DNA of 64,000 bases from Longimicrobiales bacterium (GTDB lineage: Bacteria; Gemmatimonadota; Gemmatimonadetes; Longimicrobiales; Gaopeijiaceae): contig OZ241892.1 in NCBI GenBank assembly GCA_965203485.1, forward strand, positions 352,001 through 416,000. Reading direction: 5' to 3'. The number at the start of each line of letters is the position of its first letter. Position 1 is the stretch's first letter. The notes beneath the pieces are model-generated. The model saw only the letters and a program-made list of their open reading frames with translations. It made no database searches and was not told the DNA's origin. The position numbers and the translations under genes were made by a program. Positions 1 through 64,000 of this stretch are shown in pieces.

Positions 1-3000
1 CCCGACTTGGACTTCGGGTTCTACCGCATCATGCACGCCAAGAGCGCCGAGATCACGAAGTTCCTGGAACAGGACCTGCTGCCGCAGGTGCGCGACGCGC
101 TATCTCAGTACCAGTCAGCGGACAAGGCCGTACTGGAACGAGAATTGACCGACGCCTTGCGAAGTGCCGAAGCCCTCGGCGTGAACCCCGACGACTCCAC
201 CACCGTCAAGGATCTCAGGGCCCGACTCGACCACGCCGTGGACGTAAAAACGCTCGAAGCCGAGGTCTACGACCATCTCTACGGATTCTTCCGTCGCTAC
301 TACTCCGACGGGGACTTCATCAGCAAGCGCGTGTACAAGCCCGGCGTGTACGCCATTCCCTACGCAGGCGAGGAAGTCAAGCTCCACTGGGCGAATGCGG
401 ACCAGTACTACATCAAGACGACGGAGTACCTGCGCGACTACGCGTTTCGCTTGCAACCGGCCAGCGACGCCGATCCCATGCGCGTCCATTTCCGCCTTGC
501 CGATGCGACCGAGGGCGAACACGGCAACATTAAGGAAGCTACGGCCAAAAAACGTGTCTTCGTGCTCCGGAACAGAGACTTCCTATCTGAGGAGAAAGGC
601 GAACGAGGCAATGAGCTGGTGATCCGGTTTGAGTATCGTCCAGCGACGTTGGCCGACTGGCCAGAAGACCGACGAGCACACCAAAGAAAGCCGCCCACCC
701 AGAAGGATCTGCTCCGTCTTGCCGAGGTCCGCCTATTGCAGGCAAGTGATCCAGGACTGGTCCGCTGGACCAAAGCTCTGGCCGCACCACACGTCAGTGC
801 CACTGGTGAGCCGACCGGCAATTCACGGTTTGGCACACACCTAGATCGCTATACGGCACGCAATACCTTTGACTACTTCATCCACAAGAACCTGGACGGG
901 TTTCTTCGCCGAGAGTTGGATTTCTATATCAAGAATGAAGTCATGTATCTGGATGACATCGATAACAGGGCCGCATTGGCCGTCGAGCAGTATTTCTCCA
1001 AGATCAAGGCAGTGCGGCACATCGGCTCAAAAATCATCAATTTCTTGGCACAGCTGGAAGATTTCCAGAAAAGGATGTGGCTGAAGAAAAAATTCGTAGT
1101 GGAAACTTCATACTGCGTTCGTTTGGACTGTGTACCAAAGAAATACTGGCCTAATGTCATGGCAAATCACGCCCAGCGTCACGAATGGACAACTCTATTG
1201 TCACATGACGGACACGATCGCGACTCGACTGGCATCGATTTCAACGGTTCCGGAGCCCTCGGTGATCATCCTGGCCTACTTGTCGATACATGCCATTATG
1301 ATAGTCAGTTTCGCGATCAACTATTGAGTGAATTCCAGAATATCGACAAACTAGTGGACGGAATTCTTATACACGGTGACAACTGGCAAGCACTTCGTAT
1401 GCTCGATCACAAGTATGACCGTAGCATCAAGCATGTCTACATCGACCCTCCGTACAACACAGACGCGACGGCGATTCCATACAAGAACGATTACAAGCAC
1501 TCCTCGTGGCTATCTCTCCTGGACAGTCGTCTTCGTCTATGTGCTAGGCTGTTGGAAGACGATGGCATCTTGGTGGTAGCAATAGACGAGAACGAACAGG
1601 AAAGGCTTGGCCTCTTGCTGAATGACCTATTCCCTAGCCACGCGCGCACGTGCGTGACAGTTGTCCACAACCCTGGCGGAATCCAGGGCGACAATTTCTC
1701 CTACAACAACGAGTTCGCGTACTTCATTTACCCGGCCAAAGGTCGTTCTATCGGACTCTGGAATCGTGAGGAAGCTCCGGACATCCGGCCGCTGAGGGAT
1801 GTTTCAACCGGGCAGCACATGAGAACAGACGCCCGGAATTGCTTCTATCCGATCTTGGTACGAGAGAACGACGTAGTAGGATTCGGCGACGTCTGTGATG
1901 ACGATTATCACCCGGAAGCTGCTAATGTTGTAGGTGCTGATGGTACTATTGAAGTATACCCAATAGATGCAAGAGGAAATGAACGCAAGTGGGTCTTTAG
2001 TCGGCAGACTGTAGAATCGATCAAAGGAGAACTCGCACCGAAATGGAATACGTCTAGAAAAATTGTCGACATCATCCGACGCAAGACTATGTTCAATTAC
2101 AAAACGGTATGGACCGACAAACGCTATAACGCAAACAGCTACGGATCAAAGTTGCTCAAGGACATCTTGGGCAAGCACTCAGCTTCGTTTATGTTTCCTA
2201 AGTCTTTGCATACCGTCTCAGATTGCATTGGTGCAGCGACTGACTCTGGAACCGACGGCCACCAGGTCGTGCTGGATTTTTTCGCAGGATCTGGAACCAC
2301 TGCTCACGCTGTCATGAAGCTGAACCGTGAGGATGGAGGCAGGCGGAAATTTGTGCTGGTGGAGATGGGCGACTATTTTGACTCGGTCCTGGTGCCACGC
2401 ATCAAAAAGATCAGTATTGCACCAGAATGGAAGGGTGGAAGGCCGAAGCGCGGTGCGACATCGGCGGAGAACGAGAGGTCGCCGCGCGTTATCAAGGTGG
2501 TCAGACTCGAGTCGTACGAGGATGCCATAGGCAATTTGCGTACACGAAGGGGCAATACGGCAGATCGGTCAGCACTCGACTTATTCTCGCGGGGGGACTC
2601 GGGGGAAGCTCGGGAACGGTACTTGCTCAACTACATGCTTGACGTGGAATCACAGGGTAGTGCGTCGTTGTTGAGCATTTCGGCATTCCACGACCCGACT
2701 TCCTACCGACTCAAGGTGAAGCGGCCGGGTACGGACGAGAGTCGGGAGGTCACTGTTGACCTGCTTGAGACGTTCAACTGGCTCATTGGACTAACGGTAC
2801 ATCGCATGACCGCGCCGCGAGCCTACTCGGCCGACACGGAACGAGATGCGGAAGGTCGGATGCAACTTGTCGGTGGATTGAGCGATCAGGACGATGGCCC
2901 ATGGTGGTTCCGCACGGTCACCGGTACGACGCCCGACGGTCGGCGCGTCCTCGTGATCTGGCGCAAGCGGCCGGGTGGCGAGTCGCCAGATGGCATTGAG

Positions 3001-3180
3001 GGAGACAACCTCGTGCTCGACGAGTGGTTCAAGCTTGCGAGCTCGTTTCGGGACGATGATGCGTACGACCTCATCTACGTCAACGGCAGCAACAATCTTG
3101 AGAACCTCAAGTCGCCGTCGGATACATGGACCGTTCGGCTCATCGAGGACGACTTCCATCGACTGATGTGGGAGCAGTGA
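1..3180 (+). CDS. mod: Type III restriction-modification DNA methyltransferase (Mod), 5'-truncated by window edge
   Basis: Frame open from base 1 ([11 protein letters not shown]); motif IV YIDPPYN precedes motif [11 protein letters not shown] (beta class); upstream of a Res-like helicase-nuclease. Confidence 0.92.
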
Positions 3181-3182
3181 CC

Positions 3183-3775
3183 ATGGCGACACAGTATCGC
3201 GAAGGGAGCTTTCCGCCAGAAGACCGCATGGGGCAGGTGGGAGCGCTACATCCACGAGGACGCGGCCGATCGGCTGCGTCCAGCTTGCTGTCGTTCATGC
3301 CGAATTCGAGGCTCTTCACCCGTTCCTGGACGCTTGTTGGAGCACGGCGTGATCAGCCAACCCCTCTTCTCCATCAGTGCCTACCTCGAGGCTCGTCGAG
3401 CCGAATACTACGAAGGACTGCTCGCCGTCTCCCGCGACGACGAATGGACGGGATGTTGGTCTTCTTGAAGGCGGTGCTGGCCCATGCCATGGACCACCTG
3501 TCAAAGGCGAGAGCGCTCCTCGGCCTCTACGAGACGATGAAAGAGCGGGTGGCAGACGTTACCCGGTCCCAGTATGCCATTCCTGCGCTTGATTGGGTTC
3601 AACAGCGCCTGGTTCTCAGTCCATGCGGGCGTCCCAACCTGCACGGCCCGACGGCTCTTGGCGAAACTGGTCGACCATGGCGTACTGCGGGTCCTCCAGG
3701 ACCCCAGCGGCCATCGGGGATCCATCCTGGTGCTCCCGGACCTCCTGCACGTTGCCGAGGGAAGGGATGTCTTCC
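3183..3775 (+). pseudogene. Degraded Fic-family protein
   Basis: Fragments in shifting frames: [13 protein letters not shown] / VQLAVVHAEFEALHPFLD (Fic motif cut before GNGR) / ISAYLEARRAEYYEGLLAVSRDDEWTG / RSQYAIPALDW / PTARRLLAKLVDHGVL...AEGRDVF (HTH-like tail). Confidence 0.75.
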
Positions 3776-3786
3776 GACGGTCACGG

Positions 3787-4003
3787 ATGGCCGTCAAACT
3801 CGTTCGGTGGCCACTTCCGGCACTTGGTGGCCGTTGCTTTGTCCTCTTGGCGGTCATTTCTGGCACTATATGGCCGTCCTGCCTGCTTGGCGGTCACGGG
3901 CGAAATCGGTTTGGCGGTCACATTCGGCGTTCTGTGGCCGCTTGGTCATCTTTGCGGTCACGCGTGTCCGCGAAGCCAGGTCGGCGGCCATACTTCCGGT
4001 TAC

Positions 4004-4013
<10 letters not shown>
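3787..4013. repeat. Degenerate array of about 11 copies of a 10-bp motif (TTGGCGGTCA-like) at about 20-bp spacing
   Basis: Exact TTGGCGGTCA at 3847, 3887, 3911; variants at 3787, 3807, 3827, 3870, 3934, 3951, 3981, 4004. Confidence 0.55.
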
Positions 4014-7321
<3,308 letters not shown>

Positions 7322-7395
7322 CGGCCAAGGCCTCGGCCCGTAACTTTGGGTGGAAGTTCGCCGCTCCACGCCCCAATTCAACGGAGAACAACCTC

Positions 7396-10300
7396 GTGCG
7401 CACGCGCAACGACGCTTACCGGCGCTCCCCCGCCTCGCATCCTCGCCCAACCGCCTCCCTTCGTGCTCGTCCGTCGGCCGTCCCATCGCCGAAGACGAGC
7501 CGCCGACCCGTCGCCGAGCCGGCTTCATTGCGGCCTCTGCTCCTCCCGGTCCTCGTCGCCGGCCTGCTCGCGGCCTCCGCCGCCGTGCAGTCCCAGGCCC
7601 ACGCCCAGGACGCCGCCGCCGCCCCCGCCGATCCGCTCGCGCTCGCCACCGCGGCCCTCGAGTTCCGCGCCGTCGGCCCCACCATAATGGGCGGGCGCGT
7701 GGCCGACTTGGCCGTCGTCGAGTCCGATCCGCGCGTCTTCTACGTCGGCGTGGCCACGGGAGGCGTCTGGAAGACCGAGAACGCGGGCATCACCTTCGAG
7801 CACGTCTTCAAGGACGAAGCCACTGCTTCGGTGGGCGACGTGACGGTGGCGCCGTCCAACCCGAACGTCGTCTGGGTGGGAACCGGCGAGCCGCAGAACC
7901 GGCAGAGTTCGCCGTGGGGCGCCGGCGTGTACCGGTCGACCGACGCGGGCCGCACGTGGACGCATCTCGGACTCGAGAACACGCACCACATTGCGCGCAT
8001 TCAAGTCCACCCGCACGATCCCGACGTGGCCTACGTGGCCGCCGTGGGCCACCTGTGGGGCGCCAACCCCGAACGCGGCGTGTACCGAACCCGCGACGGC
8101 GGCGAGACCTGGGAGCGCGTGCTCTTCGTGGACGAGGACACGGGTGCCATCGACCTGGTCATGGACCCGTCCGATCCGCGCACGCTGTTCGCCGCGACGT
8201 ACCAGCGGCGGCGCCGGGCCTGGGGATTCAACGGCGGCGGGCCTGGGAGCGGCATCCACCGCACCACCGACGGCGGAGACGAATGGACCGAACTCACCCA
8301 CGGGTTGCCGGAAGGCGACAAGGGGCGGATCGGGCTTGCCGTCCACCGCGGAGACGGCAACATGGTGTTCGCGCTGGTGGAAGCCGACGCGCGCGCGCCC
8401 GGCCAGGGCTTCGGCGCGGGACAGCAGGAGGGACCGCGCCGCAACGGCGTCTACCGCTCGCTGGACCGGGGCGAGACGTGGGAGCACCTGAGCACCACCA
8501 ACAACCGGCCCATGTACTACAGCCAGATATGGGTGGATCCCAACGATCCCGAGCGCGTTTACCTGGGCGGCTCCAGCATGTACCGCTCGTCCGACGGGGG
8601 ACGCAGCTTCACGCCCGACGCGGCGTCCGGCGTCCACCTCGACCACCACGTCCTCTGGATCGACCCTGCCGACTCGGACCACCTGATCCTGGGCGGCGAC
8701 GGCGGCGTGTCGGTCAGCTGGGACCGCTCCGACAACTGGTACCAGCTGCGCAACCTGCCCATCGCCCAGTTCTACGAGATAGGCGTGGACATGCGCGATC
8801 CCTACCACGTGTGCGGCGGCCTCCAGGACAACGGGTCGTGGTGCGCACCCTCCGACACGTGGTCCAACCAGGGGATTCGCGCGCGCGACTGGTACAACGT
8901 GGGGTCGGGCGACGGCTTCTTCACGGTGATGCATCCGGCGAACCCGAAACTGATGTTTGCCGAATCGCAGGGCGGCAACCTGATGCGGGTCGACTTGGCC
9001 ACCGGCGAACGGGCCAGGATTCGTCCCCTCGCCAGACCCGCGGACGACGACGAGGAGCGGCGGTTTCGGTGGAACTGGAACACGCCCATGCTCCTCTCGG
9101 CGCACGACGACCAAGTCGTCTACGCGGGCGCCAACGTCGTCTTCCGATCCCCCGATCTGGGCCAGACTTGGCAAGAGATCAGTCCCGACCTGACCCACGC
9201 GATCGACCGCGACACGCTGGAGCTCATGGGCGTGCCCGGCAGCGAGCCGCAGATGTCGCGCAACGACGGCCAGTCCACCTACGGAAACCTGACCGCCCTC
9301 GCCGAGTCGCCGCTGGACCCCGCCGTCATCTATGCGGGCAGCGACGACGGACGCGTGCACGTCACCCGCGACGGCGGCGCCGCATGGCAGGACCTGACGC
9401 CCAACTTGGACGGCCTGCCGCCCCACACCTACGTCACGCGCATCGTGGCGTCCCACGGCGAGCCGGGCGCCGTCTTCGCGGCCTTCGACGGCCACCGCAA
9501 CGACGACTTCGCCCCCTACGTCTACGCCAGCGCGGACTTCGGCGAGAGCTGGGAGCGCGTCACCGACGGGTTGCCCCAGACCTCTCTCAACGCGCTTGCC
9601 CAGCATCCCGCCGCTCCGAACCTGCTCTTTGCGGGTAGCGAGACGGGCGTCCACTTCTCCATCGACGCGGGCCGGAGCTGGTCGCGCTTGGACGGAGGAC
9701 TGCCGACGGTTCCGGTGGACGACATTGTGGTGCATCCGCGGGACAACGACTTGGTCGTCGGCACGCACGGGCTGGGCATCTGGATCATGGACGACATTGC
9801 GCCCTTGGCGGAGCTGTCGGACGAGGTGCTGGCGTCCGACGCGCACTTGTTCTCGGTGCGCCGGGCCACGTCGTACAACCCGTACCGGCCGCAGGGCTGG
9901 ACGCCGGGCGTCTACGCCGCGCCGAACCCCGAGGCGGGTGCCCGGATTCGGTACTGGCTGGGCGAGCAGGCGGGCGGCGGCGTGAGGCTGGAGGTGAGCG
10001 ACGAGAGCGGGACCGTGGTGCGCGAGCTGCGGGGTGGCGGACGAGCCGGACTCACGGAAGTCGTGTGGGACTTGCGTTTGGCGGAGCGGACCGAGACTGC
10101 AACGGGAAACGAGACGACCGCGGCGGCAGGCCGGGAAGGCGAGTCCGCGAGCCCCTCGCCGCGGCGCAACCCTGCGATTCCCGGCCCGCGCGTCCTGCCC
10201 GGCCGGTACTCGGTGACGTTGCGTGCAGGCGCGGACACGCTCGAGACGTCCTTCGACGTGCGAATGGACCCGCGCACGTCGCTCTCGCGGGCCGACCTGG

Positions 10301-10731
10301 AGGCCCGGCATGCCGCGATGCTGGATTCCTACCGCCTCGCCCGCCCGGTGCAGGAGGCCCGCCGCCGGCTCCGGTCGATGGGCGAGCAGCTCGAGGCCGC
10401 CCAGGAGCGGGTGGACGCCGCGGCGGACAGCGTGCCGGAGGAGCTCTCCGACGAACTGGAAGCCTTCGGAGAGGCGCTGGACGAGGCCCGCGAAGCCCTC
10501 CAAGAGGCCGCCGCCGGCGCCGCCGCTTGGCGTACGATCGAAGGCTCCACCACCCTTCCCACCGCCGACCAGCTCTGGACGATCGACCGCTCGTGGGACG
10601 ACGTGCCGCCGGTGATCGAGTCCGTCAACGCGTTGCTGGAACGGCTCTCGGCGCTCCACGACATGCTGGCGGAGGCGGACGTGCGGCCGGACGCGGGCGA
10701 CCCGGTGCCCGTGCCCAAGCGGGGGAGCTGA
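7396..10731 (+). CDS. Secreted VPS10/BNR (Asp-box) repeat beta-propeller protein, glycosyl-hydrolase-like
   Basis: Many SxDxGxTW Asp-boxes, signal-like hydrophobic stretch, C-terminal coiled coil; GTG 7396 preceded by GGAG (start uncertain). Confidence 0.85.
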   Translation: MRTRNDAYRRSPASHPRPTASLRARPSAVPSPKTSRRPVAEPASLRPLLLPVLVAGLLAASAAVQSQAHAQDAAAAPADPLALATAALEFRAVGPTIMGGRVADLAVVESDPRVFYVGVATGGVWKTENAGITFEHVFKDEATASVGDVTVAPSNPNVVWVGTGEPQNRQSSPWGAGVYRSTDAGRTWTHLGLENTHHIARIQVHPHDPDVAYVAAVGHLWGANPERGVYRTRDGGETWERVLFVDEDTGAIDLVMDPSDPRTLFAATYQRRRRAWGFNGGGPGSGIHRTTDGGDEWTELTHGLPEGDKGRIGLAVHRGDGNMVFALVEADARAPGQGFGAGQQEGPRRNGVYRSLDRGETWEHLSTTNNRPMYYSQIWVDPNDPERVYLGGSSMYRSSDGGRSFTPDAASGVHLDHHVLWIDPADSDHLILGGDGGVSVSWDRSDNWYQLRNLPIAQFYEIGVDMRDPYHVCGGLQDNGSWCAPSDTWSNQGIRARDWYNVGSGDGFFTVMHPANPKLMFAESQGGNLMRVDLATGERARIRPLARPADDDEERRFRWNWNTPMLLSAHDDQVVYAGANVVFRSPDLGQTWQEISPDLTHAIDRDTLELMGVPGSEPQMSRNDGQSTYGNLTALAESPLDPAVIYAGSDDGRVHVTRDGGAAWQDLTPNLDGLPPHTYVTRIVASHGEPGAVFAAFDGHRNDDFAPYVYASADFGESWERVTDGLPQTSLNALAQHPAAPNLLFAGSETGVHFSIDAGRSWSRLDGGLPTVPVDDIVVHPRDNDLVVGTHGLGIWIMDDIAPLAELSDEVLASDAHLFSVRRATSYNPYRPQGWTPGVYAAPNPEAGARIRYWLGEQAGGGVRLEVSDESGTVVRELRGGGRAGLTEVVWDLRLAERTETATGNETTAAAGREGESASPSPRRNPAIPGPRVLPGRYSVTLRAGADTLETSFDVRMDPRTSLSRADLEARHAAMLDSYRLARPVQEARRRLRSMGEQLEAAQERVDAAADSVPEELSDELEAFGEALDEAREALQEAAAGAAAWRTIEGSTTLPTADQLWTIDRSWDDVPPVIESVNALLERLSALHDMLAEADVRPDAGDPVPVPKRGS

Positions 10732-10788
10732 GGACCCTCGGCGGCTTCCGATGGCCCTGGTGCTTCGCGGCCCCTTGGACGAACAATC

Positions 10789-11553
10789 TTGACAGCGTGG
10801 AAAGTGCTCGTCCTTCGCGAAAAGCACGGAGCCTCGAGCTCGACCGTGGCCCTGACGGCTGCTAGCCCGCGTTGCGCTGTCGCTGCCGTCGTGCTTGCCG
10901 GTGCGGTTTCCGCGTGCGGCGGGGAGTCGGCGCGACCGTCCGAAGAGTTGCTGGAGGCGGTGGACTGGTACACGGGCGTGGCCGGGACCGTGGACGACGA
11001 GCGGGCGCGGGAGTTGTTGGGCGTGGCCGTCCGAGACGGCAATCCGCTGGCCGTGATGTGGATGGCGCGGGTGTACTCGCGCGGACGGATGGGCTACGAG
11101 CGGAACGAAGCGCGCGCGCGGTCGTTGGCGAGCGGCGTCGTCGGCGAAGTGCAGCGGGCCGCGGACGCCGGGGTGCTGGAAGCGGTCTTCTTGATGGGGA
11201 CGGCCTACGACGAAGGCTTGGGAAAGTCGGTCGACGCGTACGAGGCGGCGAAGTGGCATCGCCGGGCGGCGGAAGAAGGACACGTGCTGGCGGCGCACAA
11301 CCTTGGCAACGCGTACGCAGCGGGCCGGGGCGTGCCGCGTGATCCGCAGGAGGCCGTCAAGTGGTGGACGCTCGCGGCGGAAGCGGGCGACGCCATTCCG
11401 CAGCTGCGCTTGGGCGAGGCATACGAAGGCGGCGTCGGCGCGGACCGCGACGTCGAGCGGGCGGCCGAGTGGTACCGGCGAGCGGCGGCAGCCGGCAACG
11501 AGTCCGCTCAAGCCGCCTTGAGGCGACTGGAAGCGGGGCCGTCGAGCCACTAG
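10789..11553 (+). CDS. Sel1-like repeat lipoprotein
   Basis: Repeats AAHNLGNAYAAGRGVPRD..EAVKWW..AAEAGD; lipobox-like VSAC; start uncertain. Confidence 0.85.
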   Translation: MTAWKVLVLREKHGASSSTVALTAASPRCAVAAVVLAGAVSACGGESARPSEELLEAVDWYTGVAGTVDDERARELLGVAVRDGNPLAVMWMARVYSRGRMGYERNEARARSLASGVVGEVQRAADAGVLEAVFLMGTAYDEGLGKSVDAYEAAKWHRRAAEEGHVLAAHNLGNAYAAGRGVPRDPQEAVKWWTLAAEAGDAIPQLRLGEAYEGGVGADRDVERAAEWYRRAAAAGNESAQAALRRLEAGPSSH

Positions 11554-11777
11554 AGGCGCGCCCGACCCGCCGCCGTCTTTGCACGACCCATCCGGCCATG
11601 TTCCCGGCCCGGCAGTCGGGCCATCGTAATGGGGCTAGGCTGGCGCGCGGCCCGGCCGCGCCCGTTTGACGACTCCCGTTCGCGGCGCCCAAGTTGCTGT
11701 TACGTTACGATTCATTCTCCCTCGTTCTGGGACGCGATGAGACCCACCGGCGGCGCCAACACCACGACCGAGGCGCA

Positions 11778-12953
11778 ATGCCGCCGGACTGGGCCGTGAC
11801 GGGCCGCCCCGAAGTCTACCTGGACAACAACGCCACCACCCGCGTCCTGCCGGAGGTGGCGGAGGCCGTCGCCCGGACAATGCGGGACGGTTGCGGCAAT
11901 CCTTCGAGCGTGCACGCCGCCGGCGCGCGAGCCAGGAAGCGGCTGTGGTTGGCCCGGGAGCAGGTCGCGGCCCTCGTTGCGGCCGATCCGGCCGCCGTGG
12001 TGTTCACCGGAGGGGCCACCGAAGCCAACAACTTGGCGCTCCAGAGCCTCCTCGGCGGGCCGATGGACGGCTACCGCCTGGTCACGACGGCCGTGGAGCA
12101 CCCGTCGGTGCTGGCCGTTGCCGGTGCGCTCGCGCGGCTGGATCGCGAGGTCGTGACGTTGCCGGTGGATTCGAACGGTATCGTCTGCGAAGAGGAGATG
12201 GCCCGGGCGATCGCGCCGGAACGGACGCTGGTCTCCGTCCAGTGGGCGAACAACGAGACGGGCGTGGTCCAGCCGATCGCGCGGTTGGCGACGCGGGCGC
12301 GGGCGCTTGGGGCGCGCTTCCACGCGGACGCGGTCCAAGCCGTCGGCAAGCTGCCGGTGGACTTGAACGCCGTCCCCGTCGATTTCCTTTCCCTGTCCGG
12401 CCACAAGCTGCACGGCCCGCTCGGCGCGGGGGCGTTGGTGGCGCGAGACCGAAGCCTGTTGCGGCCGTTGATGTTCGGGGGAGACCAAGAGGCGGCCTTG
12501 CGCCCTGGCACCGAGAACGTCCCGGCGATCGTTGGCCTCGGCGTTGCCTTGGCGCACCGGGCGGACCGCTTCGAGGCGGTAGCAACGGCCACGCGCGACA
12601 TGCGGGACGCATTCGAGTCCGGCGTCGCCAGACGGGGACTCGCGCGAGCGGTGAACGGCTCGGGCGCCCCCCGCTTGCCCAACACGTCCAACGTCCACTT
12701 TCTGGACATGGACGGCGAGGCGCTCGTCGTCCGGCTCGACCAGGCGGGCGTTCGGTGTTCCCAGAGTTCGGCCTGCACCAACCAGCGCCCCGAGCCGTCC
12801 TACGTGCTCCGCGCCATGGGCCTATCCGAACGCCAAGCGTACGCCAGCGCGCGGTTTGCCTTCTCCGAACTCAACCGCATGGCCGACGCGAACGCCGCCG
12901 TCGAGGCCATTGCCGCCGTCCACGCGAAGCTGCTTCCCTTCGCCGTCGCCTGA
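11778..12953 (+). CDS. sspA: Cysteine desulfurase (SspA/DndA/IscS-like)
   Basis: YLDNNATT, NNETG, HADAVQ, SGHKLHG (PLP lysine), SSACT (catalytic Cys); first gene of the DUF4007-ATPase-PAPS reductase operon; start uncertain. Confidence 0.85.
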   Translation: MPPDWAVTGRPEVYLDNNATTRVLPEVAEAVARTMRDGCGNPSSVHAAGARARKRLWLAREQVAALVAADPAAVVFTGGATEANNLALQSLLGGPMDGYRLVTTAVEHPSVLAVAGALARLDREVVTLPVDSNGIVCEEEMARAIAPERTLVSVQWANNETGVVQPIARLATRARALGARFHADAVQAVGKLPVDLNAVPVDFLSLSGHKLHGPLGAGALVARDRSLLRPLMFGGDQEAALRPGTENVPAIVGLGVALAHRADRFEAVATATRDMRDAFESGVARRGLARAVNGSGAPRLPNTSNVHFLDMDGEALVVRLDQAGVRCSQSSACTNQRPEPSYVLRAMGLSERQAYASARFAFSELNRMADANAAVEAIAAVHAKLLPFAVA

Positions 12954-12964
12954 AGGAGAACTCG

Positions 12965-13921
12965 TTGCGCTTCGGGGGACACCAGACGTTCGCGATCCGC
13001 GGCGGCTGGCTCTACAAGGGCCTTCGCATGGTCGTGCAGAATCCGGAACGCATGGACGATCCGGACGTGGCGGACTGGCTGGGCGTGGGGCGTAACATGG
13101 CCAAGTCCATTCACCACTGGCTTCTGGCCACTGGCTTGGCCGAGAAGGAGTTGACCGGCGGCGGCCGCACCAGGGCGCTTCGCCCGACGGACCTCGGCAA
13201 GACGGTCTGGGAGCGCGACCGCTATTTCCTGCTGCCGGGGACTTGGTGGGCCGTCCACGTCCAGTTGATCGACCGGCCCGCGTTCGCGTTCACGTGGAAC
13301 TGGTTCTTCAACGTGTTCAGCTCCGCGCGGTTCGAGCGTCCGGTGTGCGCAGAGGCGTTGCGGCGCCACTTGGCTGCCGGCGGCGGCCGGACGCCCAGTC
13401 CGCGCACGCTCGACCGGGACGTGGCTTGCCTCCTCCGCTCCTATTCGGTGAGCGTGCCGCGCCCGGAAGAGGACCCGGAAGACGCGATGGAGTGCCCGCT
13501 GAGCGAGCTGGGCATCATGCTCCATTCCCGCCAGACGGGGTTCTACCATGTAAACCGCGGACTCAAGCCCATTCCGTTCGAGCTCTTCGGGTACGCTCTA
13601 GCTGTCGGCCGGAAGCGTCTTCTCGGACGGCAGGCCGCTGGTCGAGCTGCCGGCGGACAACGGCCCGGCGATGGGCTCCGCGTGAACGGAGACCGGTCGC
13701 TTGCCGAGCTTGTCCATGAAGCCGGCGCCCCCGGACGGGTCTTCGCGATGACCGCGGAATCCTTGTACGAACTGGTGGCGGGCTACGAGGCGGAAGGACG
13801 GGTACGGCTGGACGGCCAAGCCGGAGAAAGGATCGTCCGCGTTCGGACAAGCGGGCCCGGGCCGGAATGGATGGCGCGCTACTACGACTCGGCGGACCGA
13901 GCCGCGGAGCAGGCTGCCTAG
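12965..13921 (+). CDS. sspB: DUF4007 protein (SspB-like)
   Basis: N-terminal FGGHQTFAIRGGWLYKG and LGVGRNMAKSIHHWL signatures; TTG start with AAGGAG RBS immediately after the sspA stop. Confidence 0.85.
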   Translation: MRFGGHQTFAIRGGWLYKGLRMVVQNPERMDDPDVADWLGVGRNMAKSIHHWLLATGLAEKELTGGGRTRALRPTDLGKTVWERDRYFLLPGTWWAVHVQLIDRPAFAFTWNWFFNVFSSARFERPVCAEALRRHLAAGGGRTPSPRTLDRDVACLLRSYSVSVPRPEEDPEDAMECPLSELGIMLHSRQTGFYHVNRGLKPIPFELFGYALAVGRKRLLGRQAAGRAAGGQRPGDGLRVNGDRSLAELVHEAGAPGRVFAMTAESLYELVAGYEAEGRVRLDGQAGERIVRVRTSGPGPEWMARYYDSADRAAEQAA

Positions 13922-16146
13922 GCCATGGTCCAGACCGCCTTCCTCCGCTCCATCAACATCCAGCTCGACGCCGGGCATCCCGAGCGCTTCGAGCACTTTC
14001 GACCAACGTCCAAGTCCGTGCGCTTGGTCTCGTCGCTGCTCCAAGGCGAGACGGGGAACGCGGTCTTCGTCGTTGCGCCGTACGGGTCCGGCAAGTCCGT
14101 CACGGCGGGATACGTAGGGCACTTGGTGGAAAACCGCCCCGAGGCCGCGGCGATGTTGCGCTTGGTCGAGGATCGGTTGGCGGGAATCGGCCCGGATCTG
14201 CGCAACCAAGTGGCGCGTAGGCGGACGGCGCCGCGACGGGGGCTGTTCGTCCCCCTCTACGGCCATGTGGACTCCGCGCCGGCCGCTCTGCGGAAGGGGT
14301 TGCTGGACGCGATGCGCCGAACGTCTTTGGGCAGGGAAGCGCGATCCGTCGCCGCGTTGGACGCGACGCGCGCCAACGACGTCCCCGCCCTGGTGAACGC
14401 ATGCCTCTGCAAGCTCGAACAAAGCGGACGGGATCGCTTGGTGATCGTTTGGGACGAGTTCGGACGCCACCTTCAAGGCTTGGTCTCGGAGGGCAGGCCG
14501 GAGGAGCTGGACGTGCTGCAGGCGTTGGCCGAGGTGGCCAGCCGCAGCGCCGGCGTTCCCGTGTCGCTCGTGCTGCTCCTGCACCGGTCCCTTCTCGGCT
14601 ACGCAACCGGATTGCCGCCGGGCTTGCGGCGAGAGTGGGCCAAGATCGAAGGCCGGTTCGAGACCCTCCAGTACGTGGACGACTCCACGGAGTTGTACGA
14701 ACTGGTGAGCTCGCTCGTTGCCGAGAACCGAGCCGTAGCAACGCCGAAAGCGGACTTCGCGCGCTTGGCGGCCGAAGCGAGAGACGCCGGGATGTTCCCG
14801 GACGTCGCCGAGGACCGCTTGGCCGGCATTCTGGCGGCGGCCCACCCGCTGTCCCCGGCAACGGTCTACCTGCTGCCTCGCGCAGCAGCCCGCGTCGCCC
14901 AGAACGAGCGCACTCTGTTCTCGTTTCTGCAGTGGGCGTCCTTGGACGCGCCGGTCTCGCCCGGAGCCTTGTACGACTACTTCCGAGGCGACTTCCGCAC
15001 GGACGGAGGCGCCGGCGGAACGCAACGCCCGTGGCTGGAGACCGAGAGCGCCTTGGGCAAGGTGGCGGACGGCTCGCTGGAGGCGGAAGCGCTCAAGAGC
15101 GCGTTTCTCCTGGGCCTGGGCCTGAGCGGGGAGCGGGGCCACGCAACCCGCAAGCAGCTGGCCTTCGCGTTGAAGGATGCTTGCGAAGAGACCGAATCCG
15201 GCGCGGACGGCGCAAGCCTCCCCGCTCTGCGTCTTGAGCCGGGGGTTGCTGGTGAAGATCAAGCGACGGGGCCCGGCCGCGCGGTCGACGAACTCGTGAA
15301 GCGGAACCTTCTCGTGCACCGGCGCCATTCGGACCAAGTCGTCGTTTGGCACGGGACCGACGTGGACTTGCGCGGCCGCTTGGAGGACGAGAAGAAGCGC
15401 CACGCGGGCGACTTCGATCTGGTCTCCTTCCTGGGGCGGGAGTTGCGCCCCCCCGTGTGGAGGCCCGTGGAATACAACGCAAGGCACGGAATAAGGCGCT
15501 ACTTGGAGGCCGAATACGCCACCTTCGCGGGGTTGGAGGCATTTTGGGATCGAATTCGGCTGGAGGGCTGGACGCCCGGGACGGACGGCCGCGTGCTGCA
15601 CGTGCTGCCGCAAGACGCGGACGAACTTGTCCAGGCCGAGGACATGGCCGCCGGCATCGGCGATCCGAGATTGTTCGTCGCGGTGGCGCGTGAAGTCTCG
15701 GCCCTCCGCAACGCCGCCGTCGATCTGTGGTGCCTGTTGCGGATGCACGCCGACCAGGACATGATTGGCGCCGATCCCATGATTGGCGCCGAACTCAACC
15801 ATCTCACCGACGACGCCCGAGCTGGGTTGCAGTCGCTTGCGGACCGTGTGCTGCGCCCCCAGCCCAACGGCAGCCGCTGGTTCCGCAAGGGCCGTCCGGT
15901 CGAGGCGGCCGACTTGCCGCAGTTGCGCCGGGCGCTGTCGCAAGCCATGGAGGAGGTGTTTGCCCTCACGCCCGAGATCGATTCGGAAATGGTGGTCCGG
16001 CGGTCGCCGTCGCCGGTGATCGTGAACGCCCGCAAGAAGGTCGAACTCGGCTTGTTGGAACGGTACGGCCGGGAGGACCTCGGCATCGAGGGCAACTCCG
16101 CCGACAAGGCGATCTTCAGGAGCGTGTTCCTGAGGACGGGTCTGTA

Positions 16147-16290
16147 CTGCCCAAACGGCAACTCCGCCGGTTCCCCGCGCGCGGGCGAGACCTGCCAAAA
16201 TGGCAGAACTCGGGTCTCGGAGGCCGAAGAAACCTGCCAAAATGGCAGTATGCTGAGGGCCAGAAAAGACGAAACCTGCCAAAATGGCAG
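16147..16290. repeat. In-frame palindromic repeat array, core CTGCCAAAATGGCAG, with dissimilar spacers
   Basis: Exact cores at 16192, 16234, 16276 (42-bp period); degenerate copy CTGCCCAAACGGCAA at 16147; encodes ETCQNG x3. Confidence 0.9.
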
Positions 16291-16659
16291 AACCTGGTTC
16301 CTGGCCGCTCCCGAGGACATGACCGGTCGTCCTGGCTTGAAGGCCGTCTGGGGTCGCGTCCGGGACTTCTTCGCGGAGCCCGGCAGGTCCAAGCCCTTCG
16401 GTGTTCTGCTCGACGAACTGAAGGAGCCGCCCTTCGGCGTGCGAGAAGGTCTCCTGCCGTTGCTTCTCGCCGCCGGCTTCCGAGCATTTCCCTCCGCAGC
16501 AACAATCCGCAAGGGCCGCGTGTTAGTGGACGACGTGTTGCCCTCGACGGTCGAGGACATCGCAAAGCACCCTGACCAATACGTCCTGGACGTAGTGGAC
16601 CTCGGGTCGGCCGAGAGGGCGTACCTGAACGCGTTGTCCGGTTTGTTCGGCATTACTTC

Positions 16660-16684
16660 GGGGGGGGGGGGGGGGGGGGGGGGG
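16660..16684. repeat. G25 homopolymer tract
   Basis: 25 consecutive G counted directly. Confidence 0.95.
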
Positions 16685-17563
16685 AGAGGCCCCATTACGC
16701 GGTTGCATAGCGGGTCTCCGAGAGTGGAGCCAACGGCTTCCGCGTAGCGCCGCGACGTCGCGTTTCCTCTCGCAGGAGGCGCGGACATTTGCCAGGGAAC
16801 TCGAGTCGGCCGACGCCGTCGCATTCCTCTTGGACCACCTGCCGCGTCTCGCGGGCGGATCCGTCGGCTCGCCCGAGTTGCTGGACGGAATCGCAGGGAT
16901 CAAGTCCGAGCTCGAGCGCGTAGGCACGACATTTCGGGACGAGGCCGTCCGTGCACTGCGCGAGGCCCTCGTGGCGCGTGGCGTCGCCGACGGCTTCGGC
17001 GGGTTGCCGAGTTGCCCTGCCGTGCGTGACGACGACCGCGCCACCGGTTGCGTTGTACCCAGTGCAACCAAAATTAACAACGCCGACTCGCACCCACCGG
17101 CGGTGGCTTTCACGTCTTGCGCCAGCGCCAACGCGCGCGATCACGCCGCGGCCTGGGCGGCGTGCTTCCCCGAGTCCTTCGTTGCCCACCTCGCGGACCG
17201 AGTGGCCAAGGGGGTCCTGACCCTTCTCGCCAAGCCGCACGACGACGACGGCGCGCTCGCAAACGCCCTGTCCACGCTGTTGCTGGGCCTGCCGCTCCAT
17301 CAGTGGAACGACGCCTCTCCGTCTTCGTTCCGCCGACAGCTGCACAGCGTGCTCGAGACGATCGAGGGCGCCGCGTTCGATCTGGCCCGCCGTCGCGGCC
17401 CGGATTCCGAGATCAGATCCGGGCTGGCCAAGCTGGCCGACGCCCGAACGCGCCAACTGGCCTCCCGTCTCGCCGAGTTGCTCGGCCGCGAAGAGGCCGC
17501 GCGCACGCTGGAAGCGGTCGCGGCACGCTTGCACGCGTCGGCCGGCGTCACCGCAGGCCGCCC

Positions 17564-18364
17564 ATGACGACCACCGACCAAGCCGCCGCGCTCGGCGCCG
17601 ACGGCGGGCACCGTCACATCGTCAACGTCTCGGGCGGCAAGGACTCGGCCGCCCTCGCCCTGTTCATGCAGGACCGCTACCCCTCCTTGGCCGTCGAGTA
17701 CGTCTTCTGCGACACCGGTTGCGAGTTGCCCGAGACCTACCAGTACCTGACCCGCCTCGAAGCCGTCTTGGGACAGAAGATCGCGCGCCTGAACGCCCTC
17801 GACCTGCTCGGCATCGCCAAGAAGCCCGGCCGAAACCCGTTCGACATCTGGTTGCACGAGGTCTACGGCGGCTTCCTCCCCAGCCCGCGCGCCCGCTGGT
17901 GCACCCGCGTACTGAAGATCAAGCCGTTCGAACACCATGTCGGCGACGACAAGGCGTTCAGCTACATCGGCATCCGCGGCGACGAGCACCGCGAAGGCTA
18001 CGCCTCCTCCAAGCCCCCCGTCTTCTCCGAGCAGCCGAACATCGTCCCCGTCTACCCATTCAAGGACCACGCCTTGGGACTCAACGACATCCACATGATC
18101 CTGGAGACCTCGGGACTCGGCCTGCCGAGCTACTACGAGTGGCGCTCTCGCTCAGGCTGCTACTTCTGCTTCTACCAGCAGGTGGGCGAATGGCAGGGGC
18201 TCAAGGAACGCCATCCCGAATGGTTCGAGCGGGCGAAGGAATACGAGGCGGCTGGCTTCACGTGGGTGGACGGTCGGACCTTGGAGGACATCGCCGCGCA
18301 GCCGAAGCGAGAACCGATTTCGGCGGCGGATGGCGGCGGCGGATGCGCGATATGCCATCTGTGA
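17564..18364 (+). CDS. sspD: PAPS-reductase-family PP-loop protein (SspD-like)
   Basis: SGGKDS PP-loop, DTGCELPETY, RWCTRVLKIKP, RSGCYFCFYQ, C-terminal CAICHL; ATGA overlap with sspC. Confidence 0.88.
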   Translation: MTTTDQAAALGADGGHRHIVNVSGGKDSAALALFMQDRYPSLAVEYVFCDTGCELPETYQYLTRLEAVLGQKIARLNALDLLGIAKKPGRNPFDIWLHEVYGGFLPSPRARWCTRVLKIKPFEHHVGDDKAFSYIGIRGDEHREGYASSKPPVFSEQPNIVPVYPFKDHALGLNDIHMILETSGLGLPSYYEWRSRSGCYFCFYQQVGEWQGLKERHPEWFERAKEYEAAGFTWVDGRTLEDIAAQPKREPISAADGGGGCAICHL

Positions 18365-18852
18365 CGCAGACCTTGCCGCGAGGATGGAGCCTGGATACCA
18401 AGCACTGGCGCATGCTCGCCGACAGCGATCTCGGCTGCGGTTGGAAGGTCGTACCCTTCGTCGAACAATGGCGAAGGGACCCGCCGGAGACATCTGGCGT
18501 GTACGTGATCAGCGGCTCTCCTCCGATTGAAGGACCGCTGTCGTCGTCCTGGTGTCCGCTCTATGTCGGGCAGACGCAGAATCTACGCGCCCGTTTCGCA
18601 GATCATCTGGGCAACAAGACGAACGTGCGCCGCATTCGCTTCTTTTCGTCTTTGAGATTTCACTTCTTTACGGTTCCCGGCGACACGCGCAGGCGCCGGA
18701 TCGTAGAACAACTACTCCTGGACGCCTTTGGCCCGGCTGCGAACGCAAGGCGATCTCTCGGCGTCACCGTCGGTCCAGAAATAAAGGGCATCGTCAAGCG
18801 TGGCCTTGCCTTAGCCAAGACAACATCCATCAAGAAAGCCGAATCGACATGA
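18361..18852 (+). CDS. GIY-YIG nuclease-family protein
   Basis: SGVYVI...LYVGQTQNLRARFADH...VEQLL...PAAN pattern; GTGA overlap with sspD and ATGA overlap with the next gene. Confidence 0.8.
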   Translation: MTQTLPRGWSLDTKHWRMLADSDLGCGWKVVPFVEQWRRDPPETSGVYVISGSPPIEGPLSSSWCPLYVGQTQNLRARFADHLGNKTNVRRIRFFSSLRFHFFTVPGDTRRRRIVEQLLLDAFGPAANARRSLGVTVGPEIKGIVKRGLALAKTTSIKKAEST

Positions 18853-19325
18853 ATCTTTATCCTGCAATTCACGCGACGATGGGCAGCTGGACCTATTACA
18901 TCGTAAAGCTCACGATGAGAGAGGTACAGGAACACATAAAATTCGCTCATGACATCCACGATGATCACACTCTCGATGATGCGATTCAGCGCACCATCAA
19001 CGAATCCAGAGTAAAGAAGGAAATCGTCTCGTATTTGCAGCGCCAGCACGATCGGTTCTTTTCTTCTCTTGTCGTCGCAGCTCTTGAAGGAAACCCCATC
19101 TGGTATCCAATTTCTATCGCCGACGACGAAAAATTTGCGATCTTCAAGGACGATTCCCGTCTTGCTTCTGCGTTCGGCGTCCTTAAGTTCGACGGGATGT
19201 CGAGCGACAACCAAGATGAGACGGTAGCGGCAACCAAGATGAGACTGCCGGAGGCGGCCGTGATCTGAGGTCGAGGGATTCGGACGCGGGTTCGGTCCTG
19301 TCGTTCGGAGGCCGGCCGTCGGTGA

Positions 19326-21748
<2,423 letters not shown>

Positions 21749-23644
21749 CCGCCCGGCTGCCCGGCCCAACGCCCGCGCCGACGACCGACCACCTGATCGG
21801 CGCCCGGGCTCGCTTCCACAACCGCCTCCGACTCGCAACCCCGGCGCCGGCGCTCGTGCGGAAGTCCCATGAAACAACCCGAATTCAGGGGTATCCCAGG
21901 TCGGGTCCGTGCGAGACCTCGCGTTAGACGGCCAGCAGCGGCCTCGAATTCCGGCAAGACCAGCCAACTCTCCGCGATCAAGCGCTTTGGGTCGGACGGG
22001 TGCCTGCTCCAGGGCCTCACTTGCCCCATGCCCAACCCCCTCGTCTTGACCCGTTCCACCTCCGTTGCCATCGTTCCTGTCACGATCCTGGACGTCTCAT
22101 CCTGATTGTCGCCGGGGTCTTATCCTGATTGTCGCTCTACAACGGGACGCAAAAATATTATGCATTGGACGGCCAGCACCGCCTCTCGGCAATCAGAACG
22201 CTCCTCGATTCTTCGGGAGACGAATGGAAGAACGCGCCGAAGGACTTCGCCAACGAAGAAATCTCCGTAATCATAGTGATGCCACCACAGGGGGATTCGT
22301 CGAACGACTTCTTCAAGCGATATCGGCGATTGTTCGGCAACCTTAATCGATATGCCAAACCGACTTCCCACTTTACCAACATCGTGATGGACGAGGACGA
22401 CACATTTGCGATTCTCACGCGACGATTGATCACCGAGCATGACTTCTTCAAGGCAAAAGAGGTGCCATACAAGGATTCACCCCGAATCAAGATGAAAAAA
22501 GGAAAAAACGTTGTCGGCAGGAGTACCGTATTCACAAGCCTGGAGACGCTCTACGCGATGAATGAACATCTTCTCAAGTCGCCGACGCGGCTCAATGCGG
22601 GATGGACGGACCGGACCTTCAAGGCATTTCGTCCGGATGACGACGAGCTGGACGACCTCTTCGGAGAATTGCGAAGACTCTGGGATGCTCTACTCGCGGT
22701 GTTGCCTGGCTTGCGCATGGACCCCGTCGTCATGCGATGTCATTCCAAAGAAAGCGACAAAGACTGCCTCCACAAGACCGAGAACATTGAGTGCGACGAT
22801 TCCGCGCTCTTTTGGCCCGTCACGCAGGAAATTCTTGCGAAGATGGCCCGAAAGTTAGTTGATGAAGACAACGTGGACGTCGATGGGACGTCGAGCTTCG
22901 AGAAGCGCTTGGAGCCATTGGCCCGGATCAAGTGGTCTCTTTGGATGCCTCCGTGGCGCAATTTGATTTTGATTCAGGACGGCAGCGGGTCCTGGAAGAT
23001 GAGAAACGAGGAACGAGCGAAGGCGGTAGAGGTCGCCGAGCGCATTCTCCTGTGGCAGCTGGGCATTGCATCTCTCGACCGCGACGGCCTGAGGGATCTC
23101 CGGGATGCTTGGCAACAATACCTGTTGCCCGACTTGGCGCCGCATAGGAAGGACGACATGTGGGAGGAGATCGAGTCGGCTCGCGCCCTTGGGTGATCGG
23201 CTTCGGCGAATCAGTTGTCGTCACCGAACGCTCGGCGTCGCCGTGGCGCGATATCAAATGACTGGACCAGGAAGGTCGACGACAGGCGACGCCCTTCCCT
23301 CTCGAACATATATCCACGCACGGCGAGTGGTTGCCGTTGGCGATTGCGGGCGTCGGCATTTGGTCGCCTGCGAGCGGCGTGGGAACGCCGGACGCCTTAC
23401 GGTGTCGCCGACGGCGGTGGAACCGCATCGAGGTGTTGTTGCCGGACGGTTTGCGAAAGCAGTGGAATGGAGTAGCCGGGCTGACGGTTGGGTCGCCGAT
23501 CGCTTGGACGGAGGTCTGGAGTTGCCCCGGTATGGTGGACGGGCAAGGATCTTGGGTTCAGATGGTGCAATGTGAAACATGACTTTAGGAAGGACGGAGG
23601 CGCAAGGGCGCCGAACGGTCTCGTGTCGAGGGGGTCGGTGCACT

Positions 23645-24493
23645 TTACGCGACCGCACGCTTGCGCTCGAAGCCGGCGGGGGATTCGTAGCCGAGCGCCG
23701 AGTGTCGGCGCCGCGAGTTGTAGAAGCCTTCGATGAAGGCGAAGACGGCGCGCCGGGCTTCGGCCGGACTTGTGAACTGGCAACGGTCCAGCAACTCGCA
23801 TTCCAACGTGGCGAAGAAGCTCTCGCACATCGCGTTGTCGTAGGCGTCGCCCACCGAGCCCGTCGAGCGACGCACGCCGGCCTTCCTGCACCGCTCGCCG
23901 AACGCCCAGGACGTGTACTGCGACCCCTGGTCCGAGTGATGGATCACGGTCTCTGGACTGCGGTTCTCGACGGCCATGGCGAGCGCGCGCTCGACGAGTT
24001 CGCCGCGCAGGTGCGTCTCCATGGCCCAGCCGACGACGCGGCGGCTCCAGGCGTCGACGACGACCGCCAGGTAGAGCCATCCGGCCCCGGCCGGCACGTA
24101 CGTGATGTCGGCGACCCAGAGCTGGTCGGGGCCTTCGGCGCTGAAGTCGCGCTCGACCAAGTCCGGAGCCGGGCGCGCGTGGGCGTCGCGCACCGTCAGC
24201 GCCACCTTGCGGCGCCTGCGGCTCGCGCCTTCGATGCCCTCCTCGCGCATGAGGCGGGCGACGCGCTTCGGACCGACGCGCTCGCCCCAGGCCGCGAGAT
24301 CGGCGTGGATGCGCGGTCGCCCGTACGTCCGCCGGCTCGCTTCCCAGCTGCGGCGCACCAAGACGCGCAACGCGTCGTCGCGCAACGCGCTCGCCGATCG
24401 GGGACGCTTCAGCCATGCATAGAAGCCGCTCGGGGAGAGACCGAGGACGCGGCACATCGCGCGCACGGGAAACACGGCCCGGTGCGCTTTCAC
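23645..24493 (-). CDS. IS3 OrfB (DDE integrase core)
   Basis: WVADITY, HHSDQGSQY, DNAMCESFF, YNSRRRHSALGY. Confidence 0.93.
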   Translation of the reverse strand: MKAHRAVFPVRAMCRVLGLSPSGFYAWLKRPRSASALRDDALRVLVRRSWEASRRTYGRPRIHADLAAWGERVGPKRVARLMREEGIEGASRRRRKVALTVRDAHARPAPDLVERDFSAEGPDQLWVADITYVPAGAGWLYLAVVVDAWSRRVVGWAMETHLRGELVERALAMAVENRSPETVIHHSDQGSQYTSWAFGERCRKAGVRRSTGSVGDAYDNAMCESFFATLECELLDRCQFTSPAEARRAVFAFIEGFYNSRRRHSALGYESPAGFERKRAVA

Positions 24494-24804
24494 GAACTCG
24501 AACCCTCTCCGGGAATCGAGCCGCTCTCCCGAGCGAACCAGGCCGCGGCTTTTTTTAGAATGTCGCGCTCGAGGCGCAACTGCTTGTTCTCCCGCTTCAG
24601 GCGGCGCAACTCGTCCCGCTCGCGCGTCGTCGTCCCGTCGTCGCGACGGCCCTCGTCGAGATCGGCCTGCTCGACCCAGTTGCGGATCGTCGGCGCCGAC
24701 GGCTCGAACTCACGCGCCAGCGCCTCCGGCGACCGGCCCGAACGCGCCAGATCCACCATTCGCCGCCGGTACTCCAGCGGGTACTGCTTGCGTTTCTTCG
24801 GCAT
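24490..24804 (-). CDS. IS3 OrfA (HTH); probable -1 programmed frameshift into OrfB
   Basis: HTH plus ELRRLKRENKQL zipper; slippery A7G (CTAAAAAAAGCC on minus strand, T run 24550-24556). Confidence 0.9.
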   Translation of the reverse strand: MPKKRKQYPLEYRRRMVDLARSGRSPEALAREFEPSAPTIRNWVEQADLDEGRRDDGTTTRERDELRRLKRENKQLRLERDILKKAAAWFARESGSIPGEGSSS

Positions 24805-26297
24805 CGTGGACTCCTCCTCGTCCCGAAAGATTGAACGTGTCCACCATGCCGGGGCAACTCCAGGTCGTCTGGTTGAGATCAGGCTTCCGGCGATCCGCGA
24901 GGGCTGGTCAAGTTACGAGGGCAGGTCGACGGTCGGCAGAATCATCATGCCGATGTTGACAACCGATCGACGGCGGCTTCCACTGTATGCGTACCAAAGA
25001 GAAGGACTCCGCAGGCTCATACGATCTCCCCGGTTTCTGCTTGCCGACGACATGGGGCTCGGAAAGACCATCCAGGCCGTAGTGGGCGCAAAACGATTGT
25101 TGGAAAGGGGACTCGTGCGCAGAATCTTGGTTGTGGCCCCGGTATCCGTCTTGCGCAATTGGGCCGTCGAGTTCGGGCGGTGGGCGCCAGAAGCATGCGT
25201 TCGAATTGCCATGGGGGCGTCGGCGCATGTCGCCTTTGAGGACTGCTGGAAGAACACTCATGTAATGGTGACGAACTACGAACAAATGCGTACGCCCGCT
25301 GCTGCGGTCTTGGAGCATCCGCCGGGATTGTTAGTGTTGGATGAAGCCCACAAGGTGAAGAAGTGGCGGTCGCAGAGGACGGAAGGAATTAGGAGAATTG
25401 ACGCGCGTTGCATATGGGCGCTGACGGGAACGCCGCTCGAGAAGGGCGAATTGGACCTTATTGGACTCATGAGTCTCCTGTTGCCGTCGAAGTTCAGTTT
25501 GCTGGATCGCGATCTTCCTCCGTCGATGTTGCGGGCACGAATCGAACCGTACGTGTGTAGACGAGAGAAGGCTGATGTACTCCGCGACTTGCCGCCAATA
25601 CAATATAGGAAGGAGAGTATACAGCTAACACCGAGGCAACGAGAAGCATACCAGAAGCTTGAATCGGAGATGAACACTACGGACGAACCTCTCGCCGTCT
25701 TTAGTCGGCTTCGCGAAGCCTGCGACTATGATCGCGCGACCGGCGACAGCGCGAAGATCGAGCGAGCATCAGAGCTCTTGGAGCGGATGTGCAGTAGCAG
25801 TGGGGCGAAGGCCGTTGTGTTCTCATACTTGCTGAAGCCGCTTAGACTTCTTCGAGCACGCTTGGAGGACATGAAACTGCCGTTCTGCGGCATCTATGAT
25901 GGTAGCTTGGAGGCATCGGAACGCCAGGCGCTCCTTGACGAGTTCTCGGCGCTCGAAAACGGAGCATTGCTGGCGTCGATGAGGGCGGCGGGAGAGGGCT
26001 TGACGCTTGTGGAGGCGAATCATGTGGTGCTGATCAATCGATGGTGGAACCCTTCGGCGAACCAACAAGCGATAGATCGCGTCCATCGCATTGGGCAACG
26101 GAAGCCCGTGACCGTCCATTGGCTGGAGGCGGTGAACACCCTGGACGAACGTTTGACCAAGATGTTGGGGAACAAGGAAGAGCGTTTTGAAGAGGTGATC
26201 GGACGTCTTCGACAAGGGCTGGCGACGCCGAAGGGGAGTCAGCCGAAGGCTTGAGGGCCGCTTCGGTCCTTGCGATCCGCTGGGTCCGAGCGAGCCG

Positions 26298-26660
26298 TCA
26301 GCGACTTCTGGCCGCCTGGGCCAGGAAGTCGCGTCCGGTGGCGCAGTCGATAAGCAGGTCGGCAATCTCGGCGAAGCGCTCCGCATCGGCGCGGTCGTCC
26401 AGCAACGCGGCAAGCTGGTCGGCGGTCTTTGGACCGAACTTCCGATGGGTTACGCGCAGCAAGGTGGCCCGTCTGCCCTCCCGCCGTCCGGCGCTCTGAC
26501 CTTCCGCGCGGCCTTTCGTGCGGCCTTCTTCAAGGCCTTTCGCGCGGCCTTCTTCAAGGCCCTCCTCGAGGCCCTTGGTGCGAGCCTCTCGGCGCTCCTT
26601 CGCCCACCATGTCTCGTAAACGGGGTTCTTGAGGTCTTCCAGCTCGTTCAGTCGCGCCAT
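26298..26660 (-). CDS. Putative internally initiated C-terminal Rpn protein (RpnS-like, 120 aa)
   Basis: In-frame ATG at 26660 preceded by AAGGAGG-AGACC on the minus strand. Confidence 0.5.
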   Translation of the reverse strand: MARLNELEDLKNPVYETWWAKERREARTKGLEEGLEEGRAKGLEEGRTKGRAEGQSAGRREGRRATLLRVTHRKFGPKTADQLAALLDDRADAERFAEIADLLIDCATGRDFLAQAARSR

Positions 26661-27473
26661 GGTCTCCTCCTTGGCTCCTTCGTTGATCATCGAACTGCGC
26701 ACCCAGTCCAGCAACGGCCGCCGGGCCGGGCTGTCCGGGGGCAACAGGCTCTTGAGCGTCGCCAGCGCCTCTCTAAACTCGTTGCGGCTCTGGGCGTAGC
26801 GCAACTGCAGACCCGCCGTTCGGGGCGTGTCGGCCGCCGCCAGCGACCTCGCCTCCGTTGCCTCCGACACTAACAGGAACTGTTGCCCGAGAGCGAACGG
26901 CAGGAACGCCTCGGCTTCGGTGGCCAGCATGTCCTGCAGGCGGGTAGGCGCGGTCCACGGGTCTGTGCCGACGTGCACGACGATGGGTAGCACGGGCGGT
27001 AGCTTGCCCGCCTTGCGCACCTCCGGCTCGTTGCAGATCTGGTCGTAGGCCAGTGCGGCTTCGAGCAGCATGCGCACGGGCATGCGCCGGTCTACGGTGG
27101 ACTGGACCTCGAAGAGGAAGACGACATGGAGCCACGATTCGCGAAGGGGCACCTTCCAAACGAGGTCTGTGTGGCGAACGGTCCTGGACTTGGGATCGAT
27201 GTGTTCGGTCGGGGCCTTCCAGAGTCGGCGGAGATCGACGCCCAGGGTGGCTTCGTCCGGGACGATCTTGCCGAAGACGTGCTTGCGGAGAAACTCCTCG
27301 ACCATCCCCCTGTCGCTGTAGAGGCGCTTGGCGGCCTTGTCCTTCGGCTGATGGACCGCCTTGCGGTGCAGCTCGTCCGGACGGGGGGCATCGGCGGGGG
27401 GATCCTTCCGGGGTGGCTGTTGGCGAGGCGGCCCCCGCTTGGGGTCACGGTCTCGGGGGTCGGCGGGGACCAT
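26298..27473 (-). CDS. Rpn/YhgA-like recombination-promoting nuclease (PD-(D/E)xK family)
   Basis: HTDLVWKV, LFEVQSTVDRRMPVRM, LPPVLPIVVH, C-terminal GLEEG/EGRAKG repeats and RKFG motif. Confidence 0.85.
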   Translation of the reverse strand: MVPADPRDRDPKRGPPRQQPPRKDPPADAPRPDELHRKAVHQPKDKAAKRLYSDRGMVEEFLRKHVFGKIVPDEATLGVDLRRLWKAPTEHIDPKSRTVRHTDLVWKVPLRESWLHVVFLFEVQSTVDRRMPVRMLLEAALAYDQICNEPEVRKAGKLPPVLPIVVHVGTDPWTAPTRLQDMLATEAEAFLPFALGQQFLLVSEATEARSLAAADTPRTAGLQLRYAQSRNEFREALATLKSLLPPDSPARRPLLDWVRSSMINEGAKEETMARLNELEDLKNPVYETWWAKERREARTKGLEEGLEEGRAKGLEEGRTKGRAEGQSAGRREGRRATLLRVTHRKFGPKTADQLAALLDDRADAERFAEIADLLIDCATGRDFLAQAARSR

Positions 27474-27775
27474 GGACGCTTCCTGGGTCGCTGGGGTTCC
27501 GGTGGTCTCCGGTCGAGCGGGCCATCGGCGGAGATCGTGGGGCGGGGCACGGAGCGCAACTGCAGTCGGCCCCTTAACCGTGGTGATTTCGTTGGGACAC
27601 CGGAATGGTTGAATGGGACGAGGCGCGGCACACTCGGACGACGGGCGGGAGGGCATCGGAGGACTCCTTGCCTTCCCGGCCGCCGTGCCTCACTTTGCCC
27701 GACTCCGCCGAGCGGTCTCCAAGCGCCGCAGGCGCGCCGTCCCACGAGAGAGTCGCTCCCAACGCCCGCACCATC

Positions 27776-30184
27776 ATGAAGCTCAACTTCCATCCGCTCC
27801 TTTCCCGGTCGGTCCCTGCCGTCGCGCTCGCAGTCCTCCCGGCCGCGCCCGCCACCGCCCAGACCGGCTACCGCGAGCCCCCGCCCGCCGTCGTCGACAT
27901 TCTCGACGCGCCGGCCGCGCCCTTCGTCTCGACGAGTCCGGACCGGCGGTGGCTGGCCCTCGCGCACCGAAAGAACATGCCGAGCATCGAGCAGCAGTCG
28001 CAGCCGATGTTGCGGCTGGCGGGCAGGAGGCTCAATCCGGTGACCAACGGGCCGTTCGGGGTGTCGCTGGTCACCGGCATCGGGTTGCTGGAGGTGGAGA
28101 GCGGGACCAAGTGGACGGTGGCGCTGCCCGGCGACGAGGGCTGGTCGACGCCGGTGTTCTCGGACGACGGCGAGCGGCTGGCGGTGGAACGGGCCACGTC
28201 GCAAGGCACGGAGCTGTGGGTCGTGGACGTCGCGACGCGCGAGGCGATTCGTCTCGTCGGGCCGCGGCTGAACGGGACGATGGGGCGTCCGTGCCAGTGG
28301 ATGCCTTCGGGGGACGAAGTGCTCTGCCGGCTGGTGCCGGAGGGCCGGGGCGCTCCGCCCGAGAGGCCGGCGACGCCGGGAGAGCCGGTGATCCAAGAGT
28401 CGGAAGGCCGGAGTGCGCCGGTGCGGACGTACCAGGACTTGCTGAGGGGGCCGCACGACGTGGCGCTCTACGAGCACTTCGCGACGGCTCAGCTGGCCCT
28501 CGTGGACGCCGAGGACGGGCAGGTGCGGGCGCTGGGAGAATCGGCCGCGTACGGGTCGGTTCAGGTGTCGCCCAGCGGCGAGTTGATTCTAGTTGAGCGA
28601 ATCAAGAAGCCGTTCTCGTACTTGGTGCCGGACCGGCTGTTCCCACGGTCCGTGGAGGTCTGGGACCGAGCGGGGAACCGGGTCGCCGAGGTGCACGAGG
28701 TCCCGCTGGGCGAGGGCATCCCCATCGGGGGCGTTCGGGACGGCCCGCGGAACCACCGCTGGATGGACGGCGCGGACCATGTCCTGCTCTACACCGAGGC
28801 GCTGGACGGGGGCGATCCGCGTGCGCAGGTGGCCGAACGGGACAGGCTCATGGCGTTGCACGCCCCCTTCGACGGGGCCCCGGAGGAGCTGGCGCGCACG
28901 GAGTTCCGCTTCGCCGGGCTCGTCCGTGGCGCGGGGGACTTCGCCTTCCTCTCCGAATACGACCGGCCCACCCGCACGCGGCGCACGTGGAAGGCCGACA
29001 CGGGCGCCCGTCCCTTCGCCACCGAGCTGCTCTGGGAGCTGAACTCCGAGGACCGCTACTCCGACCCGGGCGCTCCGGTCATGGATGCGACGGGAGAGCG
29101 AATGGTCCAAACCGGCGACTGGATTTTCCTGCGGGGCGCCGGGGCCTCCGACGAAGGCGACCGTCCCTTCCTGGACCGCATGAACGTGGAGACGGGCGAG
29201 ACGGAGCGGCTTTTCCAGTCCGGTCCCGCGTCGTACGAGAGCGTGGTCGCGTTGCTGGACGACGAGGGCCGCCGCGTGCTGACGCGCCACGAGTCCAAGA
29301 CGGAGCCGCCGAACTACTTCGTGCGCGTCCTGGGCAGCGACGACCGGCGCGCGCTCACGGAGTTCGCCGATCCCGCGCCGCAGCTGGCGGGCGTCGAGCG
29401 CGAGTTCCTGGTCTACGAGCGCGAGGACGGGGTGCAGCTGTCGGGCACGCTCTACCTGCCCGCGGACCACGGCGGCGGCCCGCTCCCGGCGATCGTGTGG
29501 GCCTACCCGCGCGAATACGCGAACGCGCGGACGGCGGGCCAAGTGAGGGGATCGCCGCACCGGTTCAACCGCATCGGCGGCGCGTCGCACATGTTCTTCC
29601 TCACGCAGGGCTACGCGGTCTTCGACGGACCCACCATGCCCATCGTCGGCGGCGACACGGCCAACGACCGCTACGTCGAGCAGCTCGTCTCATCGGCGAA
29701 GGCGGCGGTGGACTTGCTGGTGGAGATGGGCGTGGCGGACCCGGACCGGATAGGAATCGGCGGCCATTCCTACGGCGCCTTCATGACGGCGAACTTGCTG
29801 GCGCACTCCGACCTCTTCCAAGCGGGCATCGCGCGCAGCGGCGCGTACAACCGCACGCTCACGCCCTTTGGCTTCCAATCGGAGCGGCGCACCTTCTGGG
29901 AAGCGCCCGACCTCTACTTCGCGATGTCGCCCTTCATGCACGCGAACGACATCGACGAACCCATGCTGATGATCCACGGCGCCGCCGACAACAACTCGGG
30001 CACGTTCCCCGTGCAGTCGGAGCGCATGTACCACGCCATGAAGGGCCTCGGCGGCAAGGCGCGCTTGGTGATGCTGCCCAACGAGAGCCACGGGTACCGG
30101 GCCCGCGAGTCCGTGTTGCACGCCTTGGCCGAAATGATCGAGTGGTTCGACCGCTACGTGAAGAAGGAAAAGGACAAGGCGTGA
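27776..30184 (+). CDS. S9 family (prolyl oligopeptidase-like) secreted peptidase
   Basis: Signal peptide, propeller region, GGHSYG nucleophile, HGAADNN, ESHGY. Confidence 0.9.
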   Translation: MKLNFHPLLSRSVPAVALAVLPAAPATAQTGYREPPPAVVDILDAPAAPFVSTSPDRRWLALAHRKNMPSIEQQSQPMLRLAGRRLNPVTNGPFGVSLVTGIGLLEVESGTKWTVALPGDEGWSTPVFSDDGERLAVERATSQGTELWVVDVATREAIRLVGPRLNGTMGRPCQWMPSGDEVLCRLVPEGRGAPPERPATPGEPVIQESEGRSAPVRTYQDLLRGPHDVALYEHFATAQLALVDAEDGQVRALGESAAYGSVQVSPSGELILVERIKKPFSYLVPDRLFPRSVEVWDRAGNRVAEVHEVPLGEGIPIGGVRDGPRNHRWMDGADHVLLYTEALDGGDPRAQVAERDRLMALHAPFDGAPEELARTEFRFAGLVRGAGDFAFLSEYDRPTRTRRTWKADTGARPFATELLWELNSEDRYSDPGAPVMDATGERMVQTGDWIFLRGAGASDEGDRPFLDRMNVETGETERLFQSGPASYESVVALLDDEGRRVLTRHESKTEPPNYFVRVLGSDDRRALTEFADPAPQLAGVEREFLVYEREDGVQLSGTLYLPADHGGGPLPAIVWAYPREYANARTAGQVRGSPHRFNRIGGASHMFFLTQGYAVFDGPTMPIVGGDTANDRYVEQLVSSAKAAVDLLVEMGVADPDRIGIGGHSYGAFMTANLLAHSDLFQAGIARSGAYNRTLTPFGFQSERRTFWEAPDLYFAMSPFMHANDIDEPMLMIHGAADNNSGTFPVQSERMYHAMKGLGGKARLVMLPNESHGYRARESVLHALAEMIEWFDRYVKKEKDKA

Positions 30185-30375
30185 TGTCGACAGCCCCAAC
30201 GTGGCGGATGGGGCTTGTGTTGCAACAGTGCGTAGCACGCAGAAGTCCCTACTTTGGCTTGGCGGGCGACGGCGCCCGGGGGCGCGATCGCCGTGCCGGG
30301 CGAGCGAGGCGTTGCACGCGGCTGGCCGAGGCGGCCAACGGGTAGCGCGAACAGGAGAAGAGCAAGACCTGCACG

Positions 30376-30555
30376 ATGAAGATGATGTTTGCGGTGGGGC
30401 GCGTGACGCGCGGTTCGACCCGCGTGTTCGTGGCGCGGCAGGTAGCCGGGACGGCGGCCGGCCAGTTGGCTCCGGACGCGGACGCGAGCCCGGAGAAGCG
30501 GCCGGAGCCCGGGGACTTCCGCGCGGAAGTCGCGTCTCCCGGCACCGTCCACTGA
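30376..30555 (+). CDS. Possible 59-aa small protein (MKMMFAVGRV...PGTVH)
   Basis: Fills an otherwise empty gap; upstream AGGAG; just below the ORF-track length cutoff. Confidence 0.35.
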   Translation: MKMMFAVGRVTRGSTRVFVARQVAGTAAGQLAPDADASPEKRPEPGDFRAEVASPGTVH

Positions 30556-30596
30556 TCCCGGCCGCGCCGCCCGCGCTCCGTGCTCGGCTCGGCGCG

Positions 30597-31610
30597 TCAG
30601 GCGAACAGGGCCGGGTGTCCGCCGGTGTGCAGGAACACCCAGTGCTCCTCGGGCGCCGGGGCTTCGGTAGCTAGGGCGGCGATCATGGCCGCCGCCGCCT
30701 TGGCCGTGTAGACCGGATCCAGGACGACGCCCGCGGACCGGGCGAACGCGGCCAACGCGGACTCGCCCGCGGGCGTGGGGACCCCGTAGCCGGGACCGAC
30801 GAACTCGTCGGTGACGTGCATGTCGCGGGCGGCGCGGTCCACCCGGCGGAGCAGGGTATGCAGTGCAGCGCCGCCCACCAGCGCCGCCGCGTCCGCCGCT
30901 AGCCCGGCCACCTTCGCGCGGAGCGTGGTCGCGGATTCGTCGGCGCTGACCGCCGCCAAGCGCGCCGTCCATCCCGCCAGCGCGCACCCCAGCGCCAGTC
31001 CGGCCATGGTGCCGCCCGACGAAGCGGCGCAGAAGACTCGGGCCGGCGCGCCGTCCAGCTGTTGCCGCATCTCCAGTGCCGCGTGCGCGTAGCCCAGCGT
31101 GCCCAGCGGCGTGGACGCTCCCGCCGGCACCACGAGCGCCCTTCCCCCGGCGGCGTCGGCGCGGGCCGCCGCCTCTGCCATGCCGGCGGCTCGCTCCGCT
31201 CGCTCGGCGACGTGCACGATCCGGGCGCCCAGCAACCGGTGCAGCAGGGCGTTCCCGCGGGCCGGCGCGCCGCGGTCGCCGTCGACCACGAGCGTGCATG
31301 CGAGTCCCAGCCGCGCGGCCGCCGCCGCGGCGACCCGGCAGTGGTTGGACTGCGGCCCGCCCTCGGTTACCAGCTCCGTGACCCCGGCCAGCCTGTTCGG
31401 CGCAAGCTCGTACTCCAGCTTGCGGACCTTGTTGCCCCCCAACCCAAGGCCGGTCCAGGCGTCCGCCTTGATCCAGAGGCGCGCGCGCGTGCCGAGGCGG
31501 GCGGCCAGGCGGGGAGCCGGCAACAGCGGCGTCGGCGTCGCGGCCAGCGATGCGCGGGGCAGGCCGTGGAGCGTGGCGAGAGCCGCCTGGAGGGGTTCGT
31601 TGCGTGCCAT
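30597..31610 (-). CDS. D-cysteine desulfhydrase / ACC deaminase family PLP enzyme
   Basis: GGNKVRKLE, QSNHCR, SSGGT, LDPVYTAKA, FLHTGG. Confidence 0.88.
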   Translation of the reverse strand: MARNEPLQAALATLHGLPRASLAATPTPLLPAPRLAARLGTRARLWIKADAWTGLGLGGNKVRKLEYELAPNRLAGVTELVTEGGPQSNHCRVAAAAAARLGLACTLVVDGDRGAPARGNALLHRLLGARIVHVAERAERAAGMAEAAARADAAGGRALVVPAGASTPLGTLGYAHAALEMRQQLDGAPARVFCAASSGGTMAGLALGCALAGWTARLAAVSADESATTLRAKVAGLAADAAALVGGAALHTLLRRVDRAARDMHVTDEFVGPGYGVPTPAGESALAAFARSAGVVLDPVYTAKAAAAMIAALATEAPAPEEHWVFLHTGGHPALFA

Positions 31611-31635
31611 GCGGACGCGAGCCGCGAAGGAGAGT

Positions 31636-31664
31636 GGAACTTTCTCGGGGCGTCGGGTGTAGAG
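31636..31664 (+). promoter_or_regulatory. Candidate ECF-sigma promoter GGAACTT-N16-GTAGAG
   Basis: Same motif and spacing recur at 42980 and 56951, each upstream of a plus-strand gene. Confidence 0.45.
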
Positions 31665-31804
31665 CATTACAATCGCAGAGTTCCGCCCCGTCGTTCAACG
31701 GCAGGCGCGGGGGCGTTGTCGTCCGCCGGGCGGAACGGAGCGCCCGGAGTCCGGCGGTGCGCCGGGCCACCGGGCCGCGCAACGACCAAGGAGTCGAATC
31801 CATC

Positions 31805-34168
31805 ATGACGATATCTCGCCAAGGGCTGTTGCTCGCCGCCGCGGCCTGCATCCTGCCGCCGCCGCCCGCCGCCGCCCAGGACGCCGTGGTCGCGGGCAGA
31901 GTCTGGTCCGCCGAGGGCACGCCGCTCGAAGACGTGACCGTCGAACTCGTCTCCGTCGCCGATTCGGCCGTGCTGGGCGTGGCGCACACCGGCGAGCTGG
32001 GCTACTTCGCGTTCCGCGACGTGGCGCCGGGCGCCTACGCGGTCCTCCTCGCCCTGATCGGCTACGAGTCCGCCGGGCAGGACGTGGCGGTGGCCGCGGG
32101 CGAGCGCGCCGAGATCGAGGTCGTGCTCGCGATCCAGCCGATCGCCCTCGCGGGCGTCACCGTGGACGCGGAGCGGAGCCGCGTGCGCACCCGCTTCGAG
32201 GAGACCGCCGGCACCACGGTCCAGGACATCGACAGACGGAGCATCAAGTCGGTGCCGACGGTGGCGGAATCGGACCCGCTCCGGGCCGTCGAGGTCCTGC
32301 CCGGCGTGACCACCGTGTCGGACATCTCGTCGGCCTTCAACGTGCGCGGAGGCTCGGCCGACCAGAACCTCATCCTGCTGGACGGCGTGCCGATCCTCAG
32401 TCCGTTCCACCTGGGCGGCTTCTTCTCGGTCTTCAACGCCGACATGATCCGCCGCGCGGAACTGCGTTCGGGCGGCTTCCCGGCCGAGTACGGCGGGCGC
32501 GTGTCCTCGGTCCTGCTGCTCGACTCCGACGTGGGCGACGGCGCGCTCGGCGTGGACGCGGGCGTAAGCCTCCTCGCGTCGCGGGTGGCGGTCAACGGGT
32601 CGCTTCCGGGGCGCATGTCGAACGCGCTGGGACTCGCGAGCGCGCGCTGGCGCATGTCGGCGCGCCGGTCGTACGCCGACGCCGTGCTGCGGCCCTGGGC
32701 CGACGTGCCCTATTCGCTCCGGGACCTGCAGGGCGTCTTCGAGACGTGGACGAAGGGCGGCAACCGTTTTCGCCTCACCGCCTACTCCGGCAGCGACCGT
32801 CTCGACGCTCCCAACGGCCTGGGCGGCTCCGGGGCTGACGGCGACGAATCGATCAAGATCGTTTGGGACTGGGGCAACAAGGCGATCGGCGCCTCCTGGA
32901 CGGACCCCATGACCGGCGGCGGCGCGCTGGAGGTGCGGGGCTACTTCTCGCAGTACGAGTCCGACCTCTTCTTCCCCGACTTCGAGGACGTGCGCTTCGC
33001 CACGCAGATTCACGAGACCGGCTTCGGCGCGGACCTCGAGAGGCGTCCCACGCCCCGCACGCGCTGGAAGTCCGGCGCTTCGGCCAAGAGGGCGTGGTAC
33101 CGCAACAACGTGCAGGACAGGGCGACGGGCGTCGGCGGGCCGCCGGGCGGACGGGGTGAGGGATGGGAGATCTCGGGCTACAGCCAGCTCCACTGGGAAC
33201 CGAGCCGGCAGTGGCTGATCGAGGCCGGCGCGCGGTTGGACCACTGGAGGCCCGGCCGGGGGCGGGACGAGACGACGGTGTCGCCCCGCGTGGCCGCGAA
33301 GCGCTTCCTGGAAGACAGGAAGTCGGCGGTGCGGCTCTCGTTCGGCCGCTACTCGCAGTTCGTGCACTCGACCCGCAACGAGGCGCTTCCCTTGGGCCTG
33401 GATCTCTGGTTGCTGGCCGGGGACAGGGCCCCGCGCGTGGTCTCCGATCAAGTGCAGGCGGGCTTCGAGCGCTTCTTCGGCGAAGACGAGCAGTGGTTTG
33501 CGACCGCCGAGGTCTACTACCGCGGCTTCGACGGCGTGATCACGAGGAACTTCGCCGACGATCCCAACGATCCTCTGGACGACCTCCTGCCCGGCCGGGG
33601 CCGCGCCTACGGGCTCGACTTGTTCCTCAAGCGCGACCAGGGCGCGACGACGGGATGGCTGTCGGTCTCCTTCATGCGCACCTCGCGCACGTTTCCCGAC
33701 ACGAGGTCGGGCCTCGATCCGTTGCCCGAGATCACGTTTCCGCCCCCGTACGCGCAGGAAGTGGACCTGGACCTCGTGTTGCAGCGGAGCTTGGGATGGG
33801 AGATCGAGGCGGGACTGCGGTTCAACTTCTCGGCCGGGAGGCCCTACACGCGTCCCTTGGGCACGTACGAGGGCAACAGGTTCGGTCCGCTCGCCGGCAT
33901 TTGGGACTTCGGAGCCTTTCCGGGGTTGCTTCTGGGGCCGCGCAACGGCGAACGCTTTCCGGTGCGCCACCGGCTGGACGTGAGCTTCAGAAAGGAGATG
34001 CGCTGGGACTGGGGCCGGGTGACGCCTTATCTCAGCGTGCTCAACGTGTACAACCGCAAGAACGTCCTGTTCTACTTCTTCGAGTTCGACAGGGAGCCCC
34101 CCAGGAGGAGCGGCCTGTCGATGACTCCGATTCTACCCACCCTCGGAGTGGAGGTGTCGTTCCGATGA
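31805..34168 (+). CDS. TonB-dependent receptor with N-terminal carboxypeptidase-regulatory-like domain
   Basis: Plug motifs LPGV..FNVRGGSADQNLILLDG, GGFPAEYGGRVSS; NVYNRKN; C-terminal LGVEVSF. Confidence 0.9.
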   Translation: MTISRQGLLLAAAACILPPPPAAAQDAVVAGRVWSAEGTPLEDVTVELVSVADSAVLGVAHTGELGYFAFRDVAPGAYAVLLALIGYESAGQDVAVAAGERAEIEVVLAIQPIALAGVTVDAERSRVRTRFEETAGTTVQDIDRRSIKSVPTVAESDPLRAVEVLPGVTTVSDISSAFNVRGGSADQNLILLDGVPILSPFHLGGFFSVFNADMIRRAELRSGGFPAEYGGRVSSVLLLDSDVGDGALGVDAGVSLLASRVAVNGSLPGRMSNALGLASARWRMSARRSYADAVLRPWADVPYSLRDLQGVFETWTKGGNRFRLTAYSGSDRLDAPNGLGGSGADGDESIKIVWDWGNKAIGASWTDPMTGGGALEVRGYFSQYESDLFFPDFEDVRFATQIHETGFGADLERRPTPRTRWKSGASAKRAWYRNNVQDRATGVGGPPGGRGEGWEISGYSQLHWEPSRQWLIEAGARLDHWRPGRGRDETTVSPRVAAKRFLEDRKSAVRLSFGRYSQFVHSTRNEALPLGLDLWLLAGDRAPRVVSDQVQAGFERFFGEDEQWFATAEVYYRGFDGVITRNFADDPNDPLDDLLPGRGRAYGLDLFLKRDQGATTGWLSVSFMRTSRTFPDTRSGLDPLPEITFPPPYAQEVDLDLVLQRSLGWEIEAGLRFNFSAGRPYTRPLGTYEGNRFGPLAGIWDFGAFPGLLLGPRNGERFPVRHRLDVSFRKEMRWDWGRVTPYLSVLNVYNRKNVLFYFFEFDREPPRRSGLSMTPILPTLGVEVSFR

Positions 34169-35244
34169 AAAGCGATGGCAGGGGTTGGAAGACGGCGCCG
34201 AGGGCCGCGGCCCTGGTTTCTCTGCGGCGGCAACCTGCGAGCGAGACCGTGGGGCGCGTTGCGAAGACGGCGCTGGTGGCCGTGGCGTCGGCGGCTTCGT
34301 GGAGTTGCGAGCTCGTCGAAGTCGAGGTGGCCAGGCCCGACGACGTGGTGGTGGCCGAAGCGGCGCTCGTTCTCGCGAGCGACGCCGGCGCCGGGCGAGG
34401 ATTCGCGATGTCCGCGTTGGCGTTGCTGCACCGCACGCGCCAGGAGACGGGCGTGGCCCCGGTCGACGGGGCGACCGTGCGCGTCTCGGACCAAGACGGA
34501 CGCTCCGTGGTCCTGTTGCCGGAGCCGCGTGGCCTGTGCGTCGACAGCCTCGACTGGCGGTTCGCCCGCGATCTGTCGGGCGCCTCCTGCTACCGCGCCG
34601 CGCCGACGGAAGAGCCGTTTGTCCCGGGAGACCGGCTGACCCTCGAGGTCGTCCTGGCGGACGGCGGCGCGCTCGAAGGCGCTTCGCAGGTTCCGTCGCT
34701 CTTCTCGATGCCGGACTTGCGCTTGGCGAACGGCGTCTGCGGGATGTTGCCCGAGACCCAGCAGCGCATCGACTGGACGCAGGCGGAAGGGGCCTGGGCC
34801 TACAAGAACGAGGCGCGCATCTCGGGGTACGCTCCCAGCGCCGGTAGCGCTGGCCGTTCCAAGCCCGTGCACCTGGAGCTGCTCGCCATCGGCCGAGAGG
34901 AGACGGGCTTGGTGTTCCCTCGCTCGTTCGGACTCTCCGAGTACCTCGACGAAACCTACGACCGCGAGCTGATCCTCAGGCTGCGCGACGGGTTGCCCGA
35001 AGGCGCCTCGGCCGAACTCTCCGTGACCGCCATCGACCGAAACTGGATGAACTGGGCCCGCACCTCGGGCATCACTTTCTCCGGCGTAGTGCGCATTCCC
35101 TCGGTGTTCGGCGACGGGACGGGCGCGTTCGCGACGGGAGTGCGGCGGCGGTTCGAGGTGGCCGTCGAAGACGCCGCGGACTTGCCGGCGTGCGGACCGG
35201 CGGCGGTAGGGAGCGCGGGCGTGCAACTGCCCTTGGCGCCGTAG
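34165..35244 (+). CDS. Putative lipoprotein partner of the TBDR (DUF4249-like)
   Basis: ATGA overlap with the TBDR; lipobox-like SWSC; VDGATVRV and SVFGDGTGAF resemble that family. Confidence 0.55.
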   Translation: MKSDGRGWKTAPRAAALVSLRRQPASETVGRVAKTALVAVASAASWSCELVEVEVARPDDVVVAEAALVLASDAGAGRGFAMSALALLHRTRQETGVAPVDGATVRVSDQDGRSVVLLPEPRGLCVDSLDWRFARDLSGASCYRAAPTEEPFVPGDRLTLEVVLADGGALEGASQVPSLFSMPDLRLANGVCGMLPETQQRIDWTQAEGAWAYKNEARISGYAPSAGSAGRSKPVHLELLAIGREETGLVFPRSFGLSEYLDETYDRELILRLRDGLPEGASAELSVTAIDRNWMNWARTSGITFSGVVRIPSVFGDGTGAFATGVRRRFEVAVEDAADLPACGPAAVGSAGVQLPLAP

Positions 35245-35347
35245 GCGAGGCTGCAACGCTCTTCCGCAACGCGCGCCGGCACCTCACGCGCGGGCGCTTG
35301 CGGCGACCGGCCGCCACAGGCTCCGACGCCCTCGGCCGCGCGCCTGT

Positions 35348-36527
35348 TCAGTTGCTCCGGTAGGACCGGACCGGCGGCAGCCGCGCTCCCGTGCCGCCCG
35401 GCGGCTCCTCTTCCGCCACCACGGGGATACCGAGCGTGCCGATTCCGTCGATCGTCGCCTCGATCAGGTCGCCGGGCTCGAGGAAGCGTTGCTCGCCGCG
35501 CACGGCGGTGCCCATGCCGACGCCGCCGGACGTCCCGTTGTTGACGACGTCGCCGGGGAACAGGGTGATGATCGACGAGCCGTACTCGATGAGTTCCCAG
35601 AGGGTGTGGATCATGTCGCCGGCGCGCGCCTCCTGCATCTGCTCGCCGCCGATGCTCAGGGTCTGGCGCAGCTTCTCCATGGGGTCGCCGTAGAACTCCT
35701 TGGGGACGATCCACGGTCCCATGGGCGCGAAGGTGTCGTGTCCCTTGCCGACGAACCAGTCGGAGCGAAGAGGGTTGCCGCCCGGGGGACGCCCGCCCCG
35801 GTCCGAGATGTCCAGCGTCACCGTGTAGCCGAAGACGTGGTCCTGGGCCTCGTCGGCCGACACGTACTTCGCCGCGCGTCCGATCACGGCGCCCAGTTCC
35901 ACTTCCCAGTCGGTCCGGTCCCGGCCCCAGGGAATCACGACCGAGTCCCCGGCGCCGACGACCGCGCCCCGGCTGGGCTTCAGAAAGAGATAGGGCACGC
36001 CTCGGTTCTCCCGGCGCTGCCGGCGGGCCTCGGCGCGCTCTTCGGGCGTCCCCGTCTCCTCCACGTGGCTGTAGAAGTTGACCGCCGCGTTGAGGATCTT
36101 GCCCGGATACATGATAGGGGGAAGCGTCCGCACGTCTTCCACGGCGTGGACGAAGCCGGGGCGGGGGCCCGCGTCGATCAACTGGTTGGCCGCCAGGTAG
36201 TCGACGATCTCGTATAGCCGCCGCTTGACGCCGTACTCGTAGCGGCCGATCAGGTCCAGCATGTCGGCGGGCATGGGAACAGCCGGGTACGCCGCGTTGC
36301 GCTCCAGCGTCCGGTTCGCTTTCTCCGATCTCCACGACCAGGGCGTCGCGAAGCACGAGTCCAACCCGCGCCGCGCCGTCGATCTCGAACGTGCCGACCT
36401 TGAAGGGCTCGGCCACTCGGGCTTGCGCAGCGGCCGCCGTCTCCTGTCCGGGGGCGCTCTCCGCTCCAGTGGCGGCTGTTGCCACGAGGGCGCCGGCAAC
36501 GGTTGCGCGCCGCGTCGCGAGCTTCAT
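35348..36527 (-). pseudogene. Fumarylacetoacetate hydrolase family protein with a 1-nt frameshift near 36320-36322
   Basis: AAVNFYSH, YLFLKP, DWEVELG, DISDR, GKGHDTFAPMGP, PGDVVNNGT; N-terminus MKLATRR..FKVGTF lies in the neighbouring frame; may be a sequencing error. Confidence 0.75.
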
Positions 36528-37024
36528 TGGTCCGTCTCCTGTCCGGGGGATGTCCGCGCCGGGGGCTCGGCGCCCCTTCGACTGTCCAACCTCCCGCGCT
36601 GTCCGCCGTCCAGCCGCGCGGGGATCGGCGTGCCGTGGGGATCCGTGTGCGGGTCGCCCATCGCTTCGGCCATCCGCTCCACGAGGCGGTCCGAAGCGGC
36701 GTGCTCCAGGCGCTCGGCTTCCTCGTGCACTTCGGCGGACGGGAAGCCCAGCTGCCGCACCAGGAACGACTCGATGATCCGGTGCCGCCGCACCACGCTC
36801 ACGGCGACGGCGCTGCCCGCTTCCGTCAGGCGAACGCCGCGATAGGGCTCGTGCGCCACCAGCCCGTCCTCGGCGAGACGGCGGATCATTCCGCTCACGG
36901 ACGCCGGCTGCACGTCGAGCGTCCGCGCCAGTTCGGTCGTGCCGGCGGCCTCGCCGTTCTCGTTGAGGCTGTACACGGCCTTGAGGTAGTCTTCGACGGA
37001 GCGCGAGAGGGTCGGAGCGGTCAC
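36524..37024 (-). CDS. mntR: DtxR/MntR-family metal-dependent transcriptional regulator
   Basis: SVEDYLKAVY, ASVSGMIRRL, RRHRIIESFL, EAERLEH, DPHGTPIP; no FeoA-like tail. Confidence 0.88.
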   Translation of the reverse strand: MTAPTLSRSVEDYLKAVYSLNENGEAAGTTELARTLDVQPASVSGMIRRLAEDGLVAHEPYRGVRLTEAGSAVAVSVVRRHRIIESFLVRQLGFPSAEVHEEAERLEHAASDRLVERMAEAMGDPHTDPHGTPIPARLDGGQRGRLDSRRGAEPPARTSPGQETDQ

Positions 37025-37155
37025 TGGGCGGCCGGGCGGCGGACGAGCGGAGGCAAGGGCGCGAACCTCCAAACATAGACGACCAGCCTGCGCTTCCCGA
37101 TATTCACGCGATATTCCGGGGCGCAAGACGCGAGAGCATCCTTTGGCCAGGAGGC

Positions 37156-37353
37156 ATGGTGGCAAACACGGTGGCGGTGGACGCCAAGCGCATCCTGCTC
37201 CGCTACGGAGCGCCGATTGCAGTTCTGGACAAGGTGCCGAAGGCGGTCCGCATCGACTTGGCCCGCACCATCGCCCGCACGCCCCTGGCCGAGCGCGAGG
37301 CCCGGTTGCGCGCACTTCTGACCGAACGCGGGTACCTGAAGGCGAGCGAGTAG
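37156..37353 (+). CDS. Small hypothetical protein (65 aa)
   Basis: Strong RBS AGGAGG, host-like codon use, fits the intergenic gap. Confidence 0.7.
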   Translation: MVANTVAVDAKRILLRYGAPIAVLDKVPKAVRIDLARTIARTPLAEREARLRALLTERGYLKASE

Positions 37354-37376
37354 CGCCCTGCCCCAGGTTGCGACCG

Positions 37377-39155
37377 CTACGACGCCGGCGGGGGCGCGGA
37401 AGCGGAGGGAGCGGTCACGCGCAACGTCCTGAGCCGGCTGAGGGCGGCGGCCACTTCCTGCATCCGGGGCTCCGCGAGGTCGCCGCGGCGTTCGGTGCTC
37501 AGCGAGTCCAGCCCGCCGGACTCCAACACTTCGCGCAACGCTTCCAGCACGTCCTCGACGGTCCGTTCCGCGCCCATTGCGTCCCGCGCCCGCGCCAAGG
37601 CGAGCCCGACCGCCCGGACCTGCGCCGCGGAGACGATCTGCGGCACGCCCGCGAGCTGAACCCGCTCGCGCCCGAACTCCATCGCGTCCCGTCCGCGCGC
37701 CTTGACCGCGACCCGCCGACGGCCCCGCTCCGGGCGGATGGACGCAGGGTCGGGACACCGGTGCCTGAACGGCCAGCGGACCGGCCCTGCTTCGGCCAGC
37801 CTGCCGGTGGGGTGGGCGGCGGCGACCTCGCGGGCCCGGGCGGTCAGGTCGCGAGGCTCGTAGGAGGTCATGCCGATCACGCGGTCGGCGACGTCCAAGT
37901 AGTCGCCCGAGCCGCCGATCACGATCAGGGCGCTGGCGTCGGCGCCCTCGAACAGCGCGCGGGCGCGGTCCACGAACGGGGTTATCGGCTCGTCGTCGCC
38001 TTGGACGAGGGCCTGCATGCGACGGTCGCGAATCATGAAGTTGGTGGCCGACGTGTCTTCGTCGACGAGCAGGAGGCGGGCGCCGGCTTCGAGCGCTTCG
38101 ATCACGGCGGCGGCCTGGCTCGTGGAGCCCGAGGCGTTGGCGGTCGAGAACCGGCCGGTTCCTGCGCCGCCGGGCAACGTGCCGATGAAGGGCGAGATGT
38201 CCACGCCCGCGACGGAACGGCCGTCCTCCGCCTGCACCCTCGTGGCGGTGGGCTCCGCGACGACGCGCTCGCGGCCGTCGCCCGGCCGGTGGTTGTAGAC
38301 GCCGCGCGCCACCGCGTCGAGGAGCGTCGACTTTCCGTGGTAGCCGCCACCGGCAAGAAGCGTCACGCCCCCGGGAAGCCCCATTCCCGGAACCGGAGGG
38401 CCGTTGGGGCGCTCCAGCACGACCCGAAACGGCTCCGGCGCCTCGAAGAGGACGGCCTTTTCCCGTCGCAGCGGCCTGTCGTCGTCCCCGCTCCGGCGGG
38501 GCAGCAGCGATCCGTCGGCGACGAAGGCCACGAGCCCCCGCTCCGGCAACTGGGCGCGCAGGTGGTCCGCGTCTTCGTTGGTCTCCGCGTGCAGCGTCAC
38601 GTCGGCGGGGTCGTGGGCACGCGCCACCAGGGAGGCGGCCACCAGAGACGGCAACGTCTCCAGGAGGAGGCGGGCCGCGTCCCGGCCCCGAACCCGTCGT
38701 CCGTTGGCGGGCAACCCCACCGTGAACCGAGCCTCGAGGCTACCGTCCGGCCCGGCGAGGACCGCCGTCTGGGGCAGCACGACCTGCCCCGGGTCGGCCA
38801 TCGCGATCTCTCCGCTCCTGCCGTGGCCAGCGTCTCTCTCGCGGCCGAGCCGCCGGGCTTGGGCCGCGAACGTTCGGGCCAGCAGGCACGACAGTCCCGT
38901 CCGGCGCGCTTGCGTGGCCGTGGCCTCGTCCGGGAAGCCTGCGGCGCGGGAGTCGAGCAGCACGGCGACCGAGCTGGGCGCCGCGAACGGGTCGCCTTGC
39001 ACGCGGCGCACTACCAGGGTGAATCCGGGCACCTGCCACGCGCCCCGAATGTCGCGGTACGCCGGGTATCCGCGCCCGTCAATGCGATGCAGCAACTGCT
39101 CGAGTTCGGCCGCGGTCCCGTTCACGGGCCGGCCTCGGGTCGACGTGCGCGCCAT
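37377..39155 (-). CDS. ABC-ATPase-domain protein (predicted ATPase of the ABC class)
   Basis: VQGDPFAAPS, GGGYHGKSTLL, NASGSTSQAA, VDEDTSATNFMIRD, GGSGDY. Confidence 0.88.
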   Translation of the reverse strand: MARTSTRGRPVNGTAAELEQLLHRIDGRGYPAYRDIRGAWQVPGFTLVVRRVQGDPFAAPSSVAVLLDSRAAGFPDEATATQARRTGLSCLLARTFAAQARRLGRERDAGHGRSGEIAMADPGQVVLPQTAVLAGPDGSLEARFTVGLPANGRRVRGRDAARLLLETLPSLVAASLVARAHDPADVTLHAETNEDADHLRAQLPERGLVAFVADGSLLPRRSGDDDRPLRREKAVLFEAPEPFRVVLERPNGPPVPGMGLPGGVTLLAGGGYHGKSTLLDAVARGVYNHRPGDGRERVVAEPTATRVQAEDGRSVAGVDISPFIGTLPGGAGTGRFSTANASGSTSQAAAVIEALEAGARLLLVDEDTSATNFMIRDRRMQALVQGDDEPITPFVDRARALFEGADASALIVIGGSGDYLDVADRVIGMTSYEPRDLTARAREVAAAHPTGRLAEAGPVRWPFRHRCPDPASIRPERGRRRVAVKARGRDAMEFGRERVQLAGVPQIVSAAQVRAVGLALARARDAMGAERTVEDVLEALREVLESGGLDSLSTERRGDLAEPRMQEVAAALSRLRTLRVTAPSASAPPPAS

Positions 39156-39398
39156 GACCTTTAAGAAAACACGACGGCCGCGCGCATGCGCCGCGTCGTG
39201 GGCAAGCGGCGACCGCGCCGCGCCGAGCGGGACCGAGCCGGAGCAAGCGTAGGCGACGGTCGCATCCAGAGGCGGCGCCCACATGCGCTTGGGCAACTCG
39301 CTGCAAGCCGCCGCTGCCGCAGGATCCCTCGCTTCCCGCCGTTTGGTTCCTCTGCCCGCCGCTTGCGCGCCAAGGAACAATCGGCTACTTAAGGCCCC

Positions 39399-41117
39399 AT
39401 GACTCGACCCTTCGGCGTGCGGAGGCCGCCCGGCATCCGCGCTCGCGTTTCGGCGGCGCTGGCTTCGGCGAGCGCGTTGGCGGCGTGGGCGTGCGGACCC
39501 GCCATGCCGCCCGAGATCGCGGACGCGCCCCAGGCGGCGACTTCGATGGACGGCGTGGTCGTGGCGGCGCAGCCGCTGGCGGCGGAAGCGGGGGCGAGGA
39601 TGCTTAGGGCGGGCGGCAACGCGGCCGATGCGGCGGTGGCGGCGGCGTTCGCCGTGTCCGTGGTCGAGCCGTCGATGAACAGCATCGGAGGCCGCACCCA
39701 GATCCTCGTGCGCCTTCCGGACGGCGGGTTCGCCGGCGTCGACGCGACGACCCAGGCGCCGGCGTCCTACGATCCCGAGACGGCGCCGCAGGCTTCCTAC
39801 GGATATGCGACGGTGGGAGTGCCCGGCGCCGTCGCCGGACTGGTGCGGCTGCTCGACGACCACGGCACCATGCCGCTTGCCGAGGTCGTGGCGCCGGCCA
39901 TCGCGTTGGCGGAAGAGGGCTTCCACCTGCTTCCGGGCGAGGCCGCCCGCCACGCCGCCGGAGCCGCCCAGCTGGGCGAGTTCGCGGGGTCGCGCGCCCA
40001 CTTCCTGGACTCGGCGGGGCAGTCCCGTCCGGCGGGCAGCCTGTTCGTGCAGCCGGACCTTGCCGAGACGCTCCGGGCGATCGCGTCCGGCGGCGCCCGC
40101 GCCTTCTACGAGGGCGAGATCGGGCAGGCCATAGCGGCCGACGTCGCCGGCAACGGCGGCGCCGTGACGGCCCGCGCGCTGGCGGACTACCGCGCCGAGG
40201 ATTCCCGCATCGTGCACGGCAGCTACAGGGGCCACGAACTCGTGGGAACTGACTTGCCCGCGTCGGGGGCGGTGACGATCGGCGTCCTGCAAGTTCTCGA
40301 GCGCTTCGACATGGCGGCCTTGGACGAGCCCGAATGGGCGGCTCTCGTGGGGACGGCCGTCGCCGAGGTGTTCGCGCGCACTAGGGAGGACGGAACCGGC
40401 GACGCGACCAGCAAGGCGTGGGCCGCCGAGATCGCGGCGGGAATCGAGCTGCCGGGCGTGGCGCCGGTTGCCGCGGCGGCCTCGCCGGGTGCGCAGCCCG
40501 TGGAGGCGTTCACGGCGCCGTCGGCCGCGTCTCGCCTTTCGTTCGCCGGGGCCTCCGCGAGCTCCCACACGACGCACCTGTCCGCGGGCGACTCGGCGGG
40601 CATGTTCGTGTCGCTCACGCAGACGATCGGACCCAACCTCGGCTCCAAGGTCGCGACGCCCGGCTTGGGCTTCCTCTACGCGGCCACGCTCGGCGGCTAC
40701 CTGGGGCGGATGGAGCCGGGCGAGCGCGCGAGTTCCAGCATTTCGCCGCTCATGGTGCTTCGCGACGGGGAGCCGGCGCTGGTGCTCGGAGCGGCGGGCG
40801 GCAGCCGGATCGTGTCGGCCGTTGCGCAGGCCGTCCTGCGGGTCGTGGACCACGGAATGACGTTGGCCGATGCGCTGGCGGCGGCCCGCGTGCATCCGGT
40901 TGCGGGTGGAGTCGCGATGGAGACGTCGCCGGAGATCGGCTGGAGCGAGGCCGACGTGGAGACCGTCGGGTCTTGGGGACTGGAGGTGCAGGCGATCGCG
41001 CGCGCCGGTGCCTTCGGCCGCATCCACGGCATCCAGATCGACCCCGTTAGCGGAGAGATGACGGGCGTGGCCGATCCGGACTGGGAGGGAGCGGCGATCG
41101 TGCCGGACCGCAAGTGA
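39399..41117 (+). CDS. ggt: Gamma-glutamyltransferase family protein
   Basis: GGNAADAAVA, VGVPGAVAG, QPDLAETL, HTTHLS (catalytic Thr), GAAGGSRI, GVADP. Confidence 0.88.
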   Translation: MTRPFGVRRPPGIRARVSAALASASALAAWACGPAMPPEIADAPQAATSMDGVVVAAQPLAAEAGARMLRAGGNAADAAVAAAFAVSVVEPSMNSIGGRTQILVRLPDGGFAGVDATTQAPASYDPETAPQASYGYATVGVPGAVAGLVRLLDDHGTMPLAEVVAPAIALAEEGFHLLPGEAARHAAGAAQLGEFAGSRAHFLDSAGQSRPAGSLFVQPDLAETLRAIASGGARAFYEGEIGQAIAADVAGNGGAVTARALADYRAEDSRIVHGSYRGHELVGTDLPASGAVTIGVLQVLERFDMAALDEPEWAALVGTAVAEVFARTREDGTGDATSKAWAAEIAAGIELPGVAPVAAAASPGAQPVEAFTAPSAASRLSFAGASASSHTTHLSAGDSAGMFVSLTQTIGPNLGSKVATPGLGFLYAATLGGYLGRMEPGERASSSISPLMVLRDGEPALVLGAAGGSRIVSAVAQAVLRVVDHGMTLADALAAARVHPVAGGVAMETSPEIGWSEADVETVGSWGLEVQAIARAGAFGRIHGIQIDPVSGEMTGVADPDWEGAAIVPDRK

Positions 41118-42766
41118 GAGAGTCCCGCCGAGCACGGCCCGCTGGATCCGAGGAGGCCGGAACGCACCGGCCGCCTGCGGAGTCGCCGGCCCGCCGCGTC
41201 GCCCGTGGCGGACTTCTTGCGGCTCTGGCTTTGGCCGGGTGCGAGGCCGCGCCCGCCTACGACCTCGTGTTGCGGGGCGGCCAAGTGCTGGACGGAACCG
41301 GCGCCCCGGCGCGCGTGGCCGACGTGGCAGTGCACGAGGGACGCATCGCGGCCGTGGGACCCTTGGGCGACGTGTCCGCCACGCGCGAGCTGGACGTGAC
41401 CGGCCTCTACGTCGCTCCCGGCTTCATCGACTCGCACTCCCATGCGGGCCCCGGCTTGGCCACGCCGGAGCTGAGCCACGCCGAGCCGCTTCTGGCCCAG
41501 GGGATCGCGACCGTCCTGGCGAATCCGGACGGCGGCGGCCCGGTCGATCTGGCCGGCCAGAAGCGCGCCTTGGAGACGGACGGCCTCGGCGTGAACGTCG
41601 CGCTCATGGCGCCCCACGGCTCGGTGCGGCGGGCAGTGATGGGCATGGAGGACCGCGACGCCTCGGCGGACGAGCTGGACCAGATGCGGACCCTGGTGCG
41701 CGCCGCCATGGACGAAGGCGCCTGGGGCCTCTCTTCGGGCACGTTCTACGCCCCCGGCAGCTACGCGGACAACGCCGAGCTGGTCGAGCTGGCCCGCGTG
41801 GCGGCCGAATACGGCGGCGTCTACTCCAGCCATATTCGCGACGAGTCGGACTATACGATCGGCCTCGAGGCCGCCGTCGAGGAAGTGATCGACGTGAGCC
41901 GGCAGACCGGAATCACGGCTGTGGTCACGCACGTCAAGGCTCTCGGCCCGCCCGTTTGGGGCGCGTCGGCGGCCGTCGTCGAGCGCATCGAGGCGGCGCG
42001 GGCCGCAGGACTGCCGGTGTACGCGGACCAGTATCCGTACTTGGCGTCGGCCACGGGCTTGTCGTCCGCCCTGCTGCCCCGCTGGTCGCAGGCAGGCGGC
42101 GCCGGCGCCCTTGAGGAGCGGCTCACCGATCCGGCGACGAGGGCGCGCATCCGAGAGGCGGCGGTGGAGAACTTGGCACGCCGCGGCGGCGCCGAACGCA
42201 TCCAGTTCCGGAGCTTTCGCGAGGACCCCTCCATCGAGGGGCGGCGGCTGTCCGAAGTCGCGGCGGAGCGCGGAGGCGATCCCGTGGACGTGGCGCTGGA
42301 GCTCGTCCGCGAGGGCGGTCCCTCCATCGTGTCGTTCAACATGCACGCGGACGACGTGCTCCGGCTCATGACGCAGGAGTGGACGATGACCTCCTCGGAC
42401 GGCGGCCTGCCCGCGTTCGGCGTGGGCGTGCCCCATCCGAGGTCCTACGGCGCCTTCGCGCGCAAGATCGGAAAGTTCGTGTTCGAGGACCGGGCCATGT
42501 CGCTGGAGGCCGCGGTGCGCAGCATGACGGGCCTGCCGGCGGACGTGCTGGGCATGGCCGACCGAGGGCGCGTCGCCGAGGGCATGGCCGCCGACGTCGT
42601 GGTGTTCTCGGACTTCTTCAAGGACAACGCCACCTTCGCCGAGCCCCACCAGCTGTCGTCGGGCGTCGTCCATCTCTTCGTGGCGGGCGAAGCGGCCATC
42701 CTGAACTCCGCGTTCACGGGCGCGCGGGCCGGATCGGTGCTGGCGCGGGAGAACGTTCGCCGCTGA
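41114..42766 (+). CDS. N-acyl-D-amino-acid deacylase (amidohydrolase family), lipoprotein
   Basis: APGFIDSHSH, SHIRDE, DQYPY, SSDGG, HPRSYGAF; lipobox LAGC. Confidence 0.88.
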   Translation: MRESRRARPAGSEEAGTHRPPAESPARRVARGGLLAALALAGCEAAPAYDLVLRGGQVLDGTGAPARVADVAVHEGRIAAVGPLGDVSATRELDVTGLYVAPGFIDSHSHAGPGLATPELSHAEPLLAQGIATVLANPDGGGPVDLAGQKRALETDGLGVNVALMAPHGSVRRAVMGMEDRDASADELDQMRTLVRAAMDEGAWGLSSGTFYAPGSYADNAELVELARVAAEYGGVYSSHIRDESDYTIGLEAAVEEVIDVSRQTGITAVVTHVKALGPPVWGASAAVVERIEAARAAGLPVYADQYPYLASATGLSSALLPRWSQAGGAGALEERLTDPATRARIREAAVENLARRGGAERIQFRSFREDPSIEGRRLSEVAAERGGDPVDVALELVREGGPSIVSFNMHADDVLRLMTQEWTMTSSDGGLPAFGVGVPHPRSYGAFARKIGKFVFEDRAMSLEAAVRSMTGLPADVLGMADRGRVAEGMAADVVVFSDFFKDNATFAEPHQLSSGVVHLFVAGEAAILNSAFTGARAGSVLARENVRR

Positions 42767-42979
42767 AGCGAGTCAGGTCGGGCGGCCGCGTGGCTGCTTG
42801 GCCAGCGACGTGCGATTGCTTGGTCTTCGCCGCCAAGGCACGAGACGGCCGTCCAGCGCCTCGTGAGCTTCGCGTCGAATGTCCCGGCGCAGCGCTCGCT
42901 CCGACTCGGCGGGCGTGAGTGAATGGCGGCCGGGCTTGTCGCCGAGCCGGCAATCGGGCGGCCGGATCCTCCACGGGCG

Positions 42980-43008
42980 GGAACTTCTTCGAGGCCTCCG
43001 GTGTACTT
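42980..43008 (+). promoter_or_regulatory. Candidate ECF-sigma promoter GGAACTT-N16-GTACTT upstream of the ECF sigma gene
   Basis: Recurrent motif, about 60 bp upstream of the ATG. Confidence 0.5.
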
Positions 43009-43069
43009 GCTAGCAGGCCCGGCTCCGCAACGGAGGAACGGGCGGCTACCCGCAAGGAGCAGGAGAACG

Positions 43070-43690
43070 ATGACAGACCCGAACACGGCGCGACCCTTGG
43101 AGGCTCCTGCGGACGACCAGACGGCGCCTCCCCAGGAAGGGGACCTCGGCAGGGCCGACGGGAACGCCGAGGCCGCCGACGGCGGCCGGTGCATCACGGA
43201 CGAACACTTTGGGCACTTGGTCGAGCAGCACCGGACCTGGCTTCTCCATGTCGCGGAGCCCTACCGAGGCCGAGCCGTAACCGCGGAAGACTTGGTTCAA
43301 GAGGGAATTTGGGCGGCCTATCGCAACCTACACAAGCTGCGCAAGCCGTCGGGAGCGCGAGCTTGGCTGGCGCGGTTCGTTCGCTACGCCGGTCTGAAGG
43401 CTGCAGAGAAGCACCGGACACGGGCCGAGCTGATGGAGAGCTACGCTGTCACGCGAGAGCAGGAGTACGCCGATTCGCCTGAAGAAATCATGGAGCGCAG
43501 GATGAGGAACGAGGCGCTCGACCGCGCAATCGACCGCCTGCCCGCCGGCATGCGAGCCGTGATCAATTGCCGTCGCGACGGACTGTCGGTGAGAGCGACC
43601 GCTCGACAGCTCGACATGCCGGAGGGCACGGTGAAGTGCTACACCAGCCGTGGCATCAAGGCGTTGCGCGAAGCCATGCGCCAGGCCTGA
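43070..43690 (+). CDS. ECF-type RNA polymerase sigma factor
   Basis: AEDLVQE (region 2), AWL, AIDRLP...LDMPEGTVK (region 4); RBS AGGAG. Confidence 0.88.
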   Translation: MTDPNTARPLEAPADDQTAPPQEGDLGRADGNAEAADGGRCITDEHFGHLVEQHRTWLLHVAEPYRGRAVTAEDLVQEGIWAAYRNLHKLRKPSGARAWLARFVRYAGLKAAEKHRTRAELMESYAVTREQEYADSPEEIMERRMRNEALDRAIDRLPAGMRAVINCRRDGLSVRATARQLDMPEGTVKCYTSRGIKALREAMRQA

Positions 43691-43695
43691 CCCGC

Positions 43696-44625
43696 ATGTC
43701 CTCGTCCCTCGGCGCCGTTCTGCTCGCCTCGTTGGCGTTCGTCCCGCCCGCGTACGCGCAAGTCGACGCGTTTCCTGCGACGTCGCAGCAGTACCGCTGG
43801 GGACGGATCGTCTATCCCGTCCAGGAGCACGCCGAGCTCGGCGGGCGGGCGGGGTTCGAATCCATCGACAGCATCATCGGCGCCCTGGCAACGCGGCCGC
43901 AGTTCCCCGGATTGCCGCCCACTGCCCGCTTCGACGATCGCGTGACGATCAGCTTTGCGGTCGCCGAAGCGAAGGTCGGCATCGAGGGCTGGAGTCGGCC
44001 GGAGCAGGCCTTGATCGTCCTGCCCCTGGACCGATTCTTGGCGTGGGACGACGACCGGCTCGGCCGCGTCCTTCGCCACGAATACGCCCATATTCGGATG
44101 CATGCCTTTCTGGGTCTGGACGACCCGCCCCAGTGGTTGCAGGAGGGGTTCGCCGAATGGGCCGCCGGGGGTCTCACGTGCCAGAGCGCCTGGCGGCTGT
44201 GGTTCGACGCGCGCCAGAGGAGCGACTCCGAACGGTCGCCGCCGCTGAGCGACCTGTGGCGGAAGTATCCGGACCGGCTGGCGTACGACTACTCGGCGTC
44301 GTTCTTCGAATTCTTGGAGGCGAAACGGCCCGGATTCGTGTCGGGAGGCAGCCTCATGAAGGCCATCAGGGACTACGGTCTGGCGAGTGCCTTTGCAGCG
44401 GTGTGGGGTGCCGAGCTGGAAGTGGCCGAAGACGACTGGCGGCGCTACCTTGCCGACCGATTCGAAGAGGAGCCGGACAGGCGCGGTTGCAACGAGGCCC
44501 TGGTGGTGGGACAGCGAGGCGCAGTGCGCCCGGCGGAGAACAAGCGTCAGGAACCCGGCCGACCGAGGGCCCCATCGGCGGTCGGCGGGCCCGCGTTGCA
44601 ACCAATCTCGATTTCATCGGGATAA
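43696..44625 (+). CDS. Secreted peptidase MA-like zinc metalloprotease
   Basis: Signal peptide ending AYA; HEYAH followed by PQWLQEGFAE (gluzincin-type). Confidence 0.75.
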   Translation: MSSSLGAVLLASLAFVPPAYAQVDAFPATSQQYRWGRIVYPVQEHAELGGRAGFESIDSIIGALATRPQFPGLPPTARFDDRVTISFAVAEAKVGIEGWSRPEQALIVLPLDRFLAWDDDRLGRVLRHEYAHIRMHAFLGLDDPPQWLQEGFAEWAAGGLTCQSAWRLWFDARQRSDSERSPPLSDLWRKYPDRLAYDYSASFFEFLEAKRPGFVSGGSLMKAIRDYGLASAFAAVWGAELEVAEDDWRRYLADRFEEEPDRRGCNEALVVGQRGAVRPAENKRQEPGRPRAPSAVGGPALQPISISSG

Positions 44626-44726
44626 AGGGGTAGGAGCGGGATGGAACGAGGCCAATCCGTCGGCCGACCCGCCCGGGAGGCCGCGAGGGCGGCCTGCCAT
44701 TCACACTCACGCGAGGAGTAGAGACC

Positions 44727-45248
44727 ATGAAGACGGCTGTCACACAAGCTGCCTGGATGGTGGCGGCAATCGCGGCGTTGGCGGCATCGCCGATGGCGGC
44801 GGCCGCGCAGCAGGACTGCGGCCGCACGTGCCATTCGTGCGGCTTCCTTAAGCTCTCCGACGAGGGCAGAGACTACGTGGGCAGGGCAAACGGCTTCGAC
44901 ATGGATTGCCGCTTCCTGAGTTGCCGGCGTTGCCAGCTAGCGCCGAACGACGTCGGCGACGCTGGCCTTCCGGCCGCCCACGCCCTGCGTGCGATCCAGG
45001 GAGCCTCGGCGGACTCGCTGTCTGCACTGGTCGCTCACTATTCCGGTCGCTTGCTTCTGGACGAGTCGCGACGGTTGCTGGCGATGCGGGGTATCGGTTG
45101 TGCAAGCGACCATGTGACGGCGGTCGTCTTCTTGAGCCGAGAGACAACGATTGCCGTAAGCGCCCTGATTGACGGGCGCCTGCCCGCTGTCGTTGCGCCA
45201 CGGCCGATGCCGGGATCTCGCAGCTTGGACTTGGAGGGTGGGCGATGA
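44727..45248 (+). CDS. Secreted Cys-rich protein, copy 1
   Basis: RBS GAGGAG; signal peptide; DCGRTCHSCGFL...MDCRFLSCRRC; clear paralog at 46519. Confidence 0.8.
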   Translation: MKTAVTQAAWMVAAIAALAASPMAAAAQQDCGRTCHSCGFLKLSDEGRDYVGRANGFDMDCRFLSCRRCQLAPNDVGDAGLPAAHALRAIQGASADSLSALVAHYSGRLLLDESRRLLAMRGIGCASDHVTAVVFLSRETTIAVSALIDGRLPAVVAPRPMPGSRSLDLEGGR

Positions 45249-46462
45249 AGGCACATCTGAAGTCGCTGGTTGCGCTCCGTCGCCCGGGAACGTGGTGCGT
45301 TGTCGCGACGTCATGCATTGGCGCGTGCCAGCCAGACGATGCGAGCCGGAGTCTGGATTCCTTCGTCGACGGCACGTGCGCGATTCCCGAAGTCAATCAA
45401 GAAGAAGGTCGTATTCGCCTTGAGCTGGCCGCCCAACTAGGTACGGACGATTCGGAAAACGCGGCGCTCATTCCGGTTCCCGGCGCGACTCACCCGGTCC
45501 GCGACCGCTTGGGCCGATATTGGGTAGGCCAGACGGGAGAGTTGCTGTTGTTCGAACCGGGCGGCTCTTACGCCGCGACGGTGGGAAGAAAAGGGCAGGG
45601 TCCGCTGGAGTTCTTGGATGCGTTGCCGTTCTACGTTGATCCGCTTGACCAAGTGCACGTCTTGGACCCAGAGAACGGCAGGGTATCGGTGATTCGTCAA
45701 GACCTCTCCCTTGCAGCCGCCATCTCGTTGCCGGCGTGGGTTCACGACATCGTGCCTCTATCCGAAGGGGATCGCTATGCGTTCACGTCCTGGATCACCG
45801 ACGGCGAGAGCGCGGGATTTCCGATTCACGTCTTGGACGGCGGCGGGATTGTGAGGTCAATCGGCGCCCTCCCGGATGATCAATCCTCCGAGGCTGCCGG
45901 CGACGTGCTCGTTGCCAGCATGTATCTGGCCAAGGGCGCAGGAGATCTGCTTTTCAGCGCTCATCGCGACCGGTACGTGGTCGATGCTTGGCGGAGCGAT
46001 GGATCGAGCGCCGGACGCCTGGAGGGACCCGTGCTCAACGGACGAGCCGAAGCTTCACAACTTCCGGGTGATGCCCAGCCGCCGCCGAACATCATTAAGG
46101 ACATACACGTCGACGACGACGAGAGACTGTGGGTGATCGCCGCGTTCACAAGGTCGAATTGGCGGGACGCCATGATCGAGCGAGTGGCGCCGGACGGTAG
46201 CGTGATTTTCGTGCCAGCCGACATGGACGCCGTTGGGAGGATATGGCGATTTCGTTTGGACGTCATCGACTTGGGCGCATGTCGGGCAGTGGCTTCCCAA
46301 TGGCTGGATCGCCCTACCAGCCTGGGATTTGGTTCCTTTCTGCCGTCTCGAGACGTCGTTTCGTTGACGGATGGCATGTACGGAGACTTGGGAGCGTTGC
46401 TCGTCAACATTTGGAACGTCGAGTTGATAACATCGTCATCAGGAACACGTCCTGGAACTTAG
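45245..46462 (+). CDS. 6-bladed beta-propeller (NHL-like) lipoprotein, copy 1
   Basis: Lipobox IGAC; VGRKGQGPLEF; DDDERLWV; ATGA overlap with the upstream gene. Confidence 0.8.
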   Translation: MKAHLKSLVALRRPGTWCVVATSCIGACQPDDASRSLDSFVDGTCAIPEVNQEEGRIRLELAAQLGTDDSENAALIPVPGATHPVRDRLGRYWVGQTGELLLFEPGGSYAATVGRKGQGPLEFLDALPFYVDPLDQVHVLDPENGRVSVIRQDLSLAAAISLPAWVHDIVPLSEGDRYAFTSWITDGESAGFPIHVLDGGGIVRSIGALPDDQSSEAAGDVLVASMYLAKGAGDLLFSAHRDRYVVDAWRSDGSSAGRLEGPVLNGRAEASQLPGDAQPPPNIIKDIHVDDDERLWVIAAFTRSNWRDAMIERVAPDGSVIFVPADMDAVGRIWRFRLDVIDLGACRAVASQWLDRPTSLGFGSFLPSRDVVSLTDGMYGDLGALLVNIWNVELITSSSGTRPGT

Positions 46463-46518
46463 CCGAGGACGTTGCACTAGATCGGCGACGAATACACCGA
46501 GGAACCGAGGATCATCAC

Positions 46519-47040
46519 ATGACATCAGAGAAGAAGCGAAGCCGTCCTGCCGTTATGGTGTTAGCGCTGGCGTTCGTGGTCGTTATGTCTCCTTTGCCTG
46601 CGATCGCTCAATTGGCAGATGGTGAAGACTGTGGAAACAGATGTCGGACATGTGGCTTCTTGTGGCTCTACCATGAAGGAAGGGGCCATGATCCAGACGG
46701 AACGAACAACATGGACTGTCGTTTTTTGGACTGCCTGACGTGCATTGGAGCGCCGACTTCCGTGAGCGATGTCCAGGCCACGGAATCGGCAGTGCTGGAT
46801 TCCATCCGCCGAGCCGATTCTCGCGCACTACATGCTCTCGCGAGGAAATACGCAGGTCGCCTAATCCTGAATGAGTCGCGAAATCTGCTTGCTATGCGCG
46901 GTTTCGGATGCCGCGCCGAGCAGATCACTGCTGTCATATTTTTGGGTGCGAACACGACGGCGGCCCTCAAGCGTCTCAATGTCTTGGAACTCACCGGCGC
47001 TGAAACCATGGCGACAAAACCAAGAGGTCCGGCCAATTGA
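46519..47040 (+). CDS. Secreted Cys-rich protein, copy 2
   Basis: Signal peptide ending AIA; DCGNRCRTCGFL...MDCRFLDCLTC; YAGRLILNESRNLLAMRGFGC matches copy 1. Confidence 0.8.
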   Translation: MTSEKKRSRPAVMVLALAFVVVMSPLPAIAQLADGEDCGNRCRTCGFLWLYHEGRGHDPDGTNNMDCRFLDCLTCIGAPTSVSDVQATESAVLDSIRRADSRALHALARKYAGRLILNESRNLLAMRGFGCRAEQITAVIFLGANTTAALKRLNVLELTGAETMATKPRGPAN

Positions 47041-48224
47041 GCATTCCGCGCACGAGAATGGTTGGTCGGGCTGGCCGTCGGCGACAGTGGATTGCATGCG
47101 GGCTCGTCGGCTTGGGGGCATGCCGACCAGACTCTCCGAGAGGGTCCTTTATAGAGGGTACGTGCACGATTGCGGAGATCACGCAGTCACAGGGCCAGCT
47201 TCGCTTTGAACTGGCGGTGCAACTGGGTGGCGAGGGCACCGAACAAGGTCTGCTGATGCCGGTGCCCGGGACGACGCGTCCGTTGCAAGACTCCCTAGGA
47301 AGGTACTGGATGGGCCAAGGCACCCTGGGCGAGGTGCTGGTCTTCGAGCCGGACGGAACCTTTGCGGCGACCGTCGGCAAGAAGGGCCAGGGCCCGCTGG
47401 AGTTTCTCGATCCCGTTCCGTTTCACGTCGATCCAACGGGGCTGGTTTATGTCTTCGACTGGGAAAACGGCAGGGTCTCGGCGATCGGAGAGGACCTGTC
47501 GTTGCGCGCCGAGATGACTGTACCAGCGGCAGCCCACCAGATGGTCGGGTTGCCCGGGCGAATGCGATTTGCGGCCACGGCATGGGTTCCGAGCAGCAGG
47601 GAGGCCGGATTCCCGATTCACATTCTGGAAGACGGCCAGATCGTGTCGTCCGTGGGAGCTGTGCCCAGCGACCTCGCTGCCGACGTGCTGGAGGATTACG
47701 ACGTGCGGAACACGTTCCTGTCAACAGACCGTGACGGCAATATATTTTCCGTCGGCCGGCACAGGTACCGCGTCGAGGCATGGAGCCACGACGGATCGAG
47801 AATTGGACGAATAACAGGACCGTCTCTCGGAAACGAATGGCGCCGGAGCGTGCCGCTGAGCGACGATAACCCTCCACCGAACATCATGACGGACATTAGT
47901 GTTGACGACGATGGAAGGATATGGCTTCTCATGGCCGAACGACGACCGAATTGGATGGGAGGGATGGAAGAAAGGATTTCGGCCAGCGGCGATGTGTCGC
48001 TCATGCCGAAGGATGGCCTCGTCAGTGGCGTGTACCGCTTTCGCCTAGACGTCATCGATGTCGACGCGTGCACGCCGTTGGCGTCACAGTGGCTGGACTT
48101 CCCGGAAACTCATGGAGTCGGCGCCTTCATGGCGGACGGAAACCGCACTTCCATTGTCGACCTGACGATCGGAGAAATCGGCGATCCGTTCGTGCGGGTG
48201 TGGAATGTCGACTTGGTGCGCTGA
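47037..48224 (+). CDS. 6-bladed beta-propeller (NHL-like) lipoprotein, copy 2
   Basis: Lipobox LGAC; VGKKGQGPLEF; colinear similarity to copy 1; TTGA overlap (alternative ATG at 47058). Confidence 0.8.
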   Translation: MSIPRTRMVGRAGRRRQWIACGLVGLGACRPDSPRGSFIEGTCTIAEITQSQGQLRFELAVQLGGEGTEQGLLMPVPGTTRPLQDSLGRYWMGQGTLGEVLVFEPDGTFAATVGKKGQGPLEFLDPVPFHVDPTGLVYVFDWENGRVSAIGEDLSLRAEMTVPAAAHQMVGLPGRMRFAATAWVPSSREAGFPIHILEDGQIVSSVGAVPSDLAADVLEDYDVRNTFLSTDRDGNIFSVGRHRYRVEAWSHDGSRIGRITGPSLGNEWRRSVPLSDDNPPPNIMTDISVDDDGRIWLLMAERRPNWMGGMEERISASGDVSLMPKDGLVSGVYRFRLDVIDVDACTPLASQWLDFPETHGVGAFMADGNRTSIVDLTIGEIGDPFVRVWNVDLVR

Positions 48225-48334
48225 GGCGGCTAGGTGACCGCGCGGAGTTCTCCACGAAGGCGCGAAGCGGCCGCTCGTCGCGTCCCGATCGTCGCGCCTA
48301 ACGCGCCCGGCGCCAAGAGCGGCGATCCGTTGGC

Positions 48335-49564
48335 TTACGGCGGCGGCGCGACGCCGTGGCGGCGCAGGACTTCGACGACGGCGTCCACGGGAAGGGCCTC
48401 GCGGGCGCCGAACCGGCTATTGACCGTGGTCGCCGTCAGGATGGAGTTGTAGATGGCTTCTTCGGTGGCCTCGACGGTGGCCTGGAAGAGGCCGGACATC
48501 GCGGGGTTCGCGAGCGCTTCGACGGTGGATACGGGGTTGCCGAGCCGTCGCCGCACCGAGGCGGCCGTCGAGAAGGCGATCACGTAGTCGCCCGATCCGT
48601 TGCTGGCGAACGATCCGGTGCGCGACAAGCCCATTATCGCGCGGCTGGCCAGGCGTTCCAGGTTGCGGGCCGAGAGCGGGGCGTTGGTGGCCACGACGAT
48701 CATGATCGAGCCTTGGGACTCGCCGTCGCGTTCTTCCGCGCGGCCTCCGCGCTCCCGCTCCACTTGCGCCCGGAAGGCGTAGCGTCCCAGCGCCTTGCCC
48801 ACCGGCGCTCCCGCGATCCGGAGGATCCCTCCGAAGTTGGACTGGACGAGCGCTCCCAGCGAATATCCCCCCAACGACGCCGGCAGCCGGCGCGAACTCG
48901 TTCCAATGCCGCCCTTCCATCCGAAGGCGGACGTTCCGGTCCCGGCGCCGACCGAGCCTTCTTCCACGTGGCCTCCCGACGCGCCCTCCAGCGCCTCGCG
49001 CACGTGCTCGGGTCTCACCGGGCGGTTGCGAACGGCGTTGAGGCCGCCGTCGTTCGTCTCCCCCACGACGGGGTTGATCGATCGCACGCGCTCCATGCCT
49101 TCCTGCGCCAGAGCCCACTCCGCCATTGCGTCGGCCGCTCTCCAGACGCAAAGCGTGCAGGTCAGGAGAAGCGGCGTCTCGAGTTCGCCGAGTTCGGCCA
49201 CCTGCGTCACGCCCAGCAGCTTGCCGAAGCCGTTGCCCACGTGAATCGCGGCGGGGACGCGGTCCAAGTAGAGGTTGCCGCCGTGCGGGCGGACGGCGGT
49301 GACGCCTGTGCGAACGCTGTCGCCTTCGACGACGGTGGCGTGGCCGACCAGCACCCCCTCGACGTCGGTGATGGCGTTCAGCGGGCCGGGCTGGAACACG
49401 CCGGGCTGGATGCCCAAGTCTCGTGCGCGGGGGCGGGCGGCGGCCTCTTGCGGCTGCGCGGGGGCGGCGAAGGCAGGGTTGCCGAGGGGGAGCACCGCGG
49501 TGGCCAGCGCGACGGAGGCGGCGTGGCGTCGGGCCGAACGGCCGAAGATGGGTCGCATGGTCAT
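48335..49564 (-). CDS. dmpA: DmpA-like aminopeptidase (peptidase S58/P1)
   Basis: NAITDVEGVLVGH, NGFGK, VGETNDG, EGSVGAGTG, KGGIGTSSR, GS cleavage site QGSIMIVVAT. Confidence 0.9.
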   Translation of the reverse strand: MTMRPIFGRSARRHAASVALATAVLPLGNPAFAAPAQPQEAAARPRARDLGIQPGVFQPGPLNAITDVEGVLVGHATVVEGDSVRTGVTAVRPHGGNLYLDRVPAAIHVGNGFGKLLGVTQVAELGELETPLLLTCTLCVWRAADAMAEWALAQEGMERVRSINPVVGETNDGGLNAVRNRPVRPEHVREALEGASGGHVEEGSVGAGTGTSAFGWKGGIGTSSRRLPASLGGYSLGALVQSNFGGILRIAGAPVGKALGRYAFRAQVERERGGRAEERDGESQGSIMIVVATNAPLSARNLERLASRAIMGLSRTGSFASNGSGDYVIAFSTAASVRRRLGNPVSTVEALANPAMSGLFQATVEATEEAIYNSILTATTVNSRFGAREALPVDAVVEVLRRHGVAPPP

Positions 49565-49583
49565 GGGAATTCGCTCTCAGTTG

Positions 49584-50468
49584 TCAGTCCAGGGCGCCGG
49601 CCACCATCAGGGCCAGCAGCAGCGGGTGGTACAGAAGGGACCCGACGAACACGCGGCGGCAACGCTGGCGGGTGGGCTTGAGCAGGAAGGCGGCGCTGGC
49701 GGCCAGCATCGTGGCGCCCAGGGCCATCGCGCCCGCGAAGTAGGGTCCGCCGGCCATGCCGAGAAAGGCGGGCAAGGCGCTCGCGAGGACCAGCGCCCCC
49801 GCGTAGCCGACGAGGAACACCGCGACGACCCGGGACGACACTGGAGGGATGAGGTGGAAGCCGGCCCGCTCGTAGTCCTCGCGGAGCGTCCATCCCAACG
49901 CCAGAACGTGGATCAGTTGCCAGAAGAAGAGGATGCCGAACAGCGCCATCCCGCGGCCGTCCACCCCGCCTGCGCTGGCCGTCCATCCGATGAGCGCCGG
50001 CAACGCGCCCGGCACCGCTCCTACCGGCGTGGCCACCGGCGACCGGAGCTTGAGCGGCGTGTAGACGGCGTTGTAGAGAACCGCCGCTGCCGCCGCGACC
50101 ACCGCCGGAACCCATCCTGCCCAGAACGCCAAGTGCCCCACGCCGGCGGCCACGAGCACGGCGCCGAAGAGGCGGGCCCGTCCGGGGGCCAGGCGGCCCG
50201 AGGGCACGGGGCGGTCCTGCGTGCGCACCATCAGCGCGTCGGGACGCCGCTCCAAGTACTGGTTCAGCGCCAACGCGCCGCCCGTGCTCAGTCCGGTGCC
50301 CAGGACGACGTGCGCCACGTTCAGCCACTGCATCTCGGCTGCCGCCACGACGTGGGCGGCCGCGGCCGTGGCGGCCACGAACGCGGTGATCCCGGGCTTC
50401 GAGAGTTCCAGGTAGGCGGAAACGCCACCCCCCGGCCTAGCGCGGCGAACGCGCTCCTCAAGGCTCAC
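49584..50468 (-). CDS. cyoE: Protoheme IX farnesyltransferase (heme O synthase)
   Basis: YLELSKP, NQYLERRPDALMVRTQDRP, YTPLK, FFWQLIH, DYERAG; multipass membrane protein. Confidence 0.9.
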   Translation of the reverse strand: MSLEERVRRARPGGGVSAYLELSKPGITAFVAATAAAAHVVAAAEMQWLNVAHVVLGTGLSTGGALALNQYLERRPDALMVRTQDRPVPSGRLAPGRARLFGAVLVAAGVGHLAFWAGWVPAVVAAAAAVLYNAVYTPLKLRSPVATPVGAVPGALPALIGWTASAGGVDGRGMALFGILFFWQLIHVLALGWTLREDYERAGFHLIPPVSSRVVAVFLVGYAGALVLASALPAFLGMAGGPYFAGAMALGATMLAASAAFLLKPTRQRCRRVFVGSLLYHPLLLALMVAGALD

Positions 50469-50642
50469 GAACCCTCCGGCCCCGCGACGGTAGCCGCGCG
50501 CCGGCGCGCGAAGCGAGTTGAGCGCTGGGGCGCCGCCGTGGCCGTCCTTGTCCTCGCGGCGGTCGTCCTGGAGAGACTGCGGATGCGGGTGCGCGAAAGC
50601 CGGAGTTCCCGGCCCGTACCCCGCTTCACGGGGCCGCCGGGT

Positions 50643-51440
50643 TCACAGGAGTCCCTGCAGCAGCCCGCCGTCGATCTGCAACGTGTGTCCCGTAACGTAC
50701 GAAGCGGCTTCGGACGCCAGGAACGCCACCGCCGCCGCCAACTCCTCGGGCCGCCCCAGCCGCCCCATGGGAACGCCGCCGGCCACTTGCTCGCGAACCG
50801 ACTCCCAGTCCGTCCCCTGCTTCTCGGCGCGCGCGTCGAAGAGTTCGCGCAGGCGGTCCGTCTGGATGAAGCCGGGCGCCACCACGTTGCAGAGGATGCC
50901 GTCGTGCGCCACCTCGCGCGAAAGCGTCTTGACGAAGCCGACCACGCCGGGGCGCGCGGTGTTCGACAGGATCAGCCCCTCGACGGGCTGCTTGACCGAC
51001 ACGGACGTGATCGCCACCACGCGGCCCCACCGGTTCTTGCGCATTTCGGGCACGGCCGCGAGCGCGAGCTGGACCGTGGACATGAGGTTGAGCTCCAGCG
51101 CCCGGCGATAGGCGTCCGGCGCGAAGTCGTCCGCTCCGCCGGGCGGTGGGCCTCCGGCGTTGGCGACCAGCACGTCCAGCCGGCCGAAGGTGCGCACTGC
51201 GGTTCCGACCAGCTCGGCGCAGCACTGCTCGCTCGCGACGTCGCCCGGCGCGGGCACGATCCGGCGGCCCGTCTCCTGCGCGATCTCCGCGGCGGCCGCC
51301 TCAAGCGTCTCCGCGCTCCTGGCGTTGACGACCACGTCCGCGCCTTCCTGGGCGAGCCGCTCCGCCACGGCCCTCCCCAATCCGGTAGAAGCGCCGGCGA
51401 CCAGCGCGGCCCTGCCCTCGAGCCCGAGGTTCACGTGCAT
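50643..51440 (-). CDS. SDR family oxidoreductase
   Basis: GASTGLG, ANAGGP, SNTARPG, APGFIQT, IDGG; RBS AAGGAG. Confidence 0.9.
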   Translation of the reverse strand: MHVNLGLEGRAALVAGASTGLGRAVAERLAQEGADVVVNARSAETLEAAAAEIAQETGRRIVPAPGDVASEQCCAELVGTAVRTFGRLDVLVANAGGPPPGGADDFAPDAYRRALELNLMSTVQLALAAVPEMRKNRWGRVVAITSVSVKQPVEGLILSNTARPGVVGFVKTLSREVAHDGILCNVVAPGFIQTDRLRELFDARAEKQGTDWESVREQVAGGVPMGRLGRPEELAAAVAFLASEAASYVTGHTLQIDGGLLQGLL

Positions 51441-51567
51441 TCTCCTTTCACGCGCGTTCTCCTTGCGATGAGCGGCGGGCCGTGCCCCCCCCGCCGGCGA
51501 GCCGCTCCGAAACGCCGGAACCGCCCGTATGGTAATATTGGATGAGACTAGGCAAGGTTGCGACGCC

Positions 51568-52347
51568 ATGGGCACCAACGACACGGCCGGCCAGGGCACG
51601 GGCGCCGGCCGGAGGGACGACAGCGGGCGGACGACGCGAAGCGGGCGAGGCAACCGGGGCGCGGCGGGCATCCGGGGCCGCCCGGGGCCGCCGCGCGCGG
51701 AGAGCGCCCGGGGCCGCCGCCGTGCCGAGATGCGGGTGTGGCGCAACGGGTTGCTGGCCTCCCTCGCGCTTCACCTGCTGTTCCTGCTGAGCGGCGGCCG
51801 CCCTCCAATTCCCGAAATGCCGCTCGCCGCCGCGGGCCCCGACGCGGACGACGACCGAGCCGCGCGGGGGGGCATGCAGGCCGTCAACGTGGCGGTGCCG
51901 CCCGCGCGTCCGCTCGTGCGCCCGCAGATTCCGTTGCCGGTCGATATCGAGATGGACCCCGTCGAGATCGATGCCGAGCCGTCTTTCGACTTGGCCTCGC
52001 TCCTGGGCGACCCGGGCCCGCTGGGCCCTCCCGGCCAGGACGACGGCGAGGGAGAGGGGGACGGGGGCTCCGCCGATGCCGGCCGGATCGAGGTGGCGCC
52101 GCCGGTTCCCCGCATGATGATCATTCCGCCGGCCAACAAGAACCTGCGCGGCGTGCGATTCGAGGTCTGGGTGTTCGTCGACGAAGAGGGCAGCGTCGTC
52201 CCGGACTCCACGCGCATCGATCCGCCGACCAAGGACCGCGGCTTCAACCGCCAGCTCGCGCGCGAGGCCGCCGGATGGATGTTCGCGCCGGGGAGGCGCG
52301 GCGGGCGGCCCGTGGCGGCTTGGTTCTCCTACATGGTGACGATGTGA
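51568..52347 (+). CDS. TonB-like energy-transducer family protein
   Basis: SLALH transmembrane motif, Pro/Gly-rich linker, C-terminal VFVDEEG...WMFAPG..GRPVAAW. Confidence 0.6.
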   Translation: MGTNDTAGQGTGAGRRDDSGRTTRSGRGNRGAAGIRGRPGPPRAESARGRRRAEMRVWRNGLLASLALHLLFLLSGGRPPIPEMPLAAAGPDADDDRAARGGMQAVNVAVPPARPLVRPQIPLPVDIEMDPVEIDAEPSFDLASLLGDPGPLGPPGQDDGEGEGDGGSADAGRIEVAPPVPRMMIIPPANKNLRGVRFEVWVFVDEEGSVVPDSTRIDPPTKDRGFNRQLAREAAGWMFAPGRRGGRPVAAWFSYMVTM

Positions 52348-52360
52348 GGGCGCGGCGGCC

Positions 52361-54004
52361 GTGACCGGGCGGACGGCCAGCTCGCCCGGCTCGAGCGAAC
52401 GCGCCTCCTTGCCCGGGCCGGACAGCCCGGCCGGCGGAGCCCGCGCGCCGAAGCGCATCCTCTGGGTGGACGACGAGATCGACCTCCTGCGCCCTCATCT
52501 TCTCTTCCTGCAGCGGCGCGGCTACCACGTGGACGCCATCCCCAACGGGGACGACGCTCTGGCGCTCCTGCGCGGGCGCGCCTACGACCTGGTCCTGCTG
52601 GACGAGCAGATGCCGGGCCGGCGGGGCCTGGACGTGCTCGAGCTCATCCGCCGCGACGATCCGCACGCGCGCGTCGTCATGATCACCAAGTCCGAAGAGG
52701 ACCGGACGATGACCGAGGCGATCGGGCGCTACGCTGAGGACTACCTCGTCAAGCCGACCAGCCCGCGCCAAGTGCTGTCGGTGGTGACGCGGCTCCTGGA
52801 GGGCTCGTCGATTCGCCAGCAGCACACGGCGCAGGACTTTGCGGCCCGTTGGCCGGGGCTGGCCGGCCGCCGCGAGGAGGCTCCCACGGCCCGGCGCTTC
52901 GAACGGGCCTACCAGGAACTCGTCGACTGGCACCTGCGGTTGGAGGCGGCCGGCGAGTCGGGGCTGCTGGACACCGTCGAGTCGCTTCAGGCGGAGCTGC
53001 GCCACGACTTCGGGCGCTGGGTGGGCAGGGAGTATCCGTTGTGGGCGAGGGGCGAGGGAGACCGTCCCGAACTCTCGGTCGACGTGGTCGAACGGCGGCT
53101 CGTGCCGCTGCTGGGACGCGACCCCGTGTTCTTCGTGGTGCTGGACTGCATGAGGCTCGACCAATGGCGGGCGATCTCCGCGCTGCTCGGCGAGAGCTTC
53201 GAGATCGACGAGGGCGTGCACTGGTCGATCTTGCCGACGGCGACGCCTTACGCGCGAAACGCCCTTTTCTCCGGGCTGTTCCCCGACGAGATCGCGAAGC
53301 TCCGGCCGGGGTGGTGGGACGGCGCGGGCGACGAGCGGTCGATGAACGCCTTCGAAGACGAGCTCCTGCGGACCCAGCTGCGCCGCCTCGCCGGCCGCGA
53401 CGTGCCGGTCCACTACGACAAGGTCTTCACCGACCGCAACGCCGAAGCCGTGCTGGGGCGAGTTCGCTCGGCGGCGTCCACGCCGGCGTCGGTCACGGCC
53501 CTCGTCTTCAACTTCGTCGACCTCATGACGCACGGGCGTTCGGAGTCGCCGATCCTCATGGAGGTGGCGAAGGACCAAGCCGCGCTCCGGCAGCTCACGC
53601 GCTCCTGGTTCGAGCGCTCGACGGCGTTCTCCGTGCTCATGGAGGCCGCCCGCCGCGGGTGCCGAGTGCTTCTCACGACCGATCACGGCTCGATCCACTG
53701 CCGCAGGTCGGCGACGGTGCGCGCGCGCCGCGGCACCACCGCCAACCTGCGCTACAAGTTCGGCGCCGCCCTGCGGGCCGAGAATCCAAGCTCGGCGTTC
53801 GCCACGCGGCGGGCGTCCGACCTGCGTCTCCCGCCGGGCGAACCGGGCACACGCTACCTCGTTGCCCTGGAGGACTTCTACTTCGTGTACCCGACCCGGC
53901 TGCGCGAGTACCGGCGCCGGTACGCCAACTCCTTCCTGCACGGCGGCGCGTCGCCCGAGGAGATGATCGTCCCGCTCGCCACGCTCAAGCCCCGCCCGCG
54001 GTGA
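52361..54004 (+). CDS. porX: PorX-like response regulator (receiver plus PglZ/alkaline-phosphatase domain)
   Basis: ILWVDDEIDLL, LLDEQMPG, MITKSEE, LDCMRLDQW, SILPTATPYARNA, TDHGS, FLHGG.SPEEM. Confidence 0.85.
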   Translation: MTGRTASSPGSSERASLPGPDSPAGGARAPKRILWVDDEIDLLRPHLLFLQRRGYHVDAIPNGDDALALLRGRAYDLVLLDEQMPGRRGLDVLELIRRDDPHARVVMITKSEEDRTMTEAIGRYAEDYLVKPTSPRQVLSVVTRLLEGSSIRQQHTAQDFAARWPGLAGRREEAPTARRFERAYQELVDWHLRLEAAGESGLLDTVESLQAELRHDFGRWVGREYPLWARGEGDRPELSVDVVERRLVPLLGRDPVFFVVLDCMRLDQWRAISALLGESFEIDEGVHWSILPTATPYARNALFSGLFPDEIAKLRPGWWDGAGDERSMNAFEDELLRTQLRRLAGRDVPVHYDKVFTDRNAEAVLGRVRSAASTPASVTALVFNFVDLMTHGRSESPILMEVAKDQAALRQLTRSWFERSTAFSVLMEAARRGCRVLLTTDHGSIHCRRSATVRARRGTTANLRYKFGAALRAENPSSAFATRRASDLRLPPGEPGTRYLVALEDFYFVYPTRLREYRRRYANSFLHGGASPEEMIVPLATLKPRPR

Positions 54005-55944
54005 GCCCCGCGTCCGGCGAGAGCGGCCCGGATCGGCCTGCGACCCGTCCCGCGTCCCGGAAGCCCTCCCCGCCCTCCTCGCGAAGCGGCGCGCTCGCGG
54101 CGGCGGGCTCGGCTCCGGCCGCGCCGCCAGCGGCTCGGTCCCGCTACGGCCGCATCCTCTCGTACCTGCGTCCTCACCTCGGCACGCTCCTGCTGGCCGG
54201 CTTGGCCGGGGCCGCCTACGCCGCGCTGGACGCCTTCTCGTTCGTGGCGCTTCTGCCCTTTCTCGCCACGGTGTTCGGCGGCGAGGCCGGGCTGGGGCTT
54301 CAAGCGGAGCCGCCCCGCATTCGAGCCGCGCTCGAAGGCACGGCGGGACGCCTGGTCGACCTGGACGGCGACCCGCAGGCCGTCGTGGCCGGTGTCATCC
54401 TGTTCGTCCTGCTCCTCGTGCTGTGCAAGAACGTGGTGGACTTCCTGCGGTCGTACTGGACGGCCCGGGTCGAGCAGGGAGTGGCGCGCGACCTGCGCAA
54501 CGAGGTGTACGAGCACGTTCTGAGGCTCGACCTGGCGTTCTTCGGGCGGACGCGGACCGGACAGGTCGTGTCGCGCCTCACCCACGACGTCGAGCAGCTG
54601 CGGGCGCTGATCGCCAAGGAGCTGGTGCAGGCGGTCTCGCACGTGCTGAGCTTGGCGGCGGTTCTGTTCTGGATGACCCAGATTTCGTGGCGGCTGACCG
54701 GCGCCGCCTTCGTGGTCGTGCCCGTGACGATGGTCGTGTGGGGGCCGCTGGTGCGGCGGTTGCGCCTGCGCGACAGCGCCGCGCTCGACTTGGCGGGCGA
54801 CCTGGGCTCGCGCATTCAGGAGACCGTGTCGGGCATCCGCATGGTCAAGACGGCCGCGGCCGAGGGCCACGAGCGCCGCCGGTTCCGGGCCGCGACCGCC
54901 GCGTACTTCGACGCGGTCATCCGAACGGTGAAGCTGAGGGCGCTGGCGGGGCCGATCACCGAGGTGCTCGTGGCCGTGGGGACCTCGGTCCTGCTCTGGT
55001 ACGGAGCCCGCATGGTCGTCGTCGACGGTTCCCTGAGCGGCGAGGCGTTCCTTCTGTTCATCGTGCTGAGCACGCGCCTGTACGCGCCGGTGAAGTATCT
55101 GAGCAAGTTGCCGGCGTTGGCGCAGCCGGGGCTGGCCGGAGCCGAGCGCCTCTTCGAGTTCGTGGACGCGCCTTCCGGCATCGGCGACCGCCGGGGCGCA
55201 AAGCCGTTCGCGGGCGTCGGCGAGGGGATCCGCTACCGGAGCGTCGGGTTGGCCTACCGCGAGGGCGACTCCGTGCTTCGCGACGTGGACTTCTGGGCGC
55301 CCCAGGGCTCGGTGGTGGCGCTCGTGGGCCCGAGCGGGGCCGGCAAGACCAGCATCGTCGATCTGCTCGGCCGCTTCTACGACGCCACGGAAGGCGCGGT
55401 CGAGATCGCCGGCGAGGACGTGCGCAACTACCAGCTGCGCGGCTTGCGGGCCGCGCTCGGAATCGTCTCGCAGGACACGGTGCTCTTCCACGACACGGTG
55501 CGCGCCAACATCGCCTACGGAACGCCGGGGGCGACGTCGCAGCAGGTGGAGCGCGCGGCGCGGGCGGCGCACGCGCACGACTTTGTGTCCGGCCTTCCCG
55601 ACGGATACGACACGCTCGTGGGCGAGCGGGGCACGGCGCTCTCGGGCGGCCAGCGGCAACGCGTCGCGATCGCCCGGGCCGTGCTCCGCGACCCGCCGAT
55701 CCTGGTGTTGGACGAGGCCACCAGCGCCCTGGACGCCGAGTCGGAGCGGCTGGTTCAGGACGCCATCGACCGTCTCTTGGAGGGGCGCACGGTCTTCGTC
55801 ATCGCGCATCGCCTGTCCACGATTCAGCGAGCCGACTTGATCGTGGTCGTGGACCAGGGACGCGTGGTTCAGCGGGGGACGCATGCCGAACTCCTGGCGG
55901 AAGGCGGACTGTACGGCCGCCTGCGCAAGCTGCAGTTCCGGTGA
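54001..55944 (+). CDS. msbA: MsbA-like ABC exporter (permease plus ATPase)
   Basis: TM domain, GPSGAGKT, LSGGQRQR, LDEATSALD, IAHRLST; adjacent to a lipid A acyltransferase. Confidence 0.8.
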   Translation: MSPASGESGPDRPATRPASRKPSPPSSRSGALAAAGSAPAAPPAARSRYGRILSYLRPHLGTLLLAGLAGAAYAALDAFSFVALLPFLATVFGGEAGLGLQAEPPRIRAALEGTAGRLVDLDGDPQAVVAGVILFVLLLVLCKNVVDFLRSYWTARVEQGVARDLRNEVYEHVLRLDLAFFGRTRTGQVVSRLTHDVEQLRALIAKELVQAVSHVLSLAAVLFWMTQISWRLTGAAFVVVPVTMVVWGPLVRRLRLRDSAALDLAGDLGSRIQETVSGIRMVKTAAAEGHERRRFRAATAAYFDAVIRTVKLRALAGPITEVLVAVGTSVLLWYGARMVVVDGSLSGEAFLLFIVLSTRLYAPVKYLSKLPALAQPGLAGAERLFEFVDAPSGIGDRRGAKPFAGVGEGIRYRSVGLAYREGDSVLRDVDFWAPQGSVVALVGPSGAGKTSIVDLLGRFYDATEGAVEIAGEDVRNYQLRGLRAALGIVSQDTVLFHDTVRANIAYGTPGATSQQVERAARAAHAHDFVSGLPDGYDTLVGERGTALSGGQRQRVAIARAVLRDPPILVLDEATSALDAESERLVQDAIDRLLEGRTVFVIAHRLSTIQRADLIVVVDQGRVVQRGTHAELLAEGGLYGRLRKLQFR

Positions 55945-56876
55945 GTCGGCGCGGCGACGGACGGCACCGGCTGGAGTACGCGCTCGTACGGAGCTTCGGC
56001 GCGGGGTGCAACGCCGTGCCCGAGAAGCTGGCCCAGAGCGGCGGGGCGGCGCTCGGACGGCTGGCGGCGCGCTGGGGACGGCCGCGCTGGGGCGTGATGA
56101 TGGAGCAACTCCGCATGGCCTTCCCCGAGGCCGGCGAGGCGTGGTGCCGCGACGTGGCTCGCCGGTGCTACGCGCATTTCGGGGCCGAAGCCATGGCCAT
56201 GCTGCGCTTGTCCCGCTTGGGGCTCGCCGGCGTGCGGGCGCGGACCGAGGTCGTGGGGCGCGATGTGCTGGAGGCGGCCGCGAATCACCCCGCGGGCGCC
56301 GTCCTCGTCACCGGCCACGTCGGCAACTGGGAGATCTGCGGAGCCGCCATCGTGGCCGCGGGCTTGCCCATGGACGTGATCGCCGCGCGCCAGCGAAATC
56401 CGTACTTCGACCGCTACATCACCCGGTGCCGGGCGAACTTGGGGATGGAGGTGATCCCGCGCGAACATGCGCGGCGGCGAGTCGTCCAAGTGCTCAGGAC
56501 GGGGAAGTCCGTGGGCGTGGTCGGCGACCAGGACGCCCGCGACGCCGGCATCTTCGTGGACTTCTTCGGCCGTCCCGCCGCGACCGCCCGAGGCCCCGCC
56601 GTGCTGGCCCGCCGCGCCGGCGCGCTCATGGGCACGGCCTTCGCGACTCGCGTGCCGGGTCCACGCATTCGCTACCGCCTCGAGCTCGAGGCCCTTGATC
56701 CGGGAGCGGGCGCCAACGCCCTCACGCAAGCCTGCGCGTCCCGCCTGGAAGCCAAGGTCCGCGAGCTCCCCGAACAGTACTTTTGGATGCACCGCCGGTG
56801 GAAGACGCCGCCGCCGGGTCTTCATGCTTCCCGCAACGTCGGCGCTTCGGAGCCGCGGTCCTCGTCGTCGGCGTAG
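55941..56876 (+). CDS. lpxL: Lipid A biosynthesis acyltransferase (LpxL/HtrB family)
   Basis: GHVGNWE, GDQD, VDFFGRPA, PEQYFWMHRRWK. Confidence 0.85.
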   Translation: MSRRGDGRHRLEYALVRSFGAGCNAVPEKLAQSGGAALGRLAARWGRPRWGVMMEQLRMAFPEAGEAWCRDVARRCYAHFGAEAMAMLRLSRLGLAGVRARTEVVGRDVLEAAANHPAGAVLVTGHVGNWEICGAAIVAAGLPMDVIAARQRNPYFDRYITRCRANLGMEVIPREHARRRVVQVLRTGKSVGVVGDQDARDAGIFVDFFGRPAATARGPAVLARRAGALMGTAFATRVPGPRIRYRLELEALDPGAGANALTQACASRLEAKVRELPEQYFWMHRRWKTPPPGLHASRNVGASEPRSSSSA

Positions 56877-56950
56877 GCCCCCGAGGGTCCGTCTTGGGCA
56901 GGGCCGCGCTCCATCGCAGGTGGACGGTTCCGCGTCCCCGGGGCTACCCC

Positions 56951-56980
56951 GGAACTTTCGGCGCCGTTCGCGGGTATAAT
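56951..56980 (+). promoter_or_regulatory. Candidate promoter GGAACTT-N16-GTATAAT
   Basis: Recurrent ECF-like motif; also contains TATAAT; upstream of GAGGAGG RBS and ATG 57019. Confidence 0.5.
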
Positions 56981-57018
56981 GGAAGAGGTGCGGGAGTTCG
57001 TCCCGAGGAGGTTCCGCA

Positions 57019-58644
57019 ATGATCTACATCTGCATTCCGGCGCGCGACGAGAGTCGCACGGTTGGCGTTCTGCTCTGGAGGATTCGGGAGACCATGGCCG
57101 AACTCGGCCGCGACTACCACGTGCTGGTCCTGGACGACGGTTCGAGCGACGACACCGCCGCCCTGCTCAAGCGGTACGAGCGCGTGCTGCCGCTGACCGT
57201 ACTGGCGCACGACCGTCCGCGCGGCTACGGCCGCGGAGTGGAGCGGCTCCTCAAGGAAGCGGCGAATCGAGTTCGCTACCCCAAGAGGGACGCGGTCGTC
57301 GTCATGCAGGCGGACTTCACCGACCCGCCCGAGCACTTGGCCAAGCTCGTCAGGACACTGGAGGGCGGGGCGGACGTCGTGGCCAGCGTGCCGTCCGGTG
57401 CGGCGCCGGCGCCGTGGCCCGTTCGTGCCGCCCTGCGCCTCGCGCGATTCGTCTTGGGGCGCCGAGGCGCGCCCTCGGACGCGGGCCGCCTGTGCGGCTT
57501 CCGCCTCTACCGCGCGAAGGTCGTCACGGCCGCCTTCGAAGCCGCGGCCGGACACCGGCTTCTTGCCCGCGACGGCTGGGCGGCCAATGCGGAGCTCCTT
57601 GCCAAGCTGGCGCCTTTCGCGCGCAGGGTGGCCGTCGCCCCCATGGAGCCGCGCTACGACATGCGGAGCCGCAGGAGCCGCGTGCGCCCGATCGCAGTTG
57701 CCGGCGAGCTGCTGCGTCTCCGCAGGACAGTTGCCGCGTTGGCATTGTGGTCGTCTGTGGGCTTGGCCGGCGTTCCCGGCGCGGCGCCGGGTCAAGCCTT
57801 CGTCCGCGATACGTTGCGGATGTCCACTCCGGCCCCGGCCCGCATCCCCTTCGCGGTCGGCGAGACGTTGCGCTACAAGGTCAAGTTCGGCTGGTTCAAC
57901 GTCGGCGAGGGCTGGATGTCGGTGCCCCGAGTCGACACGGTCGGGGAGTTTCCGGCGTACGCGGCGGAGTGGCGCATCAGTGGCGGCGTCCCCTTCTACA
58001 AGATGGACTCGAAGTTCTACAGCTGGATGGACGAGAGGACGCTGGTGTCCCGGCGCTTCGTCAAGGATCAGCACGAAGGAGGACGCAAGTCGTTCAAGGA
58101 ATACCTGTTCTTTCCCGAGGAGCGCAAAGCGCGGCGGATCGACTACGACACCACGAGCGTCATGCCCACTGCGTTGCCGCTGGACGACGTGTCGTTCGTG
58201 TACTTCGCGCGCACGTTGCCGCTGGAGGTCGGCGAGACCTACGTGTTCAACCGCTACTTCAAGGAGGAGGGGAACCCCGTCGTCATTCGGGTGCTGCGCA
58301 AGGACGAACGGAAGGTCGGCGCGGGCAAGTTCAATACGATCGTGGTGCAGCCCGTCATCAGCACGGACGGCCTGTTTTCGGAGGGCGGACGCGCGGAGAT
58401 ACACTTCTCCGACGACGAGCGCCGCATGGTGGTCTACATGGAAACGCATTTCGCCGGCATCAGCCTGTCGCTTCATCTCGAAGAGATCCTGCCGCCGGGG
58501 TCCGCCGAGGTGGAGTCGGCCGGCAGCGACGGGCCTGCTTTCGCTTCCGGCAGCGCGGCGACGGCGGGCCGGGGTTTCGCCGCCGCCGGCCTCGGTTGCG
58601 GTCCCGCCGACTCCGGGCGCGGCGTGGAGGGAGCACGGCGCTGA
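57019..58644 (+). CDS. Glycosyltransferase family 2 domain fused in frame to a DUF3108-like domain
   Basis: IYICIPARDE, DDGSSD, MQADFT; then hydrophobic linker and PFAVGETLRYKVKFG...IHFSDDERR. Confidence 0.7.
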   Translation: MIYICIPARDESRTVGVLLWRIRETMAELGRDYHVLVLDDGSSDDTAALLKRYERVLPLTVLAHDRPRGYGRGVERLLKEAANRVRYPKRDAVVVMQADFTDPPEHLAKLVRTLEGGADVVASVPSGAAPAPWPVRAALRLARFVLGRRGAPSDAGRLCGFRLYRAKVVTAAFEAAAGHRLLARDGWAANAELLAKLAPFARRVAVAPMEPRYDMRSRRSRVRPIAVAGELLRLRRTVAALALWSSVGLAGVPGAAPGQAFVRDTLRMSTPAPARIPFAVGETLRYKVKFGWFNVGEGWMSVPRVDTVGEFPAYAAEWRISGGVPFYKMDSKFYSWMDERTLVSRRFVKDQHEGGRKSFKEYLFFPEERKARRIDYDTTSVMPTALPLDDVSFVYFARTLPLEVGETYVFNRYFKEEGNPVVIRVLRKDERKVGAGKFNTIVVQPVISTDGLFSEGGRAEIHFSDDERRMVVYMETHFAGISLSLHLEEILPPGSAEVESAGSDGPAFASGSAATAGRGFAAAGLGCGPADSGRGVEGARR

Positions 58645-59186
58645 GAGCCGGGGAACGACGTTTGCGCCTTCGCAGCGCGTGGCTTCTGGCCGCGGTGTGC
58701 CTCTGGTTCGCTCGGCCAACCGAGTGGTCGCTCTGGTTGGGGGCCTGCGTGGTCTTGACGGGCTTGGCCGTGAGGGCCTGGGCCGCTGGCACGCTCGAAA
58801 AGGACTGGCGCCTGACCGTCGCCGGCCCCTACGCCTTCACGCGGAACCCGCTCTACCTTGGGAGCTTGATCATCGGCCTGGGCGCCTCCGCGGCTTCGGG
58901 CCAACCGTGGCTCGCAATCGTCTTCCTGGCCTTCTTCGCGTGGACGTACCTGCCGACGATGACGTCGGAAGCCCAGCGCCTTGAGAAGCAGTTCGGCCCG
59001 GACTACGCGCGCTACAGAGCTCGGGTGCCACTTCTGATTCCTCGCCTCCGCCGCTACCGCGTCGTCTCGCCCGGCGCCGCTGACACGTCCTTTTCGCTCG
59101 GCCGCTACGGTCGCAACAAGGAGTACGAAGCCCTGCTCGGCGCCGTCGCCGGCTTCGCGGCGTTGCTTGTCAAGGCGGCGTGGTAG
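58641..59186 (+). CDS. Isoprenylcysteine carboxyl methyltransferase / PEMT-like membrane protein
   Basis: GPYAFTRNPLYLG, EAQRLEKQFG.DYARY...VP; probable CTG start overlapping the upstream stop, RBS GGAGG. Confidence 0.8.
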   Translation: MRAGERRLRLRSAWLLAAVCLWFARPTEWSLWLGACVVLTGLAVRAWAAGTLEKDWRLTVAGPYAFTRNPLYLGSLIIGLGASAASGQPWLAIVFLAFFAWTYLPTMTSEAQRLEKQFGPDYARYRARVPLLIPRLRRYRVVSPGAADTSFSLGRYGRNKEYEALLGAVAGFAALLVKAAW

Positions 59187-59604
59187 GCTGCTCCGGCGCT
59201 TCGTCGTTTCCGTCGGCCTGAACTAGATACAGCACGGGTCCGCCCAAGGTTGCGCCCTTGGCGTGCACCTCGAAGTCGTAGCGTCCGGGCACGGGGAAGA
59301 CGACGTCCTTCAGCGGGACGGCCAGCCGCATCCGGGGAGGAGGCCGGTCGGGGGGGCGCCGTTGCACGTCGGCGTGCCCGTCGACCGTGAGCGTCGGGCG
59401 TCCGCTCGGGCCCTTGACGTGGACCCGAAACTGATGGCGTCCTTCGTCTTCCCGGTCCCATTCGAGGGACAGGACGAGCATCAAATGGTCTTGCTGGGCG
59501 GGGAAGCCCGGGGCGTACAAGTCGTGGAACACGCCGCTCAGGTCCAGCTTGCCGTCGGGCGAGACCGATGCCCGGTCGCACAGAACGGCCGCCAGGAGCC
59601 TCAA
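59170..59604 (-). CDS. DUF6941-like hypothetical protein
   Basis: LAAVLCDRA...GKLDLSGVF, VVFPVPGRY; TTG start overlapping the upstream stop. Confidence 0.65.
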   Translation of the reverse strand: MRLLAAVLCDRASVSPDGKLDLSGVFHDLYAPGFPAQQDHLMLVLSLEWDREDEGRHQFRVHVKGPSGRPTLTVDGHADVQRRPPDRPPPRMRLAVPLKDVVFPVPGRYDFEVHAKGATLGGPVLYLVQADGNDEAPEQPTTPP

Positions 59605-61319
59605 GCGTCCGTCCCCCGTCGGCCGGGGCGTCCCCGCCGCTGTCCGCAACTAGAGTCTGCAACGGGCTCCGGCCCCTGCCGGCCGGGGCGTCCCCATCCG
59701 CCGCCCCCCGGAGAGCGAATGCTGATCACGTCGCCCGCCCGGGCGCTCACCGTGGCCTTGCCGCGCAGGGTCGTCTCCTCGCCGCCGCGCACGAGCGCGT
59801 TGACGCCGGGCGCTCCGGCCTCTCCGCCTTGCGCGCCCGCGGGCCCGCGCGAACGCCGGTCGCACAGCAGCGTCACGGTTGCGTCGGCGAGAAGCATGAC
59901 GTCCCGGCGCAGCCCGTCGCCGCCCCGGTGGATCCCGCGCCCGCCCGTGTCCCGGCGAATCGAGTATCGAGTCACGCGAAACGGATACGAGTGCTCCAGC
60001 GCTTCGACCGGCGTGTTCAGGGAGTTGGACATGTGGCAGTGCACGCCCGAGAGGCCGGGCCCGCCGGGTCCCGCGCCCATTCCGCCGCCCACGGTCTCGT
60101 AGTAGGCGAAGGGACGGTGGGTCCGGGAATCGGTTCCGCCCATGGCGGTGTTGTTCATGGTTCCCTGCGACAGCGCAGGCATCAAGTTCGGGAGGGCGCG
60201 CGCGAACGCGAGCATGAGCACGTCGGTGATCCGCTGGCTGGTCTCCACGTTGCCGGCCGCCACCGAGGCCGGCGGCTGGGCGTTCACCAGCGAACCGGAC
60301 GGCATACGGAGCTCGACGGCGCTCATGGAGCCGCCGCCCGCCGGCAGGGTCTCGCCGAGGATCGCTTCCACGACGCACCGAACCACGTAGCGCGCTGCCG
60401 ACGAGGTGATGGCGGCAACGGCGTTCACGCCGCCGGCGGCTTGGGGCGCGGTTCCCGCAAAGTCCACGACGAGGCGAGAGCCGCTGACCGCCAGCGCCGC
60501 TTGAACTCGCAACGGGCCCGACCCGAAGCCGTCGTCGTCAAGGTGGTCCACCGCGCTGTACTCGCCGTCCGGGATGCGGGCCACGCCCGCTTCCACCAGG
60601 CGGTCCGCGTACGACACCAGCGCCGTCATGGCGGCCAGCGTCTGCGAGAGACCCCGCGAATCCACGATGTCCAGGAGACGGCGCCTGCCGGCGTGCAACG
60701 CGGCCATCTGCGCGTCGAGGTCGCCGGCCCGCTCGTTCGGGGTGCGCACGTTGGCGAGCAGCGTGCGCCAGAGATCCTCGTTGCGGACGCCCCGCTCGTA
60801 GAGCCGGACCGGCGGAATCCGCAGTCCCTCCTGAAAGATCTCGCGCGCCAAGGGCATCGAGCCCGGCGACATGCCGCCTACGTCCGAATGGTGGGCCCGC
60901 GACGCGACGAATCCAACCAGCGTGTCGTTGGGGGCGGCGCAATGGACGGGCGCTACGACGGTCACGTCGGGCAGGTGCGTGCCGCCGTCGAACGGATCGT
61001 TCAAGCACGCGACGTCGCCGGGCGCGAGCTCGCCGAGATTGTCGAGCGCGGCGGCCACGCTCATCGGCATGGCCCCGAGGTGCACCGGCATGTGGTCGCC
61101 CAGCGCCACGGCCGTGCCGTCGGCGTCGAACAGCGCACATGAGTAGTCCTGGCGTTCCTTGATGTTGGGCGAGAACGACGCCCGCTTGAGCGCGGCGCCC
61201 ATCTCCTCGGCGAGCGCCGTGAACAGATGGCGGAAGACTTCGAGGGCGACCGGGTCCACGGTTACGGTCTGGTCCTGTGCGCCAGGAGCGCCGCCACGGC
61301 GAGGCGCGGACTCAGTCAT
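59601..61319 (-). CDS. Hydantoinase B / oxoprolinase family protein
   Basis: DPVALEV, SPNIKERQDYSCA, PVHLG, NDPFDGGTHLPD, HHSDVGG, YYETVGGG, NTPVE, SPGGGGWG. Confidence 0.9.
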   Translation of the reverse strand: MTESAPRRGGAPGAQDQTVTVDPVALEVFRHLFTALAEEMGAALKRASFSPNIKERQDYSCALFDADGTAVALGDHMPVHLGAMPMSVAAALDNLGELAPGDVACLNDPFDGGTHLPDVTVVAPVHCAAPNDTLVGFVASRAHHSDVGGMSPGSMPLAREIFQEGLRIPPVRLYERGVRNEDLWRTLLANVRTPNERAGDLDAQMAALHAGRRRLLDIVDSRGLSQTLAAMTALVSYADRLVEAGVARIPDGEYSAVDHLDDDGFGSGPLRVQAALAVSGSRLVVDFAGTAPQAAGGVNAVAAITSSAARYVVRCVVEAILGETLPAGGGSMSAVELRMPSGSLVNAQPPASVAAGNVETSQRITDVLMLAFARALPNLMPALSQGTMNNTAMGGTDSRTHRPFAYYETVGGGMGAGPGGPGLSGVHCHMSNSLNTPVEALEHSYPFRVTRYSIRRDTGGRGIHRGGDGLRRDVMLLADATVTLLCDRRSRGPAGAQGGEAGAPGVNALVRGGEETTLRGKATVSARAGDVISIRSPGGGGWGRPGRQGPEPVADSSCGQRRGRPGRRGTDA

Positions 61320-62027
61320 CGCCCGGCGACCGCCGCATGCGTCTTGGCCCGCCCCCGGACCGGCGCGCGCGGGCTCCGTCACGGGACGGCGCCGACTCTC
61401 TCGCGCCGCGGTCGGCCGGAGCACGCGGCTCGCCGCCGCGCGGAGAGTGGCTCCGTCGCAGGGGCGTGCCGGCTCGCCCACACCCCGATGCGCGGACCGT
61501 CTCACGCCGGAGGGGTTCCTTCATGGGCTTACGACCCTCGCCCGGTACGCGTGGCGCCGCGCCTCTTCCATGCTCGTTTCGTCATCTCTCGGAGGTCCTC
61601 GGCTTTGCTTCGTCCGGGTCTCGCGCGACCCGCCACCGCTCGCAGGCGCGCGAAAGGTACCGTGACGGCGCGCCTCGAAGGGAACGCGAACGGTTGCCAT
61701 CAATAACGGCGAAAGCCTTCGGGCGAGGCAAGAGCCGGGCGGGTCGGGGTTTCCTCGTGAACCCCCAGCCGCCCGAGGGAGCCGCCCGCCCTGACGGACT
61801 CCTGTTTGGGTTCGTCAGCGCGCGGGCCATGCAGGAGCCGCCCTTGCCCGCGCCCGCGGTCCGGTTGCGGGGGCGGCGTCGGTTGCCACGGGTCGTCCAT
61901 TCCCCGAGGGCGGCGCAATGGCGGATTGCGCCTGCAGGCCGCTTCAACGTATGTTCCAAGGTTGCCTTGCGGCCGGGCGGCGGATGCCGTGGCCGCTTCC
62001 ACACGTCAACCAACAAGGGGAAGTAAG

Positions 62028-62297
62028 GTGCCTAAGCAAGAACCGATGGACCGGGCGCGCGACGAATTGTTCAGCCACATTCATCGTTGCGGCGTCTTGG
62101 AAGCGAACGTGGACGACCAAGATTCATGGATGAACGAGACGATGGGGTATTTGGCCGAGCGGTACCCCGACCTGGGCGAGAAGGACCTGGTGCGTCTCAA
62201 GGCAGTGGGAATGCGTTTCTGCCAACCCGTCATATCGAGGCTGTCGCGCGACGAGGCTGCGGAGCACCCCGTGTTGGGACCCCCGAAGGAAGCATGA
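62028..62297 (+). CDS. Small hypothetical protein (89 aa)
   Basis: GTG with purine-rich RBS; natural-looking sequence (ARDELFSHIHRCGV...ERYP...GMRFCQP); ATGA overlap with the next gene. Confidence 0.7.
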   Translation: MPKQEPMDRARDELFSHIHRCGVLEANVDDQDSWMNETMGYLAERYPDLGEKDLVRLKAVGMRFCQPVISRLSRDEAAEHPVLGPPKEA

Positions 62298-63421
62298 CAC
62301 CGAATTCTCCAGCTACGGAGCGCGCGATGAAGACGCGTCGAGACTTTCTGAAGGCTTCGGCGGGCGCCGGCTTGGGCGCGGCGGTCGTTGCCGGTGGAGC
62401 GAGGCCCTTGGCGGGCGCCCCTGCGGTTCTGAAGTTGCGCAAGGCCCCCGTGGCCGTGGCCAGCGCCAATGGGCTGGAGTCCGTGGCCACGGCCGTTGGG
62501 GTCGTCGCCGACGGCGGCGATGTGCTGGACGCGGTCGTGCAGGGCGTGAATTCGGTCGAGCTTGATCCGGGCGACGCCTCCGTGGGCTACGGCGGGTTGC
62601 CCAATGCCGACGGCGTCGTGCAGCTGGATTCGTCCGTCATGCACGGCCCCAGCCGCGGGGCGGGAGCCGTCGCGGCCTTGGAGGGAGTGAAGATGCCGTC
62701 GCGGGTCGCCGTCGACGTCATGCGGCACACGGACCACGTGTTGCTCGTGGGCAAGGGCGCCCAGCGCTTCGCCGTTTCCATGGGGCATCCGATCGAAGAC
62801 CTGCTGACCGAGCGGGCGCGTCGCCGTTGGATCGAGTGGCGTGCTCGCATGAGCGACCGGGACGACTACCTGACCGCCGAGGAATCGGGGTATCCGCCTC
62901 CGCCCCCCAGCGACACGGGCGAGCCGGTGGATCCCTTCGACTCGCACGACGGCGTTCGGCCCCACGGCACGATCAACTGCAACGTCGTGAACCAGGACGG
63001 CGACCTCGCGGGCGTCACCACGACGTCGGGACTGGCGTGGAAGATTCCCGGCCGGGTGGGCGACTCGCCGATCGTCGGCGCCGGCCTCTATGTCGACAAC
63101 GACGTCGGCGCCTGCGGTTCGACGGGGCGCGGCGAGGCTGTCATCAAGACATGCGGCTCGCACTCGGTGGTGGAAGCGATGCGCGCGGGGATGTCGCCCC
63201 AGGACGCGTGTCTGGAAGCGTTGCGCCGAATCGTCCGGTACACCGTCGAGCCCCGCCTCCAGGACGAACAAGGCCGGCCGAACTTCAACGTCAACTACTA
63301 CGCCGTGAACAAGAACGGAGACTACGGCGGAGCCGCCATCTGGTCTGGCGCGCGGTTCGCGGTTTGCGGAGACGACGAGGCCCGCCGGGAGGATTCGGCA
63401 TATCTCTTCGACCGCGGCTGA
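62294..63421 (+). CDS. Glycosylasparaginase / isoaspartyl peptidase (Ntn hydrolase) with Tat signal
   Basis: TRRDFLK Tat motif, SVGYGGLPN, HGTI (catalytic Thr), TTSG, GRVGDSP, STGRGE; alternative ATG at 62327. Confidence 0.9.
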   Translation: MTPNSPATERAMKTRRDFLKASAGAGLGAAVVAGGARPLAGAPAVLKLRKAPVAVASANGLESVATAVGVVADGGDVLDAVVQGVNSVELDPGDASVGYGGLPNADGVVQLDSSVMHGPSRGAGAVAALEGVKMPSRVAVDVMRHTDHVLLVGKGAQRFAVSMGHPIEDLLTERARRRWIEWRARMSDRDDYLTAEESGYPPPPPSDTGEPVDPFDSHDGVRPHGTINCNVVNQDGDLAGVTTTSGLAWKIPGRVGDSPIVGAGLYVDNDVGACGSTGRGEAVIKTCGSHSVVEAMRAGMSPQDACLEALRRIVRYTVEPRLQDEQGRPNFNVNYYAVNKNGDYGGAAIWSGARFAVCGDDEARREDSAYLFDRG

Positions 63422-63428
63422 CGAGCGT

Positions 63429-64000
63429 GTGAGCGGCGGAGCCACCACGGCGACGAACCAGTCGGCGGACGACGAGGCCGGCGCCGCCCAATCCAGCCGG
63501 CCGGCCCGCAACGCCGCAAAGCCCAGCACGCCCAAGGCGAGGGCGTCCAAGTCCGCCGGCAAGTCCAAGGCGGCTAGGCCCAGCGTGCGCAGTGGCGTCG
63601 CGCCCAAGCCGAAGGCGAGCGCCAAGGCGGCGAAGCGCGCACCCAAGGCCAAGACTGCGACGACGGGCGCCAAGCCCAAGTCCCGCGGGCGCGCTTCCAC
63701 GTTCAGCGCCGCCGAGTCCAAGGCGAGCGCGAAGCCGACGACTGCCAAGAACACGCCGAGCTCCAAGAGGGCCGCGCCGAAGCCGTCCGCGAAGCCGAAG
63801 GTTGCCAAGGGGACGCCCGAGTCCGAGACGGACAAGCAGCCTCCTTTGGAAGCCAAGCCTGCCGGGGTTGCGTCGGCGTCGAAGGCGGCGAAGTCCAAGG
63901 CGGCGCCGAAGCCGTCCGCGAAGCCGAAGGTTGCCAAGGGGACGCCCGAGTCCGAGACGGACAAGCAGCCTCCTTTGGAAGCCAAGCTTGCCGGGGTTGC
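63429..64000 (+). CDS. Lys/Ala/Pro-rich low-complexity (histone-H1-like) N-terminus, runs off the window
   Basis: Open frame from GTG 63429 to the end with AAG/GCC/CCG-biased codons (AKPK, AKAAK). Confidence 0.6.
   Translation, partial: MSGGATTATNQSADDEAGAAQSSRPARNAAKPSTPKARASKSAGKSKAARPSVRSGVAPKPKASAKAAKRAPKAKTATTGAKPKSRGRASTFSAAESKASAKPTTAKNTPSSKRAAPKPSAKPKVAKGTPESETDKQPPLEAKPAGVASASKAAKSKAAPKPSAKPKVAKGTPESETDKQPPLEAKLAGV
63774..64000 (+). repeat. Tandem repeat with 129-bp (43-aa) period
   Basis: GCGCCGAAGCCGTCCGCGAAGCCGAAGGTTGCC... at 63774 and 63903, near-identical to the window end. Confidence 0.9.

Follow-up and report, generated by a model that had tools for sequence, protein, structure and literature searches.

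A candidate GIY-YIG, DGQHR and SNF2 effector module coupled to sspABCD and broken by insertion sequences in a Longimicrobiales genome

The 64,000-nucleotide stretch of Longimicrobiales DNA that we analyzed (the window) carries an sspABCD locus followed by genes for a stand-alone GIY-YIG nuclease, a DndB-like DGQHR protein and a compact SNF2 ATPase. We give an even chance to the reading that these three genes (the trio) form a new Ssp-coupled defence effector module that is broken in this genome. No description of a GIY-YIG, DGQHR and SNF2 module next to sspABCD was found in the literature searched. The features of the locus are listed in Table 1.

Table 1. Features of the ssp locus and its downstream trio (positions in the window)
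Feature	Position	Strand	Remarks
sspA, cysteine desulfurase	11778..12953	+	391 aa; SGHK PLP motif at 207, SSAC motif at 330
sspB, DUF4007	12965..13921	+	318 aa; TTG start behind AAGGAG, read from sequence
sspC, P-loop ATPase	13925..17567	+	about 1213 aa if in frame; Walker A at 52, Walker B at 176
G25 homopolymer within sspC	16660..16684	+	candidate phase-variation switch
sspD, PAPS-reductase-like	17564..18364	+	266 aa; SGGKDS and Cys motifs
GIY-YIG nuclease, stand-alone	18352..18852	+	166 aa; intact
DndB-like DGQHR protein	18849..23196	+	465 aa in two pieces, 18849-19197 and 22148-23196
IS21-family element	19198..22141	+	istA 19380-20954, istB 20951-21748; 6-bp target duplication
Mini-ORF	23193..23261	+	22 codons; overlaps DGQHR stop (GTGA) and SNF2 start (ATGA)
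Compact SNF2 ATPase	23258..26254	+	548 aa in two pieces, 23258-23516 and 24867-26254
IS3-family element	23517..24862	-	orfA 24804-24490, orfB 24493-23645; 4-bp target duplication

A sequence-only reading had described seven co-directional genes mostly joined by ATGA/GTGA overlaps or short gaps, and the coordinates and junctions bear this out: all seven genes lie on the plus strand between 11778 and 26254, with an 11-nt gap between sspA and sspB, a 3-nt gap between sspB and sspC, an ATGA overlap of sspC with sspD, a 13-nt overlap of sspD with the GIY-YIG gene, a further ATGA overlap into the DGQHR gene, and 61 nt between the DGQHR and SNF2 genes. The mini-ORF across this last junction may couple translation of its neighbors, or it may be a chance ORF. 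Assignment of the first four genes to SspABCD also held, since their best PADLOC models were SspA (E 7e-117), SspB (E 1e-97), SspC (E 6e-120, for a gene frameshifted in the assembly) and SspD (E 1.5e-89), with Pfam matches to Aminotran_5 in SspA and DUF4007 in SspB. The SGHK, SSAC, Walker A/B, SGGKDS and Cys motifs, which we take to be the catalytic motifs of these families, were all intact. Judged by family membership, the four genes are an SspABCD modification module. By analogy with characterized Ssp systems, which place single-strand phosphorothioate (PT) at CpsCA, it would write single-strand PT on host DNA. The flanks of the locus carry Sel1-repeat, Rpn and peptidase genes.

Two insertion sequences break the trio. 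The IS21 element interrupts the DGQHR gene and the IS3 element the SNF2 gene, and both insertions are exact: once 19198-22147 and 23517-24866, the intervals given in the sequence-only reading, were excised, the two genes read through without a stop over 465 and 548 aa. The accompanying claim that these two genes become visible only after excision was overstated, since Pfam matched both DndB halves and a 462-aa SNF2 frame in the unexcised sequence. In two samples, short-read contigs crossed the junction of the DGQHR gene with the IS21 end, and in two runs of one sample contigs reached into the IS3 end; no joint skipping either element was seen among the 15 of 60 joints listed. With these insertions the trio is dead in this genome, whose consensus sequence also has sspC out of frame. 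The genome holds three identical copies of the IS21 element and eight identical full copies of the IS3 element. Because the remaining two IS21 copies sit within a BREX-3 locus, insertions in defence islands appear to be common in this genome.

The association of the downstream genes with sspBCD extends to other genomes and to metagenomes far above chance. Among 78 genome loci of the window's DGQHR clade, drawn from ten phyla, sspB, sspC and sspD were present together in 67/78, the GIY-YIG gene in 68/78, the SNF2 gene in 55/78 and all of them in 49/78; the corresponding counts for loci with full 10-kb flanks were 53/58, 53/58, 43/58 and 40/58. An independent metagenome set gave GIY-YIG in 63/63 loci with at least 600 nt upstream, SNF2 in 43/45 loci with at least 1.2 kb downstream and ssp genes in 21/25 loci with at least 5 kb of flank. 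In 300 genomes of the phylum, sampled without regard to DGQHR, the gene occurred in 10/19 sspD-positive and 0/281 sspD-negative genomes, and all 10 adjoined sspD (Fisher p 7e-14, an overstated value since related genomes are not independent). The clade was rare in Pseudomonadota (0/400 sampled). The trio was convergent, divergent or upstream relative to ssp in some loci, so that the link outlasts rearrangement. The SNF2 gene was the least constant member, being absent from 15 of the 58 full-flank loci, including one congener (L011), and it was often on the opposite strand. Divergence of the GIY-YIG protein tracked that of the DGQHR protein (rho 0.69), with a value of 0.32 for DGQHR against SspD.

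These data bear on the possibility that the trio is a defence cassette in its own right, with no tie to ssp beyond residence in one island. A few clade members lack nearby ssp genes: in one locus (L031) sspD lies just beyond the 10-kb flank, and sspD went unmatched in genome G348, whose DGQHR gene sits at locus L072. Draft genomes G751 and G752 also had no sspD match, yet the locus of the former (L058) has sspB and sspC. The GC content of the cassette differs as well, with a GC3 of 0.65-0.67 against 0.82-0.89. However, no sspD-negative genome of the sample carried DGQHR, and adjacency is preserved over ten phyla and several gene orders; thus, this reading is already largely refuted, and we consider it very improbable. 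Congener cassettes were either 46% or 100% identical to the intact DGQHR homolog P0002, while SspD stayed at 83-84% identity to the window's copy. Together with the lower GC3, this swapping between congeners points to the turnover typical of conflict genes.

By genomic context, the module occupies the position that other Ssp effectors fill. Across 21 sspD genomes, the GIY-YIG and DGQHR module was present in 8, a Pbe-like module in 7, a helicase, MzaB-like and PLD module in 5 and an SspG/H-like module in 1, while SspE occurred in 2, each time alongside another module. At the 21 sspD loci, the trio shared no locus with SspE, SspGH, Pbe-like or Mza-like modules; in the 78-locus set, SspE was found in 3 loci and PbeA in 3. 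The earlier proposal that the trio replaces SspE thus stands insofar as the trio holds the effector slot and excludes other modules; an SspE-like mode of action would have to do without the PT-sensing tyrosine of SspE, which most members lack (see below). As a set, the trio matched no named PADLOC system. An sspE or sspFGH elsewhere in the genome had been named as a possible other source of restriction, and SspE, SspG/H and dndBCDE were not found in this genome. SspF/G/H models had no match at the locus, and the sole SspH-like match in the genome is a housekeeping FtsK. For SspG, tblastn with two SspG-like proteins was blank across the genome, as was a family search whose controls were blank too. 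Five DUF262 genes were considered as SspE candidates and rejected, as they best matched HEC-06/Orf5 (two) or Menshen NsnA (three) and scored at most 34 bits with the SspE model.

A more distant GIY-YIG and DGQHR pair accompanies Pbe-like, Mza-like, SspFGH and dnd loci as an add-on. This distribution would suit a backup suicide module, in which phage blockage of Ssp causes the DGQHR protein to drain NTPs or frees the GIY-YIG nuclease against host DNA (abortive infection), and the available part of PMC10853773 proposes such a role for DndB and for the URI/GIY-YIG nucleases that flank Dnd loci as stand-alone genes. However, the window's clade is mostly the sole effector at its locus, with nothing to back up, and a dedicated SNF2 motor accompanies it in most of the genome loci (55/78), so we regard the suicide explanation as quite improbable.

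The catalytic residues were intact across all three proteins. In the GIY-YIG nuclease, the set Y51, Y71, R81, H85, E119 and N131 was invariant in 38/38 aligned homologs; Pfam gave a weak GIY-YIG match, and profile searches matched the UvrC N-terminal domain (E 7.5e-6), which is also the closest structural relative, as well as Eco29kI, T4 endonuclease II and I-TevI. The DGQHR protein matched Pfam DndB in both halves and TIGR03187, and its homologs (n=1317) were mostly about 460 aa long among the 120 listed. The structure model of P0002 (pLDDT 84) consists of a ParB/Srx N-terminal domain and a helical C-terminal part. Its best VIA-align match was PadC (Z 6.9), followed by KorB and sulfiredoxin, and the top five rows were all ParB/Srx, with modest Z values of 5.6-6.9, rmsd of about 3-6 and 89-191 aligned residues. 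On the strength of this model, the DGQHR protein is a predicted member of the ParB/Srx superfamily, with a ParB-like NTPase fold and a DGQHR signature. A full-length homolog had no Pfam match to HNH or GmrSD_C, searching PDB sequences with the DGQHR profile gave no real match, Foldseek with the model returned none at E 0.001, and the C-terminal part had no outstanding PDB fold match within the whole-protein model; Atlas neighbors of residues 190-460 were DndB-like or unnamed. Viral contigs scanned with a single DGQHR protein gave no match, and the alignment recovered 9 members, all distant. Complex prediction for DGQHR with GIY-YIG scored 0.00 and gave no answer, which counts neither for nor against binding. 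The SNF2 gene matched Pfam SNF2-rel_dom and Helicase_C with motifs I, II and VI conserved, and the model (pLDDT 91) of the intact homolog in L024, the closest locus that keeps all seven genes in frame, matched SWI2/SNF2 cores in Foldseek at E 1e-28. With motifs I-VI on two RecA lobes, the protein is by its sequence a putative SWI2/SNF2 ATPase; it also has a beta/alpha N-terminal domain of about 110 aa, for which an Atlas search with the first 115 aa gave leads all below 0.9, and no nuclease domain was seen.

The nearest named family of the DGQHR protein is DndB, a characterized transcriptional regulator in the available part of PMC4507180. The protein scored 59 bits against the DndB equivalog cut-off of 328, far below it, and its clade was placed apart from canonical DndB in a quick IQ-TREE analysis in which long branches were flagged. 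No reference match to dndC/D was found beside the clade in 80 metagenome loci or 78 genome loci. Thus, the description of the locus as a hybrid with Dnd did not hold. The DndB likeness nevertheless allows a different role for the trio, with DGQHR as an ATP-dependent repressor or limiter of ssp, and with the GIY-YIG nuclease and SNF2 protein repairing nicks or oxidized PT sites. The DndB-like context of the QR motif and the structural kinship of the nuclease to UvrC are in keeping with this. However, the clade is distinct from canonical DndB, the gene lies downstream or on the opposite strand rather than at the operon head, a helper would be expected with every effector type whereas this module excludes them, and cassette swapping with lower GC3 resembles the turnover of conflict genes. 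We consider a regulatory and repair role unlikely.

The G tract in sspC was treated in the sequence-only reading as a defect to be repaired, and removal of one G does open the frame, but the tract looks instead like a contingency (phase-variation) locus. The frame is open with 21, 24 or 27 G, while with 25 G, the assembly consensus length, it stops at codon 941; contigs of all three well-covered short-read runs break at the tract. In two congeners sspC is a single unbroken frame, and five close homologs have no G tract at this site. Similar G/C tracts were found at other sites of sspB and sspC homologs, recurring at at least 7 sites, while none was found in the GIY-YIG, DGQHR or SNF2 genes. 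Tracts were enriched in sspB/sspC and also in R-M and surface genes. Out-of-frame calls (11/13) did not differ from a random two in three (p 0.14), and they reflect consensus homopolymer lengths that may be assembly errors. In 14 loci with sspB or sspC out of frame at a G/C run, the DGQHR frame was full-length in all and the SNF2 frame in 12, which fits an effector that is non-toxic without PT. These observations suggest that the tracts make modification phase-variable, with an effector that tolerates PT loss.

The opposite view is that the trio cuts PT-less DNA and becomes toxic once sspC slips, as in PT-protected restriction by SspFGH, DndFGH and DndI, and that the IS insertions were selected as an escape. 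Without PT, SspFGH and DndI are toxic (PMC8092258, PMC11662687), and the same genome has sspC out of frame. Against our preferred reading, two independent insertions have hit 3.5 kb of effector genes, compared with none over the 7 kb of sspABCD and the GIY-YIG gene, a pattern that also fits escape from self-toxicity. However, the 14 other frameshifted loci retain intact effector frames, a coupled off-switch would need tracts in the trio, where none was found, and insertions in defence islands are common here. Overall, selection for escape seems to us a rather unlikely explanation.

Under the preferred reading, the GIY-YIG and DGQHR proteins, with or without SNF2, would by their genomic context be a dedicated module in the slot of SspE, SspFGH, Pbe-like and Mza-like modules. 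The ParB-fold DGQHR protein may sense or clamp DNA in an NTP-dependent way, with its state governed by host PT, and in turn license nicking or cutting of unmodified incoming DNA by the small GIY-YIG nuclease, while the SNF2 motor would travel on double-stranded DNA, scanning or delivering the nuclease. Such a logic would resemble that of SspE, though spread over several proteins and built on another nuclease fold. With PT off, the module is seemingly harmless, and host-associated lineages could then toggle sspB/sspC by poly-G/C tracts. The full proposal, which we find evenly balanced between right and wrong, is a third effector class for single-strand PT that reads PT through a non-SspE surface, explains some "orphan" sspBCD loci, and is paired in host-associated bacteria with independently evolved sspB/sspC poly-G/C switches that give phase-variable phosphorothioation. 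If the proposal is correct, it would bring a GIY-YIG nuclease and a SNF2 motor into PT systems for the first time, and a DndB-like protein would gain a role in restriction. The recurrent tracts suggest mixtures of PT-on and PT-off cells as a bet-hedging layer absent from the literature searched, in which we found no paper on PT phase variation. In PMC8092258, sspBCD loci without sspE and sspFGH made up 2,211/2,678 (83.9%), and the question of other restriction partners was raised; the module, present in 8 of the 21 sspD genomes of the phylum and in ten phyla, is a concrete candidate partner.

Among the known systems close to this locus, SspABCD-SspE (PMC13251355 and PMC8092258, citing Xiong 2020) has the same modification genes and likewise an effector in which a nuclease accompanies a DGQxR-bearing NTPase domain of the ParB superfamily. 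However, SspE is a single protein of about 770 aa with DUF262, HNH and a PxYQR pocket, whereas here a 465-aa DGQHR protein without an HNH match accompanies a separate GIY-YIG nuclease and an added SNF2 motor. In place of the N-terminal DUF262/DGQQR of SspE we found DGQHR, with DndB/TIGR03187 as the best families and no SspE model match for P0002. The position of the PT-sensing tyrosine of SspE/DndI (Y30 of PxYQR in StSspE) was Ile in 77, Leu in 3, Val in 1 and Tyr in 1 of 82 sequences, and the QR context of the clade was DndB-like rather than SspE-like, so that PT sensing would need another surface. Without PT, SspE is non-toxic and SspFGH toxic (PMC8092258, PMC13251355). SspABCD-SspFGH (PMC8092258) similarly has a three-gene module with a DNA motor adjoining sspBCD, but there is no homology, SspF being a Walker-A protein and SspH having an FtsK-like end. 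DndB of DndABCDE shares the PF14072/TIGR03187 domain and the QR, DGQHR and FxxxN motifs, as far as the available parts of PMC4507180 and PMC10853773 describe it, whereas the DGQHR protein is about 100 aa longer, forms a separate clade and travels with GIY-YIG and ssp. IscS-DndBCDE-DndI (PMC11662687) likewise couples a PT-linked ParB-like NTPase to a nicking nuclease, but DndI is a DUF262-HNH fusion linked to double-strand Dnd PT, and it becomes harmful when PT is absent. Type-4 BREX (PMC12839542, PMC12914056) shares the cysteine desulfurase, DUF4007, BrxC/SspC-like ATPase and PAPS reductase; it was rejected as an identity for the locus, since it requires PglZ and BrxL, neither of which figures among the genes of the locus and its flanks, and the genome's two PglZ matches are PorX, at a distance of 27 kb, and the PglZ of a BREX-3 locus elsewhere. 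Finally, phase-variable R-M methyltransferases with simple-sequence repeats, as covered in the available part of PMC7383803, also have a homopolymer tract that shifts the frame of a modification gene, whereas here sspC or sspB carries the tract and the mark would be a sulfur in the DNA backbone.

All seven co-directional genes proposed in an earlier sequence-only reading were found on one strand, and PADLOC confirmed the first four as the sspABCD genes of single-strand phosphorothioate (PT) DNA modification. Those that follow form a trio: a GIY-YIG nuclease, a DndB-like DGQHR protein and an SNF2 ATPase. Excision of 19198-22147 and 23517-24866, as the reading advised, gave back frames of 465 amino acids (DGQHR) and 548 amino acids (SNF2), and its removal of one G does mend sspC, since the frame test found it open at 21, 24 or 27 G and closed at the assembled 25 G. 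Short-read contigs from two samples of one study, which possibly include the source, link the DGQHR gene to the IS21 end; those in two runs of one sample reach into the IS3 end. All break at the sspC G tract. The module copy in this genome is inactivated. All three IS21 copies lie in defence loci, because the two remaining ones fall within a BREX-3 locus.

Features of the locus, of the same genome (contig C1) and of related loci (L numbers)
Feature	Position	Strand	Remarks
sspA	11778-12953	+	PADLOC best match SspA
sspB	12965-13921	+	PADLOC best match SspB
sspC	13925-17567	+	PADLOC best match SspC
sspD	17564-18364	+	PADLOC best match SspD
GIY-YIG gene	18352-18852	+	co-directional with ssp
DGQHR gene	18849-23196	+	split by IS21
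SNF2 gene	23258-26254	+	split by IS3
IS21 element	19198-22141		inside DGQHR gene; 6-bp duplication; 3 identical genome copies
IS3 element	23517-24862		inside SNF2 gene; 4-bp duplication; 8 identical genome copies
Palindromic unit, ~20 nt, x3	16185-16295		near-identical, in frame within sspC, each encoding ETCQNG
Type III restriction-modification pair (mod + res)	1-7318		4.5 kb upstream of sspA
Rpn/YhgA-like gene	26301-27476	-	convergent to SNF2 gene; homolog directly after DGQHR gene in one congener (L011)
BREX-3 locus (PglZ, PglXI, BrxC)	C1:263774-289644 (L244, L245)		holds other two identical IS21 copies
NF045808 genes	C1:2322996-2323925, C1:3097598-3098482 (L133, L134)		above cut-off
G/C run cluster	C1:2327773-2332599 (L133:12773-17623)		eight runs, 20-27 nt, in 5 kb
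G/C runs upstream of mutS, rpsA	C1:2516940, C1:1037531
Runs upstream of sspB	L035:2160, L039:2393, L043:695, L047:4026, L052:3110
Other modules after sspD	L107, L108, L112-L115, L117; L018, L105, L109, L116, L119; L129
Distant GIY-YIG + DGQHR pair	L129-L132, L108, L115, L116, L120-L122, L125		beside ssp and dnd loci
Extra 260-aa protein	L027:8753-9532		precedes GIY-YIG; frequent among metagenome loci
Extra 275-aa protein	L073:11403-12227		downstream, opposite strand
Second DGQHR protein, 624 aa	L099:8101-9972		usually in place of small GIY-YIG

The proposed linkage of the trio to sspBCD was borne out elsewhere, with the complete set present in 49 of 78 loci from ten phyla, which were drawn from the best 80 of 176 relatives in a genome scan. 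The DGQHR protein had 1317 homologs; the closest named relatives were Longimicrobiales (Gemmatimonadota) MAGs, with SspA-D identities of 77 to 84%, and many others were named, for example, Poribacteria or Poriferisodalis, which we take to be sponge symbionts. HMMs made from BLAST clusters of the 78 loci called sspB, sspC and sspD together in 67, SNF2 in 55 and GIY-YIG in 68 (3 being weak matches in longer proteins; 61 by clustering alone), and tblastn with the window's own proteins agreed with this pattern. Among the 58 loci with full flanks, these numbers were 53, 43 and 53, with all genes in 40. Metagenome loci (80 of 243 metagenome relatives) carried GIY-YIG in 63/63 cases with at least 600 nt upstream, SNF2 in 43/45 with at least 1.2 kb downstream and ssp genes in 21/25 with at least 5 kb of flank; no DndC or DndD match occurred in the 80. 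In 300 genomes of the phylum, picked without regard to the DGQHR gene, SspD was found in 19 and DGQHR in 10 (7 of this clade, 3 more distant), each time within 10 kb of sspD, and no DGQHR match occurred in the 281 SspD-less genomes (Fisher p 7e-14, inflated by kinship). That the trio is a mere hitch-hiker beside ssp is highly improbable. Three genomes with a DGQHR gene, the one that contains locus L072 and two drafts, had no SspD match. The clade is rare in Pseudomonadota, since only 4 of 400 genomes matched, weakly (SspD in 12; 2 of the matches near sspD).

The trio fills the effector slot next to sspD. In 21 non-self sspD genomes the modules did not overlap: the trio in 8, a Pbe-like set (sigma-like gene, PbeA, CxC ABC ATPase) in 7, a second set of helicase, MzaB-like ATPase and PLD in 5, and SspG/H-like genes in 1. 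The known effector SspE occurred in 2 of the 21, both times alongside another module, and in 3 of the 78 loci. No match to SspE, SspG/H or dndBCDE turned up in this genome, whose PglZ genes belong to PorX and BREX-3. NF045808 members (PT-DNA-binding restriction endonuclease, SBD-HNH) lie near 13 to 15 of the 78 loci. The cassette is exchangeable: the DGQHR genes of two congeners are only 46% identical to each other and one congener lacks SNF2, while both SspD proteins are 83 to 84% identical to the window's. GC3 was 0.65-0.67 in the trio versus 0.82-0.89 in ssp, and pairwise identities across 41 loci correlated at 0.69 for GIY-YIG/DGQHR versus 0.21 for GIY-YIG/SspD and 0.32 for DGQHR/SspD. A more distant GIY-YIG and DGQHR pair that lacks SNF2 accompanies Pbe-like, Mza-like and SspFGH loci as an add-on, and dnd loci too; plasmids of cultured Roseobacter and Rhizobium are among its carriers.

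Across 1.76 Mb from 93 related loci, after removal of duplicates, a census counted 21 G/C runs of at least 11 by their length in the assembly consensus, 2 of them at contig edges. Twelve of the other 19 lay within sspB or sspC (binomial p 7e-5; these genes cover 20.7% of the sequence), 5 lay 95 to 203 nt upstream of sspB, 2 lay elsewhere, and none fell within the trio (14.3% of the DNA). The tracts arose repeatedly, since those in sspB and sspC map to at least 7 different sites. The 78 loci include 13 sspC genes that are split, 11 of them at a run of at least 9; no run of this length was seen in the metagenome set of 80 loci, most of which are short and have a lower GC content. The sspB/sspC tracts probably confer phase variation of PT modification. 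In Poribacteria, C11-C17 runs upstream of sspB rather than inside the gene are possibly a promoter-spacing switch. This genome has 42 runs of at least 14 nt (14-30 nt; C1), and the 56 frames beside them included four type IIG/I restriction-methylase fusions, one type III methyltransferase, giant adhesin-like proteins, a TonB receptor and polysaccharide genes, with many frames giving no match in the scan. Restriction-modification, adhesin-like, TonB receptor and polysaccharide genes are classic contingency targets, and the runs look like a genome-wide contingency repertoire. Five runs of the L133 cluster lie ~925 nt apart with near-identical flanks; six frames tested there had no Pfam or PADLOC match.

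In 14 loci a G/C run of at least 9 shifts sspB or sspC out of frame and the DGQHR frame is still full-length. Because effectors remain whole in loci with a frameshifted sspC, we favor an SspE-like logic in which PT would license the trio, a reading with about an even chance of being right. Regulation or repair, PT-protected restriction and a suicide backup are each improbable explanations of the trio. The trio may serve in defence, depend on PT and divide its labour. Its active sites are intact: Y51, Y71, R81, H85, E119 and N131 of GIY-YIG were kept in 38/38 aligned homologs, the QR, DGQHR and FxxxN motifs of the DGQHR protein are invariant, and the SNF2 protein joins a small N-terminal domain to a compact core whose motifs are intact. 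The GIY-YIG protein resembles the UvrC N-terminal domain. In the DGQHR model (pLDDT 84) the N-domain is of the ParB/sulfiredoxin kind (best Z 6.9, rmsd 3.2, 95 residues) and the remainder is mainly helical, with no HNH match found.

The covered literature, mostly openly accessible, contained no description of the trio with ssp in the available portions of PMC13251355, PMC11662687, PMC12839542, PMC12704722, PMC4619093, PMC3226654 and PMC4507180, among others, nor of phase-variable PT, including those of PMC7383803. The SspD neighbourhood table of PMC12914056 has no DndB or GIY-YIG entry in the portions covered, spanning 13 supplementary files. PMC8092258 puts the share of orphan sspBCD loci, with neither sspE nor sspFGH, at 83.9%, and PMC10853773 places GIY-YIG/URI nucleases at Dnd locus boundaries and views SspE as the DndB equivalent. 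In a quick tree, canonical DndB is distinct from both the trio's DGQHR clade and the distant pair's, which forms a branch of its own. The PT-sensing Tyr of SspE (the Y of PxYQR) is replaced by Ile in 77 of 82 members, an argument against seeing the trio simply as a split SspE. The ssp modification system is known; the trio is an unpublished, widespread and testable candidate effector module.
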